Shown here: one piece after another, positions 1 to 64,000 of the stretch
Layout: the number at the start of each line of letters is the position of its first letter
Numbering within the stretch: the first letter of the stretch is position 1
Origin: Escherichia phage vB_EcoM_D4
DNA length: 64,000 nt
Sequence record: PP886228
Reading direction: 5' to 3' (one strand)
Notes under the pieces: generated by a model
Seen by the model: the letters and a program-made list of their open reading frames with translations, nothing else
Database searches by the model: none
What the model was told of the DNA's origin: nothing
Position numbers and translations under genes: made by a program

Positions 1-257
1 GAGATTTAATTCTTGAAGAGACAGGAGCTACAGTTCTAGATACTGGAGCTATCCCAAATGACTACACTTATCTTAATACAGATTTCGAAAATTCTGCACC
101 TCTTGTTGTAACTCTTGTAAAAAATTCAGTCCTGAAAGATGAACGTGGAGGTATTATTGAACGTGTCATTGTTGATGGTGAATTGGTTTACGAAGAAGGA
201 CAAGAGCCACCAGAATATACTATCCATCTAGATGTAGACTCCAAAGGGGTAAAATAA
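1..257 (+). CDS. C-terminal fragment of an upstream protein (5' end outside window)
   Basis: Frame open from window edge to TAA at 255-257, directly upstream of the sheath gene; no motif recognised. Confidence 0.35.
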   Translation, partial: DLILEETGATVLDTGAIPNDYTYLNTDFENSAPLVVTLVKNSVLKDERGGIIERVIVDGELVYEEGQEPPEYTIHLDVDSKGVK

Positions 258-1610
258 ATGTGGAATCCAATTGTTAATGTAGATATTACATTGAACACCG
301 CAGGAACTACAAGAGAAGGTTTTGGGCTACCACTATTTTTAGCTTCAACAGATAACTTTGAAGAAAGAGTCCGTGGTTACACTTCCTTAACTGAAGTTGC
401 TGAAGATTTCGATGAAAACTCTGCTGCATATAAGGCTGCTAAACAACTTTGGAGTCAGACTCCTAAAGTAACCCAGCTTTATATTGGTAGACGTGCTATG
501 CAGTACACTGTATCAATTCCTGATGAGGTTACTGAGAGCACCGACTATTCTTTAACTGTAGCTGTTGGCGGTGGAGTTTCTCAACCATTCCAGTATACAG
601 CACAGACATCAGATACCGCTGAGAAAGTGCTACAGCAGTTCAAAACACAGATTGAAGCAGAACCTTCTGTAAAAGACCTTGTTACTGTCAATGTAACTGG
701 TGCTGGCGGTTCAGCAACAATGGTAATCACCAAAGCTGGCGACAATGACTTCGTGAAGGTTACTACTACAGCACAAACAGTGTCAATTGCAAGCACAACT
801 GCTGACACAGCATCGACTGCTCTGGCAGCTATTGAAGCTTATTCAACTGACTGGTATTTCATTGCAGCAGAAGACAGAACTCAACAGTTTGTCTTAGCAA
901 TGGCTTCTGAGATTCAAGCTCGTAAGAAGATTTTCTTTACAGCTAACTCTGATGTAGCAGCACTGCAAGGTACAGAATTAGCCAGTGCAAATGACGTTCC
1001 AGCACAACTTGCTAAGAATAAGTACACTCGTACAGTTTGCTTGTGGCATCACACAGCAGCAGAAGATTATCCAGAAATGGCATACATCGCTTATGGTGCT
1101 CCATATGATGCAGGTTCAATTGCTTGGGGTAACGCACAGTTAACTGGTGTAGCTGCTTCTCTACAGCCATCTAATCAGAGACCTCTGACAAGTATTCAGA
1201 AGTCAGCTTTAGATGCACGTCACTGTAACTTTATTGACCTTGATGGTGGTGTTCCAGTGGTTCGTAGAGGGATTACTTCTGGTGGGGAATGGATTGATAT
1301 CATCCGTGGTGTTGACTGGTTAGAATCAGACCTGAAAACTTCTCTGAGAGACTTGCTAATTAACCAGAAGGGTGGTAAGATTACTTATGATGATACTGGT
1401 ATTACCCGTATTCGTCAAGTCATTGAAACCTCTCTGCAAAGAGCAGTCAACAGAAACTTCCTGTCATCTTACACAGTTAATGTTCCTAAAGCCTCTCAAG
1501 TTGCTTTGGCAGACAAGAAAGCTCGCATCCTGAAAGATGTTACCTTCGCAGGTATCTTAGCAGGGGCTATCTTGGATGTTGACTTGAAAGGTACAGTGGC
1601 TTACGAATAA
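258..1610 (+). CDS. tail sheath protein
   Basis: 450-aa ORF heading a sheath-tube-chaperone-tape measure-baseplate gene order; call by size and synteny. Confidence 0.6.
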   Translation: MWNPIVNVDITLNTAGTTREGFGLPLFLASTDNFEERVRGYTSLTEVAEDFDENSAAYKAAKQLWSQTPKVTQLYIGRRAMQYTVSIPDEVTESTDYSLTVAVGGGVSQPFQYTAQTSDTAEKVLQQFKTQIEAEPSVKDLVTVNVTGAGGSATMVITKAGDNDFVKVTTTAQTVSIASTTADTASTALAAIEAYSTDWYFIAAEDRTQQFVLAMASEIQARKKIFFTANSDVAALQGTELASANDVPAQLAKNKYTRTVCLWHHTAAEDYPEMAYIAYGAPYDAGSIAWGNAQLTGVAASLQPSNQRPLTSIQKSALDARHCNFIDLDGGVPVVRRGITSGGEWIDIIRGVDWLESDLKTSLRDLLINQKGGKITYDDTGITRIRQVIETSLQRAVNRNFLSSYTVNVPKASQVALADKKARILKDVTFAGILAGAILDVDLKGTVAYE

Positions 1611-1625
1611 TAGAGGTAAATTGGA

Positions 1626-2072
1626 ATGGCTATGTATCAGCAATATTCCCCTAAAGACGTTGTGTGTAGCTGGAATGGTATTGCCATTGAAGGCTTTGCC
1701 CCAGACTCATTCTTACGTCTACAGAGAACATCACCACTTGTGACACCAGTTGTAGGTGCAGGTGGTCAAGTTGCTCTGACAAGAAATGCAGACAAGACAG
1801 GTACTATTGAGATTGAGCTAATGCAGACTTCTCTCTCTAATCAGATGCTTTCTGCAATTCAAGCTAAACAAGACAATATGGAACTTGAAGAAGATATCTC
1901 TTCTAACTTCGTAATCTACGACCCATCAGGCTCTGTTCTGGCAACTGGTATTAATGCTTGGTTGCAGGAACTACCACAGATTGAACTTGGTCGTGACCAG
2001 AACTCTAAAACTTGGATTTTTGGTTGTGAGAAGCTAGACTACACTTCTACAATTCCAGCGTCAAGTGTTTAA
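1626..2072 (+). CDS. tail tube protein
   Basis: 148-aa ORF immediately after sheath and followed by a terminator hairpin, typical for the tube gene. Confidence 0.55.
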   Translation: MAMYQQYSPKDVVCSWNGIAIEGFAPDSFLRLQRTSPLVTPVVGAGGQVALTRNADKTGTIEIELMQTSLSNQMLSAIQAKQDNMELEEDISSNFVIYDPSGSVLATGINAWLQELPQIELGRDQNSKTWIFGCEKLDYTSTIPASSV

Positions 2073-2083
2073 TAAATCCTATA

Positions 2084-2118
2084 AGGGGGAGACTTTAAAA
2101 GGTCTTCCCCTTTTTTGT
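2084..2118 (+). terminator. rho-independent terminator after tube gene
   Basis: GC hairpin gggggagac...gtcttcccc followed by TTTTTTG. Confidence 0.5.
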
Positions 2119-2145
2119 TTCTTTTAAAAGTATTAAGGAATCACA

Positions 2146-2544
2146 ATGAAAACAGAATCTAGAGTAATTAATGGTAAGAAAGTAAACATCATTCTGCTTG
2201 GGGCAAGAGATGGTATTAAGATGTCTATGAAGTTGGGTAAAATTGTTGTTCCAACATTTGCACAGATGCTGTCAAGCCTGACTGATAAAGATAAGAAAGA
2301 AGCTCCGATGGTTCCGTTTAAAGAACTTGTTGAAGCTTGTTTTGACAGAATTGAAGAAATTAACCTTGAAGAAATGGCTACCCTGTTATTTCAAGGGGCA
2401 ACTGTTGATGACTTCCCACTTAATATTGATACATACTTCCAAGCAAACTATGGTGAATTTATTGATTACTTAGCATTTGCGCTGGAGGCAAACTTCGGAA
2501 GTTTTTTCGAAGCAAGCATTTTCAAAAGCCTAACTTCTCAGTAA
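2146..2544 (+). CDS. tail assembly chaperone (gpG-like)
   Basis: 132-aa ORF between tube and tape measure; slippery T TTT TTC near its 3' end. Confidence 0.5.
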   Translation: MKTESRVINGKKVNIILLGARDGIKMSMKLGKIVVPTFAQMLSSLTDKDKKEAPMVPFKELVEACFDRIEEINLEEMATLLFQGATVDDFPLNIDTYFQANYGEFIDYLAFALEANFGSFFEASIFKSLTSQ

Positions 2545-2546
2545 AC

Positions 2547-2785
2547 ATGGGTAATACTCTACAGACACCACTGACTGATGCTGCTGTAGAGGCAACCTAT
2601 GAAGAAGCAGACGAGATGAAATTTGTGCTTGCTATTTATGGTATGGAAGGGTGTAAAGAAACACTTGACCAACTCTTTGCTATGACATTCTCTGATTTAT
2701 TATCATTGAGACAATTTCTTGAGATTCAGAGGTCGTATAAAGAGGAAATTGCTTACAACGAACTTAGAAGAGCAGGAAAAATGTA

Positions 2786-2786
<1 letters not shown>
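2547..2786 (+). CDS. chaperone extension ORF (gpGT-like -1 frame)
   Basis: -1 frame is open from 2466 to 2786 and overlaps the end of the chaperone ORF; standard G/GT arrangement. Confidence 0.45.
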
Positions 2787-8170
<5,384 letters not shown>

Positions 8171-8171
<1 letters not shown>

Positions 8172-9640
8172 TGGCAGGACTAACTACAACAGGATTACAA
8201 ACTCTAAGATATCAGGAGATTTTTGATAATATCAAATCAAGACTTCTTAGAGATATTTCACCAAACCTTGACGTTTCTGAAGATAGTCAATTAGGACTCT
8301 TCCTAGCTTCAATTGCAAGGTCTTTAGCAGATACTCATGAGATTCTATCAGAAGTCTACGATGGGGGTACAATTGATAAGGCTGAAGGCTTTAACCTTGA
8401 TGATATTACAGCTTTAAATGCGGTATACAGATATGTTGCTCAGGCAACAAGAGGTCAAGTTGAGTTTACTGGAACGACTGGTGCTACCATTCCTTCAACA
8501 ACAAGATTAAGAAGTACTGCCGGAAACATCTTTTATCCAGTTAATAATATTACCCTTACTCCATCATATTGTGTTGAAGCTGTCCTTGAAGTTAACTCTT
8601 TACGAACTGATGCAGATTATGTTATTATTATTGATAACGTCATTTTCTCATATAAACCAACCTCATCAGACACAATCACCACGCTTCTAACAAAATTGGC
8701 AGAGGCTATTAATGGTGGTATTGTAGCAAAAGCAGAAGTCATTAATGATGGAGCCGCATTAAGAGTCTATAAAGATGAGGGCGATATCATTGCAAGAACA
8801 AACCCTATGGTTGTCACTGCAACAACGTTTCTGACCTTTACAAAAATTACAACTATTTCAGATGTAGTAGCTGAAGAGGTGGGTGCTACCCCTGCTTTGG
8901 CTGGTACACTTATTGAGATTGAGACAACTGTTGATGGTCTTGACAGTATTTATAACAGGTATGACTTAACAACTGGTAGAAACGAAGAAACTGACACAGA
9001 ACTTAGACAGAGATATTTAGAATCTTTAGCAGTTACTGGTGTAGGGACTTTGGATGCAATTGTAGCTGCTGTTAAAAGAGTTCAAGGTGTCTCAGATGCT
9101 TCAGGTGTTGAGAATGATACTGAAGAGACAAGCTCAGAAGGTCTTCCACCAAAATCTTTTAAGATTGTTGTAGTTGGTGGTCAAAATGATAATGTTGCTC
9201 AAGCAATCTGGGATACAAAACCTGCTGGTATTAGGGCTTATGGCTCAATTTTTGGTACAGCCCATGATTTAGGTGGTTTGGCACATAATATTTATTTTAG
9301 CAGACCAACACCAAAATACGCATTTGTTAAAGTCTCTTACTCTTTATATGATGAAGAAAGCTTGACAATCCCTGAAGAGGATATCAGAGACAGCATTGTA
9401 CAAGGTATTAATGCCTACGGAAGAACTCTTAAGGTTGGTAATGATGTTATCCCTAACAGAATCTATGGACATATCTATGACGTAATTAAAGGTATTGAGA
9501 TTAATGAAGTTAAAGTAGCATTATCAAATAGCCAATCAGTTCCACCTAGTGACGGGCAGTATACTACAGCAAGAATTACTGTTGACGGTGACCAATATAC
9601 TGTTTGGGAAAGCAGTCAGTATACCATCACTAAGGAGTAA
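8171..9640 (+). CDS. baseplate J-like protein
   Basis: 489-aa ORF after W-like gene, coupled starts; synteny with baseplate J/gp6 family. Confidence 0.5.
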
Positions 9641-9642
9641 TA

Positions 9643-10497
9643 ATGTTTGAAAAGATTGATAGTGTTTATTACAAAACACTTGATGAAAGGACTGTAACAC
9701 AGTTTAAAGATAAATTTATCTATACAAGTATCTTGAAAGCAATCACTGATGAGTTACAAACTCTAGAGGATGTTTGCTGGCAGATGCACACAGAGAGAAA
9801 TATCAGGACGTCAGTAGGACAACAACTGGATAATATTGGCTCACTGATTAAAGTTCCTAGACCTTTAGGTGCAGATGATGAAACATATAGAGCTATGCTT
9901 TATATCCAAATCTTCCTAAGACGCTCTGACACCACCCCAACATTCTTGCAAAAAGCAATTATGACACTATATGGTGCAACTTTCTCTCAGATTTTTGAGC
10001 ATATTACTCCTAAGACTGGTGGTATCGTTATCCGTATCAACACTAGGAAAAGCGTTCTAGATGCTGCATATACACTGTCAAAGATTTCTGCAACAACTAC
10101 TGGCTCCGCTGTTATCTTAAGAGATGTTACTTTAAAAGGAACTGCTTGGACTCCTGTAGAGGTTGCTGATTCATCACTTGCTATTGTTGATGATAAAGAG
10201 AACTGGTTTGTAACTGACGCTAACAGAGGTCTTGTCACAAATAACACTGGTGGCTCTCTGGAGTCCAACCTAGTAGGGAGCCTTGCAGATGCTGGTGTTA
10301 TTGATGGTTACTTTAAGGTTGACAGAACAGCAAACTCACAGAGTGATGATTATATGACTGTAGATAGGTCTAATAACAGTGGATATTTCATCGTTGGTAA
10401 AGAAGCTATCGCAGGTGGTGCATACGGAATCATGGCTGAGGTTGCACAAATTGTCAAAGGCAGAAAAGATAAATCACAACAAGAAGGAAATTCTTAA
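9643..10497 (+). CDS. baseplate/tail-fibre-associated protein (gpI-like)
   Basis: 284-aa ORF after J-like gene; position only. Confidence 0.35.
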
Positions 10498-10799
10498 TGG
10501 CAGTTTTAAATTGGTCTACAAATGAAGTAGATACTGATGGTAACCAGTTAAAAGTTTTACCACCACCGGAAGTTCAAGAGACAGGTCTTTTAAAGGGTGA
10601 ACCTATGGGTAGACAGTGGTTCAACTATATTATCAACTACCTGCTTAATAAAGTAAACGGCACTGTTGGTGAAGTTCGCTCATATGCAACTGAGCAACCA
10701 GATTTAGTGGCTAATGGCTGGAATCTGATTAAGTCTGAGACAGGGACTGCATCAACAAGTACAAGAAACCTTTACACATATGAATATGTAGGAGCTTAA
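10497..10799 (+). CDS. tail fibre-associated small protein
   Basis: 100-aa ORF coupled upstream of fibre gene. Confidence 0.3.
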
Positions 10800-10801
10800 T
10801 A

Positions 10802-11977
10802 ATGGCAGTAGGTGAAATTCAAATTAGTGCCTTGCCACAAGCGGCCTTACCAGTTGATTTAAGTGATATCTTCCATCTCAAGCAAGGTGTTGAGGATAAA
10901 AGATGTACGCTTGAACAGTTGTTAGCACCTCACGCATCTCTGAGGAATAACCCTCATGGTGTAACTAAATCACAAGTTGGTCTTGATAATGTTATTAACT
11001 CTCTTCAATTAGTTGCAGCTAATAACTTGTCAGATATTGTAAGTGTTGCTGAGGCAAGAGCAAATCTACAAATTATGTCGTCAGAGGAAGTGAATAACTT
11101 AATTCAGCAACATATTGACGACAAAAGTAACCCACACAATACAACGAAAGCACAGGTTGGTTTAAGTAATGTTCAGAACTGGACAACATCTAATCTGTAC
11201 AATGAAGATGCTGATAAGTATGCTACCGCGAAAGCAGTTAATAATTTATATAAAGCTATCCAAGCGTCATATCCAGTAGGGACTATTCATCTATCTGTTA
11301 ACTCTGCTAACCCATCCACTTACTTGCTTTGTGGAGGTACTTGGGAGTTAGTTTCTAAAGGTAGAGCATTAGTTGGTTATGATACAGATTCTAGACCTGT
11401 TGGTTCAACGTTTGGTTCTCAGACTGTAGCATTAACAAATAATAATTTACCAGCACATACTCACTCTATCTATCTAACAGGTGGTGGTCATACACACTCT
11501 GCAAGTGTATCTATCTCTAGTTTTGATTATGGTTCAAAAAGTACATCAACTTTTGATTACGGTACAAAAACGACTAATAGTGCTGGTGCTCACACTCACA
11601 CGTTTAGTGGCACAACAAGTAATGCTGGTAACCACAACCATAGAGTCCCTATGAGGGGTAATGATAGGGGTGGCACAAACGCTATTACTGCATCTGCTGA
11701 TGCTGGTGTTGGTAATGCTATGTATACTGATTTAGCTGGTGCTCACACCCATAGCTTCTCAGGTACAACTGCATCATCTGGTGCTCATAGCCATACTGTC
11801 GCAATTGGTGCTCACAGCCACACTGTTAATATTGGTTCGCACAGTCATACAGGCACTGTTACTGTTTCTAGCTCTGAGCATACACACTCAGGGACATCTG
11901 GTTCTGTTGGTGGTGGTCAAGCTTTCAGTGTTGAGCAGCCATCTTTTGTAGTGTATGTGTGGCAGAGAACAGCTTAA
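10802..11977 (+). CDS. tail fibre protein with His-rich C-terminal tip
   Basis: Two NPH..TK.QVGL.NV repeats; C-terminal array of HTHS/HSHT motifs; C-terminus related to that of the next gene. Confidence 0.6.
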   Translation: MAVGEIQISALPQAALPVDLSDIFHLKQGVEDKRCTLEQLLAPHASLRNNPHGVTKSQVGLDNVINSLQLVAANNLSDIVSVAEARANLQIMSSEEVNNLIQQHIDDKSNPHNTTKAQVGLSNVQNWTTSNLYNEDADKYATAKAVNNLYKAIQASYPVGTIHLSVNSANPSTYLLCGGTWELVSKGRALVGYDTDSRPVGSTFGSQTVALTNNNLPAHTHSIYLTGGGHTHSASVSISSFDYGSKSTSTFDYGTKTTNSAGAHTHTFSGTTSNAGNHNHRVPMRGNDRGGTNAITASADAGVGNAMYTDLAGAHTHSFSGTTASSGAHSHTVAIGAHSHTVNIGSHSHTGTVTVSSSEHTHSGTSGSVGGGQAFSVEQPSFVVYVWQRTA

Positions 11978-11987
11978 TTTCTTTACA

Positions 11988-12008
11988 GGGGCTATAAAGC
12001 CCCTTTTA
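11988..12008 (+). terminator. hairpin ggggctataaagcccc plus T-run between fibre genes
   Basis: Perfect 6-bp stem followed by TTTT; preceded by TTTACA, same architecture as the class-B modules in the 57-60 kb array. Confidence 0.4.
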
Positions 12009-12023
12009 AGAGGAAAATTCATA

Positions 12024-14561
12024 ATGGCAGATTACAAATTGAGTCAGTTAAACTCAATCGACACAATTCGTTCAGAAGACCTATTGCACATCAGAGTTAA
12101 GAAAAGACCTGAAATGTTGGGTGACGAAGACCGTAGAATGACCTATCAAGACTTCTTAGCATCTTTTAAACTTGAAAGATTTGTTCAGATTGCTGGTAGT
12201 ACTATGACAGGTGACTTAGGGATTGTTAAGTTACTTTATGGTGGTAAGGCAGTATTTGACCCAACAGGCTCTTCTGAGGTTACTATTGGGGATATTTTAA
12301 AGACTTTTAAAATTAATTCAAATGGGCTTAAACTCACTATTGCAGATGCCACAAGGTCGGCAACTGTTTATCATACTTTGAACAAACCAAGCCCTAATGA
12401 ACTTGGCATGAGAACTAATGAAGAGAATGATGCAAGATATGCAAGGCTTGCTGTTACAAACACATTCTCTGGAACTCAGAACATTCAAGGTGATGCTAAC
12501 TTACTTCGCCTTAGAAACCGAAATGCAAACAATGCACAATACATTGAAGGTGTAAACCTAGATGGTTCAGCTAGATGGTGGGTTGGTATTGGTAGCAATG
12601 GTTCTGACGAAGTAAAACTGTACAATAACAAATACAACTCAGTCTTGACTGTTGCAAGTAATATCTCTGTTAATAAATCTTTAGCAATCACTGGACAAGT
12701 TCAACCTTCAGATTTCTCTAACTTAGATGCTAGATACTTCACTCAGACAGTTGCTAATCAGAGATTTGCACAGTTAGCTGGCAATAATACTTTTACAGGT
12801 GCTAACACTTTCACTAGCCTTGTTGTTAAGAAGAATGCTAATGCTATTACTTTGCAGAATACTGATACAAGTACAGCACTTTACATTCTCGGTAAGAAGT
12901 CTGATGGAACAAATAAATGGTATGTTGGTACAGATTCTGACGAGACACGTCTGAACATTTATAACTACCTTACAGGTTCACAGGTTTCACTAGGTACTAC
13001 TATTGGTATCAATAAGACTGTGCAAATCACTGGACAAGTTCAACCTTCGGATTGGGCTAATATCGATTCTAGATATATTCCGGCAGCAACATTAAGTACG
13101 ATTGCAAGAACTAATGCTGCTAATACATTCTCTGCACAACAGGTTATCAACGCTGATGGTGAAGCTCTTGCGTTAAAAGCAAAAACTGCAACGTCATTAT
13201 TTATTAGAGGTAAGGATGTTGATGGAACCAGCAAGTGGTATGTTGGTAATGGTGATGCCAGTGATATCTTAAACCTGTATAACTACAAGACAGGTAAAGG
13301 GCTTAACATTGGTTCAGTATTTGAAATGAATGCAACTTTAGCAATCACTGGACAAGTTCAACCTTCTGATTGGGCTAATATTGATGCAAGATACTTTACG
13401 CAAAGTGCTAGTGATGGTAGATACCTGAGAGTCAGAAGTACTGGCTTCAATAATGGAAACGTTGAAAAGTGGGCTAAAATTGCTACTGTCGTTATGCCGC
13501 AATCCGCATCTACTGCGGTGATTGAAGTGTTTGGTGGGTCTGGTTTTAATGTTAACGCACCACACCAAGCAGGTAAGTGTGAGATTATTTTACGAACATC
13601 AAACAATAACCCAAAGGGTTTAAATGTTGTAGCTTGGAGAACCGCAGAGAATACCATTGTCACAGATATTGGTTATGTTAACACATCTGGCGACACTTAT
13701 GATATTTACTGTAGGGTCGGTACGTACCAAAATGGTACAACATCAAGAGTTCAATCTTCTAGCAATGCAAGTGTGCAGCTATTTGAAGTCCCACAAACGT
13801 TTGATGATGCCCCACAAGGTATTGTGAAGGGTACAATTGCAAAATACTACACAAGTTTGCAAAAGCCAACCCCTTCAGATATCGGTGCATATACTAAAGC
13901 TGAAACTGACCAGAAAATTGCAGAAGCAATCAGTGACTCTACAGACCTGAATAAAATCTATCCAGTCGGTATTGTGACGTGGTTTAACAGTAATGTTAAC
14001 CCTAATACAGCACTTCCTGGTCTAACTTGGACGTACCTGAACAATGGTGTTGGCAGAACTATTAGAATTGCAGCAGCAAATGGCTCAGATGTTGCTACAA
14101 CTGGTGGTTCAGACTCTGTAACGTTATCTGTTGGTAACTTACCTTCACACACGCATAGTTTCTCTGCTACCACTTCATCATTTGATTATGGTACTAAGAC
14201 TTCTAGCACAACTGGTAACCATAACCACAACAGGGGGACTATGGAGATTACTGGTACAGTAGGTTACTTCAGAAGTGATTCTAGCAGCTTCTACACAGCA
14301 AGTGGTGCATTCACACTTGGTAGTTCAACTGCTTCTAAAGGTTTTACTGGTTCTAACTTCACTTATGGTATCCCTGCTAACTTCAATGCGTCAAGAACTT
14401 GGTCTGGTGTAACGAATACAACAGGTAACCACAGCCACACTGTTGGTATTGGTGCTCACAGCCACACAGTTAGCGGTAACACAGGTGGTACTGGTTCTGG
14501 TTCAGCATTTAGTGTTACTAACCAGTTCTACAAGTTAATGGCTTGGGTAAGAACTGCTTAA
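12024..14561 (+). CDS. long tail fibre protein
   Basis: Start moved to ATG 12024 (MADYKLSQ); three tandem repeats of about 115 aa each ending ITGQVQPSDWANIDARYFTQ; C-terminal HxH-rich domain ending AWVRTA like previous gene. Confidence 0.6.
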   Translation: MADYKLSQLNSIDTIRSEDLLHIRVKKRPEMLGDEDRRMTYQDFLASFKLERFVQIAGSTMTGDLGIVKLLYGGKAVFDPTGSSEVTIGDILKTFKINSNGLKLTIADATRSATVYHTLNKPSPNELGMRTNEENDARYARLAVTNTFSGTQNIQGDANLLRLRNRNANNAQYIEGVNLDGSARWWVGIGSNGSDEVKLYNNKYNSVLTVASNISVNKSLAITGQVQPSDFSNLDARYFTQTVANQRFAQLAGNNTFTGANTFTSLVVKKNANAITLQNTDTSTALYILGKKSDGTNKWYVGTDSDETRLNIYNYLTGSQVSLGTTIGINKTVQITGQVQPSDWANIDSRYIPAATLSTIARTNAANTFSAQQVINADGEALALKAKTATSLFIRGKDVDGTSKWYVGNGDASDILNLYNYKTGKGLNIGSVFEMNATLAITGQVQPSDWANIDARYFTQSASDGRYLRVRSTGFNNGNVEKWAKIATVVMPQSASTAVIEVFGGSGFNVNAPHQAGKCEIILRTSNNNPKGLNVVAWRTAENTIVTDIGYVNTSGDTYDIYCRVGTYQNGTTSRVQSSSNASVQLFEVPQTFDDAPQGIVKGTIAKYYTSLQKPTPSDIGAYTKAETDQKIAEAISDSTDLNKIYPVGIVTWFNSNVNPNTALPGLTWTYLNNGVGRTIRIAAANGSDVATTGGSDSVTLSVGNLPSHTHSFSATTSSFDYGTKTSSTTGNHNHNRGTMEITGTVGYFRSDSSSFYTASGAFTLGSSTASKGFTGSNFTYGIPANFNASRTWSGVTNTTGNHSHTVGIGAHSHTVSGNTGGTGSGSAFSVTNQFYKLMAWVRTA

Positions 14562-14640
14562 TCACTTGTTGACTGATTGTTAAGATGGTGTTAATATTCT
14601 TTATGGGTATTCTCACCATCTTGGCTGATGAGGTGATTAA

Positions 14641-14838
14641 ATGCCTACAATCCTAGCAATTCTTCTAAAAAATCTAGGTAGCTTCTTCTGGAAACTCATT
14701 TTATCCCTTCTAAGTGAATACATGATTGAGAAAGTGTTCTTTAGGCTTGCAAGATACCTTGCGAGTAAAACAGACACACCTATTGATGATGAGTTCGTAG
14801 ATAACTTAGAAAAAGCTTTTAAGGGGGAAAATAAATGA
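14641..14838 (+). CDS. small membrane protein
   Basis: 65 aa, one N-terminal hydrophobic helix, charged C-terminus; function unassigned. Confidence 0.3.
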   Translation: MPTILAILLKNLGSFFWKLILSLLSEYMIEKVFFRLARYLASKTDTPIDDEFVDNLEKAFKGENK

Positions 14839-15206
14839 AGTGGCTAGAGGAAGCTTTTAAAAATAATATTGGTGCAATTGTAGTTGGTATTTTTAGTGTT
14901 ATTGGGATGTATACCACCATGCAAGTTTCAAGTGGTAAACAAGAAGTGTCTGTCACAACAAAGTTACAGCAGCTAGATAACTATTCCAAAAGTAATTATT
15001 CAGCTATTCGTGATTTACAGTCTGACATGAGATTGATTCAGCTAGGGATGGAGAACCAGAAAGTTCAGTTAGAGAATGTTAAGGGTGAGAATGCAAAACT
15101 TACCAAAACTCTTGATAAGTTCTCTGATAGTGTGAACAATCTGGCTCAGTCAGTATCAGCCTTGCAAGCTATTACTGAAAAGAACACAAAGAATACTGAA
15201 AAGTAA
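14835..15206 (+). CDS. membrane-anchored coiled-coil protein
   Basis: 123 aa, N-terminal TM segment (IGAIVVGIFSVIGMY) then heptad-like region. Confidence 0.3.
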   Translation: MKWLEEAFKNNIGAIVVGIFSVIGMYTTMQVSSGKQEVSVTTKLQQLDNYSKSNYSAIRDLQSDMRLIQLGMENQKVQLENVKGENAKLTKTLDKFSDSVNNLAQSVSALQAITEKNTKNTEK

Positions 15207-15213
15207 AGTTTAA

Positions 15214-15239
15214 GGCTCCTTTTTACGGGAGCCTTTTTT
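15214..15239. terminator. bidirectional rho-independent terminator between convergent blocks
   Basis: ggctcc tttttac gggagcc hairpin flanked by A-run upstream and TTTTTT downstream; sits between + late block and - strand thyA. Confidence 0.6.
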
Positions 15240-15242
15240 GTT

Positions 15243-16142
15243 TTATTTACCTACTGACAAAGGTGCTTCAATCTTTCCTGCATGTTGGTAGTTGTTAATT
15301 CCACCGATAAAGTCACTTGCAGTGAGATGTTTTAGGTCACTTAAAGTATTAAGTTGTAAACCAATCTCAAAAGTAGGTGCATGGAACTCTTCATTGTTCA
15401 GTAGTTCATAAACCTGTTTCATGTGGTTCTGATAAATCTGGGTATCTCCAAAGACACCTATCAAGTACCGTGGAGTGTATCCAGTCATCTTACAAAGAAC
15501 TTCCAGAATAAAGCCATAAGATGCAATATTAAACGGAAGTCCTAAAAAGGTGTCTACAGAACGCTGATACCATTGTAAGTCAACTTCACCCTCGTTAGTG
15601 ATATAAATCTGAAACAGAACATGACAAGGTGCTAAAGCCATTGAGTTTGCTGCAATATCTGCTGCATTCCAAGCATTAACAAGCATGTAACGGTCTGTGA
15701 TATCACCCTTCATCTTTGTTACTAAGGTCTCTAACTGGTCTACAACACAACCATTATGACCTTCAAAGTTTCTCCACTGAACCCCGTAGATTCTTCCACC
15801 TGCATCTTCTAACCAATCTTGTTCAGAAGAGTAATTAGAGCTTAACCAGCGTTTAAAATCATCTGACCAGATTGTCCAACGTTCTCCATCATTTTCACCC
15901 CAAGTACGGTAACGGAGTTCACCCAACTTATTCTCACCATTCAGGAACCATAAAGCTTCCCCAATAACTTGCCGTGTGAACACCTGTTTAGATGTTAAGA
16001 GCGGGAAACCAGTTCGCATATCAAAACGAAACTGAGGTGGAGCAAAAGCAGAGATAACATCTCCAGTTCGTGTGGTACGCAGTTCACCAACGGATAAAAC
16101 ATGGTTCAGGATATTTTTGTAACTTGAATCTGCTTGTGACAT
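15243..16142 (-). CDS. thyA: thymidylate synthase
   Basis: Motifs LPFNIASYGF, LAPCHVLFQIY, GDTQIYQNH match ThyA signatures. Confidence 0.85.
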   Translation of the reverse strand: MSQADSSYKNILNHVLSVGELRTTRTGDVISAFAPPQFRFDMRTGFPLLTSKQVFTRQVIGEALWFLNGENKLGELRYRTWGENDGERWTIWSDDFKRWLSSNYSSEQDWLEDAGGRIYGVQWRNFEGHNGCVVDQLETLVTKMKGDITDRYMLVNAWNAADIAANSMALAPCHVLFQIYITNEGEVDLQWYQRSVDTFLGLPFNIASYGFILEVLCKMTGYTPRYLIGVFGDTQIYQNHMKQVYELLNNEEFHAPTFEIGLQLNTLSDLKHLTASDFIGGINNYQHAGKIEAPLSVGK

Positions 16143-16143
16143 A

Positions 16144-16689
16144 TCAAAGGTGTCCTTTTACTTGTGGTGTATAGATATCAAAAGTTGCTTTTCCATCTGC
16201 TGATGGTCTTGACTGAATCTTAGCAAAAATTTTACGGTCATGCAACTTGTCAAAGAAGTTCTCAAAAGGTAGATACACAGTTGCCTCTTCAGTCACTTCA
16301 TGGAAAACTGTATGAAACACTACATCAGCATACGGTAAAGCACTGACAAGGATACCTGCACCACCAATTACGAAAACATCTTCTTCAATATTACTGTCAA
16401 GATACTTTAAAAATGCTCCAAAAGAGTCTTGATGAGATTTAGCAAACATAACGTCATCTTTACTAAAATCTATACCGTAATAAGGCACAGAGTTTGTTAA
16501 GATAAGGTTTTCACGTTCAGGTAAAGGATTACTTCCCAGAGTCTTGAAAGTCTCGTTACCCATTACTACTAAGTTGTCTTTAGTGAGTCTCTTAAACTCT
16601 TGCATATCCTCTTTATGTCGAGGCCACGGCATACCAGTTGGAGTACCAAACTCACCATTTCCACCACTTGCAAAGATTAATTTAATCAT
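16144..16689 (-). CDS. dihydrofolate reductase
   Basis: N-terminus MIKLIFA...MPWP and VIGGAGI Gly motif as in DHFR; adjacent to thyA. Confidence 0.75.
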   Translation of the reverse strand: MIKLIFASGGNGEFGTPTGMPWPRHKEDMQEFKRLTKDNLVVMGNETFKTLGSNPLPERENLILTNSVPYYGIDFSKDDVMFAKSHQDSFGAFLKYLDSNIEEDVFVIGGAGILVSALPYADVVFHTVFHEVTEEATVYLPFENFFDKLHDRKIFAKIQSRPSADGKATFDIYTPQVKGHL

Positions 16690-16946
16690 TTTGTAAATCC
16701 TTTCTTAATGAACCAGTTGATAACAGTCTTCACAGCTTTATTGCTATGGTAGATTAAGTGCGGTGTAGGTTGGTATGAACCATAAGCCCAGAAAGCAATA
16801 ATTTCACTACACCCTGTACATCTTGTACTCTCTTCAGCAATATGACCGTTGACTATTTCACTTACCTCGCCTTGTAAGTCTGTACATCCACAATGTGGAC
16901 AACGAATAGGTGCTCCGTCAGACTCATAGCAGTGTTCAATTTTCAT
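16686..16946 (-). CDS. zinc-ribbon protein
   Basis: CPHCGC...CTGC, two CxxC pairs, 86 aa. Confidence 0.35.
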   Translation of the reverse strand: MKIEHCYESDGAPIRCPHCGCTDLQGEVSEIVNGHIAEESTRCTGCSEIIAFWAYGSYQPTPHLIYHSNKAVKTVINWFIKKGFTK

Positions 16947-17462
16947 TTATTTAACCTCAAAAACTGGCTCAAGAACCAATATAAAGTCTACACAGTCATC
17001 TTCTTCATCCAGAATACCATCAAAGTTCTTAGGAACGAAGTCGAAGAGGCTCATAACAAAGCAGTCAGAAGTAACTCTAATAGTGCCTCCCATATTCTCT
17101 ACAGTCAACACTGTACGGCTTTCTTTTACCTCTCTCAGAAGATTACTCACAAAGTCATCTAAGAAGTACTTCATCAGTGACTTAAAGCCTTTAGGGTAAT
17201 CTGTACCAGAGTATGTTTCAATCTGAGGTACAAGCTTAACATTTATGCTAGTCTTTGTTAAGAATGTGCTAGAGAACATACTATCAGGTAACTTACAAAC
17301 AGTCTTTCCAGTACCTTCATGCTCAATCTCAACAAAACCAGCTTCGTCGCCACATGTAACTATTTTAAAAGATGCTTCATTCTCATACTGTGAAGCCATA
17401 AACTTTTTAAGCATTTCCTTAAGGAAATCTGCATGAGCATCTTGTAAGTAGATATCAATCAT
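16947..17462 (-). CDS. hypothetical protein
   Basis: 171-aa ORF packed in the - strand operon. Confidence 0.4.
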   Translation of the reverse strand: MIDIYLQDAHADFLKEMLKKFMASQYENEASFKIVTCGDEAGFVEIEHEGTGKTVCKLPDSMFSSTFLTKTSINVKLVPQIETYSGTDYPKGFKSLMKYFLDDFVSNLLREVKESRTVLTVENMGGTIRVTSDCFVMSLFDFVPKNFDGILDEEDDCVDFILVLEPVFEVK

Positions 17463-17475
17463 AGTTAATCACCTA

Positions 17476-17835
17476 TTATGGGAACAGACACTTGATGTCA
17501 TCGTTTTTGAAAACGAAACTTGTGTAATTGTGACCATCAACATCCAGCCAAACAGCCTGAACATCTACACCATCAAGATTGTGGTAAAGCTCTTTGATGA
17601 AGTGGTCTTTCACAATCTGGCTGCTAGTTGTTTCCAGCTTAATATTTGAGATTGCTGAACCTACAGCCATATAACCCATGACACGTTTCTTCTCAGTATG
17701 CTTAATCTTACCATCTTTGTAAGCCATAATGAGATTGGAAAGAATCTTCACACCATAATACTTTTCAAGGTGAGTAGGTACACCATAAAAGCCTAATGCG
17801 AAGTTTTCAGAGTGGATAATGTTTTCACGTTTCAT
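17476..17835 (-). CDS. hypothetical protein
   Basis: 119-aa ORF. Confidence 0.4.
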   Translation of the reverse strand: MKRENIIHSENFALGFYGVPTHLEKYYGVKILSNLIMAYKDGKIKHTEKKRVMGYMAVGSAISNIKLETTSSQIVKDHFIKELYHNLDGVDVQAVWLDVDGHNYTSFVFKNDDIKCLFP

Positions 17836-17836
17836 A

Positions 17837-18136
17837 TTAATCTGCCAACCTTAAATTAAAATTAACACCAAATTTTTCACATACTTCCAACATAAACTTA
17901 AGAGAAACATTACCAGTGAGATTGATTATGTTGGATACACGAGACTGAGAGATACCACAAATTTTAGCAACTTGCTCTTGAGAAAGGCCTCTGGATTTAA
18001 TCTCTCTCTTAAAACGATGTGCAACGAAGTCTCTCATTTCGTCTACATCCATTGGACAAATATAACTCTCCATTTCAGCCTCTCTGTCAGCCTCCCAATC
18101 ATCTTGTGGAGCATAAGGGTCAAAAACCTCATTCAT
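17837..18136 (-). CDS. helix-turn-helix DNA-binding protein
   Basis: QEQVAKICGISQSRVSNI resembles XRE-type HTH; start set to internal ATG 18136 with RBS. Confidence 0.4.
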   Translation of the reverse strand: MNEVFDPYAPQDDWEADREAEMESYICPMDVDEMRDFVAHRFKREIKSRGLSQEQVAKICGISQSRVSNIINLTGNVSLKFMLEVCEKFGVNFNLRLAD

Positions 18137-18341
18137 CTTTCTTCTTCCGTTTGCGTGAAGTGTCAATCAATGAATCTATGTTTGTAGCTCTGACCTTTTC
18201 ACGTTCATCGTTAAGATAATCATCAAGAGCCTTTTCAATCTGTGAATCATCTTGACAGATAACTGTAAAGACTGTAAAGCCGTCTATATCATCAATTATC
18301 TTACCATAACCGCTTCTGGGATGTAACTTTTTCAGAGCCAT
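18129..18341 (-). CDS. hypothetical protein
   Basis: 70-aa ORF. Confidence 0.3.
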   Translation of the reverse strand: MALKKLHPRSGYGKIIDDIDGFTVFTVICQDDSQIEKALDDYLNDEREKVRATNIDSLIDTSRKRKKKDE

Positions 18342-18342
18342 A

Positions 18343-18726
18343 TCAAATACCTGTGCAGCTTCTGTTTTCTAAGAAATACTCAACACCATACATAGCTTTT
18401 TGCATCAAATCTTCTTTAAACTGAATACGATGATTAAGCATAGCCTGTACATCAATATCATCATGGTGCTTCTCTTTAATATTTGCAGATTGCAGGAAAT
18501 ACTCTGCAAGAACACGATACTGATAGTCAGTTACCTTGTCAGTCATCTCTGTTAAAGATTCTTCAGAGATTGGTTTAAGTAACTCACCATTAGCCAAAGC
18601 AACACCTTTAACAATCTGGCAAGTATCTTCTGGAACACCTGATAAGTCCACATTTGGAAGTTCTGTTGCATTGACTGGTAAATTCATTGCCATAACCATT
18701 GCAGCAGCTAATAAAATCTTTTTCAT
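18343..18726 (-). CDS. secreted/periplasmic protein
   Basis: N-terminal signal peptide MKKILLAAAMVMAMNLPVNA. Confidence 0.45.
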   Translation of the reverse strand: MKKILLAAAMVMAMNLPVNATELPNVDLSGVPEDTCQIVKGVALANGELLKPISEESLTEMTDKVTDYQYRVLAEYFLQSANIKEKHHDDIDVQAMLNHRIQFKEDLMQKAMYGVEYFLENRSCTGI

Positions 18727-18787
18727 AATGACCTCAAAGTTATATTAAATTTTGTATTACATTGAGTATAAAAATAAGCTATAACAC

Positions 18788-19380
18788 CTGACTTGTCAAC
18801 AGATTTTATAGCTTATTTGGCAGATTTTTTATAAGGCTACTGCCATCCTTCCATACCTTACCACACCAAACCACACCATACCGAGCCACACCCTACCAGA
18901 CCCTACCAAACCCGACCGAGCATCACTTAAAAATCCTCTTAGAAGACTCTTAAGTGATGTAATCGAATTTTAATGTAGCTCCGATTAACTACCCATACCT
19001 CACCTTACTTAACCGTACCGCACAGAACCACACCAAACCTAACACCACTTCTCATCACCTTATTAAAAACCCTGTTTAAAGACCTTTTAAAAAGATGAGT
19101 CTCATTTTAATGTAGATGAGACTAACTACCCGCACCGAACCTCACCTGACCTGACAGCACCCGACCTCACCGCGCCATACCATACCATACTTCACTTAAA
19201 AATCCTCTTAGAAGGCTCTTAAGTGATGTAATCGAATTTTTATGTAGCTCCGATTAACTACCCGCACTTTACCAAACCTCACCCTACCCTACCAGACCTT
19301 ACCTAACCGCGCCGTACCTCATTAAAAGACCCTCTTAAAGACCTTTTAAAAAGGAGCCTCCGAAGAGGCTACCTAGTCAA
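18788..19380. repeat. four tandem-like copies of a composite module: period-5 CC tract plus conserved hairpins
   Basis: CC at exact 5-bp spacing 18851-18917 (14 units), 19262-19318, 19130-19186 and a degenerate copy 18992-19059; conserved palindromes catcacttaa...ttaagtgatg and taatcg...cgatta. Confidence 0.7.
19345..19372 (-). terminator. rho-independent terminator (minus strand)
   Basis: Minus-strand reading agcctc ttcg gaggct followed by TTTTT, directly after stop of ORF 19382-19822. Confidence 0.5.
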
Positions 19381-19381
19381 C

Positions 19382-19822
19382 TTAGAAAGGTTTTCTACGT
19401 TGCTTATTAATGTTAGCTTTCATAGCAGCTAAATGGTTTTGCTGTTCAATCAGTCGTGAGCGTTCTTGATGGCTAAGTGCCATAGTGTTCACATTCTCAA
19501 TCGCTTGAGTGGCTTGCTTTAAAGCTCGACCAATCTTGCCAGACATTTTACGTTTTGCAATAGTTGCTTGATGCTTAGGTTCAACCACACGATAACCAAC
19601 ACCCATTGAAGCAACCAGATAAATCTTCTCTTCTTTAAGAAGCTTCTCAATAAACTTCTCAAGTCGGTTTAGACGTGTAAGCGCATAAGCCTTCATTTCA
19701 TCTTCGTACTTAACAATGTCACCTTGATAAGTTGGCTTCACAATACCTAAGAATGTGTCCATCTCAGAATGTGATACAGTGTCACCGTAACTAAACTTTG
19801 CTGCTAATGCTTTTGTATTCAT
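19382..19822 (-). CDS. hypothetical protein
   Basis: 146-aa ORF flanked on both sides by repeat modules. Confidence 0.4.
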   Translation of the reverse strand: MNTKALAAKFSYGDTVSHSEMDTFLGIVKPTYQGDIVKYEDEMKAYALTRLNRLEKFIEKLLKEEKIYLVASMGVGYRVVEPKHQATIAKRKMSGKIGRALKQATQAIENVNTMALSHQERSRLIEQQNHLAAMKANINKQRRKPF

Positions 19823-19824
19823 AA

Positions 19825-20430
<606 letters not shown>

Positions 20431-20489
20431 TTAGTTGATTGTTAAGTTGTTTGTAAAGAACCCTCAACAGAAGACTCTTTAGAAACTTG

Positions 20490-20620
20490 GTAGATTTTTA
20501 ACGTGGCTACTACCATCCACCCAGACTTTACCATACCTCACCAGACCATACCTCACCTGGCCGCGCCTTGCCTTGCCAAACATCACTTAAAAACCCTTTT
20601 AAAAGACTCTTAAGTGATGC
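20490..20620. repeat. fifth copy of the period-5 CC / hairpin module
   Basis: ggtagatttttaacgtggctactacc hairpin, CC every 5 bp 20531-20577, then catcacttaa...ttaagtgatg palindrome. Confidence 0.65.
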
Positions 20621-20684
20621 TGGTGAGTACCCGTTGGTTTATGCTGCTCAGTATACTCACCAAATTTTCTATGTCAACAACTTT

Positions 20685-21821
20685 TTATTCGTAGTCTCGA
20701 ATAACGAGGCCAACAGGAAACTGTAAAGAACCCTTACGAGTCATCTTCTGGAACTGAACCGTTAAAGGCTTCCCAATAAACTCTTCAGGATGTTCAGCAA
20801 GATACTGTTTCTTCTCATGAGTAGTCTTCCATGAGACATCTACAAAGACGTTAGGAAGAGTCTCTACAACGAACTTGCCATGACCACGCTTATCAGTCTT
20901 TACACCAGTCACTTTAAATTCTTCAGTGTGCATCTTCTTGTGCTTAATCAAGAAGTACGAACGGTGACAACACTCATAGAAGGAGTCTTCAGAGATTGAA
21001 CGGTACATTGCACCTTCAAACTTAGCTTCAACCCACTTATCATGAGCTTCATCAAACTCTTCCCAAGAATTTACACGACGAGACTTAACAGGAACAACTT
21101 TACAGCCATCTCTGAAGTCATTCAATGGTGAAGTCTCAATGATATCTCTACGCTCAGGCCACGTCTTAGTGCTGTCACAGATGTCGTACCAGTAAAACTG
21201 GAGTAGATGTCGGTCTGGATTGTCAGCATTCTTAATCATAGACACAATATCTTCTAAGTCCCAACCATGAGCATAAATCTCACCATCAAAGTCTTCGACT
21301 TGTGGATGCAATTTAAGCAACAAAAGCAAATCTGGGATTAGTTCTGCTGGGACGTTGTAAACAGCATTCTCACGAGAATAAGCCGTGAAGCTAACTGAAT
21401 CAGCATCTCTTGAAATTCTACAACGTACACCATCAAGTTTTGGTTGAGCATCAGCAGGGAATATCAAATACTTTGCATGACTCACCTTTGCAGCATCATG
21501 AGCAAGCTGTACACCTACCTTCTCAGTATTCTGTGCAGACTCTTTTGTGTAAGCATAGCCTTTGCGGTCAATTTGCTTTTTATACTTAGCAGCAACTTCA
21601 AAGAGAGCTTGCTGTTCAGCGTTACGCTCATTCTTTTTACCGATGTTTTTCGGTTCTGCTGTGTACTCTTCAAACATCATCTTGCCATTTTCTTTACCGT
21701 AGGTTGTAATAACTTTGTCGCCTACAGCAACGCATGACCATACGTTGAAAGAGCCATCTTTATTTTGTTTGTACAGTATTGTCATTTTATTCCTCTGAGT
21801 GATACCAAGTGTTGCAAGCAT
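20685..21821 (-). CDS. ATP-dependent DNA ligase
   Basis: Ligase motif I KLDGVR, motif III FDGEIY, EGAMYR and LIKHKK downstream in correct order. Confidence 0.7.
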   Translation of the reverse strand: MLATLGITQRNKMTILYKQNKDGSFNVWSCVAVGDKVITTYGKENGKMMFEEYTAEPKNIGKKNERNAEQQALFEVAAKYKKQIDRKGYAYTKESAQNTEKVGVQLAHDAAKVSHAKYLIFPADAQPKLDGVRCRISRDADSVSFTAYSRENAVYNVPAELIPDLLLLLKLHPQVEDFDGEIYAHGWDLEDIVSMIKNADNPDRHLLQFYWYDICDSTKTWPERRDIIETSPLNDFRDGCKVVPVKSRRVNSWEEFDEAHDKWVEAKFEGAMYRSISEDSFYECCHRSYFLIKHKKMHTEEFKVTGVKTDKRGHGKFVVETLPNVFVDVSWKTTHEKKQYLAEHPEEFIGKPLTVQFQKMTRKGSLQFPVGLVIRDYE

Positions 21822-21978
21822 TACATGCGTAAAGCTCTAAGTCATTTTTATCTGGTTTATGAAAACAGTTTGCTCCGCAGTGGCAACGAAACGGCTTTCC
21901 ACCAACTGTCAGGATGAAAGATTGAACCTTTCCATCAGGAGTTCGTACAGCATTTTTATGCTTATCTTCTTTGTTCAT
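21787..21978 (-). CDS. zinc-finger small protein
   Basis: CHCGANC...CNACN four Cys. Confidence 0.3.
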   Translation of the reverse strand: MNKEDKHKNAVRTPDGKVQSFILTVGGKPFRCHCGANCFHKPDKNDLELYACNACNTWYHSEE

Positions 21979-22280
21979 TTTCTCTTACCACCAATCTCTA
22001 CGTCAATAACCTGAACATCACCAGCAACATCAAACTTGTGAATGATGCTTTCCACAGTGTAAGTCCAACCATCGATGCGAACCAATTCACCTTCTCGTGG
22101 GACTATTGGGTTACGTTGAGCTACGGTTGTAGTGGAGTGAACAACATCATAACAATAGATATAGTTTACTAGGACTTCCATCGTGAAAACCTCACTCAAT
22201 AACCGTAGTATGTGATTGACCATTTTTGCCATAGCTATAAGATGTTGTTGTTTGAGAGTTTGGACATCTGACAACAACAA
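21975..22280 (-). CDS. hypothetical protein
   Basis: ORF from track; real start may be internal ATG at 22181. Confidence 0.3.
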   Translation of the reverse strand: MLLSDVQTLKQQHLIAMAKMVNHILRLLSEVFTMEVLVNYIYCYDVVHSTTTVAQRNPIVPREGELVRIDGWTYTVESIIHKFDVAGDVQVIDVEIGGKRK

Positions 22281-22428
22281 TATCTCTGCTTATGGCATCG
22301 CCATGTAACTTGTAGACTTTGCAATCTTGCATCTCTGGTGGGAGGCTATAAGAAGCATTTTTATCCTCGTAAGAGGGATTGCAGCCAGCTAGAAAAATAA
22401 CACCAAGCACAATTACTGCTTTCCACAT
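22192..22428 (-). CDS. lipoprotein
   Basis: Signal peptide with lipobox LAGC. Confidence 0.45.
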   Translation of the reverse strand: MWKAVIVLGVIFLAGCNPSYEDKNASYSLPPEMQDCKVYKLHGDAISRDIVVVRCPNSQTTTSYSYGKNGQSHTTVIE

Positions 22429-22430
22429 AG

Positions 22431-22598
22431 CACTTCTCCTATTTACTGTTCACGATGTTCTACTTCTCTATATGTACGCCGGTAGTATATGATGAGCTGT
22501 GCTAAGTCGCTACTTTTAACATCTGAGCGTAACAGTTGCCAATCAAAACCTTTACCGACCCTTCCATATAAACTAAAGAATTTTACTTTGCGTTTCAT
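22431..22598 (-). CDS. small basic ORF (55 aa)
   Basis: Hand-translated MKRKVKFFSLYGRVGKGFDW...; below ORF-track cutoff. Confidence 0.2.
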
Positions 22599-22615
22599 TT
22601 TGGTGTTCCCAATAC

Positions 22616-22843
22616 TCAGAGGTCAATGCTAATACGTTCACCCTTAAGGACTCCTGTACGGTCTCTTGCAATCTTACCGTCAACAATAAGGATATGCGCA
22701 GACTTTAAAGATTCACTATTAAAACCTTTTACGAACTTACTAGGCATCACCACAATAAGCATCTCTTGAATCAACTCTGGAGTATAGCAATTGTCGTGAA
22801 GTTGCTGAATAACATCTGCAAGTGTCATTTTTGGTGTCTCCAA
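22616..22843 (-). CDS. small protein, paralogue family A
   Basis: Shares MTL...EMLIV...GKIA.D.TG.LKGER..I pattern with ORF 23031-23240. Confidence 0.4.
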   Translation of the reverse strand: METPKMTLADVIQQLHDNCYTPELIQEMLIVVMPSKFVKGFNSESLKSAHILIVDGKIARDRTGVLKGERISIDL

Positions 22844-23034
22844 TACTCAATGTCAATAAGTTCTTGTGCAATGCTTTTCAGATTACCTTTCAAGAAAACC
22901 TTCTCAGAACCTGAAAGAGATGAATTGTCAATTAACCTGTTCATTCTCTCAAACAACTTCTGTTTACGATTCTTGATAGTTTCCTTTGAAGCACCTTTCA
23001 TCATCGCTGCATGGGTTCTTCCACGGTGGCTCAT
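22825..23034 (-). CDS. small basic protein
   Basis: 69-aa ORF between the two paralogues. Confidence 0.3.
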   Translation of the reverse strand: MSHRGRTHAAMMKGASKETIKNRKQKLFERMNRLIDNSSLSGSEKVFLKGNLKSIAQELIDIEYWRHQK

Positions 23035-23240
23035 AGTAAACTCTCAATATTTACACGCTCACCTTTTAAGTAGCCTGTCTTATCTTTTGCGATTTTACCT
23101 CCAGCAATAAAGATATCTACTCTACGTAGAACTTCAGGGTTTACCCTAGAACTACTGCAAATGACAATAAGCATACTTTCAATCTCTTTTTGAGAATACC
23201 CAGCACATTGCAACTGTACTTCAATCTCTGAAAGTGTCAT
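23031..23240 (-). CDS. small protein, paralogue family A
   Basis: Paralogue of ORF 22616-22843. Confidence 0.4.
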   Translation of the reverse strand: MTLSEIEVQLQCAGYSQKEIESMLIVICSSSRVNPEVLRRVDIFIAGGKIAKDKTGYLKGERVNIESLL

Positions 23241-23301
23241 GTGACCTCCTATACAAGATACAGTATAAGGTACTCTTCCATGAGCACCTTGTCAATATTA
23301 A

Positions 23302-26001
23302 TTAGTGTACTTCAAGCCAGCTTTTACCAACCTTACCAGTACCTGTTACAAGTGTTTCTTTCTTAAGACCTAAGTTCTTAGAAGCTTGCCCATAATACCA
23401 GTCAGTAACTGCTTTCACTTCTGCCGTCATACTTTCTGGACATTCCCAACTCGTTTCATCGTGATATGCGCAGAGCAAGCGAGCACCAATAGCTGGTTGA
23501 CGACCATTCAACTTCATCAAACCTTCGTCAATCATACGACGACAAGCAAGGTTAATTGCCTCATTTTGAATCTGAGCCTCTGAACCCATCAAAAGATAGT
23601 TCAACAGTTTGTGTGGAGATTTACACCACAACCAAGCTCCAGCAACCTTTACAAAACCCCCTTTAGAGATTGCAGCAGTCTTACCAAACACCTCTTCAAG
23701 TGCTTTTTTAGTCGCTTTGTAGTCAGCTTCCAAGTCATCAAGCAGCTTCTTAATTTTAGGCAAACGAATAAAGTAAGTCTGTTTAGTCAGTGCACCTTCC
23801 TGAGTAGTTGCAGCTTTAATCGTCTTAGCAAACTTCTCATCACCTGCACCGAACAGCAGTGCATAGATACCATTCTTAGCTTTCTTACGACCCTTACTAA
23901 TCTCATGAAGAAGATTCTCATCCTGAGTAGCTCGGCAAGTCAAGATATCCTGCTCATCATTCAAGCTAAAGTAAATACTGTTCAGTGTGTGTGCATCAGT
24001 CCCTGAATAGACAACGTAAAGGTCATTCTCAGAGTCATAGCGTAGGTACTTATCAATCTCTGGATTGAGGTACTCATCAAAGTGTTTGCAGTAATAGCGT
24101 CCATCTTCTTGACGAATAAACTCAATCTCTTCTTTACCTTGCGTTACCGCTTTGGTGAAGTCTTTGTCACCCATAAAGTTACAAAGAAGAACTAGCTGGG
24201 CTGAGTTCATGTCTACAGAGACAACGTTAGTACCTTCTTCACAAATCCACACTGCCCTCATTGGTTCCCCATAGACAGCAGCACCAGACGGTACGTTTAC
24301 AATACCATACTGTGTCATACGCCCAGTTGAAGTACCAAATACCATTGCACCAGCACTAAGGCGACCATCAGGACGAATCTGGTTCAGCCAACCTTTTTCA
24401 TCATCCTTTGAGTTCTCAATAGTTCTGCGTCGGTGCATCAAAGTATAGTACTTAGCAATCTTCTGTCCAAGCTCACCTTCAATCGTATCATAAGATGATT
24501 CAGTAAGCTTTGGTGAAGTCCTAATCAGACAAGGTTCAAGTAAATCTGTGTACTTCTTCACAGACCAGTTATGCTCAATGTACTGGACACCTTCATGTTC
24601 AACATAACTCAACCCACACCGTTCAACCATCTCCTGCCACTTAGGATGCTTTGTAATCATCTTTTTGTTGTCTTTGAAACGACAAACTTTGACAGGGCGA
24701 CCGTCTGAATCTTTCTTGTAGTTCCAGTCATCTGGAATCCAACCAACTGATTTCAAATAGTCTTTAACAACTGCTACCTGAGTCATACGAGAAACTTCGA
24801 ACTCAATTGGTGTATATGGTGCATCAATCAAACCTGTGTAGCGACTTGACTCAAGCTCAAAGTGGTTAACAACATGGCTGTTATAGTACTTCACAGTTTT
24901 AACTGTTTTTACTGGCTTCCAATCTTTGCATTTCTTACCAATCTTTGCATTCAACTCATTGCAAATTGCACGAGCATCCTTCATTGCTACAAAACCTTCC
25001 TTGTACTCTTCACCAGTTACAGAGTTGGTTGGTGTATAGCAATTCCGCTTTTCAATGTTAAAAATCTTTGTAGTTGGCTTACCAAATGGCTTGATTTCAT
25101 ATGTCTGCATCTCACCGTTACGTACCTGCTGACGATACTTTGTCTTAGGGTACTTGGTAATTCTCTTCAATCCATCTGCATGCCCGAATGCTTCAACATA
25201 CTCATTCCAAGCTTTTGCAAACTCTTCTCCAGTGACTTTACCTTTGGTCTTAATAGTTGGTGGAAGGTGTGGTTCAACTTCTGAAGCAAGCTCATTAGTC
25301 AACTTGTCAAGTTCCTTTACATGAAACTCCATAAGTTCTTTATCAGCTTTCCAACCATTGATAGCTTGTTGACTCATCCAGAAAGATGTTTCTTTAGCTC
25401 GCATGTAGGTTTCATAAGTATCTACGCCACACTTCTTCAGCTTGAGATATTCATTATCCAGTGCGCGTTTAGTTTTGGCGTTAATACGGATATCTTCTAC
25501 AACACGAGTGAAGATTTCTGCATTCCACACACCCCAATGTTCAATCTCTGGTTTACGTACACCAACACGAGCACCCCATGCTGCCAAGCCATGAGCGCCT
25601 TTATAGCCTTTTGGAGTTGGTCTATCCATCCACTGAACACGAGACTGGATAAGAGAATCCTGAAAGAAATTACTCCACGGCTTACACTTTGGATTATCAA
25701 AGTTCCACAAATCAGGTGCAATGTGATTGAAAACCCACCAGTCATATCCCAGACCATTATGGATGCAAAGTCGTTTTGCCTTTAACGCAAACTCAACACC
25801 TTCACGCAAGCCACCCTTAATGTACTTGGTATACTTGTGACCGAGGATAGGTTCATCTGTAAAGACCCATACAGGCGGCTCTTCATCGTCAGATTTATAG
25901 TCTGCGAAAGCCATTACGTGCACTTTAGTGAACTCAAGGAGTAAACCATCAGTTTCTGTATCACCAACTAAATGTAAGTTTTTAAAATCTACGTTTTCCA
26001 T
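23302..26001 (-). CDS. DNA polymerase, family A (Pol I-like) with 3'-5' exonuclease
   Basis: Exo motif DTETDGL; polymerase motifs RKKAKNGIYALLFG (motif B-like) and YHDE (motif C); start set at ATG 26001 (MENVDF) with SD gagggag. Confidence 0.8.
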   Translation of the reverse strand: MENVDFKNLHLVGDTETDGLLLEFTKVHVMAFADYKSDDEEPPVWVFTDEPILGHKYTKYIKGGLREGVEFALKAKRLCIHNGLGYDWWVFNHIAPDLWNFDNPKCKPWSNFFQDSLIQSRVQWMDRPTPKGYKGAHGLAAWGARVGVRKPEIEHWGVWNAEIFTRVVEDIRINAKTKRALDNEYLKLKKCGVDTYETYMRAKETSFWMSQQAINGWKADKELMEFHVKELDKLTNELASEVEPHLPPTIKTKGKVTGEEFAKAWNEYVEAFGHADGLKRITKYPKTKYRQQVRNGEMQTYEIKPFGKPTTKIFNIEKRNCYTPTNSVTGEEYKEGFVAMKDARAICNELNAKIGKKCKDWKPVKTVKTVKYYNSHVVNHFELESSRYTGLIDAPYTPIEFEVSRMTQVAVVKDYLKSVGWIPDDWNYKKDSDGRPVKVCRFKDNKKMITKHPKWQEMVERCGLSYVEHEGVQYIEHNWSVKKYTDLLEPCLIRTSPKLTESSYDTIEGELGQKIAKYYTLMHRRRTIENSKDDEKGWLNQIRPDGRLSAGAMVFGTSTGRMTQYGIVNVPSGAAVYGEPMRAVWICEEGTNVVSVDMNSAQLVLLCNFMGDKDFTKAVTQGKEEIEFIRQEDGRYYCKHFDEYLNPEIDKYLRYDSENDLYVVYSGTDAHTLNSIYFSLNDEQDILTCRATQDENLLHEISKGRKKAKNGIYALLFGAGDEKFAKTIKAATTQEGALTKQTYFIRLPKIKKLLDDLEADYKATKKALEEVFGKTAAISKGGFVKVAGAWLWCKSPHKLLNYLLMGSEAQIQNEAINLACRRMIDEGLMKLNGRQPAIGARLLCAYHDETSWECPESMTAEVKAVTDWYYGQASKNLGLKKETLVTGTGKVGKSWLEVH

Positions 26002-26061
26002 TTTTACTCCCTCTAAAATCATTAACCTCATACATTACTGCAAAAAATTATAAAAAGCAAG

Positions 26062-26130
26062 TTGACAATGTACTTGACAAGGTGTTAATCTTTGCGAAGT
26101 GGGTTTTTACTTAAAAGGTTACTTAACAGT
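26062..26130 (+). promoter_or_regulatory. conserved element with tandem TTGACA boxes
   Basis: TTGACAatgtacTTGACAaggtg...; near-identical element at 61513-61580. Confidence 0.4.
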
Positions 26131-26197
26131 TTAACTATACAGATACTTTAAAACTCTTAAAAGATTATTTAATAGCTTTTAAAAAGCTTTAAAGTAT

Positions 26198-26214
26198 AAC
26201 GTATAGAATACGTT
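26198..26214. promoter_or_regulatory. perfect palindrome AACGTAT-aga-ATACGTT (operator-like)
   Basis: 7-bp inverted arms separated by 3 bp in the divergent region between polymerase and + block. Confidence 0.35.
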
Positions 26215-26258
26215 AAGATAAAAGATTAAAACTTAATAGTTACTTAAAAGAGGCTTAC

Positions 26259-26681
26259 ATGCAGAAAATGTTTGTTCACCCAGACATAGCTAACTTTGTT
26301 AGGGCTTTGCAGAAGTTGGAAGAACTTGACATTGCTGCTCAACGGGAATATGCTCACCATCACAGGAGAATGGTTGATATACAACATGAAATAGAGTTGT
26401 CTGAAAACTATGAAGATGACTTAAAATGCTCTGTATTTGAGCATATGAAAGATGTTGCTACAGCGAGACGTAAAGCTAAAGACACAGTTGCTTTACTAGA
26501 TTCTCTTAAAAAGAGGTTGCAAAGTGGTACAGACCTGTGTAATCTAGCGTCACTGATTAACGATGTTGAAACTTCTTGGGATAGACATTACTATCCACGT
26601 TCTGAAAAGACACTTGACTTTTCTTCATCAGAAAACTTAAAATGTTCTAGAAAGAAACTTAACCAACTGAGAGAGAAATAA
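26259..26681 (+). CDS. hypothetical protein
   Basis: 140-aa ORF, first gene of + block. Confidence 0.4.
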   Translation: MQKMFVHPDIANFVRALQKLEELDIAAQREYAHHHRRMVDIQHEIELSENYEDDLKCSVFEHMKDVATARRKAKDTVALLDSLKKRLQSGTDLCNLASLINDVETSWDRHYYPRSEKTLDFSSSENLKCSRKKLNQLREK

Positions 26682-26682
26682 T

Positions 26683-27495
26683 ATGAATACTACTGTAGAC
26701 CAGATGCTTGAAGAAAAAGGTATTGACGAAGCATTCTTAATCAATGCCGTAGAAAGCATGGCTATGATTCTTCGTGGAAACAACTACACAGAACAGTTTA
26801 TGCCTGCAAGCTATAACTTGCCTAAAGACAAGTCTGATAACGGTGCTTTTGCAGAACAGGTTAATATGATGCTGTGTGACAAAACACTTGCTTTAGCATC
26901 TATCGTTGTAGGTGTTGATGCTCTTGCAGAGTTCATTTTTTATGAGATGCAGAAAAATGACTATATTGCCATGACCTCTGAAGAAAAAGACTCGCTACTG
27001 CTCTTAGGTAATAATGAGCTAGTTGACCTGTTAATTTCGTCAACGAGTGCTGTTATGGCTGCTCTTGAGAAGCGCATGGTAGAGAAGCTGTCACGATATG
27101 AAAAACTTGATTGGGGTGTAGAAGAGTTAAACCCACGAATCAAAGAGATTATCCAGCAAACTAAAGACTCTTTAGCAGAAGCTGTGAAAGATGATTCTGT
27201 AGCTGATGTAGAACCACTACAGGTGAAGGTCGCTCTGATGATTCCAGCTATCTCTACAATGATGAATATCGTTGCACTAATCCAACTTTCTCAGATGTTG
27301 GGTGTAACCATTGAGTTCGTTGAGGAGATGACTGGTGGTGTCAGTATGCAAGCAATCAATGATGTTTTGGTAAACATTGGTGCTTCAATCATTGAAGAGA
27401 AGCTACGTATTAACTTCGGTGATGATTTTGTGAAACAAATCTCAGCTATGGCTGAAAAAGAGCAATCACAGATTACTAGTGACCAACTGCACTAA
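26683..27495 (+). CDS. hypothetical protein
   Basis: 270-aa ORF. Confidence 0.4.
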   Translation: MNTTVDQMLEEKGIDEAFLINAVESMAMILRGNNYTEQFMPASYNLPKDKSDNGAFAEQVNMMLCDKTLALASIVVGVDALAEFIFYEMQKNDYIAMTSEEKDSLLLLGNNELVDLLISSTSAVMAALEKRMVEKLSRYEKLDWGVEELNPRIKEIIQQTKDSLAEAVKDDSVADVEPLQVKVALMIPAISTMMNIVALIQLSQMLGVTIEFVEEMTGGVSMQAINDVLVNIGASIIEEKLRINFGDDFVKQISAMAEKEQSQITSDQLH

Positions 27496-27512
27496 GTCTT
27501 TATAAATCTTAC

Positions 27513-27537
27513 AAGCCTCCTTAGTTGGGGGCTTTTT
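27513..27537 (+). terminator. rho-independent terminator
   Basis: aagcctcc ttagtt gggggctt followed by TTTT. Confidence 0.45.
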
Positions 27538-27556
27538 AGTAATTAAGGGAGACAAA

Positions 27557-28300
27557 ATGAGTAATATTATTGCATTTACTGGAAAGGCACGTTCTGGAAA
27601 AGACACCTCATGTTCGATTGTTAAGAATATCTTAGAAGATGAGTATGGCTACAATGTTGCAGTAATGGCATATGCAGACAACCTTAAGCTTTCTGCATCA
27701 AAGATATTTGACCTGACTTGGAATGACCTATACGGTGAAACTAAAGAGACTCCACAGGTTTTTGATTTATCATACTCTGAACTGATGTTCAAAGTTACAG
27801 AAGCTATGGAGTTCACCTTCAGAGATGAACGTTACCATATGGACTTTAAGCTTATGTCGGAGTTAACCGGACGATTAATCATGGAACTTAAGAAGGTCGC
27901 TAAACCGACTCTATTGACACGTCTGGGGTTTAGTAAAAAGTATAAATTCTCATCAAGGCAAATTCAACAGATTTGGGGCACTGAAGTTATCCGTAAAGTT
28001 ATGGGTGACAAATTCTGGGCTAAAGACCTCGAAACACGGATGGTTCGCTTCTTTGAATCTTGTTCACTAAGGAATCAAGAGGGTGTTGTTTTAATCAGTG
28101 ACTTAAGGTTTGACTCTGAAGCTGAGTGGCTGAGTAGATTTGCACACCAAACTATTGAAGTAAAAAGAGACAATGTGGATAAGGTTTCATCACATGTTTC
28201 AGAAAATGGGATTTCTACCAAATATGCGCGTGACATTATCCATAATAATGGTACTCTTGAAGACCTTGAAAGCAAGCTAAGAGCTATCCTGAAAATTTAA
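27557..28300 (+). CDS. deoxynucleoside monophosphate kinase-like P-loop protein
   Basis: N-terminal IIAFTGKARSGKDT resembles T4 gp1 dNMP kinase Walker A region. Confidence 0.55.
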   Translation: MSNIIAFTGKARSGKDTSCSIVKNILEDEYGYNVAVMAYADNLKLSASKIFDLTWNDLYGETKETPQVFDLSYSELMFKVTEAMEFTFRDERYHMDFKLMSELTGRLIMELKKVAKPTLLTRLGFSKKYKFSSRQIQQIWGTEVIRKVMGDKFWAKDLETRMVRFFESCSLRNQEGVVLISDLRFDSEAEWLSRFAHQTIEVKRDNVDKVSSHVSENGISTKYARDIIHNNGTLEDLESKLRAILKI

Positions 28301-28308
28301 AATGGAGA

Positions 28309-28509
28309 ATGAAGATGAGAGTAAAAGATAATTTCAAGGTTATTGACCATCGTTTAGTGGAACTCTCATCTCTTTCCAATGAGGTAATGATTGAACGTCT
28401 TAAGAGAGTTGAATCACGAAGGAAAGAGATTGCAGATGAAATTCATGAACTGGACAAGATTGAAAATGGATTGAAGGCAGAACTACAACGAAGAGGTGCT
28501 AATGTCTAA
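28309..28509 (+). CDS. small coiled-coil protein
   Basis: 66-aa ORF. Confidence 0.3.
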   Translation: MKMRVKDNFKVIDHRLVELSSLSNEVMIERLKRVESRRKEIADEIHELDKIENGLKAELQRRGANV

Positions 28510-30487
28510 AGGTCGTAAATTGAAAGAGGCTGGTCAGTTTATTGGTCATTGTGCATGTCCACGTTGTGGTTCATCCGATGCTGGTTCAATCTACCATCAT
28601 GACGATGATTCTTATTCGATGACTTGCTTTAGCTGTAACAAAGGTTTCCCAGAGTGGGATTTTGATAAAGGACAAATCGTGAGCACTTATTCTACTGGTT
28701 CAGATAATAAAAACCGTACTTTCCGTGGAATGGATTTAGACGATGTAAAAGAAAACCTAGAAGCAATGGACTTGAAAGACAGGAAAATTCCTGCAAAAGT
28801 CCTTGAACGTTTAGGTATCAAGGTTGATATTGATAGTGACGGCGAAATTGATGCGCATTTCTATCCAACTTACAAACGTAATGAAGATGGCAAGCTAGAA
28901 CATGTTGGTTATCGTGTTCGTCACCGTTACCCAGAAGACCACCCAAAAGAACACCTACGTGGTAAGCTAAAAGACTTTTCAGGTGGTGTTGGAGATATTA
29001 AAGGCGAACTGGCAATGTTCGGTTCATGGATTGCTCCAGAAGGTGGGAACCGACTGTTCATCTGGGAAGGTGAGATGGAATGTGCGACAGCTATCTACAT
29101 GACTTCTTTGGCGATTAAAGATAAGTCTCGTCGTAAGAATTACTGTCACGTATCTGTTCCATCAGGTGCAAACATTAAGTCTATTAAGGACAACTATCAG
29201 TACATCACATCATTTGATGAGATTTACTTGTGCTTTGATAATGATGAAGCAGGTGCTAAAGCTACCAAAGAGGCTGCTGGTATCCTACCTATTGAGAAGG
29301 TTCGTTTGTTCCAGTATCCAGAAGGTGTAAAAGACCTTAACGAATGGTGGACAAAGTTCTATAAAGAGAAAGACACAGTTCTGGAAGGATTTAAACAGCG
29401 TATCTACAACGCACCTCGTTACTGCCCTGCTGGTATCAAGAACTTCGCAGATGGTTTTGAGGCAATGAAGAATCGTGGTCAGATTCCATTGATTCCTTTC
29501 CCAGAATCTTTCGGGGATTTGAATAGGTTGACTTATGGTGGTTACGGTTTAGGTGAGATTACAACTCTGGCAGCACCATCTTCAGTAGGTAAATCAGCAT
29601 ACACCCGTGAAATGATTTACACTGCTTGGAAGGAAACCGATTACAATATTGGTGTAATTCCAGTTGAAGATACCTATGAAGAGTTGATGGAGATGCTCTG
29701 TGCAATCCACCTGAGCAAGCAGATTTCTGAGATTCCTTATGACGAACGTGATTGGGATGAATTAAAGGAAGCACACGCAGAACTATCTAAAGGTCGTCGT
29801 ATCCACATCGTAGACCATCAAGGGGCAATTGACCAAGATAACCTGCTGGAATTTGTTGACTATCTTGTTAACAGTTTAGACTGTAAGATTATTATTCTTG
29901 ACCCTATTACGTTGGCTCTGTCACGTTCAGATACGGATGAAGAGGAAGTTTTGTCTGAACTATTGCGTCGTTGCAAACGCTACCAGTATGCACAGGTTAA
30001 CGTCTGTCACGTTCGTAAGAGTGCAGGTGGTCAGAAAGCCAACTCTGAAGGTGGAGATATCTCTGAAGAGGATATTAAGGGTTCTGGTGCATACTTCCAG
30101 ATTTCCATGAACAACATTCTGTTAATGCGTAACAAGGTTGACCCAGACCCTGTTAAGAAAAACTTGACAAAAATCAAGTTAACTAAGTGTCGTCGTCATG
30201 GTAAGTCAACAGGTATTGCTGGTCATACTTGGTACAATCCAGACACAGGACGTCTTATCAAAGCTTCTGGGTGTGGTGTTGACATTGATGGTGCAGCAGA
30301 AAATATTCGTCAACAGTTTGGTATTGGTGAAGCTGAAGACCATTATGACGACTCTTTACCTCATTATGAAGATGAAGTGTTTGACCGTGAGACTGGTGAA
30401 GTCTATACTGAAGAACAGCGTCAAAGCTCAACGATTCCACCTGTATTAAGTGAGGATGCAGATGACTGTCCGTTTGAAACTGAGTGA
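28496..30487 (+). CDS. primase-helicase (T7 gp4-like)
   Basis: N-terminal zinc ribbon CPRCGSSD...CFSCN, TOPRIM-like acidic region, Walker A AAPSSVGKS in DnaB-like C-terminal half. Confidence 0.75.
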   Translation: MLMSKGRKLKEAGQFIGHCACPRCGSSDAGSIYHHDDDSYSMTCFSCNKGFPEWDFDKGQIVSTYSTGSDNKNRTFRGMDLDDVKENLEAMDLKDRKIPAKVLERLGIKVDIDSDGEIDAHFYPTYKRNEDGKLEHVGYRVRHRYPEDHPKEHLRGKLKDFSGGVGDIKGELAMFGSWIAPEGGNRLFIWEGEMECATAIYMTSLAIKDKSRRKNYCHVSVPSGANIKSIKDNYQYITSFDEIYLCFDNDEAGAKATKEAAGILPIEKVRLFQYPEGVKDLNEWWTKFYKEKDTVLEGFKQRIYNAPRYCPAGIKNFADGFEAMKNRGQIPLIPFPESFGDLNRLTYGGYGLGEITTLAAPSSVGKSAYTREMIYTAWKETDYNIGVIPVEDTYEELMEMLCAIHLSKQISEIPYDERDWDELKEAHAELSKGRRIHIVDHQGAIDQDNLLEFVDYLVNSLDCKIIILDPITLALSRSDTDEEEVLSELLRRCKRYQYAQVNVCHVRKSAGGQKANSEGGDISEEDIKGSGAYFQISMNNILLMRNKVDPDPVKKNLTKIKLTKCRRHGKSTGIAGHTWYNPDTGRLIKASGCGVDIDGAAENIRQQFGIGEAEDHYDDSLPHYEDEVFDRETGEVYTEEQRQSSTIPPVLSEDADDCPFETE

Positions 30488-30743
30488 TAGTTATAAAAGA
30501 GAGGGGTTCATACCCTTCTTTGAAGAAAAAAGTTTAAATAAATTTCAGGAAGAGTGTTTGACAAAGATTGATAGGTTCTATAGAATGCTCTACATGAAAT
30601 GTGATGGAGGCGTTGAGGTAGAAGAAAAGTTCCATCACAGTATGATAACAGTCACTATTACTATACCTCGACATAATATTGGTTGGTTGTTTATAATTAA
30701 AGAAAATGTGTTTGAATATCAAGTATATCGGAGAATATCATGA
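30450..30743 (+). CDS. hypothetical protein
   Basis: 97-aa ORF overlapping primase 3' end; uncertain. Confidence 0.2.
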   Translation: MRMQMTVRLKLSDSYKREGFIPFFEEKSLNKFQEECLTKIDRFYRMLYMKCDGGVEVEEKFHHSMITVTITIPRHNIGWLFIIKENVFEYQVYRRIS

Positions 30744-30889
30744 AACACTCTAAAGCATTTGAAAAAGTTTTTGGGGATTCCTTAAAAGCCACTGCTGGCA
30801 AACCAGCAAAATACTATGAAGAGAAGCGTGTAAGAACTGGAAAAACTGCACGTAAAGCAGCTTCTAAAGATAAGCACAACTTCCAGTAA
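30740..30889 (+). CDS. small basic ORF (49 aa)
   Basis: Hand-translated MKHSKAFEKVFGDSLKATAGKPAKYYEEKRV...; not in ORF track. Confidence 0.2.
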   Translation: MKHSKAFEKVFGDSLKATAGKPAKYYEEKRVRTGKTARKAASKDKHNFQ

Positions 30890-30896
30890 TTAATGT

Positions 30897-30925
30897 TTGA
30901 CAATAGAGTATCAACAAATTAGAAT
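30897..30925 (+). promoter_or_regulatory. sigma70-type promoter
   Basis: TTGACA (30897-30902), 17-bp spacer, TAGAAT (30920-30925). Confidence 0.55.
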
Positions 30926-30961
30926 TGGTACTCTTCATAAATTGAGATAGAGGTTTAAATA

Positions 30962-31819
30962 ATGTCTAAAGTTGTTAAAATGAAAGCTCCGGTAGAGAAG
31001 TACAATGGTACTGAACGTCAAACTCTGCGTTACCTGCTGAAAGATGTCTGGTTTTATTACCTGAACACTTCACCACGTCCGGGAAAAGGTAAATCAATTG
31101 ATAAGAAATTCCCAGGAAAAGACTGCAACTACAGTGTTTCAATTCTGGCAGAAGATGGTAACAAGCTGTTTAAAGAGTTCACTAAGTCTAAGAAAAACCC
31201 AGAAGGTTGGGATAAAGTTACTACTGAAGCAGTTGATGCAGATGATTTCGAAGAGAAGTTTGGTTGCAAACCACCATTTGAAGCAGACACTTACTACATC
31301 TTGAAAGTAAGTCGTGCAGCAGCTTATAAGGATGGTGCTGTGTGGACAGCTAAACAGTCATTCCCTGTAATGCTGATTGAAGAAGTAAACGGTAAGCGTG
31401 TAGCTGTTAAGCAGCCGATGAAGAAAATCAAAGCTCAAGCATCTGATAAGCATGAAGATGACAAGAACTATGATGTAATTCATCCAGATATTGCAGTTGG
31501 TAACGGTTCTTTTGGTAGTGTGATTCTTTCTACTCACTTCTACACCTTTGAGAACAATGTTCTGACAAAACCTATTCAGGAACAGTTTATCATTGATACT
31601 CTTGTGCCTTACACTGGTGGTAACGGTGCTAATGGCGAACCTGAACTGGATGAAGACGAACTTGCTATGCTTGGTCTTGATGGTGTTGAAGATAACGGTG
31701 AAATCACTGAAGAAGATGCAAAAGACCACAAACCTTCGAATGATTCTGATGATGGTGACGATGAAGACTTGCCAGACCCAGATGACGAAGAAGATGAAGA
31801 CTTCGATACAGAAGACTAA
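30962..31819 (+). CDS. single-stranded DNA-binding protein with acidic C-terminal tail
   Basis: 285 aa, extreme acidic C-terminus (DDGDDEDLPDPDDEEDEDFDTED) as in T7 gp2.5-type SSBs; sits in replication cluster. Confidence 0.5.
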   Translation: MSKVVKMKAPVEKYNGTERQTLRYLLKDVWFYYLNTSPRPGKGKSIDKKFPGKDCNYSVSILAEDGNKLFKEFTKSKKNPEGWDKVTTEAVDADDFEEKFGCKPPFEADTYYILKVSRAAAYKDGAVWTAKQSFPVMLIEEVNGKRVAVKQPMKKIKAQASDKHEDDKNYDVIHPDIAVGNGSFGSVILSTHFYTFENNVLTKPIQEQFIIDTLVPYTGGNGANGEPELDEDELAMLGLDGVEDNGEITEEDAKDHKPSNDSDDGDDEDLPDPDDEEDEDFDTED

Positions 31820-31837
31820 TCTCTAAAAGTTACTTTA

Positions 31838-31865
31838 AAGCCCTGTACTTAGTATGGGGCTTTTT
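31838..31865 (+). terminator. rho-independent terminator
   Basis: aagccc ...gggctt hairpin followed by TTT. Confidence 0.45.
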
Positions 31866-31881
31866 CATATGGAGAGTCACA

Positions 31882-32922
31882 ATGGAGAAGTATACGCTAA
31901 CAAAACTTCCCGATTCAGTTACACATGTCTTTATCGACTCTGACAGTATTGCCTATAAAGGTGCTTGTGTAGTTGAGAAAGCAAAATATAAATATGTCAA
32001 TAAACTCACAGCAGAAGAATCTGAACCATTTGATAATGCAAAAGATGCAGCAAGATGGTTAGCAGACCAGAGAATCCTTGTAGAAGAGCTTGGCCTAGCA
32101 TTTGATGAAGATGAATGGGAAAGACAGACTTGGAAAGAAGCTAAGAGTGAAAAAGAAGCTATCATGGCTACTCAGCAGGTTCTTCAGGAATGGCTTAAGG
32201 TTGTTGGTAAAGAAAGAACTTGGGTAGGTTACTTAACAGAGAAGGGTGTACATAAACATAAAGACATTAAAGGTCTTGAGCACCAATATCAAGGTAACCG
32301 TAAAGAGGCTGTCACACCAACACACTTAGTTGCTTGTCGTGAATATCTTTTATCCAGACCAGAGTTCAAACTCTTAAAGGGTGGCTTCGAAGCCGACTCA
32401 ATCGTTATTGCTAAAGCTGAAAAGATGGGTAAGAAAGCTGCTCTTATGAGTATTGACAAAGACCTTCGACAAGCTGAAGGGACTTATTGTATTGATATGA
32501 CTTATGAAAAGTCACCACTAATTTTTATTGCTGATAATAATGTTGGTGATATCTGGGATTGCCCTATCAAATCAAAACCAAAAGCTGCAAAAACAGTTGG
32601 TGTAGGTTTTAAATTCTTGTGTTATCAGGCTGTTGCTGGAGATAATGCAGACAACTACTTCGGCCTTAAAGGTGCTGGCAAAGTAGCTGTGATGAATGCT
32701 TTAGATGGTAAAGAGACCTATAAAGAGTGTCTTGACGCTATCTATGAACTCTATGCTAAAAAAGACTCTTATACCTATGTGTCATGGGATGGACAGACTG
32801 TCACAAAGACACCATTAGAGTTAATGGAACAGCATTTCTGGATAGCATATCAAGAGAGAAATCCAAAAGATAATTTCTCTTTTAAGAAATATAATTGGGA
32901 GCCGTGTATGAATGAAGATTAA
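31882..32922 (+). CDS. 5'-3' exonuclease / flap endonuclease
   Basis: GFEADSIVIA (GxEADD-like) and SIDKDLRQ motifs characteristic of FEN/T5-exonuclease family. Confidence 0.6.
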   Translation: MEKYTLTKLPDSVTHVFIDSDSIAYKGACVVEKAKYKYVNKLTAEESEPFDNAKDAARWLADQRILVEELGLAFDEDEWERQTWKEAKSEKEAIMATQQVLQEWLKVVGKERTWVGYLTEKGVHKHKDIKGLEHQYQGNRKEAVTPTHLVACREYLLSRPEFKLLKGGFEADSIVIAKAEKMGKKAALMSIDKDLRQAEGTYCIDMTYEKSPLIFIADNNVGDIWDCPIKSKPKAAKTVGVGFKFLCYQAVAGDNADNYFGLKGAGKVAVMNALDGKETYKECLDAIYELYAKKDSYTYVSWDGQTVTKTPLELMEQHFWIAYQERNPKDNFSFKKYNWEPCMNED

Positions 32923-33409
32923 AGGATTTGGCAATTGTCCTACCTATGGTCATTGGGTATCTTTATGTGGGGAAGTTGACCCCACTAAACATTTTGGTTT
33001 TGTCTATTTAGTACACTGTAAGAAAACCGGACAATATTATATTGGAAAGAAACAGCTTAATAGCGTGACCAAAAGAAAAGTTGCTGGCAAGACTCGGAAG
33101 AAGGTAGTCACTAAGGAGAGTGATTGGATGACTTACGAGACTTCTTCTGAGTATATTAAAAAAGATATTGAGAGCTTTGGAAAAGAATTTTTTGACTTTT
33201 ACATTATCCAAACCTACTACACGAAAGGTGGCCTAGTTTATGGTGAAGCAAACCTCCAACATAAATTCGATGTAATGACAAAAAGGATTGACTCTAAGCT
33301 CAGACTCTTCTACAATGCCAATATTGCAGCAATTAAGTTTATCACTAAAGAAACTTATGAAGATGCTGAAAAAAGAATCCATAAGGTAATGAAAGCAAAT
33401 TGTGCTTGA
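32912..33409 (+). CDS. GIY-YIG-like endonuclease
   Basis: FVYLV...GQYYIGK near N-terminus resembles GIY-YIG motif. Confidence 0.35.
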   Translation: MKIKGFGNCPTYGHWVSLCGEVDPTKHFGFVYLVHCKKTGQYYIGKKQLNSVTKRKVAGKTRKKVVTKESDWMTYETSSEYIKKDIESFGKEFFDFYIIQTYYTKGGLVYGEANLQHKFDVMTKRIDSKLRLFYNANIAAIKFITKETYEDAEKRIHKVMKANCA

Positions 33410-33415
33410 TAACTA

Positions 33416-33661
33416 TTGAGAGAGAATAAAATGTTTAACAAAAGTAAAGCTGTGAGTCATGTAGCAAAGGTTGACAGCAAGATTGAAGAACTTGAGCGCA
33501 TTCTTGCAAATGCCAGAGAGTCAATAATTAAAGAAGTTGAAGCTGTTGAATCTCAAATGCAGCACCTAATGCTTAAACGTCAAGAGTTACGTGAGCATCT
33601 GGAATATATTGAAACACGAGAGCTAAAAGTTAACAGGTTTTTAAGGAGTCCAAATGTTTAA
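33416..33661 (+). CDS. small coiled-coil protein
   Basis: 81-aa ORF. Confidence 0.3.
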   Translation: MRENKMFNKSKAVSHVAKVDSKIEELERILANARESIIKEVEAVESQMQHLMLKRQELREHLEYIETRELKVNRFLRSPNV

Positions 33662-34409
33662 CTCAAGAGAATCAGTAAAAAACTGGAATCTTCGTTGCGG
33701 AAACACACAAAAACAACCTTACAGTGATGAGTATTGGGAATCTTTGAAATCCCAGTCTCTGTGTATGCTTGAAGAAGCAAAAGAGCTTGTAAAAGCAATT
33801 GAAGAGAAAGACCCCATTGAGACACTGGATGCTCAGGCAGATTTGCAATATGTTCTTGACGGTCTAATTTATCTGTCACAACATGACCACAATGGCGCTA
33901 TGGAAGCTGTTTGCCATAATAATGACCTGAAGTACACAGATGACTATGAAGAAGCTTTAAAACGTCTTGCAGATATTGAGAAGCGTACCGGTCAAGAGTG
34001 TATTATCAGAATGTCAGTGGTTGATGGTAAAGAGTGGTATGCGATTGTCCGTGCAGCCGATGGGAAGATTATGAAGCAATCAAATCTCCCTAAAGTTCAA
34101 CTTGGTGAATACATTGTAGAGCTTGAAAGCCAAGAACTTTTTGTGGTAGTATCTGAGACATGCGTTATCTGCAAAGGTATTGTAGGTAGCTTAAAGGATT
34201 TGGGTGTAGATGGTTTTGTAGAAGTTAATCCAATTACCTCTAAAGCAGACAAAGATTTCTGTAAAGAGAATGGACTATGGATTGCAGATATTGTCTACTA
34301 CGATGGTGAGCAGTTCCATGTAACCTCATACCCGAAACTGAATTATGATGCTAATAACCTGAAGTGCTGGTTGAAAGGGGTTGGTTATAATGGATTCACA
34401 GAACATTAA
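33654..34409 (+). CDS. MazG-like nucleotide pyrophosphohydrolase domain protein
   Basis: EEAKELVKAIEEKD...LDAQADLQYVLDGLIYL resembles MazG EExxE...D helix pair. Confidence 0.35.
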   Translation: MFNSRESVKNWNLRCGNTQKQPYSDEYWESLKSQSLCMLEEAKELVKAIEEKDPIETLDAQADLQYVLDGLIYLSQHDHNGAMEAVCHNNDLKYTDDYEEALKRLADIEKRTGQECIIRMSVVDGKEWYAIVRAADGKIMKQSNLPKVQLGEYIVELESQELFVVVSETCVICKGIVGSLKDLGVDGFVEVNPITSKADKDFCKENGLWIADIVYYDGEQFHVTSYPKLNYDANNLKCWLKGVGYNGFTEH

Positions 34410-34713
34410 TAAAGAAGGTGTGGCTCAGAAGAGCCACTTCTCAAACTACAATATCTCTATGACGGTGTTTATGAATGACCCGTTACTTGAGAAGTATGGT
34501 GAGACTCCAGATACACTTCTGGACAATGAACAAGTTTTAAAAGCAGTCCTGTACAAATATGGGATTGATATTGAGAAAGAGTATTCCTTTGAAATCTGCC
34601 AACACAGAAATACTTTTGGTAAAGTTGTGATGGCTCCACTCTTCATGGGTGTAGAAAGAACCGACTATGGTTGGTTATATCTAAAAAGAAACTTGGAGAA
34701 GTACCGTGTCTAA
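34390..34713 (+). CDS. hypothetical protein
   Basis: ORF; start set to second ATG. Confidence 0.3.
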   Translation: MDSQNINKEGVAQKSHFSNYNISMTVFMNDPLLEKYGETPDTLLDNEQVLKAVLYKYGIDIEKEYSFEICQHRNTFGKVVMAPLFMGVERTDYGWLYLKRNLEKYRV

Positions 34714-35047
34714 AGCAAAAAAGTTATCTTATGATGACATTATCTCAGGTGCTAAGTTAGGTGTTGACAGTATCGGACAAGACGTTAAGCACGGAGACAC
34801 AGTTATGTACTGTGATGACCGAAGAGGGAGAAGTGCAATCTTGTTTGGAAGAATTGTTTGCAAGATGCGAGGTAATTACGTTGTTGCAGACATGGATGTG
34901 AACGTTACACAAAAACTTGAAACACTTATGGATGATAATACATCATCATCATGGTTCTTCCTGAATTGTATGCACACTTCTTCAGTCACAAAAGTAAGTG
35001 ATAAGTTTTACGATATGTGGCAGAATGAGCAAATTTTCAAGATTTAA
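34706..35047 (+). CDS. hypothetical protein
   Basis: 113-aa ORF. Confidence 0.3.
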   Translation: MSKAKKLSYDDIISGAKLGVDSIGQDVKHGDTVMYCDDRRGRSAILFGRIVCKMRGNYVVADMDVNVTQKLETLMDDNTSSSWFFLNCMHTSSVTKVSDKFYDMWQNEQIFKI

Positions 35048-35051
35048 ACTA

Positions 35052-35076
35052 GGGAGCCTCTTCGGAGGCTCTTTTC
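35052..35076 (+). terminator. rho-independent terminator
   Basis: gagcctc ttcg gaggctc then TTTT. Confidence 0.6.
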
Positions 35077-35093
35077 ATCTGTAGGATTTAAAA

Positions 35094-37328
35094 ATGATTA
35101 AGACAATTAAAAAATCAAACGGTACAGTAGTAAACTTTGACCCAGAAAGACTGAATAAGTGGGCATCATGGGCAGATAAGCGTGGTATTATCTGGTCAGA
35201 AGTCACTATGGAAGCTATGAAACGTGTCTATGAAGGTTGCACTACAAAAGAGATGCACCAAGCCATGATTGATGTTTGTGTTGATAAACAAACTCAAGAG
35301 TACTCAGATATGGCTGGACGGCTACTGCTGGGAATTATCTACAAAGAAGCCTTTGGAGGCTTTACTAAGGTTCCTACGCTGATTACCTTCGTTAAAAATA
35401 TGGAGAGAGCAGGACTTTGGGAGAAGATGGACTATTCTCAGGAAGAGCTTGAATATCTGCAAGGGTACATTGTGCACTCAAAAGATATCTCTTACGGTTA
35501 TGCAGTCCTGAAACAGTTTAGAGATAAGTATGGTATCCGTGATATTAAAACGGGAAGACTTTTTGAGTCACCACAGTTTATGTTTATGGGTATGGCTATG
35601 AAAGCCTTTGAGAAGCAACCAAAGCACCGTAGACTGCAAGATGTTATCAAGCTGTACACTTACCTATCTGACCTGAAGATTAATGCTCCTACGCCTTATC
35701 TGAATGGTTTAAGAGCTACTAAATCAGGTTATGCGTCATGCTGTTTGATTAAGGCGAATGATACCGCTGAATCACTTGGTATTGCTGCAAAGGTTGCTTA
35801 TGATATGACTACAAAGCAAGCTGGTATTGGGATGCTGATGGAGACTCGTACTATTGGTGATGGTATCCGTCAAAATACTATTGAGCACATGGGTAAGCTG
35901 CCTTATTACAAGCTTGTACGTTCATCTGTAGAGGCAAATAAACAGAAGAGTCGTGGTGGTTCAGCTAACAACTTCTACACTGCTCTAGACCCGCAGATTG
36001 AAGATTTACTACGCTTGAAGCACCCTACAACGGTTCCTTCTAAACGTATTAACGAGATGGACTACTCATTTGGTACAAATGATTATTTCTGGCAGTGTGT
36101 TCAGTATGATACAGATTGGTTACTATTCTCTTACAAGGATGCACCAAAACTTTATGATATGTTCTACACCGCATCTGCTGATGAGTTTGCTATGGCAGTT
36201 GGTCACGCAGTACATTCTGGTGTTAAGCACAGACGAGTAAAGGCTCGTGAAATTGCTAAACTGTTTATCCAGCAGCGTTATGCAACAGGTCGTGTGTATC
36301 CATTCTTCACAAATAATGCAAACACACATACACCATTTAAAGAACCTTTGAAGATGTCAAATCTTTGTATGGAAATTGTGTTGCCAGTGTACGGTTTTGA
36401 GAAAGAGACAGACCTTTACAGAGATGATGCTGTGAAAGAGGATGGTGAGGTAGCTCTTTGCTTCCTAGCTAGTTTGGTTGCAGGGAGAATTTCAGAAGAT
36501 GAATACGCTGACGTTGCTTATTATGCTCTTGCAATGGTTGACTCCGTTATTGACCTTATGGATTATCCGTATCCGTCGATGCGCAACCATGTTCAGAAGC
36601 GTCGTTCTGTTGGGATTGGCCTTACAAATGTGGCTCATTACCTTGCGAAAAACTACGTGAACTATTCTTCAAGAGCAGGTAAGACGAAGCTTCATGAGCT
36701 TGCTGAAATGCACTCTTACTACTTACATGAAGCTTCTTTAAGACTTGCTAAAGAACGTGGTGTACCTGAGTATATGCAGTTCACTAAGTATCCTGAAGGT
36801 TGGGTTCCTCCGAAGACAGCTAACAAGAAGATTGATGAGAAGCATGATGCAAAACTAAGATATGATTGGGATGACTTAGCACAACGTATTAAAGAAAATG
36901 GTGGAATCCGCAACTCCGTATTAGAAGCTTACATGCCTAATGAGAGTTCTTCACTGGCAACTAATACGACAAATGGCTTGTATCCAATTCGTGACTTTAT
37001 TTTAACTAAAAAGTCTGCAACTGGTAACGTACTGTTTATTGTTCCAGATTACGAAGAGTTGAAGTATGTCTATGAAATTGCTTGGGATATTGACACCTTT
37101 GACCTGATTGATTGTTATGCAATTGTTCAAAAGTTCACTGGTCAAGCTATCTCTTCAGATTTCTATGTTGACTACGCAAAAGCTAAGAAGGTATCATTAG
37201 CTCAAGCTTTGAAGTACATGATTTATGCCAACTCAGTAGGTATGAAAACCATGTACTACCTTAACAGTCGCATTGGTGTAGGTAAATCTGCACTGCAAGA
37301 TGCTTATTGCGAGGGTTGTGGTGTTTAG
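35094..37328 (+). CDS. nrdA: ribonucleotide reductase class I large subunit
   Basis: N-terminal ATP-cone-like region, NLCMEI active-site motif, C-terminal CEGCG redox cysteines, 744 aa. Confidence 0.85.
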   Translation: MIKTIKKSNGTVVNFDPERLNKWASWADKRGIIWSEVTMEAMKRVYEGCTTKEMHQAMIDVCVDKQTQEYSDMAGRLLLGIIYKEAFGGFTKVPTLITFVKNMERAGLWEKMDYSQEELEYLQGYIVHSKDISYGYAVLKQFRDKYGIRDIKTGRLFESPQFMFMGMAMKAFEKQPKHRRLQDVIKLYTYLSDLKINAPTPYLNGLRATKSGYASCCLIKANDTAESLGIAAKVAYDMTTKQAGIGMLMETRTIGDGIRQNTIEHMGKLPYYKLVRSSVEANKQKSRGGSANNFYTALDPQIEDLLRLKHPTTVPSKRINEMDYSFGTNDYFWQCVQYDTDWLLFSYKDAPKLYDMFYTASADEFAMAVGHAVHSGVKHRRVKAREIAKLFIQQRYATGRVYPFFTNNANTHTPFKEPLKMSNLCMEIVLPVYGFEKETDLYRDDAVKEDGEVALCFLASLVAGRISEDEYADVAYYALAMVDSVIDLMDYPYPSMRNHVQKRRSVGIGLTNVAHYLAKNYVNYSSRAGKTKLHELAEMHSYYLHEASLRLAKERGVPEYMQFTKYPEGWVPPKTANKKIDEKHDAKLRYDWDDLAQRIKENGGIRNSVLEAYMPNESSSLATNTTNGLYPIRDFILTKKSATGNVLFIVPDYEELKYVYEIAWDIDTFDLIDCYAIVQKFTGQAISSDFYVDYAKAKKVSLAQALKYMIYANSVGMKTMYYLNSRIGVGKSALQDAYCEGCGV

Positions 37329-37383
37329 TTTTAATAACTATGAGGGTCGTAAAAGACCCTCTAAAATTAACTTTGGAGGAACT

Positions 37384-37641
37384 ATGAAAGACCTAATAGA
37401 AAAACATGAGAGACCCATATACTTGCTCCACAAACCTCGGAAAACGCTGTACTATGTAAGTAGCACAGATATGATGATAAAACAAAATGATGACTCATGG
37501 GTCGATGGTGTCTCTTACATCTCTACAGCAGATGGTAAAATCTATGCAAGACCTTATGACATGTTTAACAAAGAAAATTGGGAAGTTTTAGACAGAAAAC
37601 AAGCCTTAGAGATGATAAAGAAAGGAGAAATCACGCTATGA
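37384..37641 (+). CDS. hypothetical small protein
   Basis: Start at ATG 37384 behind ggagga RBS; between nrdA and nrdB. Confidence 0.3.
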   Translation: MKDLIEKHERPIYLLHKPRKTLYYVSSTDMMIKQNDDSWVDGVSYISTADGKIYARPYDMFNKENWEVLDRKQALEMIKKGEITL

Positions 37642-38711
37642 TTAACCAACACCCAATCTTTTTAGGTGGTGAGAGAAAAACATTCGACTCACTTAATAAG
37701 CACTACCCAAAAATCTTTGAGCTATATAAACAACAAAAAGCACAAGACTGGTCAGAAGATGAGTTCCCTTTTGAACAATCACGTCTTGATTTTGAGAGTG
37801 TACCAGCATCAATGTCAGGTGTAATGCTTGAGATTCTTAAGTGGCAGTGGGAAGCAGATACCCAAGTTGCTAAGAGTTTAGCATTTTCCTTTGCACCATT
37901 CATCTCTGATGACATTTATGCAACTGCAATTGTGAAGCAGACTGAGATTGAAAACCTACACGCTCTCACTTACTCGGAGATTGTAAGACAATGTATTAAA
38001 AATCCTGAAACAATCTTAGATGAGATTAACCAGAACATTGCTGTACAAGACCGATTAAAAACTGTGAACCGTGTTCTTGAAGAATTGCTGGACGAAGGTA
38101 TAAACTATCGGCTGAGTTATGTCCGTGACTCACTTCTGGATAAAGACCCTTTACACTTCCATAAAGTGATTCTAAAAGGTCTATTTGCAGTTACTGCACT
38201 TGAAGGTATTTCTTTTATGGCATCCTTTGCATGTACTTTTGCACTTGATGCTCAAGATAAATTTCAAGGTATTGCTCAAGCTGTCCAGAAAATTATGCTT
38301 GACGAAATCCTTCACACTAAAATTGATATTGAAGTTTTAAAAGAAACTTTAAGAGATGATGAGTGGCAAAAAGCTTTCCAACAAATTCTTCCAGAGATTA
38401 AAGTAATCTTAGATGAAGTAGTTGAAAGTGAAGAGAAATGGTCGTATTATATCTTCTCCGAAGGACGTGCTGTAGTTGGGTTAAATACAAAGCTTCTTCA
38501 TGAGTGGGTTTACTATAATGCTGCCCCACTGTATGATATGTTTGGCATTCCCAGAGATTTTGTAGCTCCTAAAGAACCACCTTTGAAGTATATGATTAAG
38601 AAGATGGAAATTGATAAAGAGCAGAATGCTAATCAGGAGCAACAGAACGGTGCGTATTTATTAAATACTGTTGTAGACGATTTGAATAGTGGATTTTTAG
38701 AGGTTCCTTAA
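37638..38711 (+). CDS. nrdB: ribonucleotide reductase class I small subunit
   Basis: Position after nrdA, ferritin-like helices with E/H ligand spacing; start set to ATG 37638 with aaaggag RBS. Confidence 0.7.
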   Translation: MINQHPIFLGGERKTFDSLNKHYPKIFELYKQQKAQDWSEDEFPFEQSRLDFESVPASMSGVMLEILKWQWEADTQVAKSLAFSFAPFISDDIYATAIVKQTEIENLHALTYSEIVRQCIKNPETILDEINQNIAVQDRLKTVNRVLEELLDEGINYRLSYVRDSLLDKDPLHFHKVILKGLFAVTALEGISFMASFACTFALDAQDKFQGIAQAVQKIMLDEILHTKIDIEVLKETLRDDEWQKAFQQILPEIKVILDEVVESEEKWSYYIFSEGRAVVGLNTKLLHEWVYYNAAPLYDMFGIPRDFVAPKEPPLKYMIKKMEIDKEQNANQEQQNGAYLLNTVVDDLNSGFLEVP

Positions 38712-38953
38712 TGACTTATGTAATTTACTCCAAAACTGGATGCCCTCAGTGTGAGACTGCAAAGAATTTTGCGAAAGCTCGTGGTATTGACCATGTTGTG
38801 AGAATGTTAGGGCAGGATTATGAACTGTCAGACCTGATGGATATTGCACAGATGCCAGTTCGTCAGATGCCATTCATCATGAAAACTGATGGTCAAAATC
38901 TAAAACCTGTTGGAACGCTACAGAATTTTATGGCAGAGGTGAATAATGCTTAA
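38711..38953 (+). CDS. nrdH: glutaredoxin-like protein (NrdH/NrdC-type)
   Basis: 80 aa with CPQC redox motif after N-terminal beta strand. Confidence 0.65.
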   Translation: MTYVIYSKTGCPQCETAKNFAKARGIDHVVRMLGQDYELSDLMDIAQMPVRQMPFIMKTDGQNLKPVGTLQNFMAEVNNA

Positions 38954-39152
38954 ACGCCTTTGGGAAGGTTTGGTTGTTGATGCACCAGCCATTGTGATTG
39001 GTATGCTTGTTGTTAACCTATTTACTGATTTTGAACAAGGTTCATTGTTTGGAGCCATGTTACTATGGGTTATCTTTGAAATATTAGAGATACAGTTAGG
39101 CATCACGGAAAAACTAAGAAAACTCGTTTCGAAGTTTTCTAAAAAGATTTAA
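38946..39152 (+). CDS. small membrane protein
   Basis: 68 aa, two hydrophobic segments. Confidence 0.3.
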   Translation: MLKRLWEGLVVDAPAIVIGMLVVNLFTDFEQGSLFGAMLLWVIFEILEIQLGITEKLRKLVSKFSKKI

Positions 39153-39158
39153 AATGAA

Positions 39159-39181
39159 AGGGTCTCTTCGGAGACCTTTTT
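39159..39181 (+). terminator. rho-independent terminator
   Basis: ggtctc ttcg gagacc then TTTTT. Confidence 0.6.
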
Positions 39182-39200
39182 AGCATGTAAAGGGGTAATA

Positions 39201-41345
39201 ATGAACAAAGTACAGATTATTAAAAAGAATGGCTCACTTGAAGAACCTGATATCAAAAAAGTTTTAGCAGCAGTAACTAAGTCAGCTAACAGGGTTGGGT
39301 ATAAAGAACTTCCACCAGATGTTACCCAAGCTCTTGAGTCAGCATTTATGAGGATTCTGGTAAAGTCCACTAAGCAGAATAATTTGCTCATCTCGGTAAA
39401 TGACATTCACAGTATTGTTGAGGGTGCTTTGGCAGAAGTCAATCACGAGATTTATGAGTCTTACTCAACATACAGAAATTACCGTAAAGAGGTTGCTCAA
39501 AATTGGGATGAGCTTTACCAAAAGACTAAAGACACACTCTTCTTAGGTGACCGTGAAAATGCTAACTTTGACAGCAGTTTAATTTCTACAAAAGGTTCAA
39601 TTATTCGTGGCTATCTGACTAAAGAAATCTTTAAACAATACCATTTAACACCAGAGGAACTCGAAGCCATTGAAAAAGGGTTTATCTACATCCATGACTT
39701 AAGAGACCTAATTTTTGGTGGTATCAACTGTTGCCTGTTTGACATCGGTAAAGTACTGAAAGGTGGCTTTGAAATGTCTGGCATCGAATACTGTGAACCG
39801 AAGTCTGTACTGTCAGCCTTACAAGTTATCGGTGATGTAGTTCTTTCAGCAACTGCACAGCAATTTGGTGGATTTACTTTAGCAGAGATTGATAAGGTAC
39901 TTGTACCATATGCTAAGAAGTCTCTACGCTATCATGCTGAGAAAGCAGCATCTTACGGTATTCCTAAAGAACATTACCATAACTATGTCATGGAGCAGTT
40001 ACAGATTGAATTAACTCAAGGCTTCCAGTCACTAGAGATGAAGCTAAATACTGTACCTTGTAGCCGTGGTGATTTCGCATTCACAACTTTAACATTTGGT
40101 TTACTTGACTCAGACATGTCTAATGAAGACAACCGACTACAATACATGATTGCAAACACTATTCTTGATGTTCGCATGAATGGACAAGGTAAGAGCAAGA
40201 AGCCTGTTGTATTCCCTAAACTGGTTTATATTCATGACCAGAAGAGACACGATGAGAATATCTGTCAAGGTCAACTGTACAGTAAAGCTATTGAGTGTTG
40301 CTCTAAAGCTATGTATCCAGATTTCTTAAGTGTATCTGGTCATGGTGCTGTAGCAGAGGCTTTTGAGCGTTCTGGCAAGGTAATTTCACCGATGGGTTGC
40401 AGAGCTTTCTTATCCCCATATCTTAACGAGAATGGAGAAGAGTTCTACGTTGGTCGTGCTAACATTGGTGCTGTATCTTTGAACTTACCAATGCTTTACC
40501 AGTATTCTAAAGAGAACGGTTTAGATTTCTGGAAAGAGCTTGATAAGTACCTAGAGATGATTCGCAGCTTCCACAAGAAACGCTACGAAATGATTGCTAA
40601 TATGCCAGCAAGTTCTAACCCTCTTGCATTCACACAAGGTGGTCTGTACAAAGGGACTAAGAAACCTACTGACAAGGTTGGTTGGGATATCGTGAAGTCT
40701 TTCACAGCTTCTTTTGGGGTTACTGCTCTTGATGAGCTGTCTGTTCTTGCTGAAGGTAAACGACTTCATGAAGTTGGAAGCTATAGTTTTGCATATGATG
40801 TTCTGGCATACATCAACATGAAAACTGAAGAGTTTAAAAATGAAGATGGCTTCTTATATGCCGTCTATGGGACTCCAGCAGAATCACTTTGTGGAACTCA
40901 ACTAAAACAGTTCAGAGATATGTTTGGCGTTATCAAAGGTGTTTCTGACAAGGAATACTTTACAAACAGCTTCCACATGAATGTTGCAGCAGACATCTCA
41001 CCATTTGAGAAGCAGGACTTAGAAGAGCCATTCTTCCATATCTGTAGAGGCGGTAGAATCCAGTATGTTAGAGTAGCTAACCCAGAAAACTTACCAGCAC
41101 TTAAAAGTTGTATTACAAGAGGGATGTTGAAAGGTTTTTATCAGGGACTTAACTTTGACTTAGCAATCTGTGAACATTGTGGCAACAGGCCAAAGGCTGA
41201 TGTTGAAGAATGTGAGGTTTGCCATTCACATGACATCTCTGTGATTAACAGAGTGTGTGGGTATCTTGGGTGGACTAAGATTAAAGGCGAATCCCGAATG
41301 AATGATGCAAAAATTGCTGAGATTCGTGACAGGGTTTCTATGTAA
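39201..41345 (+). CDS. nrdD: anaerobic ribonucleoside-triphosphate reductase
   Basis: Glycyl-radical motif RVCGYLG at C-terminus preceded by zinc ribbon CEHCG...CEVCHS; N-terminal ATP-cone. Confidence 0.85.
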   Translation: MNKVQIIKKNGSLEEPDIKKVLAAVTKSANRVGYKELPPDVTQALESAFMRILVKSTKQNNLLISVNDIHSIVEGALAEVNHEIYESYSTYRNYRKEVAQNWDELYQKTKDTLFLGDRENANFDSSLISTKGSIIRGYLTKEIFKQYHLTPEELEAIEKGFIYIHDLRDLIFGGINCCLFDIGKVLKGGFEMSGIEYCEPKSVLSALQVIGDVVLSATAQQFGGFTLAEIDKVLVPYAKKSLRYHAEKAASYGIPKEHYHNYVMEQLQIELTQGFQSLEMKLNTVPCSRGDFAFTTLTFGLLDSDMSNEDNRLQYMIANTILDVRMNGQGKSKKPVVFPKLVYIHDQKRHDENICQGQLYSKAIECCSKAMYPDFLSVSGHGAVAEAFERSGKVISPMGCRAFLSPYLNENGEEFYVGRANIGAVSLNLPMLYQYSKENGLDFWKELDKYLEMIRSFHKKRYEMIANMPASSNPLAFTQGGLYKGTKKPTDKVGWDIVKSFTASFGVTALDELSVLAEGKRLHEVGSYSFAYDVLAYINMKTEEFKNEDGFLYAVYGTPAESLCGTQLKQFRDMFGVIKGVSDKEYFTNSFHMNVAADISPFEKQDLEEPFFHICRGGRIQYVRVANPENLPALKSCITRGMLKGFYQGLNFDLAICEHCGNRPKADVEECEVCHSHDISVINRVCGYLGWTKIKGESRMNDAKIAEIRDRVSM

Positions 41346-41354
41346 AACTTGACA

Positions 41355-41393
41355 AGGTGGTGTGAGTCTTGATAGGCTTACATCACCTTTTTT
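41355..41393 (+). terminator. terminator hairpin with T-run
   Basis: aggtggtgt ... acatcacct stem then TTTTTT; preceded by TTGACA. Confidence 0.4.
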
Positions 41394-41499
41394 ATTGGAT
41401 GTTAGACATGGCAGAGAGTATTATTGGGTTGTTCATAGGTTCTGTCTTACTAGGGTTCTTTTTAGGACTTTCTTATTGTGAATTAAGAGGCAAGTTAAA

Positions 41500-41691
41500 A
41501 TGCTTAAAACATTGATACCCATACTCCACATACTAGTCTTCTTCTTTGGGGTTAGCGTCATGGTATGGGGTTTTTCAGACCCACAATGGAGTTTCGCATA
41601 TCATGGTCAGATGGATTTATGGTCATGCTTCAAACCATTTTTAGGGTTAGCTATAGCATTCAGTGCATTACCAACTAAGGTGAAATTATGA
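41500..41691 (+). CDS. small membrane protein
   Basis: 63 aa, two hydrophobic helices. Confidence 0.3.
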   Translation: MLKTLIPILHILVFFFGVSVMVWGFSDPQWSFAYHGQMDLWSCFKPFLGLAIAFSALPTKVKL

Positions 41692-42083
41692 TTAAGTTGA
41701 ACAAAAAACAGTTAGAGTGGATTAAAGATTACGCCTCAGAGTGTGGCTCTTGCGAAAAGAATCACGTAAGATACTCAACATTTCATACGGTCTTCACATT
41801 GTATGTTGGCGACAACGTTCTAAGTGATTCCGTAGAAGACGGTGTAGCGTTACCTAATGAGTTACTTGATAAACTAGCTGTAGTCACTGGAACTTGGTCT
41901 GAAGAAGACGGTCATGAATTATCTGATGATGTTGTCTTCTACACTCTTGAAAACATCATGAATCCAGAGTACATTATGCTAATGACTTGTGCACAAGACT
42001 GTGTGCCATTACAAAACTTCATTAAAGAACACTGTGAAGAATTTATTACTAAACAGGTTCCTTGTCAGGTAGTGTTTGAATAA
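41688..42083 (+). CDS. hypothetical protein
   Basis: 131-aa ORF. Confidence 0.35.
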   Translation: MIKLNKKQLEWIKDYASECGSCEKNHVRYSTFHTVFTLYVGDNVLSDSVEDGVALPNELLDKLAVVTGTWSEEDGHELSDDVVFYTLENIMNPEYIMLMTCAQDCVPLQNFIKEHCEEFITKQVPCQVVFE

Positions 42084-42118
42084 GTAAAACAATTAAATAA
42101 TATTGGTGAGGTAACTAG

Positions 42119-42604
42119 ATGAATTACATGGAGATTCGACCATTTGACACAGCTAATGGTGAAGGGGTTCGTGTGAGCCTCTTCGTAGCTGGCTGCAAAC
42201 ATCACTGTGAAGGCTGCTTTAACAGGGAGTCTTGGAAATTTAATGCTGGTAAAGAGTTTACTTATGCAAACCTCTACGGCATCATTAAGTTAATGGATGA
42301 TAATGCTATCAGTGGGCTGTCAATACTTGGTGGGGAGCCTCTGGATGACAGAAACATTCAAGAAGTCACCAACATATGCAAGCGTATTAAAACTGTTTAT
42401 CCAGAAAAGTCTATATGGCTTTGGACAGGTTTTCAGTTACACGAAAAAATTCACCTAGATGTGATGAAATATGTTGATGTGGTGATTGATGGTAAGTATG
42501 ATTCTTCTAAACCAACAGTTAAACCATATCGTGGTTCTGATAACCAAAACCTCTGGAGAAAAGAGTATGGATGGCAAGGCGATTGTCAATGGCGAGCAGA
42601 ATGA
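42119..42604 (+). CDS. nrdG: anaerobic RNR activating enzyme (radical SAM)
   Basis: CKHHCEGCFN = CxxxCxxC radical-SAM cluster near N-terminus, about 160 aa, downstream of nrdD. Confidence 0.75.
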   Translation: MNYMEIRPFDTANGEGVRVSLFVAGCKHHCEGCFNRESWKFNAGKEFTYANLYGIIKLMDDNAISGLSILGGEPLDDRNIQEVTNICKRIKTVYPEKSIWLWTGFQLHEKIHLDVMKYVDVVIDGKYDSSKPTVKPYRGSDNQNLWRKEYGWQGDCQWRAE

Positions 42605-42842
42605 TTATTCTGGTAAGTGGACTTACGACATTAACAAGTTAGATGCTTGGATGATTTATACGAGAGAAAAATTTGGTTCACGTTCATTATGCGCTCTTGC
42701 AACGATTGTAAAGAATGTCACGTTTGTCATTCATGAATCAGATAAGTTTGGAGACTTCTACAGGGTTCAAAATATCAGAGAAGGTATCACTCCAATAGGT
42801 ATCACTGAAGAAGAACTTCATAAGTTCTGTATTAAACTTTAA
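42567..42842 (+). CDS. hypothetical protein
   Basis: Start set to ATG 42567 with ggagaaaag RBS. Confidence 0.3.
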   Translation: MDGKAIVNGEQNDYSGKWTYDINKLDAWMIYTREKFGSRSLCALATIVKNVTFVIHESDKFGDFYRVQNIREGITPIGITEEELHKFCIKL

Positions 42843-42857
42843 TGAGAGAGACTAAAA

Positions 42858-43124
42858 ATGGGAATTTTAGGTAATATGAAAGCTGGCTTCTTGAAGGCAC
42901 TGGCAAAAGCAGCAGCAATCATTTCTATGACTGGAAAGCAGGTTGGTGTAGATGCTTCAGCAGTTGCACAAGTTCTTGCAAGCCAAATTGAACAGCAGCC
43001 TTACATCCACGTCGGACGTGGTAAAGGTGGTAAAAAACAAGCACATCGACCAACTGGTGCAGCAGCAATTAAACGTGCAGCTAAGAAAGCTCGTAACCGT
43101 AAACGTAACAAGAAGGCTAAATAA
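42858..43124 (+). CDS. small basic protein
   Basis: Lys/Arg-rich C-terminus KKARNRKRNKKAK. Confidence 0.35.
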   Translation: MGILGNMKAGFLKALAKAAAIISMTGKQVGVDASAVAQVLASQIEQQPYIHVGRGKGGKKQAHRPTGAAAIKRAAKKARNRKRNKKAK

Positions 43125-43126
43125 TC

Positions 43127-43447
43127 ATGAGTAAAGTTTATAACACTCATAAATTACAGATTTTCGTACTGTGCCAGTTTATGGCTAAAGAGTATAACTA
43201 CTACTATTGTGGTACAGGGTTCATCAGTGATAATGACGGCTCATATCTACCATTCAAAGAGGCTGTAAAACTCTTCAATGAAGAGAAAAGCTCTAAGAAA
43301 GATATTGAAAAGGTTAAGCTAACCTACAGCAAGAAAGATAAGAAGATTATCTGCCTAGATAACTTTGTAAAAGTTACTGGAGAAGCAAAAGAGTTTATGG
43401 ATGAGAGTGAAATCTCATTCACAAGCATCTTGAAAGTAGCTCAGTAA
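43127..43447 (+). CDS. hypothetical protein
   Basis: 106-aa ORF. Confidence 0.35.
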   Translation: MSKVYNTHKLQIFVLCQFMAKEYNYYYCGTGFISDNDGSYLPFKEAVKLFNEEKSSKKDIEKVKLTYSKKDKKIICLDNFVKVTGEAKEFMDESEISFTSILKVAQ

Positions 43448-43502
43448 AAAGATACTATAAGGGGACTGTAAAGGTTCCCTTTTTATTTTTTGTGGAGATA
43501 CT

Positions 43503-44018
43503 ATGTACCTGTCAAACCTGAAACGTTCTGCTGCAATGTCTGTTCTGAGACTAAGCTTTGAAGAGCGTCAAGAGTTCATTGATTCCCACCAATATGACCC
43601 TTCCAATTCCAATCACATGATTCTCTGGAACCGTGATAACTTCCGTGAAAGAGCACTTGTCCGTTATTACCCACACTACACAATAGATAACCTGTATGAA
43701 TGGTGTGTTGTGAAGAACACTATTGCAACACTTAACAATCTTTGCAGGTATACAGGCAAGCAAACATTTACACTAGGTCACCACAAGCCTGTTACAAAAG
43801 GTGGTGAACATCACTGTGCAAACTGGTTTATTCAAACTAAAGCTGATAACCAGAGGCAAGGCGATAACCTTCTAAGTACTCCTAAGATGACCTATGAAGA
43901 GCAAGAGAAATATATCAAAAATAATATGCCAGATGTGCTTGACAACAACTATACAGATTTGGCAATATCTCTCCTGTTGAAGTTCGAGACAGTTTATAGG
44001 GCAACTTACAATGGCTAA
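43503..44018 (+). CDS. HNH endonuclease-like protein
   Basis: GHHKPVTKGGEHHCANW...N pattern resembles HNH core. Confidence 0.4.
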   Translation: MYLSNLKRSAAMSVLRLSFEERQEFIDSHQYDPSNSNHMILWNRDNFRERALVRYYPHYTIDNLYEWCVVKNTIATLNNLCRYTGKQTFTLGHHKPVTKGGEHHCANWFIQTKADNQRQGDNLLSTPKMTYEEQEKYIKNNMPDVLDNNYTDLAISLLLKFETVYRATYNG

Positions 44019-44289
44019 AGAGAAGTGGGAAATTTTACCATTAGTGAGTGAAGGCGGTAACGGTTGTGAGATGTACATGATACGTGGTCATGTCCCAGAA
44101 CCAATTGCACTTGAGATGGTAAACAACTTTACAGATGGCTCTTACAAAGACTTAGGAGAACCAACTGTCAAGCAACAATGGGTTAAACCTGTACCAGACA
44201 GCACAGGTAACTGTAGTGTACTTTATCACGTTGTAGACCCTGCAAAATGCAAATCTGCAATGGCAGTAACAAACGTAACTTTTGACTGA
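44011..44289 (+). CDS. hypothetical protein
   Basis: 92-aa ORF. Confidence 0.3.
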   Translation: MAKEKWEILPLVSEGGNGCEMYMIRGHVPEPIALEMVNNFTDGSYKDLGEPTVKQQWVKPVPDSTGNCSVLYHVVDPAKCKSAMAVTNVTFD

Positions 44290-45181
44290 GAGAGAAACTA
44301 TGAAAACATCTATCCGTGTTACAGTTCATTCACCGACTAAAGGGACTCATGAAGAAGAGTTTAACATCATTCAATTCCCTTCTGGTGAGATTGGTGGACA
44401 CTTTTCACAAGAGCTTGTTGATTTTACTGCTTATGCAGCATCATCTATCAACAATGTGATTATGATTGTGAAAGGTTATGATAAGGACACATTGTTTGCT
44501 GTGGCACTTGCTAAAGAAGCAATTGATGATTTAGTCCCTCATGACTATGCCTTAAAGACTGTCATTTTTTACTACTTACCAAATGCACGATATGACCGTC
44601 ACATGTTTAAAGGTGATGCAGCAGCTTTAAAGGTTTTTGCTAAACAGGTCAATGCAATGGGGTTTGGTGCAGTCTGTGCAGTTGACCCTCACAGTTATGT
44701 ACCAGATAACCTGTTTAACTGCTTCCAGAGTATTCCTCAAAAGGAAATTGCAGTCCACTATGCAAATGACCCACTGGTTGATTACTTAGTAGCCCCAGAT
44801 GCAGGTGCTGCTAAGAAGATTGCAGAGACTGCTAAAGAGGTGGATAAGCCATACATCACAATGTCTAAAGTGCGTAACCTTAAAACTGGTGAAATTACTG
44901 GTATGCGAATCCTTGATGATGTTGATTTGACAGATAAAACCGTCATGATTCTGGATGATATTTGTGATGGAGGACGAACCTTCATAGAAGCAGCTAAACA
45001 TCTTCGTGAAGCAGGTGCAAAACGTGTGGAACTCTATGTAACACATGGTATCTTCTCTAAAGGTGTTGAAAACTTACTTGACAATGGTATTGACCACATC
45101 TACACTACAAACTCTTTAGGGGAAGCTAAAGACCGTGGCTTAACACATTATGGTCAAGTTACTGTAGCAAATTTGGATTAG
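44282..45181 (+). CDS. ribose-phosphate pyrophosphokinase-like protein (PRPP synthetase family)
   Basis: PRPP-binding loop VMILDDICDGGRT and overall about 300 aa Prs-like layout. Confidence 0.65.
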   Translation: MTERETMKTSIRVTVHSPTKGTHEEEFNIIQFPSGEIGGHFSQELVDFTAYAASSINNVIMIVKGYDKDTLFAVALAKEAIDDLVPHDYALKTVIFYYLPNARYDRHMFKGDAAALKVFAKQVNAMGFGAVCAVDPHSYVPDNLFNCFQSIPQKEIAVHYANDPLVDYLVAPDAGAAKKIAETAKEVDKPYITMSKVRNLKTGEITGMRILDDVDLTDKTVMILDDICDGGRTFIEAAKHLREAGAKRVELYVTHGIFSKGVENLLDNGIDHIYTTNSLGEAKDRGLTHYGQVTVANLD

Positions 45182-45189
45182 GTATTAAA

Positions 45190-45681
45190 ATGGATAAGGG
45201 TTACTTCGAAAAATACCTAATATACGAACCGGAGACAGGTTTACTAATTTGGAAAGTAACCCTTTGCAATACCGCTATTGCTGGTAATGTTGCTGGCACA
45301 AGGTCTAAGAAGGGTTATATCCAAGTCCAGATAAATAAGAAGAGGTACTATGCACATAATATTGCATGGATTATGTCTGGAGGTGAGATACCAAGTGGAT
45401 ATGAGATAGACCACATAGACCTTGATAAATCTAATAATAAGTTGGAGAATTTAAGACTTAGCACAAAGTCACAAAATCAGAGGAATAGGGGTATATACAA
45501 GAATAATAAAACTGGTGTGAAGGGTGTAAGTTTTTGTAAACAAACAGGTCTTTACAAAGCAAGAGTCATGCTTTACCATAAAGAATACTTTTGTGGAAGA
45601 TTTAAAACGGTAGAAGAAGCAAAAGAAGCTGTAATTAAAAAGCGAATAGAACTTCATGGTGAGTTTGCAAGACATAACTAA
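45190..45681 (+). mobile_element. free-standing HNH homing endonuclease with AP2 domain
   Basis: IDHIDLDKSNNKLENLRL...QNQRN HNH_3 motif plus C-terminal TGVKGVSF...YKARV AP2-like segment; inserted between two metabolically linked genes. Confidence 0.6.
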
Positions 45682-45695
45682 GAGAGAGATAAAAT

Positions 45696-47477
45696 ATGAG
45701 TAAGTCACTTTACGCAGTACCAGCAGGTCTTAATGCAGATGCTTACAAGGCATCACATATATATCAGTATCCAGATGCTACGCAATATCTTATGTTGAAC
45801 CTGACACCACGTAGTGACAAATGGTTTAACAGCCCCTTAGCAATTGATGGTGTAGTTGCTTTTGGTATTCAACGTTTCGTTAAAGATTACTTGATAGACC
45901 ATTGGAATGCCACCTTCTTTGAACGTGATAAAAAAGAAGCAATTGACGAAATCTTAGAAGTCATGAACGGTGTTCTGGGTAAAGATGCTATTGGTCGAGA
46001 ACATTGGGAAGCACTCCACGATTTAGGTTATCTACCAGTTGAAGTATACGCTGTAGAAGAAGGCACAGTTGTTCCTATGCGTGTACCAATGATTGTCTTC
46101 CAGAACACTGTTTCAGGTTTCCATTGGGTAGCTGGGTATCTGGAAGATGCTTTCTCTGCTGAGATTTGGAAGGCTTGTACCATTGCAACTATTGCATTGC
46201 ACTATAAACGTATCTGTAAGAAGTGGTCTGACCTTACTTGTGATAACGACTTACATTTGCCTTATCAGTGCCATGACTTTGCTATGCGTGGTATGTCTGG
46301 CTTTACTGATGACGCATTTAACGCTGTAGGTCACTTAACCAGCTTTAAAGGAACTGACAGCTTCCCTGCTGTGTATACAGCTAAACGCATCTATGGACAG
46401 TCCTACCCAATCTCTGATATTGGTAGTTCTGTACCAGCCACTGAACACTCTGTAATGTGTGCAAACATTGCTTGGGAAGGTGGTAATGAGTTGATTGAAG
46501 AAGAAAGACGCTTTAAAGGTGAGTTACAAACCTTCCGTCGTTTCTTAACAGAAACTTACCCAACTGGCATTGCAAGTGTTGTTTCAGATACTTATAACTT
46601 CTGGAGAACTGTATCAGTTATATTACCAGAACTTCGTAAAGAGATTATGGAACGTGATGGCAAACTGGTAATTCGTCCTGACTCTGGAGACCCTGTACAT
46701 ATTGTCACAGGCTATAAAGCAATCCACTTAGAGTGTGCTAAAAAGGCTTATTACGAACACCTAAGCAAGCTGGAAGCCAGCGACACAATGTTGAATGCTG
46801 TTCTGAACATGAAGCTTGAAAACATCAATTATGGTATTGCTGGATGGCTATTGTCAGAAGGCTACGAAATGGTTGTTGACAGAGAAGACTTTGAAGTTGC
46901 TGATACAGTGCTGTTGAAAAATGCTTATATGGTTGGTTCTGCAAACGTTGTAACACGTCCTGTAGCGGAGATTGATGGAGCTATCAAGACACTGTATAAC
47001 ATCTTTGGAGGAACTATCAACTCTAAAGGTTTTAAAGTACTGGATGAGCATATCGGACTGATTTATGGCGACTCTATCACGTTGGAACGTGCAAACGAAA
47101 TACTGAAGCGTTTGTATGAAATGGGTTTTGCAAGCTCTAACGTAGTGTTTGGTGTAGGTTCTTATACTTACCAGTACATGACTCGTGATACCTTTGCATT
47201 TGCTGTCAAAGCAACTCTTGCAAGCATTGGTGGTAAAGAGATTATGCTTGCAAAAGACCCTAAAACAGATAGCGGTGTTAAGAAGTCTGCTTTTGGTGGT
47301 GTAGCACCTATGTGGGATGGTGATAATCTGAAAGCTGTAGATGGCTATGGATTCCAGAGCTTTGCAGATGTGCTAGAGCATCCAGCTTGTGCTTTACGTT
47401 TAGTCTTTAGCGACTCTGAGCAGTTCGGTTACACAACTCTTGGTGATATTCGAAATAATATTGACAAGCAGCTTTAA
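45696..47477 (+). CDS. nicotinamide phosphoribosyltransferase-like protein (NAMPT family)
   Basis: 593 aa, N-terminus ...DAYKASHIYQYP... typical of NAMPT/NadV family. Confidence 0.7.
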   Translation: MSKSLYAVPAGLNADAYKASHIYQYPDATQYLMLNLTPRSDKWFNSPLAIDGVVAFGIQRFVKDYLIDHWNATFFERDKKEAIDEILEVMNGVLGKDAIGREHWEALHDLGYLPVEVYAVEEGTVVPMRVPMIVFQNTVSGFHWVAGYLEDAFSAEIWKACTIATIALHYKRICKKWSDLTCDNDLHLPYQCHDFAMRGMSGFTDDAFNAVGHLTSFKGTDSFPAVYTAKRIYGQSYPISDIGSSVPATEHSVMCANIAWEGGNELIEEERRFKGELQTFRRFLTETYPTGIASVVSDTYNFWRTVSVILPELRKEIMERDGKLVIRPDSGDPVHIVTGYKAIHLECAKKAYYEHLSKLEASDTMLNAVLNMKLENINYGIAGWLLSEGYEMVVDREDFEVADTVLLKNAYMVGSANVVTRPVAEIDGAIKTLYNIFGGTINSKGFKVLDEHIGLIYGDSITLERANEILKRLYEMGFASSNVVFGVGSYTYQYMTRDTFAFAVKATLASIGGKEIMLAKDPKTDSGVKKSAFGGVAPMWDGDNLKAVDGYGFQSFADVLEHPACALRLVFSDSEQFGYTTLGDIRNNIDKQL

Positions 47478-47491
47478 AAGTATATGATAAG

Positions 47492-47514
47492 AGGCTCCTA
47501 CGGGAGCCTTTTTA
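47492..47514 (+). terminator. rho-independent terminator
   Basis: aggctcc tacg ggagcct then TTTTT. Confidence 0.6.
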
Positions 47515-47530
47515 ATTTCTGGAGAATGCT

Positions 47531-47875
47531 ATGGACAACCTTTCCATATGGTTTAACAAGAAACCTGTACAACCGAAATACTTACAAGTTGCCTATACAG
47601 ACATCCTTGAAGTTCTCGGTAAAGAAAAGTTTGAAAAGTTTTGTGAAGGTATCTACAATCACCACTGCCAATTTGCTACAAAAGAAGGTATGTTTGTCAT
47701 AGAACAGTTCTTTGGCAGAGACCCAGATGATTATGAAGAGATTAGTTTTGTAATGAAATACATGATAGAGTATATTGAAAATCGTGGATTCGAAGTTAAT
47801 CCTGAATTTTATGAGCATGAGGGTGTACCTTTAGCAAAAGGTTTTGATGGTATACTCGTTAACTGGACTTGGTGA
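47531..47875 (+). CDS. hypothetical protein
   Basis: 114-aa ORF. Confidence 0.35.
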   Translation: MDNLSIWFNKKPVQPKYLQVAYTDILEVLGKEKFEKFCEGIYNHHCQFATKEGMFVIEQFFGRDPDDYEEISFVMKYMIEYIENRGFEVNPEFYEHEGVPLAKGFDGILVNWTW

Positions 47876-48216
47876 AAATTATGAAAATCAAAGAAATGAA
47901 CATCAACATTGTCTTAGAAGAACGCTGGGAGAACATCAAGAAGCCTGAAAATGGTCATAAGTTCCTCAACAAAATCTTAGTAGCAGCTAAAGAAGAACTG
48001 ACTGGCAAGGTTGCAGCAGCAATCACAATAAAGGTGTGTGTAAAAGGTCTTCCAGACAATCACCAATTTGCACTTGACGAGTTTAAAGAGAGCTTCTACA
48101 ATCCAAACAAACAGATGCTTGAAAGTAACTTTGCAGTGTCTACAAGTATCGTCCATGACAGAAGCTTTATCCTTTACAAGAATATGAGAGGTGAGTCATG
48201 CAAGCATATTGGATAG
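47869..48216 (+). CDS. hypothetical protein
   Basis: 115-aa ORF. Confidence 0.35.
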   Translation: MVKIMKIKEMNINIVLEERWENIKKPENGHKFLNKILVAAKEELTGKVAAAITIKVCVKGLPDNHQFALDEFKESFYNPNKQMLESNFAVSTSIVHDRSFILYKNMRGESCKHIG

Positions 48217-48374
48217 AAATTTTACTGTCACTTGGTAGTGTAGCAGTATTTGTTTACCTTCTTTGCAAGTACTATGCAGAGCACAAAAAATGTGACTTCT
48301 GTGACGGAGAAGGCTATACAAGAGCAGGTTGTTGCCCTATGTGTGGTGGTTCTGGTAAAATGTTTAATAAGTAA
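48198..48374 (+). CDS. membrane-anchored zinc-ribbon miniprotein (58 aa)
   Basis: Hand-translated: TM helix ILLSLGSVAVFVYLL then CDFCDGEGY...CCPMCGGSGK; below ORF-track cutoff. Confidence 0.3.
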   Translation: MQAYWIEILLSLGSVAVFVYLLCKYYAEHKKCDFCDGEGYTRAGCCPMCGGSGKMFNK

Positions 48375-48402
48375 TTTAACAGTAAACTAAGAGGAAAGTA
48401 TT

Positions 48403-50769
48403 ATGCGCATGGTAAATGACCACGCAGAAGTGATTAAGAGTTCAACTTCTTTGGAGACGTCTCAAGCACAGATTACGATGACACCTGAAATGTTCAGCCT
48501 TTTGAGTTCTGGTGTATATACCTTTAAAGAAAGGGCAGTGATTCGTGAACTGTCATGTAACGCAGTAGATGCTCAGAAAGAAGCTGGAAAAGAGAACATC
48601 CCATTCCATGTGCATTTACCTACTCGTTTTGAGCCTTATTTTGAAGTTCGTGATTTTGGAACTGGATTGACTCATGATAAAGTTATGAGTTTGTATCTAA
48701 ATTACGGGGCTTCTACGAAGAATGACTCTAATGATTACATTGGTGCAATGGGTATCGGTTCAAAATCTCCATTTGCAATCGCTCAGTCATTCACAGTATC
48801 TAGCTATGTTGATGGTGTTGTTAATAAGTACTCTGTTTACCTTGAGAATGGTATCCCTCAAGTAACTAAGCTGACCACCAACCCAACAAAAGAACCTAAT
48901 GGTTTAGCTGTACGTGTAGCAGTTGCTGACCATCGTATTTCAAAGTTCTTTGAAGAAGCTGGTCATGTATACTCATACTTTGCTGTAAAACCAGAAAGTA
49001 ACATCGAGTATGACGATGTATTAGTAGATATGAATGTCATTGCCCGTGAAGAAGGTGTTTATGATGCCATGATTCACAAACAAAGCTGGCGTTCTAGTGG
49101 TAACAGGACAGAGTTTAATGTAGTGATGGGTAACATTGCCTACCCTGTTAATATGGAAGCATTACTTGGTGATGATTTCTTCAAAGTATTGCCAGAATTT
49201 TTCCGTAGGAGCGTAGACCTTGTAAACATCTACATGCCTATTGGTTCAGTTGCTATTGCAGCTTCTCGTGAAGCATTGCAGATGAATGACACGACAAAAA
49301 ATGTTATCATCGAAGCTACTAAAAAGATAACTGAAGCAATTACAAAGGATGTTATCAAGAAAGTTAATAGCCAACCTACACTCATGGATGCTGCACAGGC
49401 TTATGCTGAGTTGCGTTTGAACTCACGAGAGATGTTTAATGCTGTGTGTCCAAAGCTAGAGTGGGGAGGCGTTAAGCTTGATTCTCTGGAAGAAGAATTA
49501 CTAAACATTCGTCGTGGAATTATCTACGCAGAAGATGGCTCAGTCATCTATGAACGTGATGGTAAAGGTAATATTAAAGTTGATAGGAATGGAAACAACA
49601 TCCCTAAAGTAGATTATCTTTATAATCCTGTTGCTTATGTTAAGTTCAACTCTTTAGAGAGTAAGATTCGTGCAACATCGCTTTCCTACACTCAAGAGGC
49701 AAGTATGTTCAATATCTTTGGCGCAATGCGTAAAAGCCAAATTGAACAGTTTTTGTTTGTTATCAATGACCGTCGCAATAAAAACGGTACTGAGAAAACT
49801 GTAGGACGCAACCAGATTCTGCGTGGTGCATGTCGAGACTATGCCAGCGAGTCAAGTCTGTTTCACAGATACAATGGTATTGTCTTTGTATTCTCTACTG
49901 AGAAAGAGCTAGATGATTTAATCAATCTGCACAAACTTGATAAAAGCTTGTTAAAGATTGTGAAGATGTCTGATAAGGAACATCATTATCAGCGTAAAGA
50001 AGCTGTGAGAGGTGTTGTAAAACTCTGGAAAGCTGTTCCAGCAGAAGGTGTAGCTTCATACAAAGAGGTGTCAGAAGACTTTGATACAATTGAAGAGCCT
50101 CAGCTTTACATTAAGGCAGTCGGTGACACAGTTGATGGTGAATGTTTTTGCTCATCTCCAGAAGATGTAGCTAAGTCAGTTGCTAATGTTACAGGTAAGA
50201 CAATCTATGTTTTCCGAAAAGCAAATTGGAAAAAGATACCAGAAGACTGGATTGAAGTAGATGAGAAGCTCTTGAACGACAGCTTAACTGATGTTCACTG
50301 GATTAATTACAACAGGTATATGACACGTATCTATATGAATGGTGTCCTTGACCTTACAAGCAGTTGGATTATTGCCAGAAACTTTACGTTCAATAACAGG
50401 AAGATTTCTCGTGGTTATTGCTATTCACGAGACACAAATAAAACTATCTTCTTAGAAGGCAATGAAGATGCTGTTGAGGCAATGTTTGGTAAAATCCAAT
50501 ACGTTGCTGCACCGTTTGCATACACTTACACCGTTAGTCGGTTGCAAACTTTGAAAGAATGCCTTGACAACGATACAAAGCTGTACAAGAAAATTAAGAA
50601 AGCTGGTGACCGTATGGTTATTAAGGTGACAAACTATCTTTTAAAAAGAAAACAAGAAAACTTCTTGCTTTCTCATTTAGATTGGAATAAAGTGTCACCT
50701 ATCGAAGTGAGTAAGTTCTTAGGCTTTGATGTGAAGTGTGTTCCAGAAGGGACTACAATTTACGATTAA
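48403..50769 (+). CDS. rIIA: rIIA-like protein with GHKL ATPase fold
   Basis: Bergerat-fold motifs IRELSCNAVDA and DFGTGL...GAMGIGSKSPF near N-terminus; 788 aa. Confidence 0.5.
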   Translation: MRMVNDHAEVIKSSTSLETSQAQITMTPEMFSLLSSGVYTFKERAVIRELSCNAVDAQKEAGKENIPFHVHLPTRFEPYFEVRDFGTGLTHDKVMSLYLNYGASTKNDSNDYIGAMGIGSKSPFAIAQSFTVSSYVDGVVNKYSVYLENGIPQVTKLTTNPTKEPNGLAVRVAVADHRISKFFEEAGHVYSYFAVKPESNIEYDDVLVDMNVIAREEGVYDAMIHKQSWRSSGNRTEFNVVMGNIAYPVNMEALLGDDFFKVLPEFFRRSVDLVNIYMPIGSVAIAASREALQMNDTTKNVIIEATKKITEAITKDVIKKVNSQPTLMDAAQAYAELRLNSREMFNAVCPKLEWGGVKLDSLEEELLNIRRGIIYAEDGSVIYERDGKGNIKVDRNGNNIPKVDYLYNPVAYVKFNSLESKIRATSLSYTQEASMFNIFGAMRKSQIEQFLFVINDRRNKNGTEKTVGRNQILRGACRDYASESSLFHRYNGIVFVFSTEKELDDLINLHKLDKSLLKIVKMSDKEHHYQRKEAVRGVVKLWKAVPAEGVASYKEVSEDFDTIEEPQLYIKAVGDTVDGECFCSSPEDVAKSVANVTGKTIYVFRKANWKKIPEDWIEVDEKLLNDSLTDVHWINYNRYMTRIYMNGVLDLTSSWIIARNFTFNNRKISRGYCYSRDTNKTIFLEGNEDAVEAMFGKIQYVAAPFAYTYTVSRLQTLKECLDNDTKLYKKIKKAGDRMVIKVTNYLLKRKQENFLLSHLDWNKVSPIEVSKFLGFDVKCVPEGTTIYD

Positions 50770-50774
50770 AGTGT

Positions 50775-50804
50775 TTGACAAGGGGCTTCAAAGCCCCTTA
50801 GAAT
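50775..50804 (+). promoter_or_regulatory. promoter with hairpin-forming spacer
   Basis: TTGACA, 18-bp spacer containing ggggcttcaaagcccc palindrome, TAGAAT. Confidence 0.45.
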
Positions 50805-50849
50805 AACCTCACAAAAATGATTTATTAACTAACAAGAGAGAGCAATAAG

Positions 50850-51959
50850 ATGACTACTAAAACTAAAGCACAGATTGACGCAGAAATCTACAAACTGGTT
50901 AAAGAAGGTAAGCTGACTAAAACAGCTATTGCACAGAAGTTCAATACTTCAACCCGTTCAGTTGGTCGTGCTGTAGAGCGTCATGAAGCAACCTTAAAAG
51001 GGAAGAAAAAGGCAGCTTCGACACCAGCCAAGAAGACTTTGAAGCAAGTTGCTAAGTCAGTTAAAAAGAAAGCTGGAAAACCAGTTGAAAAGGTTGTTAA
51101 AGACACTGTACAGAAAGTTCCAGTAAATAAACTGCACGAAGCTATGCAGAAAGATGACAAGATTGAGTACATGATTACTGGTGACTCTGTAATTATGACT
51201 TATGGTTCAGAATCTGAAATTGTTGAGTCTACTCATCCGAACTATCAAGAAATTGTAGTTCATGTTGTGAAAGGTGAGTTCAAGAAAGCATTTGAACTGA
51301 TGAACATTCGTAAGTCTATCGAAAACTTCACTCAGGGTGCTATCACAATCAAAGGTGACAAGTTATTCTACGGTGCTGTTGAGATGCGTTCTACTCTGGT
51401 TGACCGTATTCTTCACATGATGAAGACTGGTGATAAAGGTTTTGAACGACTTGTAATGTTCTTCGAAAAACTGATGGAAAACCCATCTAAAGATTCTGTA
51501 GAACAACTTTGGGGATTCGTATCTCACCTTGATGTTGAAATTGATGAAGAAGGTTACATCATTGGTTGGAAGAAAGTCTCTACTCGTGAAGGCAAGTTGG
51601 TTGACTCCCACACCTACAAAGTACCTAATGATTTGGGTAACATTGTAGAAATGCCACGTTGGATGGTTGATAACAACCGTAACGTAACTTGCTCTCAGGG
51701 TCTTCATGTTGGTGCTTGGGATTATGTTCGTTACTTCTCAGGTGATACAATCCTGAAGGTTCGTGTCCATCCACGAGATGTTGTATCTGTTCCGACTGAT
51801 TACAACGATATGAAGATGCGTTCATCCCGTTATGAAGTTGCAGCAATAGTTGATAATCAACGTAAAGTGTTGAAAGCATGGGACGGTAAGACTGAAGCTT
51901 TGCATGTCATCGTTGGCACTGCTGGTGAACTCATCTCCCAACGTAAACGTGAAATCTAA
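50850..51959 (+). CDS. rIIB: rIIB-like protein
   Basis: 369-aa ORF directly downstream of rIIA-like gene; assignment by synteny only. Confidence 0.3.
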   Translation: MTTKTKAQIDAEIYKLVKEGKLTKTAIAQKFNTSTRSVGRAVERHEATLKGKKKAASTPAKKTLKQVAKSVKKKAGKPVEKVVKDTVQKVPVNKLHEAMQKDDKIEYMITGDSVIMTYGSESEIVESTHPNYQEIVVHVVKGEFKKAFELMNIRKSIENFTQGAITIKGDKLFYGAVEMRSTLVDRILHMMKTGDKGFERLVMFFEKLMENPSKDSVEQLWGFVSHLDVEIDEEGYIIGWKKVSTREGKLVDSHTYKVPNDLGNIVEMPRWMVDNNRNVTCSQGLHVGAWDYVRYFSGDTILKVRVHPRDVVSVPTDYNDMKMRSSRYEVAAIVDNQRKVLKAWDGKTEALHVIVGTAGELISQRKREI

Positions 51960-51976
51960 TAAGTAATTTCTTAAAA

Positions 51977-51998
51977 GGCTGCTTCGGCGGCCTTTTTT
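51977..51998 (+). terminator. rho-independent terminator
   Basis: ggctgc ttcg gcggcc then TTTTTT. Confidence 0.55.
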
Positions 51999-52000
51999 AT

Positions 52001-52028
52001 TTGTATTTTGTGCAGAGTGCTGTATAAT
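52001..52028 (+). promoter_or_regulatory. promoter with consensus -10
   Basis: TATAAT at 52023-52028 with TG just upstream; weak -35 TTGTAT at 52001-52006. Confidence 0.35.
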
Positions 52029-52059
52029 TGTTGTCACGATAAACTAAACAGGAGAACCA

Positions 52060-52608
52060 ATGAAGAAGTTGATTCTAGGTTTGTGCTTAATGTTTACAGC
52101 ACACTTATCTTATGCAGTTGACTGCCCAGAGCTATCAATTAGCCAAAAAGTTAACATGTTAAAAGCTTACCAGTATGGTGAGAATAATATGGGGAAGGGC
52201 TGGGGTATTACTCTAGCAGCTATAGCCTTACAAGAGTCAGAGTTAGGTCTGAAGGTAGAGAATAAAAAGACCCATGACTATGGTATTTTCCAGAATCACT
52301 TGAAGACTGTTGTAAAGCGTAACAAAATTAGTCCTAATGTGGCTAAAAAGAAACTCTTAAAAGATTTTGACTATGCAGCAAAAGAGACGCATAAAGAGCT
52401 TGAGTTTTGGACGAAGGTACATGGTCAACCAAAGTCAAAGAAGACTTTACAAAAAGTTTTAGCATCATATAATGCTGGGTATTCGTACAAAATTCCTAAA
52501 GCTAAGAAATACTCTCAAGATGTCTACAACAATATGAAAGTTATTGCTCAATGTGAATTTGCAACAAACATTTCTAAGGTAAATCATGAAAAAATTAAGA
52601 AAGTCTGA
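52060..52608 (+). CDS. lytic transglycosylase-like cell-wall hydrolase with signal peptide
   Basis: Signal peptide MKKLILGLCLMFTAHLSYA; ALQESELG ... YGIFQN resembles SLT catalytic ES motif. Confidence 0.45.
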   Translation: MKKLILGLCLMFTAHLSYAVDCPELSISQKVNMLKAYQYGENNMGKGWGITLAAIALQESELGLKVENKKTHDYGIFQNHLKTVVKRNKISPNVAKKKLLKDFDYAAKETHKELEFWTKVHGQPKSKKTLQKVLASYNAGYSYKIPKAKKYSQDVYNNMKVIAQCEFATNISKVNHEKIKKV

Positions 52609-53281
52609 TGAAGTCCTGTGCCATGCTTACGACCTACATCCTCATGAGTTAGGTCTTGATTCCTGTGTATGGACCTCAGAACAGTGCAGAGATTTTGAAG
52701 ATACTGCAAGAGAAGTTGTATGTTCACTTGAAGAGTTCCACACATCAGAATCAATTGTGAACGTTGTGGACAAAGAGACTGGACAGCCTATAGGTGTAAG
52801 ACGTGACAGTTTAGTCATAGTCAATAAAGACCTTGTAGAAAAAGGTAACCTCATCTTAGCAGATATTGATGGTGTTCTTACAAATTTTAATCACGAAGAT
52901 TGCTCAACGGAACTGACTGATGGGTCATTCTCACAGTACACTAATCTTCTTGACTCTGTAAGAGCAAAACCAACGTATGTTTTTAGTATTATTGATGCAA
53001 TCGCTAATCATGCTGCCATTGGACTCTTGACAGCAAGAGGTGAATCTCAGAGAATACCTACTGAGATGTTTTTAAGGCATAACATAGAGCATGATTACAT
53101 GCTTTTTATGCGTGGTTTTGGAACTAACTCTATAAGTGCAGAAAGTTTAAAAGCTAGGATGATTCAGTCTTGCATTCTGCCTTACTTTAATATAGTATGT
53201 TTTATAGAAGATACAGAGAAGAATGTTCAGAAGGTAAACAGAATCCTTCCACACATTAAAACCATGTTAGTTAAACATTGA
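52586..53281 (+). CDS. HAD-like hydrolase
   Basis: LADIDGVLT resembles HAD motif I DxDGT. Confidence 0.3.
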   Translation: MKKLRKSDEVLCHAYDLHPHELGLDSCVWTSEQCRDFEDTAREVVCSLEEFHTSESIVNVVDKETGQPIGVRRDSLVIVNKDLVEKGNLILADIDGVLTNFNHEDCSTELTDGSFSQYTNLLDSVRAKPTYVFSIIDAIANHAAIGLLTARGESQRIPTEMFLRHNIEHDYMLFMRGFGTNSISAESLKARMIQSCILPYFNIVCFIEDTEKNVQKVNRILPHIKTMLVKH

Positions 53282-53757
53282 GAGAAAAACTTATGAACAA
53301 TATCATTACGGTAGCACTGGACGATACGACAAACAAATCTGTAGTAGTTCGTAAATTGATTCAAGGTAACTTTGAAGGTAAAATTTTTCGTGCTGTCAAT
53401 GTAAAAACTGATGGCAGCATTCGTGAATATCGTGCATTGTTGAACGTTAAGAAGCACGTAAAAGGTGTTGGTTCAACGACTGCACACAAAGAAAACCTGA
53501 TGACTATCTATGATATGGGTAAGGCTTCAGAGTTAGGTGCTGAAGGTATCGTTAAAGAAGGTGCTCCGTATCGCTCTTTCAATCTGGAAACTACTCTTAT
53601 GCTTTCCTTTACAAGTGGTTCTAAAACAATCACTTACCTCTTTACTGATGCTGCAACGGTATCTGCTATTAAGGATGGCACTGTCAAAGCTGGCGTAGTT
53701 GCTGCTGCAAAAGCTTCTTCGATGGCTGCGAATATCCTTGCTAAAGTCCTCAGTTAA
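53278..53757 (+). CDS. hypothetical protein
   Basis: 159-aa ORF. Confidence 0.35.
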   Translation: MREKLMNNIITVALDDTTNKSVVVRKLIQGNFEGKIFRAVNVKTDGSIREYRALLNVKKHVKGVGSTTAHKENLMTIYDMGKASELGAEGIVKEGAPYRSFNLETTLMLSFTSGSKTITYLFTDAATVSAIKDGTVKAGVVAAAKASSMAANILAKVLS

Positions 53758-53768
53758 GGTTAAGATAC

Positions 53769-53791
53769 AGGCTCCTTCGGGAGCCTTTTTC
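53769..53791 (+). terminator. rho-independent terminator
   Basis: ggctcc ttcg ggagcc then TTTTT. Confidence 0.6.
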
Positions 53792-53809
53792 ATTTCAGGA
53801 GATTGTTAA

Positions 53810-54157
53810 ATGACATTTAAAGAGTTCTGTCAAGCTACTTTCATAATTGTTTTCTTAGTTGGGGCAGGTGTCTGGGGAGGATACTCTTACAGAGACTACC
53901 AAGTTGCTGAAGCTGAGTTAAGCAATGAGAAACTAATAAGTGTTGCTAAAGATGCTTATCAGGAAGGTTTAGCCACACTCAGCACCAATTACAAAAATGA
54001 TTTGAAAGATGTGCTTGCTAAGAATAAGCACACAAAAGAGGTACTAACATATGAAAAGACTAAGCCAGAGTTTTATAATGTTTGTGTTACTGATAATTAT
54101 GTCAGGGTGTTCAACGAACAAAGTGAACAGTACATTCAAAAACTCCCAAGTAAGTGA
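53810..54157 (+). CDS. inner-membrane spanin-like protein
   Basis: N-terminal TM helix then charged helical periplasmic region; overlaps lipoprotein ORF in another frame. Confidence 0.4.
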   Translation: MTFKEFCQATFIIVFLVGAGVWGGYSYRDYQVAEAELSNEKLISVAKDAYQEGLATLSTNYKNDLKDVLAKNKHTKEVLTYEKTKPEFYNVCVTDNYVRVFNEQSEQYIQKLPSK

Positions 54158-54320
54158 GAGTGACAAGTACACTCAAGAAGAGTCAAGATTCACTGTCAAA
54201 GGTAATACTGGTAGTGATGTGGCAGCAGCCCTTGAGTTTTATCGTGATGGTTTTTACCAGTGCACAATCAAAGCTAATAACCTTATTGATATGATTTTAT
54301 TAGGGAATAAACAGCAATGA
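54051..54320 (+). CDS. outer-membrane lipoprotein spanin-like protein
   Basis: Lipobox LIIMSGC; embedded/overlapping in +2 frame of preceding gene (Rz/Rz1-like architecture). Confidence 0.4.
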   Translation: MKRLSQSFIMFVLLIIMSGCSTNKVNSTFKNSQVSESDKYTQEESRFTVKGNTGSDVAAALEFYRDGFYQCTIKANNLIDMILLGNKQQ

Positions 54321-54586
54321 CAGAGAATGAAGATACTTTTTACGTAGAAGGTTACTTACTGTTACCACGACCAAAAGAAACTTATATGCGGATTGATTTC
54401 TCACCAACCATTATGGATAATGTGATGTGTCATATCTTTATGCAAGGTGTCACAGCACAGCTTAAGCACGTTGGTAAAGAGTGCAAAATAAAGGTTGACA
54501 CTCATCCAGAAATCAAAGAGAATCACTACACATGGTTCTTACCGGACTCTAAAGAAATCTTAGCAGTTCTTAAAACGAGGAAATGA
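54317..54586 (+). CDS. hypothetical protein
   Basis: 89-aa ORF. Confidence 0.3.
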   Translation: MTENEDTFYVEGYLLLPRPKETYMRIDFSPTIMDNVMCHIFMQGVTAQLKHVGKECKIKVDTHPEIKENHYTWFLPDSKEILAVLKTRK

Positions 54587-54897
54587 TTATGCAATTCCAG
54601 CCAACAAATCGTGGATTTTCTTATGCAGAATTTAAAGATGCTAAAGGAGAGATTTGTACTTTACAAGAAAGTTCATCATATGAACCATGTATCTGGTTAG
54701 GTGCTAAAGAGGTCTCTGTTCAGTACCTAGATGGTGGCTGGAAAACACTTGATATCCCAGCATTAGTAGGCAAAGATTTTGTAGGTAACCAAAGAATGAA
54801 GCTCAACCAAGAACAGGTGAAAGAGTTATTACCATACCTTCAGTACTTTGCTGAAAATGGTGAATTACCAACAGAGGAACTTACAAATGCAGATTAA
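54583..54897 (+). CDS. hypothetical protein
   Basis: 104-aa ORF. Confidence 0.3.
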   Translation: MIMQFQPTNRGFSYAEFKDAKGEICTLQESSSYEPCIWLGAKEVSVQYLDGGWKTLDIPALVGKDFVGNQRMKLNQEQVKELLPYLQYFAENGELPTEELTNAD

Positions 54898-55213
54898 TGG
54901 AAGAGACTTTGTAGCCGTTTACTACGAGAAAGATAAAGAAGTTGGCGTAGCACAAGTATCTTATGGTAATGGTAAGTGGTTGTATGGGACAATCGCAGTA
55001 GTCGGAACAAGAAGTGATACAAAAACTTTTAAAGACTGTGTTGACCTTCTTGAAGAATCCATCCATAATCATTGGTGTCTGATATGGATGACTGACAACG
55101 AAGTGATAGAACGCTTCAAAAAGATTGGTATCAACATTGATAGCATTGAGCATGTTGACTTGTATGAGCTAACTGAGAAGGTAAACTATGAAAGTAATAC
55201 TAGCCAGAGATAA
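54887..55213 (+). CDS. hypothetical protein
   Basis: Start set to ATG 54887 overlapping upstream stop. Confidence 0.3.
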   Translation: MQINGRDFVAVYYEKDKEVGVAQVSYGNGKWLYGTIAVVGTRSDTKTFKDCVDLLEESIHNHWCLIWMTDNEVIERFKKIGINIDSIEHVDLYELTEKVNYESNTSQR

Positions 55214-55421
55214 AAAGACCCGTAAGATTGTACGTTCAGCAGTATTCAAAGGGAGACATGAAGTCGTCCCGTTTGCAGGAGAAGATGTGTTAACTTACAA
55301 GAAGGTGATGAAACGTGAGTCCAGTAACCATTTCCGTGACTTCTTCTCTGAACCATTAGAAGATTTTAAAAGTCGTTGTGGTAAAGGTATCATCACTCAA
55401 GAGGTAATTATTCATGGCTGA
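55188..55421 (+). CDS. hypothetical protein
   Basis: 77-aa ORF. Confidence 0.3.
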   Translation: MKVILARDKKTRKIVRSAVFKGRHEVVPFAGEDVLTYKKVMKRESSNHFRDFFSEPLEDFKSRCGKGIITQEVIIHG

Positions 55422-55614
55422 CTTCTGCAAAGACTGCTCTATCGAAATGTTCGGACGTGATACAGGTGACTTAAAAGGTCTTATCACTGAAGATGACTTT
55501 AAAGCTGGCTATGCAATGCCAGTAATATGTGAAGGTTGTGGATGTATCTGGGTAGACCATGAAGGACAACGTGTAAAACCTTCAGAAGATAAAGAATCTT
55601 GGGAGAGATGCTAA
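55414..55614 (+). CDS. small Cys-rich protein
   Basis: CKDCS...CEGCGC. Confidence 0.3.
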   Translation: MADFCKDCSIEMFGRDTGDLKGLITEDDFKAGYAMPVICEGCGCIWVDHEGQRVKPSEDKESWERC

Positions 55615-56400
55615 ATGGGTATTGTAAAAATCATCAATGGGGATATCTTCTCCGCATTTGATAAAGGTAAGTTTGATATCATTGGTCACGGTTGCAACTG
55701 TATGAACTTAATGGGTGCAGGTATCGCTGCCAAGATTTCTAAACTTTACCCAAAAGCATATGAGACCGATACAGAAGTTTATCTGTATGCAGGTGGTATA
55801 GGCCACAAACCCTGTGAAAATTTACTAGGTAATTTCTCTGTAGCACGTTTAGAACAAGGCCGTATAGCTAACCTTTACACTCAGCTTAAGACTGGTAAAG
55901 ATGCCCGATACAGTGCTTTAGAGTCATCTTTGAAACAGCTTAACAGATACTGTGAAGTCAATCAGTTGAAGAAAGTTGGGTTACCTATGATTGGTGCAGG
56001 TATCGGTGGACTAGACCCTCAAGCCGTCGCAGTTATCATTAATCAGGTGATGAAGAGTGTAGATGTGTATCTGTATGTCTACGAAGGCGAGATGTACCAC
56101 AAGTTACGCTCAGGTTGGAAGAACTACTGTGAACCAGAATACTTTGCAGGTGTAGTAATGTTCACAGATGATACAGTTACCCTCTTCAGACGAAGAAAAG
56201 GTAAGATACATCAAAGTAACCCTCCGGTTGAGAAGATGTCTCTAAGTAACGCTCTAGTTACCCACCTGTCGAAGAGCAATCACAGAATTGCAGTAACATT
56301 TGGCAGTGATGCAGATACATATATCTATGCAAGAACTGATGAGGATGTTGAGGAAATTTTCTCTTCACCGGAAGTTACCTTCTTAGACGCAAAGAACTAA
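55615..56400 (+). CDS. macro-domain (ADP-ribose binding/hydrolysing) protein
   Basis: N-terminus IINGDIFSAF...DIIGHGCNCMNLMGAGIAAKI matches macro-domain NGDIT / G-rich loop layout. Confidence 0.5.
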   Translation: MGIVKIINGDIFSAFDKGKFDIIGHGCNCMNLMGAGIAAKISKLYPKAYETDTEVYLYAGGIGHKPCENLLGNFSVARLEQGRIANLYTQLKTGKDARYSALESSLKQLNRYCEVNQLKKVGLPMIGAGIGGLDPQAVAVIINQVMKSVDVYLYVYEGEMYHKLRSGWKNYCEPEYFAGVVMFTDDTVTLFRRRKGKIHQSNPPVEKMSLSNALVTHLSKSNHRIAVTFGSDADTYIYARTDEDVEEIFSSPEVTFLDAKN

Positions 56401-56469
56401 GAAACTCTGTAGAATATTCACAATAGACTAAGCCTTTCTTATCTGGTAAATTTTTCAGGTAAGGAGGGC

Positions 56470-56660
56470 TTTTTCATTTCAGGATTGTGCAGGCAGAGTT
56501 CTGTAGAGAAATCTGTAGAGAAAATTTTGAACTCCAAAGAGAAAATTCATTTTCAAACTGTGCAGGTAATCTCCAAAGAGCTTTTTCATTTTCAAAACGT
56601 GCAGACCCCGCTCAGGTCGGGCAAGAAAAATCATTTTAGAATTGTGCAGGTAGGTGGGTG
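56470..56660 (+). repeat. direct repeat array of about 40-45 bp units ending in GTGCAGG
   Basis: ttcatttcaggattgtgcagg, ttcattttcaaactgtgcagg, ttcattttcaaaacgtgcaga, tcattttagaattgtgcagg, plus ctccaaagag x2 and tctgtagagaaa x2. Confidence 0.6.
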
Positions 56661-56828
56661 CAGGTGGGGATGTCGCCATTTCTCACAAGGCTACCACATC
56701 TGGAAATAAAAGTCAACAGAAAAATTTGTAGCGGATTGAAAAATAATTCTTGATTATAGTTCTGTTTTGTGGTAGTCGCGTGCGCCCGTTTCATTACAGT
56801 TTTTGCAAAAATATTTTTAAAATTTTTC

Positions 56829-56857
56829 TTGACTCTCTGACTATGGTTATTTAATAT
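56829..56857 (+). promoter_or_regulatory. sigma70-type promoter heading the small-gene array
   Basis: TTGACT, 17-bp spacer, TAATAT; followed by ATCAACGGGG leader hairpin and conserved RBS. Confidence 0.55.
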
Positions 56858-56917
56858 TTGCATCAACGGGGGGCGATGACCTCCCAGCTAACTAACCTTA
56901 AACTAGGAGATTCAAAA

Positions 56918-57298
56918 ATGGCTTATCGTGCACCTAAATTCATCAACAAAGACAACTTTCGCAACGTACTGGAGAAGGCACTTGATGAAAAATTTAACGG
57001 TAAAATAATTGTTGTTCATGCGTTCAATTTCAAGTATGATATCAACGGGAATAAAATCAACCATTACACGGCAACCATGTTAGATGGTACGCTATCAAGT
57101 GAAAAAGCCGTACTGAATGCACTGGCAGGACGTGGTAAAAACCTGATAAAATGCGATAAGAGACGTTATCAGGGCGGCGCATATGGTTACGATGATGCTG
57201 TTTACCATCTTGAAAATATGGGCTATTCAGTGGAAAAAGCTGGAATATCTCAAATAATCGGCAGTGACGGCTATGTGACAATTTTCAAAATTAACTGA
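56918..57298 (+). CDS. array gene 1, hypothetical
   Basis: Start at ATG following conserved ctaggagattcaaaaATG; 126 aa. Confidence 0.45.
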   Translation: MAYRAPKFINKDNFRNVLEKALDEKFNGKIIVVHAFNFKYDINGNKINHYTATMLDGTLSSEKAVLNALAGRGKNLIKCDKRRYQGGAYGYDDAVYHLENMGYSVEKAGISQIIGSDGYVTIFKIN

Positions 57299-57306
57299 TA
57301 AAGTAC

Positions 57307-57341
57307 TTTACAAGGGGCTTATAGTTCGATAAAGTAAGCCC
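57307..57341 (+). promoter_or_regulatory. class-B promoter/hairpin module
   Basis: TTTACA, 17-bp spacer, TAAAGT; palindrome ggggctta...taagcccc spans spacer and -10. Confidence 0.45.
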
Positions 57342-57386
57342 CAGATAAAGAGCTTTACCACTAAATCCTAAATTGGAGATTCTAAA

Positions 57387-57644
57387 ATGGCTATTATCAA
57401 AAACGTTGTAATTACTGCAAAAACTCGTGATGACGCTCGCATTATGGCTAAAAAGTTATGCGGGAAAGTGATTGACAACGGAAAAAAATCTGCTGTAAGA
57501 TGGGGCGTGAAAGCTGATAAGCAACTAACCTTAAAACGTAATTCAAGCAACCTTTTTAAAGGTGTGGAAACACTTGGTAAAGTGAACGTATTCACTAAGC
57601 AAGGTTATAAAATGCACTTATCATTAACTGGTAAATTAATCTGA
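57387..57644 (+). CDS. array gene 2, small basic protein
   Basis: 85 aa after conserved RBS. Confidence 0.45.
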   Translation: MAIIKNVVITAKTRDDARIMAKKLCGKVIDNGKKSAVRWGVKADKQLTLKRNSSNLFKGVETLGKVNVFTKQGYKMHLSLTGKLI

Positions 57645-57652
57645 TAAAGTAC

Positions 57653-57687
57653 TTTACAAGGGGCTTAAAAGCTGATATCTTAAGCCC
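57653..57687 (+). promoter_or_regulatory. class-B promoter/hairpin module
   Basis: TTTACA, 17 bp, TATCTT; palindrome ggggcttaa...ttaagcccc. Confidence 0.45.
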
Positions 57688-57734
57688 CAGATAAAGAGCT
57701 TTACTACATTAACCTTAAACTAGGAGATTCAAAA

Positions 57735-58247
57735 ATGAAAACTGTAGACGCTACCTTTGAAGTTGTAAAAGAAAAATTTTCCATCATTTACGAAGCTGTT
57801 AACTGCTACGAAGCAAGCCATAGCCTTGATAATTGGAAATTTACAGATAATCATCAAGGTGGCGTGACTATTAAAAACCCCAACTATCGTTATAATGCTT
57901 TTAAATATGCAATCCCTTTACATTACAGCCTTAAACAGCTTTCGAGTGACTATGCAAAACAAGGCCGGGAAAACCCTTCAAAAGAGGCTTATATCAGCTT
58001 ACAAAGAGAACTAGAAAGGGATTTAGAGGCTTCAGCATATAATATTGCCGCGAAAGTTGTGGATGCAAACGGTAAAACGGTTTTAGAAAGTTTTTATACT
58101 GGTTACGCTTTTGATTGGGCATACAGTGACGGCGAAGATTTAGAGGATAGACTAAAAGAGGAGGTGAGCAATTCAGGCGCAGAATCTGAAGTATTAGAAC
58201 GCTTGGAAGCATTAAAAGATTCAGTGATGAATATCTTTAAGAACTAA
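57735..58247 (+). CDS. array gene 3, hypothetical
   Basis: 170 aa. Confidence 0.45.
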   Translation: MKTVDATFEVVKEKFSIIYEAVNCYEASHSLDNWKFTDNHQGGVTIKNPNYRYNAFKYAIPLHYSLKQLSSDYAKQGRENPSKEAYISLQRELERDLEASAYNIAAKVVDANGKTVLESFYTGYAFDWAYSDGEDLEDRLKEEVSNSGAESEVLERLEALKDSVMNIFKN

Positions 58248-58256
58248 ATAGATTTC

Positions 58257-58290
58257 TTTACACGGGGCTATCAAGCTGATAAGATAGCCC
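58257..58290 (+). promoter_or_regulatory. class-B promoter/hairpin module
   Basis: TTTACA, 17 bp, TAAGAT; palindrome ggggctatc...gatagcccc (compensatory arm changes). Confidence 0.45.
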
Positions 58291-58336
58291 CAGATAAAGA
58301 GCTTTATTAACTAACCTTAAACTAGGAGACTCAAAA

Positions 58337-58633
58337 ATGAAATTATCAAATAAAGTTAGGGAAAATCTAAGCAAGTTACTCAACAAAATTGATTTTATCG
58401 AGACATCAAGGAATAGTCATGATGTTATGGAATGGTTACACGGAAAAATCAAAGGCCGTCGTGTAGTGATTTGCTTATGGAATAGTTGCAGGGAATATAA
58501 AAAACCTGTATTACAAGTCAATATCTATGATGATACTTTTAAAAGCCATGTAAAGTCTAAAAGTGATTTATTAGAATCCTATGAGATAACTGTAAATGGC
58601 AAAGTATCACGTAAAGAGGAAACACCATGTTAA
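58337..58633 (+). CDS. array gene 4, hypothetical
   Basis: 98 aa. Confidence 0.45.
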   Translation: MKLSNKVRENLSKLLNKIDFIETSRNSHDVMEWLHGKIKGRRVVICLWNSCREYKKPVLQVNIYDDTFKSHVKSKSDLLESYEITVNGKVSRKEETPC

Positions 58634-58959
58634 TGACTGGTATCACTGCAATCATTGCCATTTTCGCGCTATATAAGGCATATAAAGCCTATAATCTAGC
58701 AAATAAGGCAATCACACAGCAGGTTAGCAATAGCCTTGTAGAAAGCTTTCTAGGGCGTCTCAGTGATGAGCAAATAAAGCGGTTAGAAATGAGCTTCAGA
58801 TTTCAATCGAGAACTTATCAAATCAGCGACATTTTCAAAGATGATTTTCAGCTTGTCGATGATTATAACTCCCTGATAAATGCTTTAAATATCAGTGACT
58901 TAAAAGACTATTACGCTGTAATTGTCCAAGAATTGAGCAAACGAAAAAATTTATCTTGA
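58627..58959 (+). CDS. array gene 5, membrane-anchored protein
   Basis: N-terminal TM helix GITAIIAIFALY; overlaps previous gene, no own promoter. Confidence 0.4.
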   Translation: MLMTGITAIIAIFALYKAYKAYNLANKAITQQVSNSLVESFLGRLSDEQIKRLEMSFRFQSRTYQISDIFKDDFQLVDDYNSLINALNISDLKDYYAVIVQELSKRKNLS

Positions 58960-59012
58960 TTTTGGTTTTTAAAACAAGTAAATTACTAATCAACGGGGAG
59001 GGAATGACCTTC
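58956..59012 (+). promoter_or_regulatory. class-A promoter plus leader hairpin
   Basis: TTGATT, 17 bp, TAAATT, then atcaacggggaggg aatgac cttcccc. Confidence 0.5.
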
Positions 59013-59050
59013 CCCCACTAAATAAAGTCCTTAAACTAGGAGATTCAAAA

Positions 59051-59323
59051 ATGTATACTACTAACAATGGTCGCACTTTAAACGTAACCCTGCGCCACTA
59101 TGTGAACGGTGTAATGCACTTCGAGGATTTACAAGCTGAACAACATATACTAGATTGGCAACTTGCAGGACTCCAAAAAACTGCTACCGGATACGGGAAA
59201 AAGATTCCAACTAGCTGGAAAGTATACTACGAAGGACGTTTGCGCAGAATTTATCAAGATGTATGCAGCAATAGCGCATCAAGTTACATCATGGTAAAAG
59301 GTGAAAAATTACACTTAGCATAA
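59051..59323 (+). CDS. array gene 6, hypothetical
   Basis: 90 aa. Confidence 0.45.
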   Translation: MYTTNNGRTLNVTLRHYVNGVMHFEDLQAEQHILDWQLAGLQKTATGYGKKIPTSWKVYYEGRLRRIYQDVCSNSASSYIMVKGEKLHLA

Positions 59324-59328
59324 AGTAC

Positions 59329-59363
59329 TTTACAAGGGGCTTATAGTTCGATAAAGTAAGCCC
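59329..59363 (+). promoter_or_regulatory. class-B promoter/hairpin module
   Basis: Identical to module at 57307. Confidence 0.45.
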
Positions 59364-59408
59364 CAGATAAAGAGCTTTATCACTCAATCCTAAATTGGAG
59401 ATTCTAAA

Positions 59409-59813
59409 ATGGCTATTAATAATCGTGAGTTATCAATCTTAAAAGCACGTTTGACCGTTAACCGGATTAATGTTATTACATCATCAGCACCTGATGAGAC
59501 ATTGCACAACATTATCGGGAAGATTCAAAGTGTTATCTTAGACGTTGAAAGCGTAAAAAACTCACTGGCTGACGTTGCAGCAGGTATCACGCTAGACGGT
59601 GCACAATATGAAATGGCTGACATGTTAGGCAAATCTAAGGTAATGAATAAAGAGCTTGATTTAAAAATGTTCCGCTTTGCCGTGAAAGTGTGGCTATCTG
59701 TCGAGTATGACGCAAATTTTGCAATCGCTGACTTTTTCGCAACATGGTTGCAACGTAATTTAACAAATCATGATTTTCGTGATATCTGCGACGTAATTTA
59801 CGCAGAACTTTAA
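59409..59813 (+). CDS. array gene 7, hypothetical
   Basis: 134 aa. Confidence 0.45.
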   Translation: MAINNRELSILKARLTVNRINVITSSAPDETLHNIIGKIQSVILDVESVKNSLADVAAGITLDGAQYEMADMLGKSKVMNKELDLKMFRFAVKVWLSVEYDANFAIADFFATWLQRNLTNHDFRDICDVIYAEL

Positions 59814-59824
59814 AAATTTCTCTT

Positions 59825-59881
59825 GATTTTGGTTTTTAAAACAAGTAAATTATTAATCAACGGGGAGGGAATGACCTTCCC
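59825..59881 (+). promoter_or_regulatory. class-A promoter plus leader hairpin
   Basis: Identical to module at 58956. Confidence 0.5.
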
Positions 59882-59916
59882 CACTAAGTAAAGTCCTTAA
59901 ACTAGGAGATTCAAAA

Positions 59917-60120
59917 ATGGCTATTATTAACGGCTTAAACATTGAAACTACTCACATCAAAGATATCAAAGTTGGTGATATAGTCCTTTTTCACGGCGTA
60001 GAAAAAACCGTCACTGAAAAGGATATCAAGGAGGATTCATTCATGGGCCGGACTCTCTTCGGTGATTCCTATTGCTTAGGTTACCTTGCAGTTTTAAAAG
60101 TTGTCAAAAATAACCGTTAA
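59917..60120 (+). CDS. array gene 8, hypothetical
   Basis: 67 aa. Confidence 0.4.
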   Translation: MAIINGLNIETTHIKDIKVGDIVLFHGVEKTVTEKDIKEDSFMGRTLFGDSYCLGYLAVLKVVKNNR

Positions 60121-60124
60121 AGTA

Positions 60125-60159
60125 CTTTACAAGGGGCTTATAGTTCGATAAAGTAAGCC
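60125..60159 (+). promoter_or_regulatory. class-B promoter/hairpin module
   Basis: Identical to module at 57307. Confidence 0.45.
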
Positions 60160-60206
60160 CCAGATAAAGAGCTTTACCACATTAATCCTAAACTGGAGAT
60201 TCAAAA

Positions 60207-60749
60207 ATGAAATGCTTTCACGGTACTACTCAAGAAAACTTCGTCAACCTGATTAATAACGGTGATAAACCATCAGGCGCATGGAATTGTTCGGATATGG
60301 ATGGCAATTTTTACGTTTATCCAGAAAATAAAATCTATGGCGACGATGAGGAAGAAATAATCTCTGAAGGCATTCAACAAGCTTTAGGTAATGCCACTAT
60401 AACGGCAGCTTTTCAGATGAAAACTCAAAACATTGTTATCTTGGAACTTGATATTCCAGAAGATGAGTTGAATGATGATTATTCTTGTGATAATATGTCG
60501 AGTGTGGCAAGTTTTACAGAGTATTTTGATATAAGCTGGATTAAAAAGGTTTATATCACTGAATTTAATGCTATGTTTTCACCTTTTTGTCTTCCTTCAC
60601 TGGATAACCCGAACTTAAACTATCTTGATGAGTCTCTGGAACTTCTCGCTAAAAGTGTTCAGCAATCGGACAGTATTCAGGTTTTTTGTGACATCATGGA
60701 TACACTAACAGGAAACATTGCAGAAGAGGATTTGAAGAGTTTTTTCTAA
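60207..60749 (+). CDS. array gene 9, acidic protein
   Basis: 180 aa, Asp/Glu-rich throughout. Confidence 0.45.
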   Translation: MKCFHGTTQENFVNLINNGDKPSGAWNCSDMDGNFYVYPENKIYGDDEEEIISEGIQQALGNATITAAFQMKTQNIVILELDIPEDELNDDYSCDNMSSVASFTEYFDISWIKKVYITEFNAMFSPFCLPSLDNPNLNYLDESLELLAKSVQQSDSIQVFCDIMDTLTGNIAEEDLKSFF

Positions 60750-60781
60750 AAACCTATGCAATCACCTTATAAACACTGATT

Positions 60782-60801
60782 AGCCCCTCACAGGGGCTTT
60801 T
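60782..60801 (+). terminator. terminator-like hairpin
   Basis: agcccctc acaggggct then TTT, followed by aggagg RBS. Confidence 0.4.
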
Positions 60802-60815
60802 AGGAGGCTTTAATC

Positions 60816-61049
60816 ATGCTTACAACCATTTACCTCATCCTTTCTATCTGTAATGGTCATTCGTGTGACTTTAAAGGGCTTGAAGAGTTTACAGGAAGTA
60901 AAGAAAATGCTATTCAAGTGTGCCAGATAGCAAGGCAAGACTATCCCGCCAGTGATGATATACAATGTTACTTTAAGACAGAAGATGAAGACGGTGTCTA
61001 TTTTGACAGCGTAGACGGTCAATATGAAATTATCATTGAAAAAGACTAG
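60816..61049 (+). CDS. array gene 10, hypothetical
   Basis: 77 aa, hydrophobic N-terminus. Confidence 0.4.
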   Translation: MLTTIYLILSICNGHSCDFKGLEEFTGSKENAIQVCQIARQDYPASDDIQCYFKTEDEDGVYFDSVDGQYEIIIEKD

Positions 61050-61067
61050 ACAAGCCTGATAAAAGTC

Positions 61068-61100
61068 TGTAAATTGTCAATCAACGGGAGGTAATAACCT
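61068..61100 (+). promoter_or_regulatory. class-A -10 and leader hairpin
   Basis: TAAATT then atcaacgggagg taataa cctcccc; -35 weak. Confidence 0.4.
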
Positions 61101-61138
61101 CCCCACTAAGTAAAGTCCTTAAACTAGGAGATTCAAAA

Positions 61139-61480
61139 ATGGCTTATGTAACCGTAATTACCGACAAAGCTGGCTCATCTTGGTCAACTCAAGTAAGCGA
61201 TAAGATGTCACCTATGAAGTGCCTAAAATACTTTGAGCAATGGAACAAAGGCGAGGATGTCAGCCCCTTTCAAGTGATGCAGATTATCCATACAGATAAC
61301 GAAGGGAATAAAACTGTTTTGAATAGTGAGTACTACGCAACCCGATTTGAAACGAGATGTAAAGCAATGAAGCTTTTGCGTGAGTCTGGTTATTCTCATA
61401 TTGCCTCACTAATCTGGGATGACCTGCTAAAAAATCAGCGTATCAGCTATGTAAAACCTGAAAAAATATTCATCAGTTAA
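61139..61480 (+). CDS. array gene 11, hypothetical
   Basis: 113 aa. Confidence 0.45.
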   Translation: MAYVTVITDKAGSSWSTQVSDKMSPMKCLKYFEQWNKGEDVSPFQVMQIIHTDNEGNKTVLNSEYYATRFETRCKAMKLLRESGYSHIASLIWDDLLKNQRISYVKPEKIFIS

Positions 61481-61512
61481 TCAACAACTTACAAAAAACT
61501 TTTAAAAAGATG

Positions 61513-61580
61513 TTGACAATCCCTCTTGACATTGGTAACTTTGTTCGAGGGGGTTTATCTAAAAGGGATTAACTTAAAAG
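61513..61580 (+). promoter_or_regulatory. conserved element with tandem TTGACA boxes (second copy)
   Basis: TTGACAatccctcTTGACAttggtaactttgttcgaggggg; aligns with 26062-26130. Confidence 0.4.
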
Positions 61581-61608
61581 ATTCTTTATAGATAAACTTA
61601 AAAAATTG

Positions 61609-61668
61609 CTTGCAATCAACTATCAAAACAAGTAAATTACTAATCAACGGGAGGGATAACCCCCCCCC
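61609..61668 (+). promoter_or_regulatory. class-A promoter plus leader hairpin with poly-C
   Basis: TTGCAA, 17 bp, TAAATT, atcaacgggaggg ataa cccccccc. Confidence 0.5.
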
Positions 61669-61815
61669 ACTAAATAAAGTCCTTAAACTAGGAGATTCAA
61701 AAAATGAACAAGTTCAAAGCTATCAACTTCATTCGTTCCCCCCCCACTAAATAAAGTCCTTAAACTAGGAGATTCAAAAAATGAACAAGTTCAAAGCTAT
61801 CAACTTCATTCGTTC
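61661..61815 (+). repeat. tandem duplication (78 + 77 bp) of leader-RBS-start codon segment
   Basis: Segment from poly-C tract through ...atgaacaagttcaaagctatcaacttcattcgttc occurs twice back to back; copies differ by one C. Confidence 0.8.
61704..61754 (+). pseudogene. truncated 16-codon duplicate of array gene 12 start
   Basis: MNKFKAINFIRSPPTK then stop; created by the duplication. Confidence 0.5.
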
Positions 61816-62311
61816 AAATAGTGTTATGTCAAAGCCTGTTAAAGATACCTATGAATTTCGTTGCAATGGGGTGCATTTTGCAACCATTACCAAATCAGAA
61901 AACGGAGCTTATTACATCCATCGCCGTAATGTTGCAACCGTTGTTGTCTCTCACTTTATGCAAGCTGTCGCGGAACTTCTCCCGATGTTTTTAGGGCTTT
62001 ACTTGGATGAGTGTAAAAACGTTCACAATCACGTTAAAAACCTTTTAAACAGTTATAAAATGGCTTATGAACGTTCTATCAAGTCCTTAAACAAGTTTTA
62101 CAACGCACCTAAAAATACTGTATCAATGGCCTACGATGTAAATGGTGAGGCGGTGAGTCTCTTTGAAGTGGAAGAAATCAAGCTGCATGATTTACGCCCT
62201 AGCGGTGACTCTAAGACTCTCGGTGAAGGTTTAACGTTCAATATCAAGAACTTAGAGAAAACTTTAAAAGATATTGAAAAAGATATTGACGAGACAACCA
62301 AAAATCTGTAA
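61781..62311 (+). CDS. array gene 12, hypothetical
   Basis: 176 aa. Confidence 0.45.
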   Translation: MNKFKAINFIRSNSVMSKPVKDTYEFRCNGVHFATITKSENGAYYIHRRNVATVVVSHFMQAVAELLPMFLGLYLDECKNVHNHVKNLLNSYKMAYERSIKSLNKFYNAPKNTVSMAYDVNGEAVSLFEVEEIKLHDLRPSGDSKTLGEGLTFNIKNLEKTLKDIEKDIDETTKNL

Positions 62312-62345
62312 ATTGTCAATCAACGGGAGGGAATGACCTTCCCCA
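62286..62345 (+). promoter_or_regulatory. class-A promoter plus leader hairpin
   Basis: TTGACG, 17 bp, TAAATT inside the 3' end of gene 12, then atcaacgggaggg aatgac cttcccc. Confidence 0.45.
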
Positions 62346-62376
62346 CTAAGTAAAGTCCTAAACTGGAGTTATCAAG

Positions 62377-62640
62377 ATGGAAAACGTAGAATTAACCGCA
62401 CTATTGCAGATTGCAACTGATAAAGAGGATGTAGCACTGTTCCACCGCATTGAAAGCGATTTGTTCAATGGTGAAATCATTAAAGAATCTTACGAAGTTG
62501 TCGGATTCAAAGATGGTAAATCATTTGGATTCTTTGACCTCGACAAAGGCAAAGCGGTTACAAAATATGATGTTTTATCTTGTGAGATTCTGACAAAATA
62601 CAACGAAAAAAGGCTTGCAACATACGACAACATGCAGTAA
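62377..62640 (+). CDS. array gene 13, hypothetical
   Basis: 87 aa. Confidence 0.45.
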   Translation: MENVELTALLQIATDKEDVALFHRIESDLFNGEIIKESYEVVGFKDGKSFGFFDLDKGKAVTKYDVLSCEILTKYNEKRLATYDNMQ

Positions 62641-62672
62641 ATTACTAATCAACGGGGAGGGATAACCTCCCC
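62615..62672 (+). promoter_or_regulatory. class-A promoter plus leader hairpin
   Basis: TTGCAA, 17 bp, TAAATT, atcaacggggaggg ataa cctcccc. Confidence 0.5.
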
Positions 62673-62706
62673 ACTAAGTAAAGTCCTTAAACTAGGAGAT
62701 TCAAAA

Positions 62707-62955
62707 ATGGCAACTATCCGCGCAACTGTCAATGCTTATGGCTGTTATACTCTGGACGTTAAATTTGATATTGGTGGAACTGATGAGTGTTTTTCATTAG
62801 TGAAGACAGTTATCAAGCAAGTTATCCCAGATTATAACCCTACTGATGACTTCTGGAAAGATGCTGTAAAAGAGGCATTAAACGACGAGCATCACTATCA
62901 TTACTGGGGTGACTTGATTATCTCACTGTACTACAATAAACAAGGTTACAACTAA
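62707..62955 (+). CDS. array gene 14, hypothetical
   Basis: 82 aa. Confidence 0.45.
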   Translation: MATIRATVNAYGCYTLDVKFDIGGTDECFSLVKTVIKQVIPDYNPTDDFWKDAVKEALNDEHHYHYWGDLIISLYYNKQGYN

Positions 62956-62965
62956 TCGCCGCAAC

Positions 62966-63017
62966 GGGGCTAAATAGCCCCAGATACCTTCACAGCCCCA
63001 TTTAAGGGGCTTTTTTA
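62966..63017 (+). terminator. double hairpin terminator closing the array
   Basis: ggggctaaatagcccc then agcccca ttt aaggggct followed by TTTTTT. Confidence 0.6.
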
Positions 63018-63369
63018 CGTCTATGTAATAGCCTCTATACAATCCCTTTCCTTTCCTTTCCAGAATCTTACTAGACCTTAAAAGCAATAACTCTATAGTC
63101 TACTCTATAATCTCTTATCAAATCAACTTAAATAAAAGCCCATAACCCGAAAGGGAAGGGTAACCGTTTAAACGCTCTATAAAGCTCTATAACAGCCTTA
63201 TCAACCTAACTTAAGGGATTGCATTAACTCACCCTAAAAAGCCCTTTATAAAGCTTCCTAGAGCCTTAAAAGAATCTTATAAGGGTGTAAGCTTTATTAT
63301 CTCGTTAGTTCCTTGTGAATAACTAGAAAGGGCTTGTTAGTGTCTTAAAAGTATGTTATAGGGGCTATA

Positions 63370-63413
63370 AAGTTACTTCAAAGTTACGTAAAAGTGGTTT
63401 AAAAGTTACGTAA
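63370..63413. repeat. repeated palindromic GTTACGTAA motif
   Basis: aagttac x3, with two full copies of aagttacgtaaa 22 bp apart. Confidence 0.5.
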
Positions 63414-63433
63414 ATGCTAGCCCCCTTAACATT

Positions 63434-63515
63434 TTCTTAACAATTTCTTAACAACCCCTACATAGTTATGCTTGTTAGCAACTTGTTAGCCCCTTGTTAA
63501 ATCTCTGTTAAAACC
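63434..63515. repeat. convergent TGTTAAG-family iterons
   Basis: ttcttaaca x2 (inverted orientation) facing cttgttagc, cttgttagc, cttgttaaa, ctgttaaaa. Confidence 0.55.
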
Positions 63516-63715
63516 ACGTAAAAGCCTTGTAAGAGTCTTTAGCATAGCCTTTAAAGCCCCTGTAAAGCCCTATAAATAGCTTTCTGTATAGTTGGGGTGT
63601 AATTACTAGGGAGAGACTAAAAAGAGCTTATAAGGAGCTATAGAAAGCTTTTAAGAGGGCTATTTAAAAGGTCACTAAGAAAGGAAAGGGAACGATAAGA
63701 AAAGAGATAGTGACC

Positions 63716-64000
63716 ATGTTAATAGCTTGTTAAAAAGATTAAACACTTGTTAGGAACTTGTTAATTATCTTAACAAAATAACTCTTTAAAATTAACTTGT
63801 TAGCTCTTGTTAGTCATCTGTTAAGATTCTATAAAGACCATGTAGCAACTGTTAAGAAACTGTTACACCCTTGTTAGTTCTGTTAAGAATCTGTTAAGAC
63901 CTCTGAAGAGATGTTAAGAGGTTGTAAGAACTGTTAAGAGATTGTTAAGGATATTTTAAAATTCTGCAAAGGGGATGTTACAGGGATGTTAAGGGCTACC
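63716..64000 (+). repeat. direct iteron array, consensus YTGTTAAG at about 10-11 bp spacing (runs to window end)
   Basis: About 20 copies: cttgttag, cttgttaat, tctgttaag, actgttaag, gatgttaag, attgttaag, gatgttac ... Confidence 0.7.

Follow-up and report, generated by a model that had tools for sequence, protein, structure and literature searches.

Intergenic promoter and stem-loop cassettes in a Felix-O1-like phage match the PeSL design of T4-like phages

The repeated intergenic element referred to here as class B is probably a composite regulatory cassette of the PeSL (promoter-early stem-loop) type, in which a promoter, a hairpin acting at the RNA level and a recombination site would be combined. 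It was analysed in a stretch of 64,000 nucleotides of Escherichia phage vB_EcoM_D4 (PP886228), in the following simply called the window, which is part of a Felixounavirus genome with 99.7% identity to phage vB_EcoM_I14.1. Sequence comparison established a promoter-type constraint, covariation of the hairpin, a G·U bias on the sense strand and deletion junctions within the cassettes.

Five class-B cassettes of about 90 bp each were located in the window (Table 1). All of them lie on the sense strand directly behind stop codons, and they occupy the intergenic space delimited upstream by the stop codon and downstream by the Shine-Dalgarno/ATG (repeat families D2, D4, D9). In 5/5 copies TTTACA is followed by one base and then by GGGGCT…AGCCCC. 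The overall architecture is TTTACA-N17-TAnnnT, and the 9-bp GGGGCT…AGCCCC stem extends across spacer, -10 and discriminator. A preliminary description of this DNA had named five such junctions, and all were found again, with one start moved from 60125 to 60126. The GGGGCT…AGCCCC pattern was observed 8 times versus 0.02 times expected from shuffles, the promoterless hairpin at 62966 being the eighth. Likewise, a -35 hexamer with an immediate GC-rich stem was observed 8 times versus 0.26 in 200 Markov simulations (maximum 2). The array between 56.8 and 63.0 kb holds five class-B and about seven class-A cassettes, forming a 6-kb tandem arrangement of single-gene modules with 13 promoters, and the genes flanking the cassettes are all annotated as hypothetical. 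A terminator scan found no canonical sense-strand terminators inside this array; the only two flank it, at 56430 and 62994.

Table 1. Cassettes, related hairpins and flanking terminators in the window.
Feature	Position	Strand	Details
Canonical terminator, upstream border of early-gene array	56430..56480	+	equals t13 of Felix O1
Class-B cassette 1	57298..57386	+	TTTACA from 57307
Cassette 1, inner 9-bp stem	57314..57342	+	GGGGCTTAT/GTAAGCCCC; 11-nt loop contains most of the -10
Class-B cassette 2	57644..57734	+	-35 at 57653-57658; inner hairpin 57660-57688 (GGGGCTTAA/TTAAGCCCC)
Cassette 2, -10	57676-57681	+	TATCTT, with TG before it
Class-B cassette 3 (subclass shorter by 1 bp)	58248..58336	+	-35 at 58257-58262; inner hairpin 58264-58291 (GGGGCTATC/GATAGCCCC)
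Cassette 3, -10 and outer helix	within 58248..58336	+	TAAGAT at 58280-58285; outer helix TTCTTTA/TAAAGAG
Class-B cassette 4	59320..59408	+	-35 at 59329-59334; inner hairpin 59336-59364; -10 at 59352-59357; 98% identical to cassette 1
Class-B cassette 5	60117..60206	+	-35 at 60126-60131; inner hairpin 60133-60161; -10 at 60149-60154
rIIA-rIIB gap promoter	50775..50804	+	TTGACA, 18 nt including GGGGCTTCAAAGCCCC, TAGAAT; hairpin wholly in spacer
Tail-fibre intergenic site	11982..12007	+	TTTACA + GGGGCTATAAAGCCCC + TTTT; terminator-like
Array end	62966..63017	+	promoterless hairpin GGGGCTAAATAGCCCC, AGATA, then canonical terminator AGCCCCATTTAAGGGGCT + T6

The proposal that the element is a promoter for the downstream gene was borne out at the level of conservation, and a host-type sigma-70 early promoter serving the downstream small gene is supported by the sequences. 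In each of the five copies the spacer measures 17 nt and 9/12 positions agree with the consensus. Across 41 and 73 distinct sequences, no loop position was invariant except the T and A that stand 17 nt past TTTACA, and the last T of the -10 hexamer was conserved in at least 90%. Thus, the three key -10 bases (T-12, A-11, T-7) are kept amid an otherwise variable loop. Upstream of the promoter a conserved ATAAAGTAC is present. The -10 had been placed 17-18 bp past the -35 and inside the 3' arm of the palindrome. The distance holds, with 17 nt in class B and 18 nt at 50775, whereas the placement does not: TAAAGT, TATCTT and TAAGAT lie mostly in the loop, with merely their last 1-3 bases in the arm, and at 50775 the hairpin fills the spacer so that TAGAAT comes after it. 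This rIIA-rIIB promoter is kept in relatives with the loop variants TTCAAA, TTTGAA and TGAAAA. It was one of two further upstream sites that had been listed with the five junctions. The other one, at 11982, exists as well, but its TTTAAG is not a credible -10; with a T-run behind the stem it looks like an ordinary terminator and was rejected as a promoter.

Indirect support is available from gene expression in a relative. In Felix O1, whose genome is without an encoded RNA polymerase, ORFs 16 and 20 lie behind a 57-bp repeat discussed below, and their expression measured by RT-PCR was maximal at 5 min (Whichard 2010, PMC3185647). In the literature searched, no mapping of transcript 5' or 3' ends was found for Felix-O1-like phages, and the wV8 genome paper mentions neither promoters nor repeats. 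An upstream promoter for which the conserved TAAAGT preceding TTTACA would serve as the -10 was considered and rejected as a general model, given that its -35 would sit in unrelated coding sequence and that an extended -10 TG occurs in some copies only. Such a promoter would place the hairpin at the 5' end of the mRNA, in the style of class A.

The preliminary description also held that the arms of the palindrome change between copies and stay complementary, and that this covariation argues for a nucleic-acid structure rather than chance. Both statements agree with our results. In the window the variable parts of the arms read CTTAT/GTAAG (with one G·U), CTTAA/TTAAG and CTATC/GATAG. To describe the covariation more broadly, about 130 copies from related phages were collected, representing 54 distinct cores; the structural counts refer to the 47-nt core class only, as mixing in the 46-nt cores in MAFFT broke the pairing register. 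In this class 98.6% of the stem cells were paired, versus 91.9% in shuffles and at most 59% with the partners slid. Double compensatory changes were found: pair 3 turns from G-C to U-A in Erwinia phage phiEa104, and pair 9 varies between A-U, U-A and U·G, with C-G found in the shorter class of 46 nt. In one subclass, one base is missing from each arm. Altogether, the covariation is real and supports a selected nucleic-acid hairpin. Because the stem is kept paired and the key -10 bases are fixed in a variable loop, selection acts on both promoter and hairpin. The identity of bases in a promoter spacer matters little to sigma-70. As the 5' arm is located in this sequence-neutral spacer, the hairpin and promoter functions should be separable by mutation.

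The palindrome itself is real and is longer than had been described, as an outer helix (AAAGTACTTTA/TAAAGAGCTTT) extends the hairpin to about 60 nt. The full fold comprises a 9-bp inner stem, a 3x3 internal loop and an outer stem of 11-12 bp, in total about 20 bp, and both the -35 and the start of the transcribed sequence fall within it, the -35 region pairing with positions +4 to +15. Class-B RNA folds reached -19.9 to -20.9 kcal/mol (z = -3.4 to -5.1), RNAalifold predicted both helices independently, and 98.4% of the cells were paired in the two-helix model. Changes in the outer helix include G-C to U-A and U·G to U-A or C-G. Most of its pairs never vary and several are fixed by the search patterns, so covariation support for the outer helix is weak. 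Its strands are at the same time almost identical as direct repeats (ATAAAGnnCTTTAC), and their conservation could have a different cause.

Concerning the level at which the hairpin acts, G·U accounted for 38 of the non-Watson-Crick stem cells and A·C for 1, the other 11 being non-transition mismatches, although the G·U counts are non-independent events and the U·G at pair 5, which marks a genome clade, may have spread by gene conversion. This pattern, with G·U tolerated and A·C almost never, favours a sense-strand RNA hairpin over a protein-bound DNA palindrome. Fold energies are nearly uninformative regarding the strand: the sense fold had -21.9 versus -21.0 kcal/mol for the antisense fold (p = 0.04), and among the copies in the window the antisense structure was equally or more stable. 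No U-tract follows the class-B stems, the inner stem being followed by AGAUAAAG and the outer one by CCACUAAA, and the terminator scan did not list these hairpins. Consequently, the class-B hairpin is not a canonical intrinsic terminator, and termination by the standard intrinsic route is not predicted. A search of the 56-64 kb region against Rfam with a permissive threshold gave no family; the sole hit was a chance antisense match to mir-980 (E = 0.38).

Gene order was compared in 23 genomes: the cassette region is exactly where individual genes occur in some genomes, are missing from others or are duplicated. In genomes that lack gene 0 or gene 6, the upstream cassette is fused to the next gene, with differing crossover points, and hybrid cassettes stand at the deletion junctions (L008, L042, L023, L067, L072). 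These crossovers did not fall in the stem but 3' of the hairpin, within the leader common to the copies. Three copies in the window are 77-98% identical despite unrelated flanking genes, and a clade-wide C-to-T change occurs in all paralogues, which suggests concerted evolution. The cassettes were found at 1441 places in 288 phage records; the listed records are nearly all Ounavirinae, with 4 under other organism names. From these genome comparisons, the cassettes are recombination junctions for the gain and loss of single genes. Hairpins of unrelated sequence occupy the same promoter position at 23295(-) and 41349(+) of this genome and also in phage phi1, suggesting that the role of the hairpin is tied to transcription.

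A mechanism that fits these observations would be as follows. The promoter, in which TTTACA and TAnnnT are separated by 17 nt and preceded by an AT-rich stretch, would be read by the host RNA polymerase, with the predicted start at the A immediately past the CCCC run. This would yield an unstructured leader of about 45 nt carrying a strong Shine-Dalgarno for the small early gene. Transcribed from an upstream promoter, the same cassette would form the RNA hairpin of about 60 nt, which we infer to attenuate or end read-through transcripts and to protect their 3' ends; each single-gene module would thereby be insulated from upstream promoters. Transcript starts and ends, attenuation and stabilisation are thus predictions of this model. 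Because about 90 bp are common to the copies, the cassettes could additionally act as homologous-recombination sites at which single-gene modules are deleted, duplicated or swapped.

Other explanations for the hairpin have to be weighed against this one. The two-helix hairpin could mainly be a processing and stability signal of the T7 RNase III type and not a terminator, cut in or near the 3x3 loop, so that the upstream mRNA retains a protective 3' hairpin and the 5' end of the downstream mRNA falls near the start of the embedded promoter. Substrates of E. coli RNase III, T7 R1.1 among them, have a duplex of about 20 bp, often with an internal loop. The class-B fold has this size and shape, the missing U-tract and the G·U bias on the sense strand fit such an RNA role, and the predicted transcription start falls on the AGA that forms the 3' side of the internal loop. 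However, the outer helix has interruptions, is rich in AU and hardly varies, the same GGGGCT/AGCCCC stem is kept in the short variants at 50782 and 62966, which with 6-8 bp cannot be substrates, and no Rfam family matches; we regard this explanation as unlikely. A low probability is also given to a dual use of the hairpin, in which the DNA would be a full sigma-70 promoter and the read-through RNA a site for T7-like processing by RNase III or another nuclease and for 3' protection. If so, cleavage in the internal loop would fall at the position where the embedded promoter starts transcription. Read-through and new mRNAs would have a leader in common, and each gene in the array would be an independent monocistronic unit without a U-tract terminator. 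A further proposal, related to promoter recognition, is that a hairpin in the non-template single-stranded DNA assists the polymerase, as at the promoters of the phage N4 virion RNA polymerase. Although the strand-specific tolerance of G·T would also fit a one-strand DNA hairpin, Felix O1 encodes no RNA polymerase, and the complete sigma-70 -35, the 17-nt spacing and the -10 depend on the DNA being double-stranded upstream of -11. In an open complex the 5' arm stays unmelted. We consider such a mechanism highly improbable.

The palindromic operator that had been suggested earlier is not supported. In the form considered here, a dimeric phage or host protein would shut off the early promoters; its site would be the GGGGCT…AGCCCC arms, as in the earlier suggestion, or alternatively the pair of TAAAG-N2-CTTTA palindromes over the -35 and over +4 to +15. 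In its favour, a perfect 12-bp palindrome, TAAAGTACTTTA, covers the -35 and TAAAGAGCTTTA follows closely on the predicted start, both copies are highly conserved and identical in phiEa104, their positions suit repression, and the fold energies are almost without strand bias. Nevertheless, there are three arm sequences in one genome, with one class lacking a whole base pair, and compensatory changes preserve pairing and not sequence. The arms are 4 or 17 nt apart, which misfits a single dimer geometry, and the mismatches are strand-asymmetric. Cassettes of the 58257 type are without the left half of the upstream TAAAG-N2-CTTTA, and yet this copy still complements the downstream one through a double change from G-C to T-A. 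An operator is therefore improbable in our judgement. It also seems doubtful, and is given hardly any credence, that the hairpin is without function in gene expression, the repeat being homogenised by gene conversion and the palindrome promoting recombination or strand exchange. Deletion junctions inside the cassettes, the identity of the three window copies between unrelated genes and the C-to-T change in all paralogues speak for such a selfish or mechanistic DNA role, and the PeSL crossovers in RB49 and phi1 were mapped in or beside the stem-loop. On the other hand, unrelated hairpins are found in other promoters (23295(-), 41349(+) and phi1), all copies are on the sense strand directly behind stop codons, and the crossovers observed here fall in the shared leader, 3' of the hairpin. 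The composite cassette of promoter, RNA hairpin and recombination site thus remains our preferred reading.

The Felix-O1-like group has long served for Salmonella typing, and its members are often candidates for biocontrol or therapy. With the cassettes, these phages would have a conserved set of early promoters overlooked in genome annotation, since the cassettes are listed solely as flanks of a ‘hypothetical protein’, and the cassettes would explain the variation of accessory early genes from isolate to isolate. The Felix O1 paper states that the passage of transcription past the many terminators, and its timing, are not known (PMC3185647).

Several known systems resemble the class-B element in part. 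Intrinsic terminators that overlap the next promoter share the GC-rich hairpin right behind a stop codon, but the five class-B hairpins are without a U-tract, unlike 11982 and 41349, which have a T-run. The RNase III sites of T7 early mRNA lie in a tandem early-gene array. Sites like R1.1 are also intercistronic hairpins of about 60 nt with two stems, an internal loop and no U-tract; the T7 sites, however, are without a promoter, and in the case of the class-B hairpin the lower stem is weak and cleavage is hypothetical. The closest published sequence is the ‘57-bp direct repeat’ of Felix O1 (CTTTACATGGGGCTTAAAAGTCTGTAAAGTAAGCCCCAGATAAAGAGCTTTACCACT), located between genes 15/16 and 19/20 (Whichard 2010, PMC3185647). 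It is the same element as the class-B cassette, but was published as a direct repeat only: it is absent from the promoters and terminators of that paper, in which the hairpin and the role in shuffling are unremarked (PMC3185647).

The most complete analogy is with the PeSLs, which were described in the T4-like phages RB49/phi1, T4/PST and KVP40/nt-1, with promoter activity, terminator activity and mini-circles shown experimentally (Arbiol 2010, PMC2839356; Comeau 2014, PMC4122927). Both systems have an AT-rich stretch, a sigma-70-like -35, N17 and a -10, combined with a stem-loop of a G-run and a C-run that usually lies between -35 and -10 or overlaps the -10 and includes G·T pairs. Both are clustered in plastic regions, ahead of small genes whose function is unknown, and in both the ends of indels between close relatives fall in the cassettes. 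A phi1 PeSL that we inspected directly, TTGACAtac-AAGGGAGATTCT-cTATAATg-GGAGTCTCCCTT, has the same geometry. By this comparison, an early promoter, a stem overlapping a promoter box, intergenic conservation over about 100 bp, clustering of copies and indel ends are all found in the class-B cassettes, which as judged by analogy match the PeSL design of promoter/stem-loop elements. There are also differences. The lineage studied here is Ounavirinae, with genomes of about 88 kb and no reported T4-type transcription factors, there is no sequence resemblance to the compared phi1 cassettes, and an extra outer helix takes in the -35 together with the first bases of the transcript. The described range of PeSLs is T4-like; the present cassettes belong to a Felixounavirus. 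The PeSL design thus recurs, with unrelated sequence, in a second myovirus-type lineage, which suggests convergent evolution or an old shared logic of building plug-in single-gene early modules. As this type of design has already been described in T4-like phages, the cassettes reported here are a further example of it in a Felix-O1-like phage.

Each class-B cassette is a unit of about 90 bp with a sigma-70-like promoter inside a GGGGCT…AGCCCC hairpin, and a single base separates TTTACA from GGGGCT in all five copies. Counting confirmed that the element noted in the preliminary description recurs beyond chance: the window contains GGGGCT…AGCCCC at 8 places where 0.02 would be expected, and a -35-like hexamer directly before a GC-rich stem at 8 places, compared with 0.26 in 200 simulated sequences. 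Two further sites had been assigned to the same type. In the case of 50775, in the rIIA-rIIB gap, the element is present, but the hairpin lies wholly inside an 18-nt spacer, with TAGAAT after it. In the case of 11982, assignment as a promoter-type copy had to be dropped, as there is no usable -10 and TTTT follows the stem.

Positions of the class-B and class-A cassettes in the window
Cassette	TTTACA start	GGGGCT…AGCCCC	Extent
Class B, 1	57307	57314-57342	
Class B, 2	57653	57660-57688	
Class B, 3	58257	58264-58291	
Class B, 4	59329	59336-59364	
Class B, 5	60126	60133-60161	
Class A			56829-56919
Class A			58957-59050
Class A			59823-59916
Class A			61047-61138
Class A			61610-61705
Class A			62286-62376
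Class A			62607-62706

To place the region, database searches were carried out. Region 57200-60300 matched 253 phage records, the best being Escherichia phage vB_EcoM_I14.1 (99.7%) and the others Felix-O1-like phages of E. coli, Salmonella, Shigella and Citrobacter. All genes in the matched stretch carry the annotation hypothetical protein. The closest record, GenBank PP892526.1 (vB_EcoM_I14.1, locus L077 of our comparison), carries a Tequintavirus/Demerecviridae taxonomy line over Felix-O1-like DNA and is probably mislabelled. A 92-nt cassette query was found at 1441 places in 288 phage genomes, and nearly all of the matches listed were Ounavirinae, Erwinia phage phiEa104 included. For comparison, a scan of viral contigs used TTTACA-N24-36-CAGATAAAGAGC, whose anchors lie outside the hairpin; it yielded 75 loci with about 130 cassettes, among which 54 cores are distinct.

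The earlier observation that the arms vary yet stay complementary proved robust: over 41 equal-length cores the 9-bp inner stem was paired in 98.6% of cells, compared to 91.9% after column shuffles and at most 59% when partners were slid. Pair 3 is U-A in the Erwinia-phage copies and G-C in most sequences, pair 5 is either C-G or U·G, and pair 9 is A-U, U-A or U·G in equal-length cores and C-G in the shorter class. In the 58257 subclass one base is gone from each arm, with the 17-nt spacer kept. Regarding pair 5, T for C (U·G for C-G) marks a single clade of genomes (L004, L046, L050, L054, L065, L075) and is found there in most or all paralogous cassettes, which suggests that copies within one genome evolve in concert or undergo gene conversion.

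A promoter scan likewise bore out the -10-like hexamer, with a 17-nt spacer followed by TAAAGT, TATCTT or TAAGAT in five of five class-B copies; its proposed placement within the 3' arm was not, the hexamer lying mainly in the loop instead. In the aligned cores, the sole invariant positions of the variable loop are a T and an A 17 nt from the -35, and the T that ends the hexamer is conserved in at least 90%. These three positions are the most important in the sigma-70 -10 element. ORFs 16 and 20 of Felix O1, a phage that does not encode an RNA polymerase, lie behind the same repeat and peak 5 min after infection. Altogether, the alignments argue that promoter and hairpin signals are both under selection.

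The palindrome had also been proposed as an operator. Speaking against this, three arm sequences coexist in one genome, and the GGGGCT/AGCCCC core occurs at both 4-nt and 17-nt gaps. Departures from Watson-Crick pairing within the nine stem positions are mostly G·U (38 cells), with 11 non-transition mismatches and a single A·C, counts that are not independent events because the pair-5 U·G is a clade marker at paralogous positions; such an excess of G·U over A·C fits what is expected of a sense-strand hairpin but not of a DNA palindrome bound by a protein. A further caveat is that fold energy hardly differs between sense and antisense strands. RNA folding added an outer helix in each copy, in which AAAGTACTTTA, including the -35, pairs with TAAAGAGCTTT at +4 to +15. 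Class-B copies fold at -19.9 to -20.9 kcal/mol (z = -3.4 to -5.1), and RNAalifold on 73 distinct sequences again predicted both helices. The two-helix model is paired in 98.4%, with outer-helix changes of G-C to U-A and of U·G to U-A or C-G, weak support for the outer helix since most of its pairs are invariant and several are fixed by the search patterns. As its two strands repeat each other almost exactly in direct orientation, each forming a TAAAG-N2-CTTTA palindrome, a reading of these palindromes as DNA sites stays alive as a minor rival to the RNA hairpin. Neither the window sequence nor a terminator scan gave a U-tract after the inner or outer stem. We infer that the hairpin acts on RNA by attenuation, 3' protection or processing.

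The class-B cassettes sit in a 6-kb array of small same-strand genes (56.8-63.0 kb), where a class-B or class-A cassette precedes almost every gene and canonical sense-strand terminators occur only at the ends, 56430 and 62994. Upstream of the array gene order is stable in 23 related genomes; inside it, these genomes differ by single genes present, absent or duplicated. The hairpin type normally goes with the gene behind it. In genomes without gene 0 (L008, L042), that gene's cassette stands before gene 6, and in genomes without gene 6 (L023, L067, L072) an upstream cassette stands before gene 4, the crossover points varying within the shared leader.

Class-A cassettes read TTGAyT-N17-TAAATT, about 10 nt, then a hairpin GGGGAGGG…CCTTCCCC, which would fall at the mRNA 5' end, followed by a leader and RBS as in class B. 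Genes 11, 14, 16 and 28 of the gene-order comparison have either class in front, depending on the phage. A perfect 77-nt tandem duplication (61661-61737 and 61738-61814), spanning the class-A hairpin C-run, leader, RBS and first 33 nt of the ORF, looks like recent cassette-mediated slippage or recombination. The ORF at 60816 has no promoter cassette in front; a hairpin AGCCCCTCACAGGGGCT plus TTTT (60784-60803) adjoins its RBS AGGAGG. Elsewhere, TTGACA directly behind a stop codon is followed by sequence-unrelated hairpins at 23295 on the minus strand (AGGTGCTC…GAGTACCT) and at 41349 on the plus strand (AGGTGGTGTGAG…CTTACATCACCT, then T5). Promoters set in hairpins look like a general pattern of this genome. 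A motif of about 21 nt, TTCATTTTCAAACTGTGCAGG, is present four times at 56473-56650, at spacings of 39-45 nt, in a non-coding stretch of about 400 nt behind the 56430 terminator; the similar TTTCATTTCAGGAGAnTGT lies behind terminators at 47492, 51976 and 53769, and together they could form a phage-specific promoter or binding-site family. The region 18836-20619, which looks non-coding, holds a 79-124-nt repeat in several copies, built of six-base-phased ACCnnn units with the inverted repeat CACTTAAAAATCCTCTTAGAAGACTCTTAAGTGATG after them.

In conclusion, sequence comparison indicates that the class-B cassette is a real, selected promoter-plus-RNA-hairpin, also mediating gene shuffling. No Rfam family matched, the Felix O1 genome paper describes the element as nothing more than a 57-bp direct repeat, and our literature search found no paper connecting Felix-O1-like phages with the promoter-early stem-loops (PeSLs) of T4-like phages. 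For PeSLs, promoter plus terminator-like activity and mini-circles have been demonstrated experimentally. Class-B cassettes and PeSLs share a stem-loop that overlaps the -10 or lies between it and the -35, pairs of the G·T type, and indels located at the cassettes, and a scan of phi1 with our own script gave the same geometry. The class-B cassettes are of the PeSL kind, as a new member in a different phage lineage.

Follow-up and report, generated by a model that had tools for sequence, protein, structure and literature searches.

The 64,000-nt stretch of DNA analyzed here (the window; Escherichia phage vB_EcoM_D4, PP886228) is Felixounavirus sequence. It is collinear with PP892526.1, the record of Escherichia phage vB_EcoM_I14.1 (89,359 bp), and ends where that record ends. 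Between window positions 57300 and 62710, 11 small early genes each have a leader module of one of two conserved families in front of them. A sequence-only reading of the same DNA had spoken of a cassette array with conserved modules, and this array was recovered here at 57.3 to 62.7 kb. On the plus strand, genes with a type A leader start at 59051, 59917, 61139, 61781, 62377, and 62707, and genes with a type B leader at 57387, 57735, 58337, 59409, and 60207. A type A module consists of a promoter-like element (TTGNNN-17 nt-TAAATT), a hairpin of the form GGGGAGG...CCTCCCC, an AGGAG motif, and the ATG, while the hairpin of type B modules reads GGGGCTTA...TAAGCCCC. Identity between copies of a module reaches 99% across approximately 99 nt. 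Of a 2-kb query from the early region, 82% also aligned at approximately 90% identity to GU169904.1, a 147-kb record named Staphylococcus phage SA1; judged from this match, the sequence suggests a chimeric or contaminated record.

The cassette of interest is the type A cassette of the gene starting at 61781. At its upstream end, a promoter-like TTGCAA-17 nt-TAAATT element lies at 61610..61638 on the plus strand. It was found by regular expression and falls short of the cutoff used by the consensus scanner; a consensus promoter and terminator scan of 61400-61900 returned nothing at its thresholds. The same pattern, searched in the same way, is present in five of the six type A modules (at 58956, 59823, 61610, 62286, and 62615). 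We infer a promoter-like role for 61610..61638 from this conserved geometry in paralogous modules, together with annotations of ASO1A and AYO145A by other authors.

The element is followed by the leader hairpin, GGGAGGG-ATAA-C9, at 61649..61668 on the plus strand. In relatives and in the paralogous modules, the corresponding stem is a perfect GGGAGG/CCTCCC pairing. The 3' arm of the hairpin is a C9 homopolymer (61660..61668, plus strand), which is the only homopolymer of at least 8 nt, of any base, in the 89-kb genome. At the site of this tract, ten relatives and the paralogous modules carry CCTCCCC or a close variant (CCTCCCT in vB_EcoM_E9, CCTCCCCC in H12). The C9/C10 run is thus restricted to this lineage, and the predicted stem is weakened: the predicted energy is -10.5 kcal/mol here, compared with -12.3 kcal/mol for the leader of a relative (VpaE1 type) and -16.0 kcal/mol for the module before 62707. 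The tract is C9 in the window and C10 in PP892526.1 (87095-87104; assembled at 9.4x coverage), and a C8 form is implied by the graph vertex described below. The sequence-only reading had called this homopolymer a potential slipped-strand hotspot. A weaker form of that proposal stands, since the length does differ between assemblies (C9 versus C10, with C8 implied), a difference that on assemblies alone is inseparable from PCR or Illumina error.

The leader leads into a gene at 61781..62311 on the plus strand, which encodes a 176-aa protein of unknown function (PHROG 4725) and is kept across Felixounavirus with a single upstream leader. In the window, part of this leader and the beginning of the gene are present twice. 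The interval 61661-61815 is a perfect tandem repeat, for which TRF gave a period of 77, 2.0 copies, 100% matches, 0 indels, and a score of 310. In an exhaustive scan of periods from 15 to 400, it was the sole exact tandem run in the window. The raw letters and TRF agree on this point with the sequence-only reading, which had reported a perfect tandem duplication at 61661-61815 with a period of 77/78 bp and its junction in poly-C tracts of 8 and 7 C. The value of 77 is the true period and 78 is not; the matching run extends over 78 positions, that is, 77 plus one chance C after copy 2. Likewise, the poly-C junction was correct, while the tracts actually contain 9 C (61660-61668) and 8 C (61738-61745), the second when the C of ...CGTTC is included. 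The lower counts arose because the copy boundary had been placed one base later.

Copy 1 of the unit occupies 61661..61737 and runs from C8 through ACTAAAT to CATTCGTT; it is perfectly identical to 61738-61814 and is absent in PP892526.1. Copy 2 occupies 61738..61814 and is followed by the intact rest of the gene. As a 77-mer, the unit begins with CCCCCCCCACTAAAT and ends with CATTCGTT, and is composed of C8 plus 69 nt. The junction of the two copies reads ...CAACTTCATTCGTT on its left side and CCCCCCCCACTAAATAAAG on its right side, with a microhomology of 1 nt (C). The left end of the duplicated span lies inside the C tract and its right end 33 nt into unique coding sequence, at codon 11/12. 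Elsewhere in the window, the unit matches only leader segments of 39 to 40 nt.

The extra copy creates a 16-codon ORF at 61704..61754 on the plus strand, with its ATG at 61704 and the translation MNKFKAINFIRSPPTK followed by a stop. This is the truncated upstream copy of the gene start noted in the sequence-only reading, and the second ribosome-binding site and full gene reported downstream of it are likewise present, as a second AGGAG and the 176-aa ORF. The 16-codon ORF and the second ribosome-binding site are spurious.

Comparison with other genomes set the extra copy apart. Over all 64 kb, the window differs from PP892526.1 in three respects only: one single-nucleotide substitution, C9 in place of C10, and the additional 77 bp, the extra copy being missing from PP892526.1. 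The sole substitution, at window position 12111, is G in the window and A in I14.1. It gives E53 in the window and K53 in I14.1 in the tail fibre protein of 869 aa, and may reflect either a true variant of host range or a mistake in the assembly with 9.4x coverage. Related genomes, which had been proposed as a check on the duplication, did not share it: in an alignment of 12 sequences including the window, the locus was single copy in 11/11 other genomes (I14.1 and ten relatives). A 50-nt probe over the junction had no match in 50,697 phage records, and a 20-mer over the junction had none in IMG/VR or in metagenome contigs. The 20-mer did match one Bacteroidales metagenome-assembled genome, which was rejected as a chance hit, since its flanks are unrelated and approximately one chance match is expected in 596 Gb of bacterial genomes. 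Thus, no independent sequence with the junction was found among I14.1, the ten relatives, the phage records, IMG/VR, and the metagenomes.

For 150-bp reads, the largest default k of SPAdes is 77, which is exactly the period of the repeat. The genome announcement covers six phages, with paired 150-bp MiSeq reads as the data and SPAdes v3.15.5, run with its defaults, as the assembler (PMC11737134). After assembly, the genomes were rated "complete" by CheckV and polished with Pilon, and PhageTerm reported direct terminal repeats (PMC11737134). In the same announcement, vB_EcoM_D4 (PP886228; 89,439 bp; 93x) and I14.1 (89,359 bp; 9.4x) were given as 100% similar (PMC11737134). It has been reported elsewhere that SPAdes contigs of phages carry identical 77-bp sequences at both ends and that these have to be removed (PMC9409062).

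The records also bear traces of handling after assembly. Positions 63420..64000 of the window are the right copy of a direct terminal repeat of 581 bp, which PP892526.1 carries at its beginning and, identically, at its end. Since this repeat stands at both ends of the record, the record is not a raw contig and was re-linearized and extended after assembly. Terminal repeats are present in the D4-like, I14.1, and E9 records and not in that of H12, which indicates that the records were processed by hand. The top-ranked matches of a literature search included no experimentally defined Felixounavirus termini. The terminal repeat (63420-64000) and the segment 63369-63414 are packed with direct repeats of 10 to 11 bp, such as CTTGTTAGC, CTGTTAAGA, and AAAGTTACGTA, which account for many TRF rows; by their sequence, these repeats at the genome terminus look like iteron or packaging-site arrays.

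A second duplication of the same length was found in a genome from the same pipeline. The record of vB_EcoM_E9 (PP886229.1) contains its own perfect 77-bp duplication in 2.0 copies at 81523-81676, with a unit that starts with ATAAAGTACTTTACAAGGGG and ends with CCTAAATT. The two duplications lie at different sites: the window is single copy at 57298-57374, the homologue of the E9 site, and E9 is single copy at the site duplicated in the window. A de Bruijn graph at k = 77 was built from the single-copy, circularized E9 genome (87,040 bp). In this graph, 77-mers branch at only eight positions, and the duplicated unit is exactly one of the eight. It is a vertex of in-degree 2 with which an 85-nt exact repeat begins; this repeat is common to two leader modules and is found again at 82974. 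The chance of the unit falling on a branching vertex is approximately 1e-4, or about 1 in 10,000 placements. A SPAdes contig must begin at such a vertex, whereas a biological duplication has no reason to do so, and the position of the E9 unit therefore points to a SPAdes overlap. The duplication at 81523-81676 in E9 is almost certainly an artefact of the same kind as that proposed for the window.

The other records of the study were not uniform in this respect. H12 and I14.1, from the same paper, have no 77-bp duplication, which implies that the overlap was sometimes trimmed or not produced. T5-like I14 (PP892525.1, vB_EcoS_I14) has no duplication of period 77 either. At 24621-24826, I14 carries a perfect tandem duplication of 103 bp in two copies, among several shorter repeats of 21 to 28 bp; 103 is not a SPAdes k. 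In GenBank, the taxonomy of the two similarly named phages has apparently been swapped, I14.1 being filed under Demerecviridae/Tequintavirus and the T5-like I14 under Ounavirinae/Felixounavirus.

The graph of the D4-like genome was analyzed in the same way. At k = 77, no exact repeat in this genome is of sufficient length to give a branching vertex, so that heterogeneity among the reads is the only possible anchor for the loop. The C tract, as the only homopolymer of at least 8 nt in the genome, is the site most prone to length errors from PCR or Illumina sequencing. When a C8 variant path was added to the graph (simulated C8/C9 bulge, k = 77), the vertex at which the paths converge was exactly the duplicated unit. 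A C10 variant alone would yield another unit, C9 plus 68 nt (simulated C9/C10 bulge). Because the bulge model itself predicts a junction in poly-C, slippage of DNA in the phage is not called for to explain where the repeat begins.

In view of these results, we consider it highly probable (roughly 95%) that the extra 77 bp is an artefact of assembly and rotation, derived from the 77-base overlap of SPAdes contig ends, and not a rearrangement of the phage. This verdict rests on the equality of period and k, the documented pipeline, the absence of the duplication elsewhere, the vertex duplication in E9, and the re-linearization of the record. Several features of such an artefact were found together at this locus: a period equal to k, two identical adjacent copies, a re-linearized record, a unit that is a graph vertex, and absence from other sequences. 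An assembly artefact had been offered as a fallback by the sequence-only reading, and it is this fallback that the period, the sister assembly, and the E9 duplication favor. The true locus is one ordinary early-gene cassette, consisting of a promoter-like element, a 5' leader hairpin, a Shine-Dalgarno sequence, and the 176-aa gene.

The artefact probably arose as follows. The genome of the Felixounavirus phage vB_EcoM_D4 would have been assembled from 150-bp Illumina reads by default SPAdes with a largest k of 77, and the loop-closing genome would have been output as a single contig with the same k-mer vertex as its initial and its final 77 nt. The loop would have been anchored at the 77-mer composed of C8 plus 69 nt, where C8 reads and reads with C9 or longer rejoin. 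The contig would then have been re-cut at the PhageTerm terminus and given the 581-bp repeat, with the 77-nt overlap left untrimmed. Joining the former contig ends head to tail inside the new record would produce a perfect 77-bp tandem duplication, in which copy 1 would stem from the final 77 nt of the contig as written by SPAdes and copy 2 from its initial 77 nt. We infer the exact order of these processing steps. Pilon polishing at 93x left the 77-bp copy in place, as would be expected if polishing came before rotation.

A genuine recent 77-bp duplication in the phage population, arising through replication slippage or illegitimate recombination and having one of its ends in the C tract, would explain the same letters. 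The repeat is present in the sequence as given, and the assembly behind it has 93x coverage and was polished with Pilon. One endpoint lies in a homopolymer of differing length (C9 versus C10), and the junction has 1 nt of microhomology, but so short a homology does not exceed what chance would give, and the start of the unit coincides exactly with the C8 k-mer that the graph model predicts. Moreover, the length equals the k of the assembler exactly, the same pipeline produced a 77-bp duplication in E9 that is provably at a graph vertex, and the repeat is absent in the otherwise identical I14.1 and in all databases searched. We therefore regard a genuine duplication as very improbable. The same small weight is given to its fuller form, in which a hypermutable C8-C10 tract would have hosted a real duplication, the upstream ORF and second ribosome-binding site would belong to the phage, and 77 would equal k by coincidence. 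Accordingly, the description of the repeat as the footprint of a recent rearrangement was not upheld; its length, its absence in the sister assembly, and the vertex duplication in E9 all stand against that description.

Two further explanations carry even less weight. Arbiol et al. reportedly described in 2010 the PeSL (promoter-early stem-loop) regulatory cassettes of T4-type phages, and recombination between the leader modules of the early-gene array, resembling the shuffling of PeSL in those phages, might be thought to have duplicated the segment. Conserved modules do exist here, and the left end of the duplication is inside a type A module. However, this end lies in a C tract specific to the lineage, the right end is 33 nt into unique coding sequence, and the matches of the unit elsewhere in the window are confined to short leader segments. 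Had modules exchanged unequally, entire cassettes of at least 300 bp would have been gained or lost, not 77 bp, and every point against a genuine duplication applies here as well. Module-to-module recombination was rejected because of where the breakpoints lie, and we attach almost no probability to it; the claim that the duplication reveals the conserved modules as recombination or slippage substrates is not supported either, because its right end is in unique coding sequence (codon 11/12) and not in a module. An artefact introduced by another step, such as manual circularization, handling of the PhageTerm output, or miscorrection by Pilon, is about as hard to credit. The hand processing evident from terminal repeats in some records and not in H12 is in its favor, as is the perfect 103-bp repeat of I14, whose length is not a SPAdes k. 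Against it stand the exact value of 77 in two genomes and the identity of both units with vertices of the k = 77 graph; the later steps merely preserved an overlap that already existed.

The biological significance of the repeat is small, and its value lies in quality control. Two or more public Felixounavirus records from one study probably contain a spurious 77-bp insert, which in E9 is certain as a sequence feature and in vB_EcoM_D4 is deduced. The insert in the window makes the genome 77 bp longer, brings with it a false 16-codon ORF and a false second site for ribosome binding, and could be mistaken for evidence of module-driven rearrangement. A cheap general test follows from the two questions asked here, namely whether the period of a repeat equals k and whether its unit coincides with a vertex in the k-mer graph built from that genome, and could flag artefacts of this class in phage databases.

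The locus resembles several known systems to different degrees. As in the PeSL cassettes of T4-type phages, the array in the window places a promoter-like element, a GC-rich stem-loop, and a Shine-Dalgarno sequence before each small early gene. This likeness serves as context only, since the breakpoints of the duplication do not lie in two modules and there is no sign of module-mediated exchange. The C tract recalls the slipped-strand homopolymer tracts known as contingency tracts, in that C9-C10 length differs between assemblies of essentially one phage. Unlike those, it lies in a 5' leader hairpin and not in an ORF or a promoter spacer, and its variation is inseparable from PCR or sequencing error, one of the assemblies having 9.4x coverage.

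The closest parallels are with assembly products. The duplications in E9 and in the window share laboratory, pipeline, genus, period, perfection, location in the early-gene array, and a unit that is a vertex at k = 77. They differ in that the E9 duplication sits in a type B leader module, where an exact dispersed repeat of 85 nt begins, the source of the vertex being a genomic repeat in E9 and homopolymer-length heterogeneity in the reads for the window. The contig-end overlap described for SPAdes assemblies of phages (PMC9409062) has the same properties as the repeat in the window: 77 nt, identical, in two copies, and obtained from Illumina reads with SPAdes for a loop-closing phage genome. 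The difference is that the copies in the window are adjacent and internal, as would result from rotation of the contig without trimming.

Follow-up and report, generated by a model that had tools for sequence, protein, structure and literature searches.

What are the short repeats that crowd the last few hundred base pairs of this phage DNA for, and which protein might read them? The stretch analyzed here, called the window below, is 64,000 nucleotides long, and a first-pass annotation made from its sequence described the final part as a non-coding region packed with TGTTA-type iterons at helical-turn spacing, a candidate origin or a packaging or partition site. Its non-coding status is borne out: 63088-64000 contains no open reading frame (ORF) of at least 30 amino acids, and the longest stop-free stretch in any frame of 62956-64000 is 48 amino acids.

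The terminal repeat of a Felix O1-like phage

Up to the end of the record, the sequence agrees at 100% identity with PP892526.1, the genome of Escherichia phage vB_EcoM_I14.1 (Felixounavirus); the window represents the rightmost 64 kb of that genome, with position 64000 at the deposited right end. Positions 63420-64000 are exactly identical to record positions 1-581, forming a 581-bp direct terminal repeat (DTR) whose right copy is record 88779-89359. The DTR of vB_EcoM_I14.1 was called by PhageTerm (PMC11737134), on which the PP892526.1 deposit is based. It is virtually certain that 63420-64000 is the right-hand DTR copy of a Felix O1-like virulent phage, and both of its edges are virion DNA ends. 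The array had been taken to be cut by the window edge and to be worth following beyond 64000, but that edge is the deposited physical genome end; the last copy ends 7 bp before it, and there is no continuation.

In Pr103Blw, the homologous 581 bp are annotated as a DTR, and in NBEco005 the DTR is 651 bp long, with edges identical to those of the 581-bp repeat; both records begin and finish at the same bases as vB_EcoM_I14.1. Ro111lw has a DTR of 613 bp, and the end of the ECP2307 record aligns to the same left DTR boundary (query position 465). The DTR of UAB_Phi87 was measured as 608 bp by Bal31 digestion and run-off sequencing, compared with a prediction of 614 bp based on the conserved edges. 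The DTR of Erwinia phage M7, 444 bp long, is laid out in the same way, and its ends adjoin the same elements, within 2-3 nt of the homologous positions; the right end lies 2 nt from the AGATATACA element that the right-edge block here also has. End positions differ by 2-6 nt between methods. Relatives that were assembled as circles carry a single repeat copy between the flanking genes, which fits one repeat per concatemer junction. One sequence thus stands at the two ends of the genome, and independent isolates have fixed, non-permuted ends, in line with the PhageTerm class of these phages, the T7-like short DTR. A headful pac site was rejected because the ends are fixed and the repeat is exact. 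The link to packaging first suggested holds to this extent: the region is the DTR, at whose edges the virion DNA terminates. The suggestion of a partition site found no support, as no ParB/ParR- or ParA/ParM-type genes flank the region and the phage is virulent.

In the concatemer, the repeat sits within a transcriptionally silent junction of 1.7 kb (1.67 kb) between two converging, terminator-closed gene blocks, with terminators detected on both sides in a terminator scan. The site homologous to the terminator listed in Table 1 is annotated as such in Moogle, and the matched region of AYO145A carries annotated terminators. A promoter scan of the junction found no sigma-70-type promoter-like site matching more than 10 of 12 positions, and the weak promoter-like matches that are present arise from the TTAACA units themselves. 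An Rfam scan of the left-end 4 kb, including the left DTR copy, gave only noise.

At each DTR edge there is an outward-pointing copy of TGTTAAGGG, in sequence conserved across three genera. Read inward, both ends start G..GCCC(CC)TTAACAT, so that a unit points outward 5-7 bp from each end, and a 37-nt imperfect inverted repeat (I1) joins the two edges. The right-edge block runs on into AAGCAGATATACA in the concatemer, and the sequence across this boundary, CTGTTAAGGGCTACC followed by AAGCAGATATACA, is nearly invariant across the aligned phages. On the other side, the tandem repeats at 63369..63419 abut the left DTR edge, their last 18 nt (AAAGTTACGTAAATGCTA) being nearly invariant as well; the 22-bp unit is present in 1 to 6 copies in different phages, with the edge-adjoining copy conserved, and two of the three genomic TTACGTAA sites lie here. 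Two readings of the cut-site symmetry fit the edges: GCTA(G/C)C in direct orientation at each of them, shifted by 2 nt, or an inverted ATGTTAAGGG.

Table 1. Features of the right genome end, in window coordinates
Feature	Position	Strand	Description
Rho-independent terminator	62994..63019	+	Stem and T-run; ends the rightward gene block and bounds the non-coding junction on its left
Right-unique non-coding spacer	63020..63368		Second ~11-bp-phased unit family, GCYYTWTAAAG-like: CTCTATAAAG, CCTTAAAAG, CTTATAAGG; direct-repeat families D5, D7, D8, D9, D13; TAA periodicity 11.0 bp
DnaA-box match TTATTCACA	63314-63322	minus	Within the spacer 63020..63368
11/22-bp repeats AAAGTTACGTAAA	63369..63419		Tandem repeats, family D6; palindrome TTACGTAA at 63384-63391 and 63406-63413
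Right copy of the 581-bp DTR	63420..64000		Identity with record 1-581
Three inverted TGTTAAG units	63424..63454	-	11-bp spacing; pointing to the left end; D10, D20
Four direct CTTGTTA(A/G) units	63471..63512	+	Exactly 11 bp apart; D1; ArcA boxes 10.6-18.2 bits
Central ~200 bp without exact TGTTA core	63513..63714		Degenerate TGTAA units, GCYYTWTAAAG-type units; I2, I7, D9
Cluster C	63715..63776	+	Direct pairs 63717/63728 and 63748/63759, inverted unit 63771-63775; D3, D4; ArcA boxes 17.9 and 15.2 bits
Cluster D	63796..63994	+	13 exact and ~6 degenerate units in 200 bp; D2, D3; seven ArcA boxes 13.9-15.5 bits
Right-edge block	63975..64000	+	Last unit pair ATGTTACAGGGATGTTAAGG, then GCTACC, then genome end; ArcA box 13.9 bits

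Phasing and conservation of the TGTTA units

The segment 63420-64000 contains 25 copies of TGTTA (21 on the plus strand and 4 on the minus strand), compared with a mean of 1.86 and a maximum of 7 in other 581-bp segments (Poisson p about 6e-20). For CTTGTTA, the 1.67-kb junction has 13 occurrences where 0.14 would be expected. Eleven of the 20 spacings between neighbors are exactly 11 bp, the remainder being mostly 9, 10, 20, 31, or 33 bp. All 21 direct copies share a common phase with a period of 10.45 bp (R = 0.72; R = 0.90 for 63798-63987), and in the 17-copy subset at 63717-63987 R reaches 0.82, compared with 0.63 for the 99th percentile of the null computed for that subset, in agreement with the helical-turn, same-face spacing originally described. 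The units are organized as 19-nt pairs and 31-bp triplets, and the 19-nt pair occurs seven times (family D3). Cluster D averages 10.5 bp per unit and contains four 31-bp super-units of three units each (63817-63950); all of its units point to the right end.

Two details of the first-pass annotation need amending. The strict 8-mer (C/A/T)TGTTA(A/G)G, of which about 20 copies had been counted in 63716-64000, occurs there nine times in direct and once in inverted orientation; the figure of about 20 matches the 5-bp core (17 + 1) plus degenerate in-phase units. Similarly, the two inverted copies said to face four direct ones are actually three (63427-63453), and they point away from the four direct copies rather than converging with them.

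In the alignment, core columns are 96.8% conserved, compared with 83.8% for other DTR columns, and in the other genera the values are 93.4% and 72.0% (permutation test, p < 1e-4); the conserved footprint is TGTTA plus the next base. The unit positions of cluster D are conserved in Felixounavirus, Mooglevirus, and Suspvirus, and the central segment, which includes a purine-rich tract at 63678-63706, is also conserved across genera. Copy number varies between phages by whole 11-bp units: Si3 and NS7 have five copies at the position of the inverted trio, and EC6 has two additional 11-bp units at the position of the four direct units. The TGTTA motif is kept in Erwinia phage M7, although the remaining junction barely aligns. 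The array is very probably a selected protein-binding array, and the original description of a cis-acting, non-coding array of protein-binding type, with units on one helix face, is supported.

Candidate binding proteins

ArcA-P binds two to five direct repeats with the core TGTTA, set 11 bp (or 22 bp) apart from center to center, and does so cooperatively and with bending of the DNA (PMC4173790; PMC3798270). Its sites normally overlap promoters, and consensus-like multi-repeat sites bind at low ArcA-P levels (PMC4173790). The ArcA-P footprint on plasmid R1, TGTTAAGTAAATGTTAA (PMC7303359), is the phage unit pair, and the 19 nt of that pair are the size of an ArcA box. At the sequence level, the array has the grammar of sites for OmpR/PhoB-type winged-helix response regulators, which would bind it head-to-tail, and its match to the host ArcA-P direct-repeat element extends to core, spacing, and matrix score, with at least two TGTTA direct repeats at 11-bp spacing and scores in the E. 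coli range. For scoring, an ArcA matrix was rebuilt from 115 of the 128 published E. coli boxes, so its scores are approximate; the thresholds were at least 9 bits, the range of ChIP-defined E. coli boxes, and at least 15 bits for the genome scan. The DTR contains 14 boxes of at least 9 bits, six of them of at least 15 bits, and 1000 dinucleotide shuffles gave means of 1.2 and 0.07, respectively. The other 87.1 kb of the genome hold six boxes of at least 15 bits. In the DTRs of ten other Ounavirinae and of Erwinia phage M7, the counts are 14-19 at the 9-bit threshold and 6-10 at the 15-bit threshold. The inverted trio forms two overlapping box matches (63426-63443 and 63437-63454), which at 23.1 and 22.9 bits score above the best of the 115 E. 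coli training boxes (22.0).

E. coli ArcA-P operators (icdA, astC, acs) and those of F-like plasmids (R1, the F PY promoter) share with the array the TGTTA(A) core, the direct repeats, the 11-bp or 22-bp spacing, and the pairs, and phage boxes score 9-23 bits on the E. coli matrix, a likeness at the level of sequence. However, natural operators have two to five repeats that overlap promoters, whereas here about 25 units per 581 bp lie inside a terminal repeat; in place of a regulated sigma-70 promoter there are weak promoter matches only, with no downstream gene, between converging terminators. In addition, unit position 8 is a G in 52% of the phage units, compared with only 8% of the E. coli ArcA elements, and this may point to a different or additional binder. 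Two other host regulators were set aside: the sites of PmrA/BasR, YTTAAK-N5-YTTAAK (opposite strand), and of PhoP, TGTTTA, both show an invariant mismatch when compared with the phage core. Repeats that look just like ArcA binding sites raise the possibility that the phage enlists a host protein at its DNA ends, and we lean toward host ArcA-P as the binder of the array. No link between ArcA and Felix O1-like phages was found in the literature searched. ArcA-P is low under aerobic conditions, and these phages were isolated and grown aerobically, so an essential role for ArcA is unlikely.

The binder could instead be phage encoded, a cryptic small terminase or end-recognition factor that would recognize TGTTAAG and oligomerize along the array, with the likeness to ArcA sites being coincidence or mimicry. 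Array units abut both cut sites, the G at position 8 that is rare in ArcA elements is enriched in the E. coli phages, and GTTAAGA is the commonest 7-mer in Erwinia phage M7; furthermore, most phage genes have no known function, and phased short repeats flank the cuts in P1 pac, SPP1 pac, and lambda cosB. We nevertheless consider a phage-encoded binder somewhat unlikely. Neither a small terminase, sought in PHROGs, Pfam, and PDB and with direct probes, nor an OmpR/PhoB-type protein, sought with probe sequences, was recognized in the phage, and the authors of the Felix O1 study reported the large terminase subunit only (PMC3185647). The HTH_3 protein at 17837-18166, named as a possible binder in the first-pass annotation, is a real Xre-type helix-turn-helix (HTH) protein, but neither for it nor for a 66-amino-acid acidic ORF upstream of TerL could a homologue be detected in Erwinia phages, which have the same array. 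For that ORF, and for other candidates, PHROGs, Pfam, and PDB gave no evidence. Also rejected was a 244-amino-acid DUF7217 protein near the large terminase, which is acidic and coiled-coil-like and has no HTH. Finally, a core that is invariant across barely aligning genera would be easier to reconcile with a slowly evolving host protein than with a phage protein and its site evolving together.

Unrelated tandem repeats, together with small clusters beside promoters, made up most of what a scan of IMG/VR for four TGTTA copies at 11-bp spacing returned, and the scan was of no use for identifying a shared binder. Two iteron-like contigs were followed up, one of them a T5-like phage in which the cluster adjoins the terminase genes. 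The whole genome of the phage studied here contains neither Chi nor GATC.

Possible roles of the array at the genome ends

We propose, as a finely balanced judgment, that the array is a terminal-repeat protein platform, probably loaded with host ArcA-P, that would organize the genome ends; that end formation or packaging is its main role is suggested only tentatively. ArcA-P, or else an unrecognized phage protein of the same grammar, would load cooperatively along one helix face, and the bound protein would form a bent or wrapped filament with its units directed outward to both repeat edges, three units pointing to the left cut, all others to the right cut, and the last unit lying 5-7 bp from each end. 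Such a nucleoprotein platform would mark and shape the concatemer junction, where the terminase would make two fixed cuts in the conserved edge sequences. The repeat would then be duplicated by strand displacement, as in T7-type phages with short DTRs, and the platform would leave both ends of incoming DNA protein coated. We infer a role of the array in cutting from geometry only, and the conserved edge sequences alone might direct the terminase.

Several known systems resemble parts of this scheme. The short DTRs of T7, T3, and SP6 are likewise identical repeats at both ends, with fixed ends in conserved sequence and one repeat per junction, and the T7 repeat is reportedly flanked by arrays of 7-bp repeats (SRL and SRR), as described by Dunn and Studier in 1983. 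In contrast to the T7-type repeats, which are 160-260 bp long, the repeat here is 560-650 bp, and the short repeats lie inside it and are helically phased; moreover, the present phage is a myovirus with a Mu-like portal, has no phage RNA polymerase and no recognizable small terminase, and has a large terminase in a separate clade. In P1 pac, seven TGATCA/G hexamers flank the cut and IHF takes part; SPP1 has pacL and pacR, and lambda cosB combines R sites with IHF. These sites, like the scheme proposed here, combine short repeats one helical turn apart around a terminase cut with bent or wrapped DNA and a potential part for an architectural protein of the host. However, they are headful or cohesive-end systems with a known small terminase, whereas here two cuts bound an exact repeat, the units are many more, and no IHF consensus site was found in the junction. 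A precedent for a mobile element that uses ArcA-P as a structural, DNA-organizing cofactor rather than as a transcription factor is the Xer site psi of pSC101, where ArcA-P and PepA are said to be architectural factors (Colloms et al., 1998), although psi has a single ArcA site beside a recombination core and is unrelated to phage ends or packaging. In its most far-reaching form, which we think unlikely, the proposal would be that the Ounavirinae have made both genome ends by far the largest known ArcA-site array, that ArcA-P serves as a host-supplied recognition or architectural subunit for a terminase without a small subunit, that end formation, end protection, or the start of replication is redox dependent, and that phage DNA drains ArcA-P from the cell as it multiplies.

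The array might also be, as suggested first, the iteron part of a replication origin, in which a bound phage initiator, DnaA, or ArcA-P would control the opening of AT-rich DNA next to it. Of all 30-bp windows in the 89-kb genome, the three least stable (record positions 652, 1018, and 1136) lie in unique DNA just beside the left DTR, with TGTTA pairs among them, and the palindrome CTATATAG is found only in the non-coding DNA beyond the left DTR, DNA that is conserved across genera. The junction contains two perfect DnaA-box matches, compared with 0.17 expected. T7 has an origin adjoining its left repeat, and initiation at oriC is blocked in vitro when ArcA-P binds there. The lambda ori, the P4 ori and crr iterons, and oriC, with its oppositely oriented, 11-bp-spaced arrays of low-affinity DnaA sites, resemble the array in their helically phased direct repeats in two opposed orientations, which in those origins guide cooperative, filament-like loading beside easily melted DNA. 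On the other hand, the least stable DNA lies 70-560 bp beyond the left repeat, outside 63420-64000, so that here the array is inside the terminal repeat and the AT-rich DNA is outside; other very unstable sites occur in the divergent early region, near record 44 and 51.5 kb, and the DnaA-box match at junction position 64507 is not conserved outside Felixounavirus in the alignment. Classical iterons are 17-22 bp long and few, compared with a core of 5-6 bp present about 25 times here, and no cognate initiator gene is nearby, as the small genes flanking the region yielded no domains and hence no DNA-binding or replication domain. GC skew had been suggested as a guide to the origin, but the GC and AT skews of the whole reconstructed genome follow the coding strand only and give no origin signal. 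We consider this origin reading of the array quite unlikely.

We hold it to be similarly improbable that ArcA-P binds the array for a purpose other than packaging, whether as a decoy that would soak up ArcA-P while phage DNA multiplies and so free respiratory carbon metabolism from ArcA repression, as a switch that depends on oxygen, or as protection of the ends from RecBCD. The 25 units of the DTR far exceed the two to five of natural ArcA sites, and the binding of consensus-like multi-repeat sites at low ArcA-P levels (PMC4173790) would suit such functions. The hosts are gut facultative anaerobes, and relatives of the phage encode aerobic and anaerobic ribonucleotide reductases and NAD-synthesis genes. 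Near the left end, a high-scoring box begins 7 bp in, and near the right end another stops 8 bp short; the relative Bas63 was noted in one study to have no RecBCD inhibitor. A pure decoy, however, would need neither the fixed placement of units against both cuts nor the outward polarity and the strict helical phase. Least credible of all are neutral, minisatellite-like expansions in dispensable non-coding DNA without any binding function, since, although copy number varies by unit and unrelated TGTTA-containing 11-bp tandem repeats are common in viral contigs, here the spacers differ between units while the cores are invariant, the cores are conserved far above their flanks across genera, units keep their positions and orientations, the array is still present in Erwinia phage M7, where little of the junction aligns, and the whole array keeps a 10.45-bp phase.

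The DTR of these phages was already known; for the ArcA-like array, no description was found in the literature searched, and in the deposited annotations inspected the region carries no label more specific than repeat_region. Felix O1-like phages, in which no small terminase has come to light, rank with the phages most often used for diagnostics and biocontrol of Salmonella and E. coli. If the terminal repeat is indeed an ArcA-P platform, it would provide the first example of a two-component response regulator incorporated into the biology of phage genome ends, and packaging, end protection, or replication would be linked to oxygen availability in the gut. The performance of these phages would then depend on conditions, aerobic during production and anaerobic in use, a point of relevance to therapy and biocontrol, and the array would offer a naturally occurring ArcA decoy of high capacity, as well as a defined cis element with which to engineer these phages. 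Whichever protein binds it, the array defines the cis-acting anatomy of the DTR in about 260 sequenced phages.

The terminal repeat and its edges

The last 1101 bases of the 89,359-bp genome of phage vB_EcoM_I14.1 (PP892526.1) match 62900-64000 at 100% in a blastn search of GenBank phages, and the same segment matches about 260 related Ounavirinae records. The window corresponds to record bases 25360-89359 and ends on the right where the deposited linear genome does; its last 581 bases are repeated without change at the start of the record. In phage Pr103Blw the homologous 581 bp carry the annotation of a short direct terminal repeat, the genome of NBEco005, with a 651-bp repeat, has its ends at the same bases, and the repeat of Ro111lw is 613 bp long. 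The UAB_Phi87 repeat was measured as 608 bp by Bal31 digestion and run-off sequencing, and in its record the conserved edge sequences lie 614 bp apart. Erwinia phage M7 belongs to another genus, and its repeat, at 444 bp, is laid out in the same way. The identity with the record start, the match to the genome end, and the homologous repeats in relatives identify these 581 bp as the right terminal repeat, not an array cut by the window edge, as the first-pass annotation had supposed. On both testable features the repeat belongs to the short, exact direct terminal repeats, which are already known in the Felix O1-like genus. The earlier packaging reading was right in substance, in that the repeat forms the genome ends; the feature is of neither the headful pac class nor the partition class, and the partition proposal is unsupported.

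In circularly assembled relatives, the repeat sits in a 1.6- to 1.8-kb noncoding junction between converging gene blocks, each closed by a terminator. When the junctions of twelve phages from Felixounavirus, Mooglevirus, and Suspvirus were aligned, both repeat edges fell within nearly invariant blocks. Read inward, either end opens with G..GCCC(CC)TTAACAT, and an outward-pointing array unit (core TGTTA) therefore lies 5-7 bp from each end. Of the units, three are directed toward the left end and the rest toward the right. The DNA immediately outside the left edge carries a 22-bp repeat, in one to six copies, with the palindrome TTACGTAA. The ends of M7 differ from the homologous positions by no more than 2-3 nt, and in its repeat inverted units dominate the left half and direct units the right half.

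Small insertions have been gained or lost in the junctions of wV8, VpaE1, Si3, NS7, Moogle, and M719. VpaE1 carries a hairpin-like insert of about 22 bp (core TTGGTAACAATACCAAT), which wV8 has elsewhere in inverted form (ATTGGTATTGTTACCAAT); VpaE1 and Moogle share a 24-bp insert, ATGAGGTAGATTCTACCGAATCAA, some 15 bp past the right repeat edge, and a 33-bp unit with GGGTTACTGTTAAGTAACAC is present in zero to two copies. A 77-bp segment made up of a terminator tail, a ribosome-binding site, and the first 11 codons of ORF 61781 is perfectly duplicated in tandem, and its intergenic cassette recurs before ORF 62707.

Two observations concern the genome as a whole. Where about 180 copies of GATC would be expected in the window, counting both strands, there are none, and the full 89,359-bp genome also lacks it; avoidance of this Dam/MboI-type site is extreme. 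Chi (GCTGGTGG) is missing too. The taxonomy of PP892526.1 reads Demerecviridae/Tequintavirus, its sequence is that of a Felixounavirus, and the announcement describes I14.1 as a Felixounavirus and I14, from the same library, as a Tequintavirus; the lineage label looks swapped.

Features of the genome ends and related sites (window positions unless marked; record, PP892526.1; a slash marks a repeat edge)
Feature	Position	Sequence or detail
Right terminal repeat	63420-64000	581 bp
Left terminal repeat	record 1-581	581 bp
Left repeat edge		AAAGTTACGTAAATGCTA/GCCCCCTTAACAT, nearly invariant block in alignment
Right repeat edge		CTGTTAAGGGCTACC/AAGCAGATATACA, nearly invariant block in alignment
Boxes above best training box	63426-63454	23.1 and 22.9 bits
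17-copy subset	63717-63987	R = 0.82
Phased stretch	63798-63987	R = 0.90
31-bp triplet	63817-63950	four tandem copies
GCYYTWTAAAG-like units	63020-63368, 63513-63714	TGTTA-free parts of the junction
ATCTGTT	63500-63510, 63816-63826, 63889-63899	
77-bp tandem duplication	61661-61815	
Recurring cassette	62650-62706	CCCCACTAARTAAAGTCCTTAAACTAGGAGATTCAAAAA
DNA after left repeat (L003, genome left end)	582-1210	unique, noncoding
Least stable 30-bp windows of genome	record 652, 1018, 1136	
DnaA-box match	record 1088	TTATTCACA
TGTTAA clusters, viral contigs	L029, L069, L085, L126, L132; L112 9730-10000	11-bp spacing
TGTTAA cluster, IMG/VR contig	L113 5230-5350	adjoins terminase genes

The phased array

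An ORF search bore out the earlier view that the region is noncoding. The repeat contains 25 copies of TGTTA, 21 of them direct and 4 inverted; other 581-bp windows have a mean of 1.86 and a maximum of 7. The junction has 13 copies of CTTGTTA, versus 0.14 expected. Eleven of the 20 neighbor distances are exactly 11 bp, and occasional steps of 9, 10, and 20 bp keep the whole set at a single 10.45-bp phase (R = 0.72 over 514 bp), which places the units on one face of B-DNA, as the first-pass annotation had proposed from the helical-turn spacing. The 99th-percentile null for the 17-copy subset is 0.63. A repeat finder returned two higher-order units, a 19-nt pair of units in seven copies and the 31-bp triplet in four. 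The array is a real and strongly nonrandom feature. Its original description as about 20 copies of an 8-mer fits the 5-bp core, the strict 8-mer occurring only 10 times in 63716-64000, and the two inverted copies thought to converge on four direct ones are three inverted units, at the left edge and back to back with the four.

A second family of units phased at about 11 bp fills the TGTTA-free parts of the junction, often as dyad pairs (e.g., AAGCCCTTTATAAAGCTT), and may represent a second binding motif. Several units also read ATCTGTT, the class II pause signal of T7 RNA polymerase at the concatemer junction of T7; the likeness is probably coincidental, since the phage has no such polymerase.

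Candidate binders and conservation of the array

An invariant 5-bp core in direct 11-bp repeats arranged in pairs is, judged by sequence, the grammar of OmpR/PhoB-family response regulators, and it fits the host oxygen-sensing regulator ArcA closely. Sites of phosphorylated ArcA (ArcA-P) consist of two to five direct repeats of a 10-bp element, ATGTTAAAAA, with core TGTTA, spaced 11 or 22 bp center to center and bound cooperatively with bending (PMC4173790; PMC3798270). With a position weight matrix rebuilt from 115 of the published E. coli ArcA boxes, the repeat yielded 14 boxes in the score range of real ArcA sites, 6 of them above 15 bits, the genome-scan cutoff of the ArcA-box authors; two exceed the best training box (22.0 bits). 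In the other 87.1 kb of the genome six boxes reach 15 bits, a density difference of about 150-fold, and dinucleotide shuffles of the repeat gave 1.2 boxes in the real-site range and 0.07 of at least 15 bits. All of ten other Ounavirinae repeats and M7 have 14-19 boxes in the real-site range and 6-10 of at least 15 bits. By the sequence-level definition the array thus qualifies as an ArcA multi-repeat site, with predicted occupancy. ArcA is presumably present in every known host genus of the subfamily Ounavirinae. Arc systems have been reported in Klebsiella, Dickeya, Vibrio, and Pasteurellaceae.

Small TGTTAA clusters also occur in unrelated viral contigs, one of them T5-like by terminase similarity, and others carry four AATGTTAAG units upstream of genes; these may represent additional sites of the ArcA type, or analogous ones, in other phages.

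We lean, by a modest degree, toward ArcA-P as the binder of the units. A cryptic phage protein is a less probable binder, with perhaps a minority share of our confidence. Counting against ArcA, G occupies unit position 8 in 52% of phage units versus 8% of E. coli elements, the array lacks the promoter that is the usual context of ArcA sites, the phages grow well aerobically, and we found no literature linking ArcA to Felix O1-like phages. As for phage candidates, the flanking genes encode no DNA-binding domain, no small terminase is recognizable in the phage (the Felix O1 genome paper likewise noted none), and no OmpR/PhoB-type protein was detectable with the probe sequences used. The helix-turn-helix protein suggested earlier is a genuine Xre-type protein; it has no detectable homologue in Erwinia phages and was rejected as the binder.

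Core columns of the repeat are 96.8% conserved, versus 83.8% for the rest, and in other genera 93.4% versus 72.0%; core conservation gave p < 1e-4 in a permutation test. The footprint of conservation covers TGTTA and the next base, with flanks at background. Given these conserved cores, length differences between phages of whole 11-bp units, and a motif kept in M7 though blastn aligns only 127 bp of its junction, it is very unlikely that the array arose by neutral minisatellite expansion.

Neighboring DNA and possible roles

The origin function first proposed for the array is unsupported, and some features of iteron origins are absent from it. GC skew was uninformative. The best origin evidence lies outside the array, in the highly conserved (across genera) DNA that follows the left repeat and continues the window in the concatemer. 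The three copies of the palindrome CTATATAG all fall within this DNA, as do further TGTTA pairs, the conserved element TCACATATGATGGTGACCC, the least stable windows, and one of the two DnaA-box matches in the junction; the stretch is a candidate for an origin or for a second cluster of cis elements.

We infer that a response-regulator-type protein would load cooperatively along a single face of the DNA, bending or wrapping it, and that the resulting complex would place the large terminase for two fixed cuts, the repeat then being copied by strand displacement, as T7-type phages do. Roles that are possible alongside terminase positioning are protection of the ends of incoming DNA, modulation that depends on oxygen, titration of ArcA-P, and control of an origin in the adjacent DNA. 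The Felix O1 genome paper and the other literature searched mention neither the internal phased array nor its ArcA-element identity. That host ArcA-P should be recruited to both genome ends is the most interesting prediction of this analysis and is directly testable.

What the first reader, a model, noticed from the sequence alone, without database searches (positions are those of the whole stretch)
63040..63700. Inverted CTTTC-triplet repeats and palindromic GTTACGTAA boxes bracketing the proximal non-coding region
CCTTTCCTTTCCTTTCC at 63046-63062 is mirrored by GAAAGGAAAGGGAA at 63679-63692 about 630 bp away (a shorter GAAAGGGAAGGG at 63150). Between them are CTATAAAG-type boxes (63172-63188, 63245, 63364, 63580 as TATAAATA, 63828) and two copies of the palindrome-containing AAGTTACGTAAA (63380, 63402). 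Inverted repeats bounding a block of short boxes could delimit a regulatory or recombination unit; TATAAATA matches the late-promoter consensus of T4-type phages, which may be coincidental in AT-rich DNA.
Basis: seen in the sequence. Interest (0 to 1): 0.4.

Follow-up and report, generated by a model that had tools for sequence, protein, structure and literature searches.

The report
Terminal-repeat boundary of Felix O1-like phage

Summary
The window is a Felixounavirus genome, identical over its last 2.26 kb to phage vB_EcoM_I14.1, and it ends at that record's end. Window 63420-64000 is the 581-bp direct terminal repeat (DTR). Its ends fall within 8 nt and 2 nt of the termini mapped by experiment in phage UAB_Phi87, and match DTRs recorded for a Mooglevirus and an Erwinia Kolesnikvirus.

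The finding therefore straddles the junction between unique sequence and the DTR, inside a 1.67-kb gene-free region between convergent, terminator-capped gene clusters.

- **Real signal:** arrays of short boxes spaced 11 nt apart. TGTTA occurs 30 times against 2.7 expected, 21 of them in the DTR. Box columns are more conserved than spacers, and larger indels are most often 11 nt, with further multiples of 11.
- **GTTACGTAA boxes:** part of an 11-nt array of variable copy number that ends 12 nt before the left boundary.
- **CTTTC/GAAAGG pair:** a perfect 13-nt inverted repeat here only; 5-10 nt in relatives, with the left arm absent in some.
- **TATAAATA:** not conserved.

Most likely this is the concatemer-junction and packaging-cleavage region, analogous to the T7 terminal repeat with its CCTAAAG arrays. 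The DTR is already known; the box architecture appears undescribed in the papers searched.

The parts
62966..62981 (+). Conserved hairpin GGGGCT-AAAT-AGCCCC, just after the stop codon of the last + strand gene (62707-62955).
   Evidence: Seen in the sequence. Nearly invariant in 11 genomes, and among the most conserved 30-nt blocks.
62994..63017 (+). Intrinsic terminator that closes the rightward small-gene cluster: stem AGCCCC/GGGGCT followed by a T run.
   Evidence: Terminator scan. Annotated as a terminator in AYO145A and Mordin. Conserved in the alignment.
63043..63061 (.). The 13-nt perfect arm is 63043-63055.
   Evidence: Poorly conserved: degenerate in Felix O1, and absent in Mordin, Sf14, Sf18 and GEC_vB_B1.
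63033..63191 (+). CTCTATA(A/G) boxes in the left unique flank, at 63033, 63091, 63103, 63175 and 63185. These are 5 of the 7 copies in the whole 64-kb window.
   Evidence: The blocks AACTCTATAG..ACTCTATA and AAACGCTCTATA are invariant in 11 genomes.
63149..63160 (+). GAAAGGGAAGGG, within CCCGAAAGGGAAGGG. It is conserved, but its role is unknown.
   Evidence: Conserved in 10 of 11 genomes. No folding signal.
63369..63414 (+). Tandem array with an 11-nt unit, AAAGTTACGTA (4.2 copies). It holds the two GTTACGTAA palindrome boxes and ends 12 nt before the terminal-repeat boundary.
   Evidence: Tandem Repeats Finder. The number of TTACGTAA boxes varies from 1 (fjerdesal, heid) to 6 (GEC_vB_B1). The last copy is essentially invariant.
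63418..63432 (+). Left boundary motif TAGCCCCCTTAACAT. The terminal repeat starts at 63420 by the I14.1 and HP1 records, and at 63428 by the UAB_Phi87 experiment.
   Evidence: The pattern TAGCCC(N0-3)TT[AT]ACA occurs once per strand in the window plus the junction, at the two boundaries only. It lies in a highly conserved block.
63420..64000 (.). Right-hand copy of the 581-bp direct terminal repeat. Window position 64000 is the physical right end of the genome record.
   Evidence: I14.1 record positions 1-581 equal 88779-89359 at 100% identity, and the window's last 2263 nt are identical to that record's end. The published UAB_Phi87 DTR sequence agrees. At least nine independent records start or end at the same homologous positions.
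63425..63454 (-). Three CTTAACA boxes 11 nt apart. These are TGTTAAG read on the - strand, so they are oriented toward the left boundary.
   Evidence: Invariant in 11 genomes. Phage heid has one extra 11-nt unit.
63471..63510 (+). Four C(T)TGTTA(G/A) boxes at exactly 11-nt spacing.
   Evidence: Relatives gain or lose whole 11-nt units here.
63571..63578 (+). TATAAATA, the match to the T4 late-promoter consensus. It is a coincidental variant of a CTATAAA(G/A) box.
   Evidence: Relatives read TATAAAAA or TATAAAGA.
63679..63692 (+). It lies inside the terminal repeat.
   Evidence: Only AGGGAAC is invariant, and the complementarity to the left arm is not maintained in relatives.
63717..63991 (+). 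Seventeen TGTTA(A/G) boxes oriented toward the right boundary. Spacings are mostly 11 nt, with others of 9-39 nt.
   Evidence: There are 17 TGTTA[AG] sites in 63501-64000, against a mean of 0.95 and a maximum of 5 per 500 nt elsewhere in the window. Box columns are more conserved than spacers.
63987..64000 (-). Right boundary motif TGTTAAGGGCTACC, whose reverse complement contains TAGCCCTTAACA. It is followed in the concatemer form by the invariant AAGCAGATATACA.
   Evidence: The block 63987-64016 has 0.97 column identity. The M7 repeat ends at the homologous position.

Best explanation
The finding lies on the right-hand end of a Felixounavirus (Felix O1-like myovirus) genome, at the junction between unique sequence and the short direct terminal repeat.

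**Shown**
- Window 63420-64000 is the 581-bp terminal repeat, and the window ends at the physical genome end.
- The repeat sits in a 1.67-kb gene-free region between two convergent, terminator-capped gene clusters.
- The region carries conserved arrays of short boxes spaced about one helical turn (11 nt) apart: CTCTATA and AAAGTTACGTA in the left unique flank, and about 25 TGTTA(A/G) boxes in the repeat. A few boxes at the left edge read toward the left boundary, and most of the rest read toward the right boundary.
- The two repeat boundaries are among the most conserved blocks and carry one composite motif, TAGCCC..TTAACA, in inverted orientation.

**Inferred**
- In replicating concatemers this region is the genome-to-genome junction.
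- The phased boxes let a phage protein, most plausibly the terminase small subunit or holoenzyme, bind along one face of the helix.
- Cleavage or nicking follows at the two boundary motifs. The repeat is then duplicated by strand-displacement synthesis, so each packaged genome carries a copy at both ends, as in the T7-type model.
- The CTTTC/GAAAGG inverted repeat and the TATAAATA match have no demonstrated role and are probably incidental.

My confidence is about 0.9 that this is the terminal-repeat junction, and about 0.4-0.45 that the boxes are packaging or terminase recognition elements specifically.
For: **Identity of the phage.** 256 phage records match, almost all Felixounavirus or other Ounavirinae. 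The best is vB_EcoM_I14.1 at 99.1%, with the match running to its last base.

**The terminal repeat.**
- I14.1 positions 1-581 equal 88779-89359 at 100% identity. The window's last 2263 nt are identical to the I14.1 end.
- The authors of I14.1 report PhageTerm-derived direct terminal repeats (PMC11737134).
- Bal31 digestion plus run-off sequencing gave a 608-bp DTR in UAB_Phi87 (PMC4837284). Its printed sequence starts at the homologue of window 63428 and ends 2 nt past 64000.
- vB_EcoM-Ro111lw, reported by its authors with a 613-bp repeat from PhageTerm, has a similar size (PMC6454146); I did not check its genus.
- Records H12, CRP22, E9, ZX4221, ECP2307, pEP20, GE_vB_7A, SPJ41 and HP1 start or end at the same homologous base.
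- Erwinia phage M7 has a 444-bp exact repeat with homologous boundaries.

**Context.** Convergent genes and terminators lie on both sides.

**The boxes.**
- TGTTA occurs 30 times on the + strand and 6 on the - strand, against 2.7 expected; CTTGTTA is enriched 70-fold.
- The modal spacing is 11 nt, and the autocorrelation peak is at lag 11 (0.46 against a mean of 0.28).
- The density is unique within the 64-kb window.
- TGTTA columns have 0.92 identity against 0.81 for spacers (p = 4e-6). The commonest indel longer than 3 nt is 11 nt, and 22, 33, 55, 66 and 77 nt also occur alongside non-multiples such as 23, 24 and 27 nt.
- Each of 11 genomes keeps 19-21 forward and 3-5 reverse boxes in the repeat.
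- The boundary motif is unique on each strand.

**Precedent.** T7 has CCTAAAG-type boxes inside its terminal repeat and in an array just beyond it, mostly at 13-nt spacing.
Against: - No experiment links the boxes to terminase or to packaging in any Ounavirinae phage. No paper I could search describes them.
- No DNA-binding protein was identified. All ten flanking genes are of unknown function, and the terminase genes lie outside the window.
- Phased direct repeats next to an invariant AT-rich block are equally typical of an iteron-type replication origin.
- The positions of the termini relative to the inverted boundary motif are not symmetric. They fall 2 to 10 nt inside the motif on the left and 2 to 4 nt outside it on the right.
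- Several termini rest on record boundaries or PhageTerm calls rather than on reads I could examine.
- In Mordin and Sf18 both boundary motifs changed TTAA to TTTA on the same strand. That is not what a strictly symmetric recognition site predicts.
Confidence: 0.6

Rival explanations
1. The box arrays are iterons of the phage replication origin. A phage or host initiator binds the phased repeats and opens the adjacent AT-rich block. The overlap with the terminal repeat is secondary, or the two functions coexist.
For: - Dense, helically phased direct repeats, with copy-number changes in whole units.
- An invariant AT-rich block, CTATTTTATAAAAATTTTAAAATTCTGAAT, lies 70-100 nt beyond the repeat at 0.95 column identity.
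- The site sits where two transcription units converge, so it is free of coding constraint.
- The phage encodes its own DNA polymerase and primase-helicase.
Against: - No initiator protein was identified.
- There are several different box families rather than one iteron.
- The boxes are concentrated inside a repeat whose ends are the mapped DNA termini.
- From my own knowledge, not tested here: T7-type primase-helicase and polymerase systems are not known to use iteron origins.
- GC skew in the window follows gene orientation and shows no origin-like switch here.
Confidence: 0.2
2. The arrays bind a nucleoid-associated or phage end-binding protein. Its job would be bending or condensing DNA, protecting the ends from host exonucleases, or helping DNA entry, rather than terminase recognition.
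For: Spacing of about one helical turn puts the sites on one face of the helix, which is typical of wrapping or bending proteins. The arrays sit at both physical ends of the virion DNA. In Erwinia phage M7 the left flank uses a different box (TTCTAAG, also at 11-nt spacing where adjacent) while the overall layout is kept. That suggests co-evolution with a binding protein or a structural role.
Against: No candidate protein was found. The boxes match no host-factor consensus that I could recognise by eye (my own reading, not a computed test). This idea does not explain the conserved, unique boundary motifs.
Confidence: 0.1
3. One reading: a regulatory block of promoter-like boxes, including a T4-type late promoter TATAAATA, that controls neighbouring genes.
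For: Sigma-70-like matches number 11 against 5.2 +/- 1.9 in shuffles. T7 has a leftward E. coli promoter (A0) inside its equivalent repeat array.
Against: - Both neighbouring gene clusters are transcribed toward the region and end in terminators. No gene lies downstream of any putative promoter.
- TATAAATA is not conserved.
- Several of the promoter-like hits use a TTAACA hexamer, which is the reverse complement of the TGTTAA box.
- No Rfam RNA family matches.
- The Felix O1 paper found no evidence of altered RNA polymerase specificity (PMC3185647).
Confidence: 0.05
4. The CTTTC/GAAAGG inverted repeats are the ends of a discrete recombination or mobile unit of about 650 bp.
For: A perfect 13-nt inverted repeat, 63043-63055 against 63679-63691.
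Against: - Marginal against shuffles (fraction 0.077 at 12 nt).
- Complementarity drops to 5-10 nt in all ten relatives, and the left arm is deleted in several while the intervening sequence stays in place.
- The segment is present at the same locus in 256 related genomes with no presence/absence polymorphism.
- One arm is in unique DNA and the other is inside the terminal repeat.
Confidence: 0.03

Closest known systems
Direct terminal repeat of Felixounavirus phages (UAB_Phi87, 608 bp, mapped by Bal31 and run-off sequencing, Bardina et al. 2016, PMC4837284; I14.1 by PhageTerm)
   Same: Homologous sequence. The published UAB_Phi87 repeat aligns end to end with window 63428-64000 plus 2 nt. The I14.1 repeat is identical to window 63420-64000.
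   Different: Nothing essential; this is the same element in a close relative. The earlier papers report only its length and sequence. They do not describe the box arrays, the boundary motifs or the flanks.
Phage T7 concatemer junction: the 160-bp terminal repeat with CCTAAAG short-repeat arrays in and beside it
   Same: A short exact terminal repeat in a non-coding region. Many copies of a 7-8-nt box lie at near-constant spacing inside and just beyond the repeat (T7 positions 17-60 and 175-355, mostly 13 nt apart). Some Felix-type boxes (CTATAAAG, CTTAAAAG, CCTGTAAAG) even resemble CCTAAAG.
   Different: - No sequence homology overall. The dominant box is TGTTA(A/G) at 11-nt rather than 13-nt spacing.
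- The repeat is 3.6 times longer.
- The host phage is a myovirus without its own RNA polymerase, so the transcription-linked steps of T7/T3 packaging cannot apply.
- The flanking genes converge on the ends instead of starting from the left end.
- The statement that T7 arrays act in packaging comes from my memory of the literature, not from a test here.
Multi-box terminase recognition sites (P1 pac with 4+3 TGATCA/G hexamers around the cut; lambda cosB R sites; SPP1 pacL/pacR boxes)
   Same: Repeated short boxes flank a terminase cut site, some in opposite orientation on either side. This is what the inferred mechanism resembles.
   Different: Those phages use headful or cos packaging with a single cut region and far fewer boxes. 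Here two cut positions lie 581 bp apart with about 25 boxes between them. The comparison rests on my own knowledge of those systems and was not tested here.
Iteron-type replication origins (plasmid and lambda-type ori)
   Same: Helically phased direct repeats next to an AT-rich block.
   Different: There are several box families, no identified initiator, and the arrays coincide with the mapped genome termini.

Membership tests
Short exact direct terminal repeat (DTR) of Felixounavirus/Ounavirinae genomes | The same sequence is present at both ends of the linear genome. | tested here: met
   I14.1 record positions 1-581 equal 88779-89359 at 100%, and the window is identical to the I14.1 right end over 2263 nt. 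M7 has a 444-bp exact repeat at both ends. This is record-level evidence; I did not examine reads.
Short exact direct terminal repeat (DTR) of Felixounavirus/Ounavirinae genomes | The boundaries coincide with termini mapped by experiment in a relative. | tested here: met
   The UAB_Phi87 run-off sequence (PMC4837284, Fig. S1) starts 8 nt inside the left boundary and ends 2 nt beyond the right boundary used in I14.1. The M7 right end equals the UAB_Phi87 right end.
Short exact direct terminal repeat (DTR) of Felixounavirus/Ounavirinae genomes | Fixed, non-permuted ends in virion DNA. | not testable with these tools
   Literature only: Bal31 degraded two defined fragments in UAB_Phi87, and PhageTerm gave a DTR class for I14.1 and for Ro111lw.
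Short exact direct terminal repeat (DTR) of Felixounavirus/Ounavirinae genomes | The large terminase belongs to the DTR-generating clade. | not tested
   The terminase gene is outside the window: the large ORFs found are tail, replication, nucleotide-metabolism and rIIA genes. PMC4837284 reports that Felix O1-type terminases cluster as a DTR group.
T7-type terminal short-repeat arrays | Many copies of a short box at near-constant spacing, inside or directly beside the terminal repeat. | tested here: met
   TGTTA boxes with a modal spacing of 11 nt, 21 forward and 4 reverse in the repeat. T7 has CCTAAAG-type boxes mostly at 13-nt spacing.
T7-type terminal short-repeat arrays | Sequence relatedness to the T7 boxes or the T7 junction. 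| tested here: not met
   The dominant box and the spacing both differ, and the only non-Ounavirinae name among 256 matching phage records is one labelled Staphylococcus. This is an analogy, not membership.
T4-type late promoter (TATAAATA) | An exact TATAAATA, conserved, upstream of a gene. | tested here: not met
   There is a single copy at 63571. Relatives read TATAAAAA or TATAAAGA, and no gene lies downstream.
Iteron-type replication origin | Phased direct repeats plus an adjacent AT-rich unwinding element. | tested here: inconclusive
   Phased repeats are present. A conserved AT-rich block lies 70-100 nt beyond the window end in the concatemer form. These features are not specific to origins.
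Iteron-type replication origin | A cognate initiator protein encoded nearby. | tested here: not met
   The ten flanking proteins have no Pfam match and fall only in PHROGs families of unknown function. Absence of annotation is weak evidence.
Inverted-repeat-bounded mobile or recombination unit | Both inverted arms are conserved and the unit behaves as a block. | tested here: not met
   Arm complementarity is 13 nt here and 5-10 nt in relatives. The left arm is missing in 4 of 11 genomes while the interior is retained.

The most novel reading that the evidence does not exclude
The roughly 25 helically phased TGTTA boxes would form two divergently oriented arrays inside the terminal repeat. Each array would load terminase toward its nearer boundary motif (TAGCCC..TTAACA, inverted at the two ends). 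This would produce strand-specific nicks 581 bp apart, which are resolved by strand-displacement synthesis. That would be a sequence-level realisation of the Watson/T7 model of terminal-repeat duplication, and the first defined packaging-recognition layout for a short-DTR myovirus. The box families in the unique flanks (CTCTATA, AAAGTTACGTA; TTCTAAG in Erwinia phages) would act as lineage-specific accessory sites.
Probability: 0.3. Interest if true: 0.55.

Novelty: new member of a known kind. Interest (0 to 1): 0.3.

Why it matters
Felix O1-type phages are widely used for Salmonella diagnostics, biocontrol and therapy, and their genomes are deposited with arbitrary start points. Knowing that the 1.67-kb gene-free region is the genome end has three uses.

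- It gives a sequence rule for orienting and annotating these genomes: the motifs TAGCCCCCTTAACAT and TGTTAAGGGCTACC mark the repeat boundaries across at least Felixounavirus and Mooglevirus, with homologous boundaries in Kolesnikvirus.
- It defines the minimal candidate cis-element for engineering packageable plasmids or reporter phages.
- It offers a compact, comparative data set (box arrays that gain and lose whole 11-nt units) for studying how short terminal repeats are recognised and duplicated, which is poorly understood outside T7 and T3.

For the scan itself the lesson is negative. The motif pair that prompted the finding is incidental.

Tried and rejected
- **Cruciform or hairpin at the palindromes, the CTTTC run, the GAAAGGG element and the right boundary.** DNA folding gave z-scores from -0.4 to +1.3, so there is no signal.
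- **Known RNA family.** A permissive Rfam scan of 62600-64000 gave only one chance-level hit, on the terminator hairpin (E = 0.91).
- **Hidden protein gene.** The only ORF of 40 aa or more that touches the region is a 54-aa reverse-strand ORF across the terminator. Indels among relatives are 11, 22 and 23 nt, which does not preserve a reading frame.
- **T4-type late promoter.** Rejected by non-conservation.
- **Covariation between the CTTTC and GAAAGG arms.** Looked for across 11 genomes and not found.
- **Neighbouring genes as candidate box-binding proteins.** No Pfam match; only PHROGs families of unknown function.
- **UAB_Phi87 GenBank record (JN225449.1).** It is not opened at the termini, so it was not useful directly. 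The supplementary figure of the paper was used instead.
- **Literature searches.** Two searches were too broad and returned nothing relevant. The Felix O1 genome paper lists only direct repeats of 24 bp or more, located elsewhere, and does not mention this region. The PhageMaP paper on Bas63 gives no data on this region in the text I could read.
- **Host-factor sites.** I checked by eye for IHF and DnaA consensus sequences in the left flank and saw nothing convincing. This was not a computed test.
Full report
**1. What the window is**

The last 1.7 kb of the window matches 256 phage records. Almost all are Felixounavirus or other Ounavirinae, that is, Felix O1-like myoviruses of E. coli, Salmonella, Shigella and Citrobacter. 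The best match is Escherichia phage vB_EcoM_I14.1 (PP892526) at 99.1%, and the match runs to the very last base of that record.

A direct comparison shows that the window's last 2263 nt are 100% identical to the end of the I14.1 record. The large ORFs of the window encode tail proteins, DNA polymerase, primase-helicase, ribonucleotide reductases, NAMPT and rIIA. About 13 kb of small genes of unknown function follow, and they run rightward up to position 62955.

**2. Checking the observation**

There are two corrections. TATAAATA is at 63571, not 63580. The '63245' box reads TTTATAAAG rather than CTATAAAG.

The inverted pair is in fact a perfect 13-nt match: TCCCTTTCCTTTC at 63043 and GAAAGGAAAGGGA at 63679. 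Against 300 dinucleotide-preserving shuffles of 62956-64000 it is only marginal:

| Exact inverted pairs | Observed | Shuffle mean | Fraction of shuffles reaching observed |
|---|---|---|---|
| 12 nt | 2 | 0.35 | 0.077 |
| 11 nt | 4 | 1.58 | 0.14 |

The pair was not among the 25 longest of the 63 inverted pairs the repeat finder listed.

The region as a whole is far more repetitive than chance. Direct 9-mer pairs number 59 against 9.0 +/- 4.3, and inverted 9-mer pairs 35 against 10.4 +/- 4.5. No shuffle reached either value.

**3. What is really there: the genome end**

In the I14.1 record, positions 1-581 are identical to positions 88779-89359. That is a 581-bp direct terminal repeat (DTR), and it corresponds to window 63420-64000. 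[quoted passage not shown]

Independent experimental evidence exists for a relative. Bardina et al. (PMC4837284) used Bal31 digestion and run-off sequencing of UAB_Phi87 virion DNA and found a 608-bp DTR. The sequence printed in their Figure S1 starts AACATTTTCTTAACAA, which is the homologue of window 63428. It ends GGGATGTTAAGGGCTACCAA, which is window 64000 plus 2 nt.

Further support comes from other records and genera:
- At least nine other records from different laboratories start or end at exactly the homologous base: H12, CRP22, E9, ZX4221, ECP2307, pEP20, GE_vB_7A, SPJ41 and HP1.
- The Mooglevirus HP1 has an annotated 570-bp terminal repeat_region that begins GCCCCCTTAACAT and ends TGTTAAGGGCTACC.
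- Erwinia phage M7 (genus Kolesnikvirus) carries a 444-bp exact repeat at both ends of its record. It starts TTAGCCACTTTTACAT and ends GCGGCCACTAA, which is homologous to both boundaries.
- Repeat lengths predicted from the two boundary motifs in 11 genomes are 558-625 bp. This brackets the published values of 570, 581 and 608 bp, and the 613 bp reported for Ro111lw.

The finding (63040-63700) therefore straddles the junction between unique DNA and the right-hand terminal repeat, and the window stops at the physical end of the genome.

**4. Context**

Joining the window end to the I14.1 left end, minus one repeat copy, gives the concatemer form of the region. It is 1670 nt without a gene, and the equivalent stretch is 1599-1787 nt in ten relatives.

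The rightward gene cluster ends with a conserved hairpin at 62966-62981 and an intrinsic terminator at 62994-63017. The leftward cluster on the far side also ends with a terminator, which is annotated in AYO145A and Mordin. Both clusters are transcribed into the region, so it is not an upstream control region for either.

The ten nearest proteins have no Pfam match and fall only in PHROGs families of unknown function. There is no Rfam match. None of the palindromic or purine-rich elements shows a folding signal.

**5. The real repeat signal**

The dominant element is the pentamer TGTTA, usually within C(T)TGTTA(A/G).
- It occurs 30 times on the + strand and 6 times on the - strand in the 1670 nt, against 2.7 expected from the rest of the window. 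CTTGTTA is enriched 70-fold.
- The modal spacing is 11 nt, with other intervals ranging from 9 to 39 nt inside the arrays. Base autocorrelation inside the repeat peaks at lag 11, at 0.46 against a mean of 0.28.
- Counted on both strands, TGTTA[AG] reaches 17 and 7 per 500 nt in the last two bins of the window. The mean elsewhere is 0.95 and the maximum 5.
- Three boxes at the left edge of the repeat (63425-63454) are in reverse orientation. Nearly all the others, including 17 between 63717 and 63991, point toward the right boundary. In M7 the same divergent layout is more balanced, with 7 reverse boxes followed by 13 forward ones.

The unique flanks carry other phased boxes:
- CTCTATA: 5 of the 7 copies in the whole window lie at 63033-63191.
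- The 11-nt unit AAAGTTACGTA, at 63369-63414.
- CTATATAG-type boxes lie beyond the right boundary.

**6. Conservation**

I aligned 11 genomes from Felixounavirus and Mooglevirus. Mean column identity is 0.84 in the repeat and 0.78-0.84 in the unique flanks. Against AYO145A the last 2.26 kb, coding and non-coding together, is about 92% identical.

Inside the repeat, TGTTA columns are more conserved than the rest, 0.92 against 0.81 (Mann-Whitney p = 4e-6). The per-position profile rises exactly over T-G-T-T-A. The boxes were defined on the reference sequence, which may bias this comparison slightly.

Indels longer than 3 nt are most often 11 nt, and 22, 33, 55, 66 and 77 nt also occur, alongside non-multiples such as 23, 24 and 27 nt. 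Whole units are therefore often gained and lost. Examples are an extra CTTAACA unit in heid, a missing CTTGTTAGCCC unit in Felix O1, and one to six TTACGTAA boxes. Every genome keeps 19-21 forward and 3-5 reverse boxes in the repeat.

The two boundaries lie in highly conserved blocks: 63402-63431 at 0.94 and 63987-64016 at 0.97. They share one composite motif in inverted orientation. It reads TAGCCCCCTTAACAT on the + strand at 63418. At 63987 the + strand reads TGTTAAGGGCTA, whose reverse complement is TAGCCCTTAACA. The pattern TAGCCC(N0-3)TT[AT]ACA occurs exactly once on each strand in the whole window plus junction, at these two places.

**7.

- **Left CCTTTCC run.** It is degenerate in Felix O1 and absent in Mordin, Sf14, Sf18 and GEC_vB_B1. 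Its complementarity to the right arm falls from 13 nt here to 5-10 nt in all relatives, with no compensatory pattern.
- **Position of the arms.** One arm lies about 375 nt outside the repeat and the other about 260 nt inside it, so they do not bracket any defined unit.
- **GAAAGGGAAGGG at 63149.** It is conserved in 10 of 11 genomes, but its role is unknown.
- **TATAAATA.** It is unique to this phage; relatives read TATAAAAA or TATAAAGA.
- **GTTACGTAA boxes.** These are real and conserved, as the last units of an 11-nt array that ends 12 nt before the left boundary.

**8. Most likely mechanism**

Shown: the terminal repeat and its boundaries, the convergent gene-free context, and the conserved phased box arrays and boundary motifs.

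Inferred: in replicating concatemers this region is the junction between successive genomes. The phased boxes would let a protein bind repeatedly along one face of the helix, and terminase is the most economical candidate. The enzyme would then cut or nick at the two boundary motifs. Strand-displacement synthesis would duplicate the repeat so that both daughter ends carry it, as proposed for T7 (my own knowledge of that model, not tested here).

The T7 record shows the same kind of layout. CCTAAAG boxes lie inside the 160-bp repeat and in an array just beyond it, mostly 13 nt apart.

I put about 0.9 on the junction identity and about 0.4-0.45 on the packaging role of the boxes. The main rival is an iteron-type origin, at about 0.2. 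It is favoured by an invariant AT-rich block 70-100 nt past the repeat but lacks an initiator. Other rivals are a structural or end-binding protein array (about 0.1), a promoter cluster (about 0.05) and an inverted-repeat-bounded mobile unit (about 0.03).

**9. Comparison with what is known, and novelty**

The terminal repeat of this genus is already published (PMC4837284; see also PMC3185647, which inferred short terminal repeats for Felix O1). I found no description of the following in the papers I could search:
- the box arrays;
- their 11-nt phasing and unit-wise evolution;
- the inverted boundary motif;
- the conservation of this layout across three genera.

Some GenBank records merely flag anonymous 'repeat_region' features here. 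I therefore rate it a new member of a known kind: a short-DTR concatemer junction with terminal short-repeat arrays. It is of modest interest (0.3). The specific feature that triggered the finding is best regarded as incidental.

Noticed in passing
window 56862-62711 (copies at about 56862, 58977, 59844, 61069, 61631, 61739, 62308 and 62636; shorter 3' parts at 57713, 58315 and 60186): A roughly 75-nt intergenic module is repeated at 84-100% identity between the small rightward genes. It consists of a hairpin, GGGGAGGGATAACCTCCCC, followed by AAGTCCTTAAACTAGGAGATTCAAAAATG, which carries the ribosome-binding site and the start codon. The window differs from I14.1 by one 77-nt copy of it near 61738.
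   Followed up: partly
L013 (Shigella phage Tf) 1741 and 2392; L003 (heid) 5583; L008 (PC79-13) 2362; also in the published UAB_Phi87 repeat; absent from the window: A 22-23-nt palindromic insertion, (T/C)TAATTGGTATTGTTACCAATCCC, sits at different positions of the junction region in different relatives, twice in Tf. It looks like a tiny hairpin-forming insertion element that is spreading within this region.
   Followed up: partly
window 26090-26270: A cluster of CTTAAAAG, ACTTAAAAG and CTTTAAAG boxes lies in the AT-rich divergent intergenic region beside the DNA polymerase gene, where GC skew changes sign. The box type is the same as in the terminal region. It may be a promoter or origin-like region.
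   Followed up: no
PP892526.1 (L004/L005): The GenBank taxonomy line of vB_EcoM_I14.1 reads Demerecviridae; Tequintavirus. Yet its 89-kb sequence is a Felixounavirus, and the authors' paper calls it one. The label was probably swapped with its sister phage I14, which came from the same library.
   Followed up: partly
concatemer form, 70-100 nt and about 135-165 nt beyond window position 64000 (L005 about 650-680 and 717-746): Two blocks in the right unique flank are almost or fully invariant across two genera. One is the AT-rich CTATTTTATAAAAATTTTAAAATTCTGAAT. The other is AACAGGCTTATAAGATACCTTGTTAGTACC, at 100% column identity. Their function is unknown; they are candidates for an unwinding element or a protein site.
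   Followed up: no
L018 (Erwinia phage M7) about 83800-84130: The left unique flank of the M7 terminal repeat carries about 15 copies of a different box, (C/T)TTCTAA(G/A), spaced 11 nt where adjacent. It takes the place of the CTCTATA and CTTAAAAG boxes of Felix-type phages. The layout is conserved while the box sequence is replaced.
   Followed up: partly
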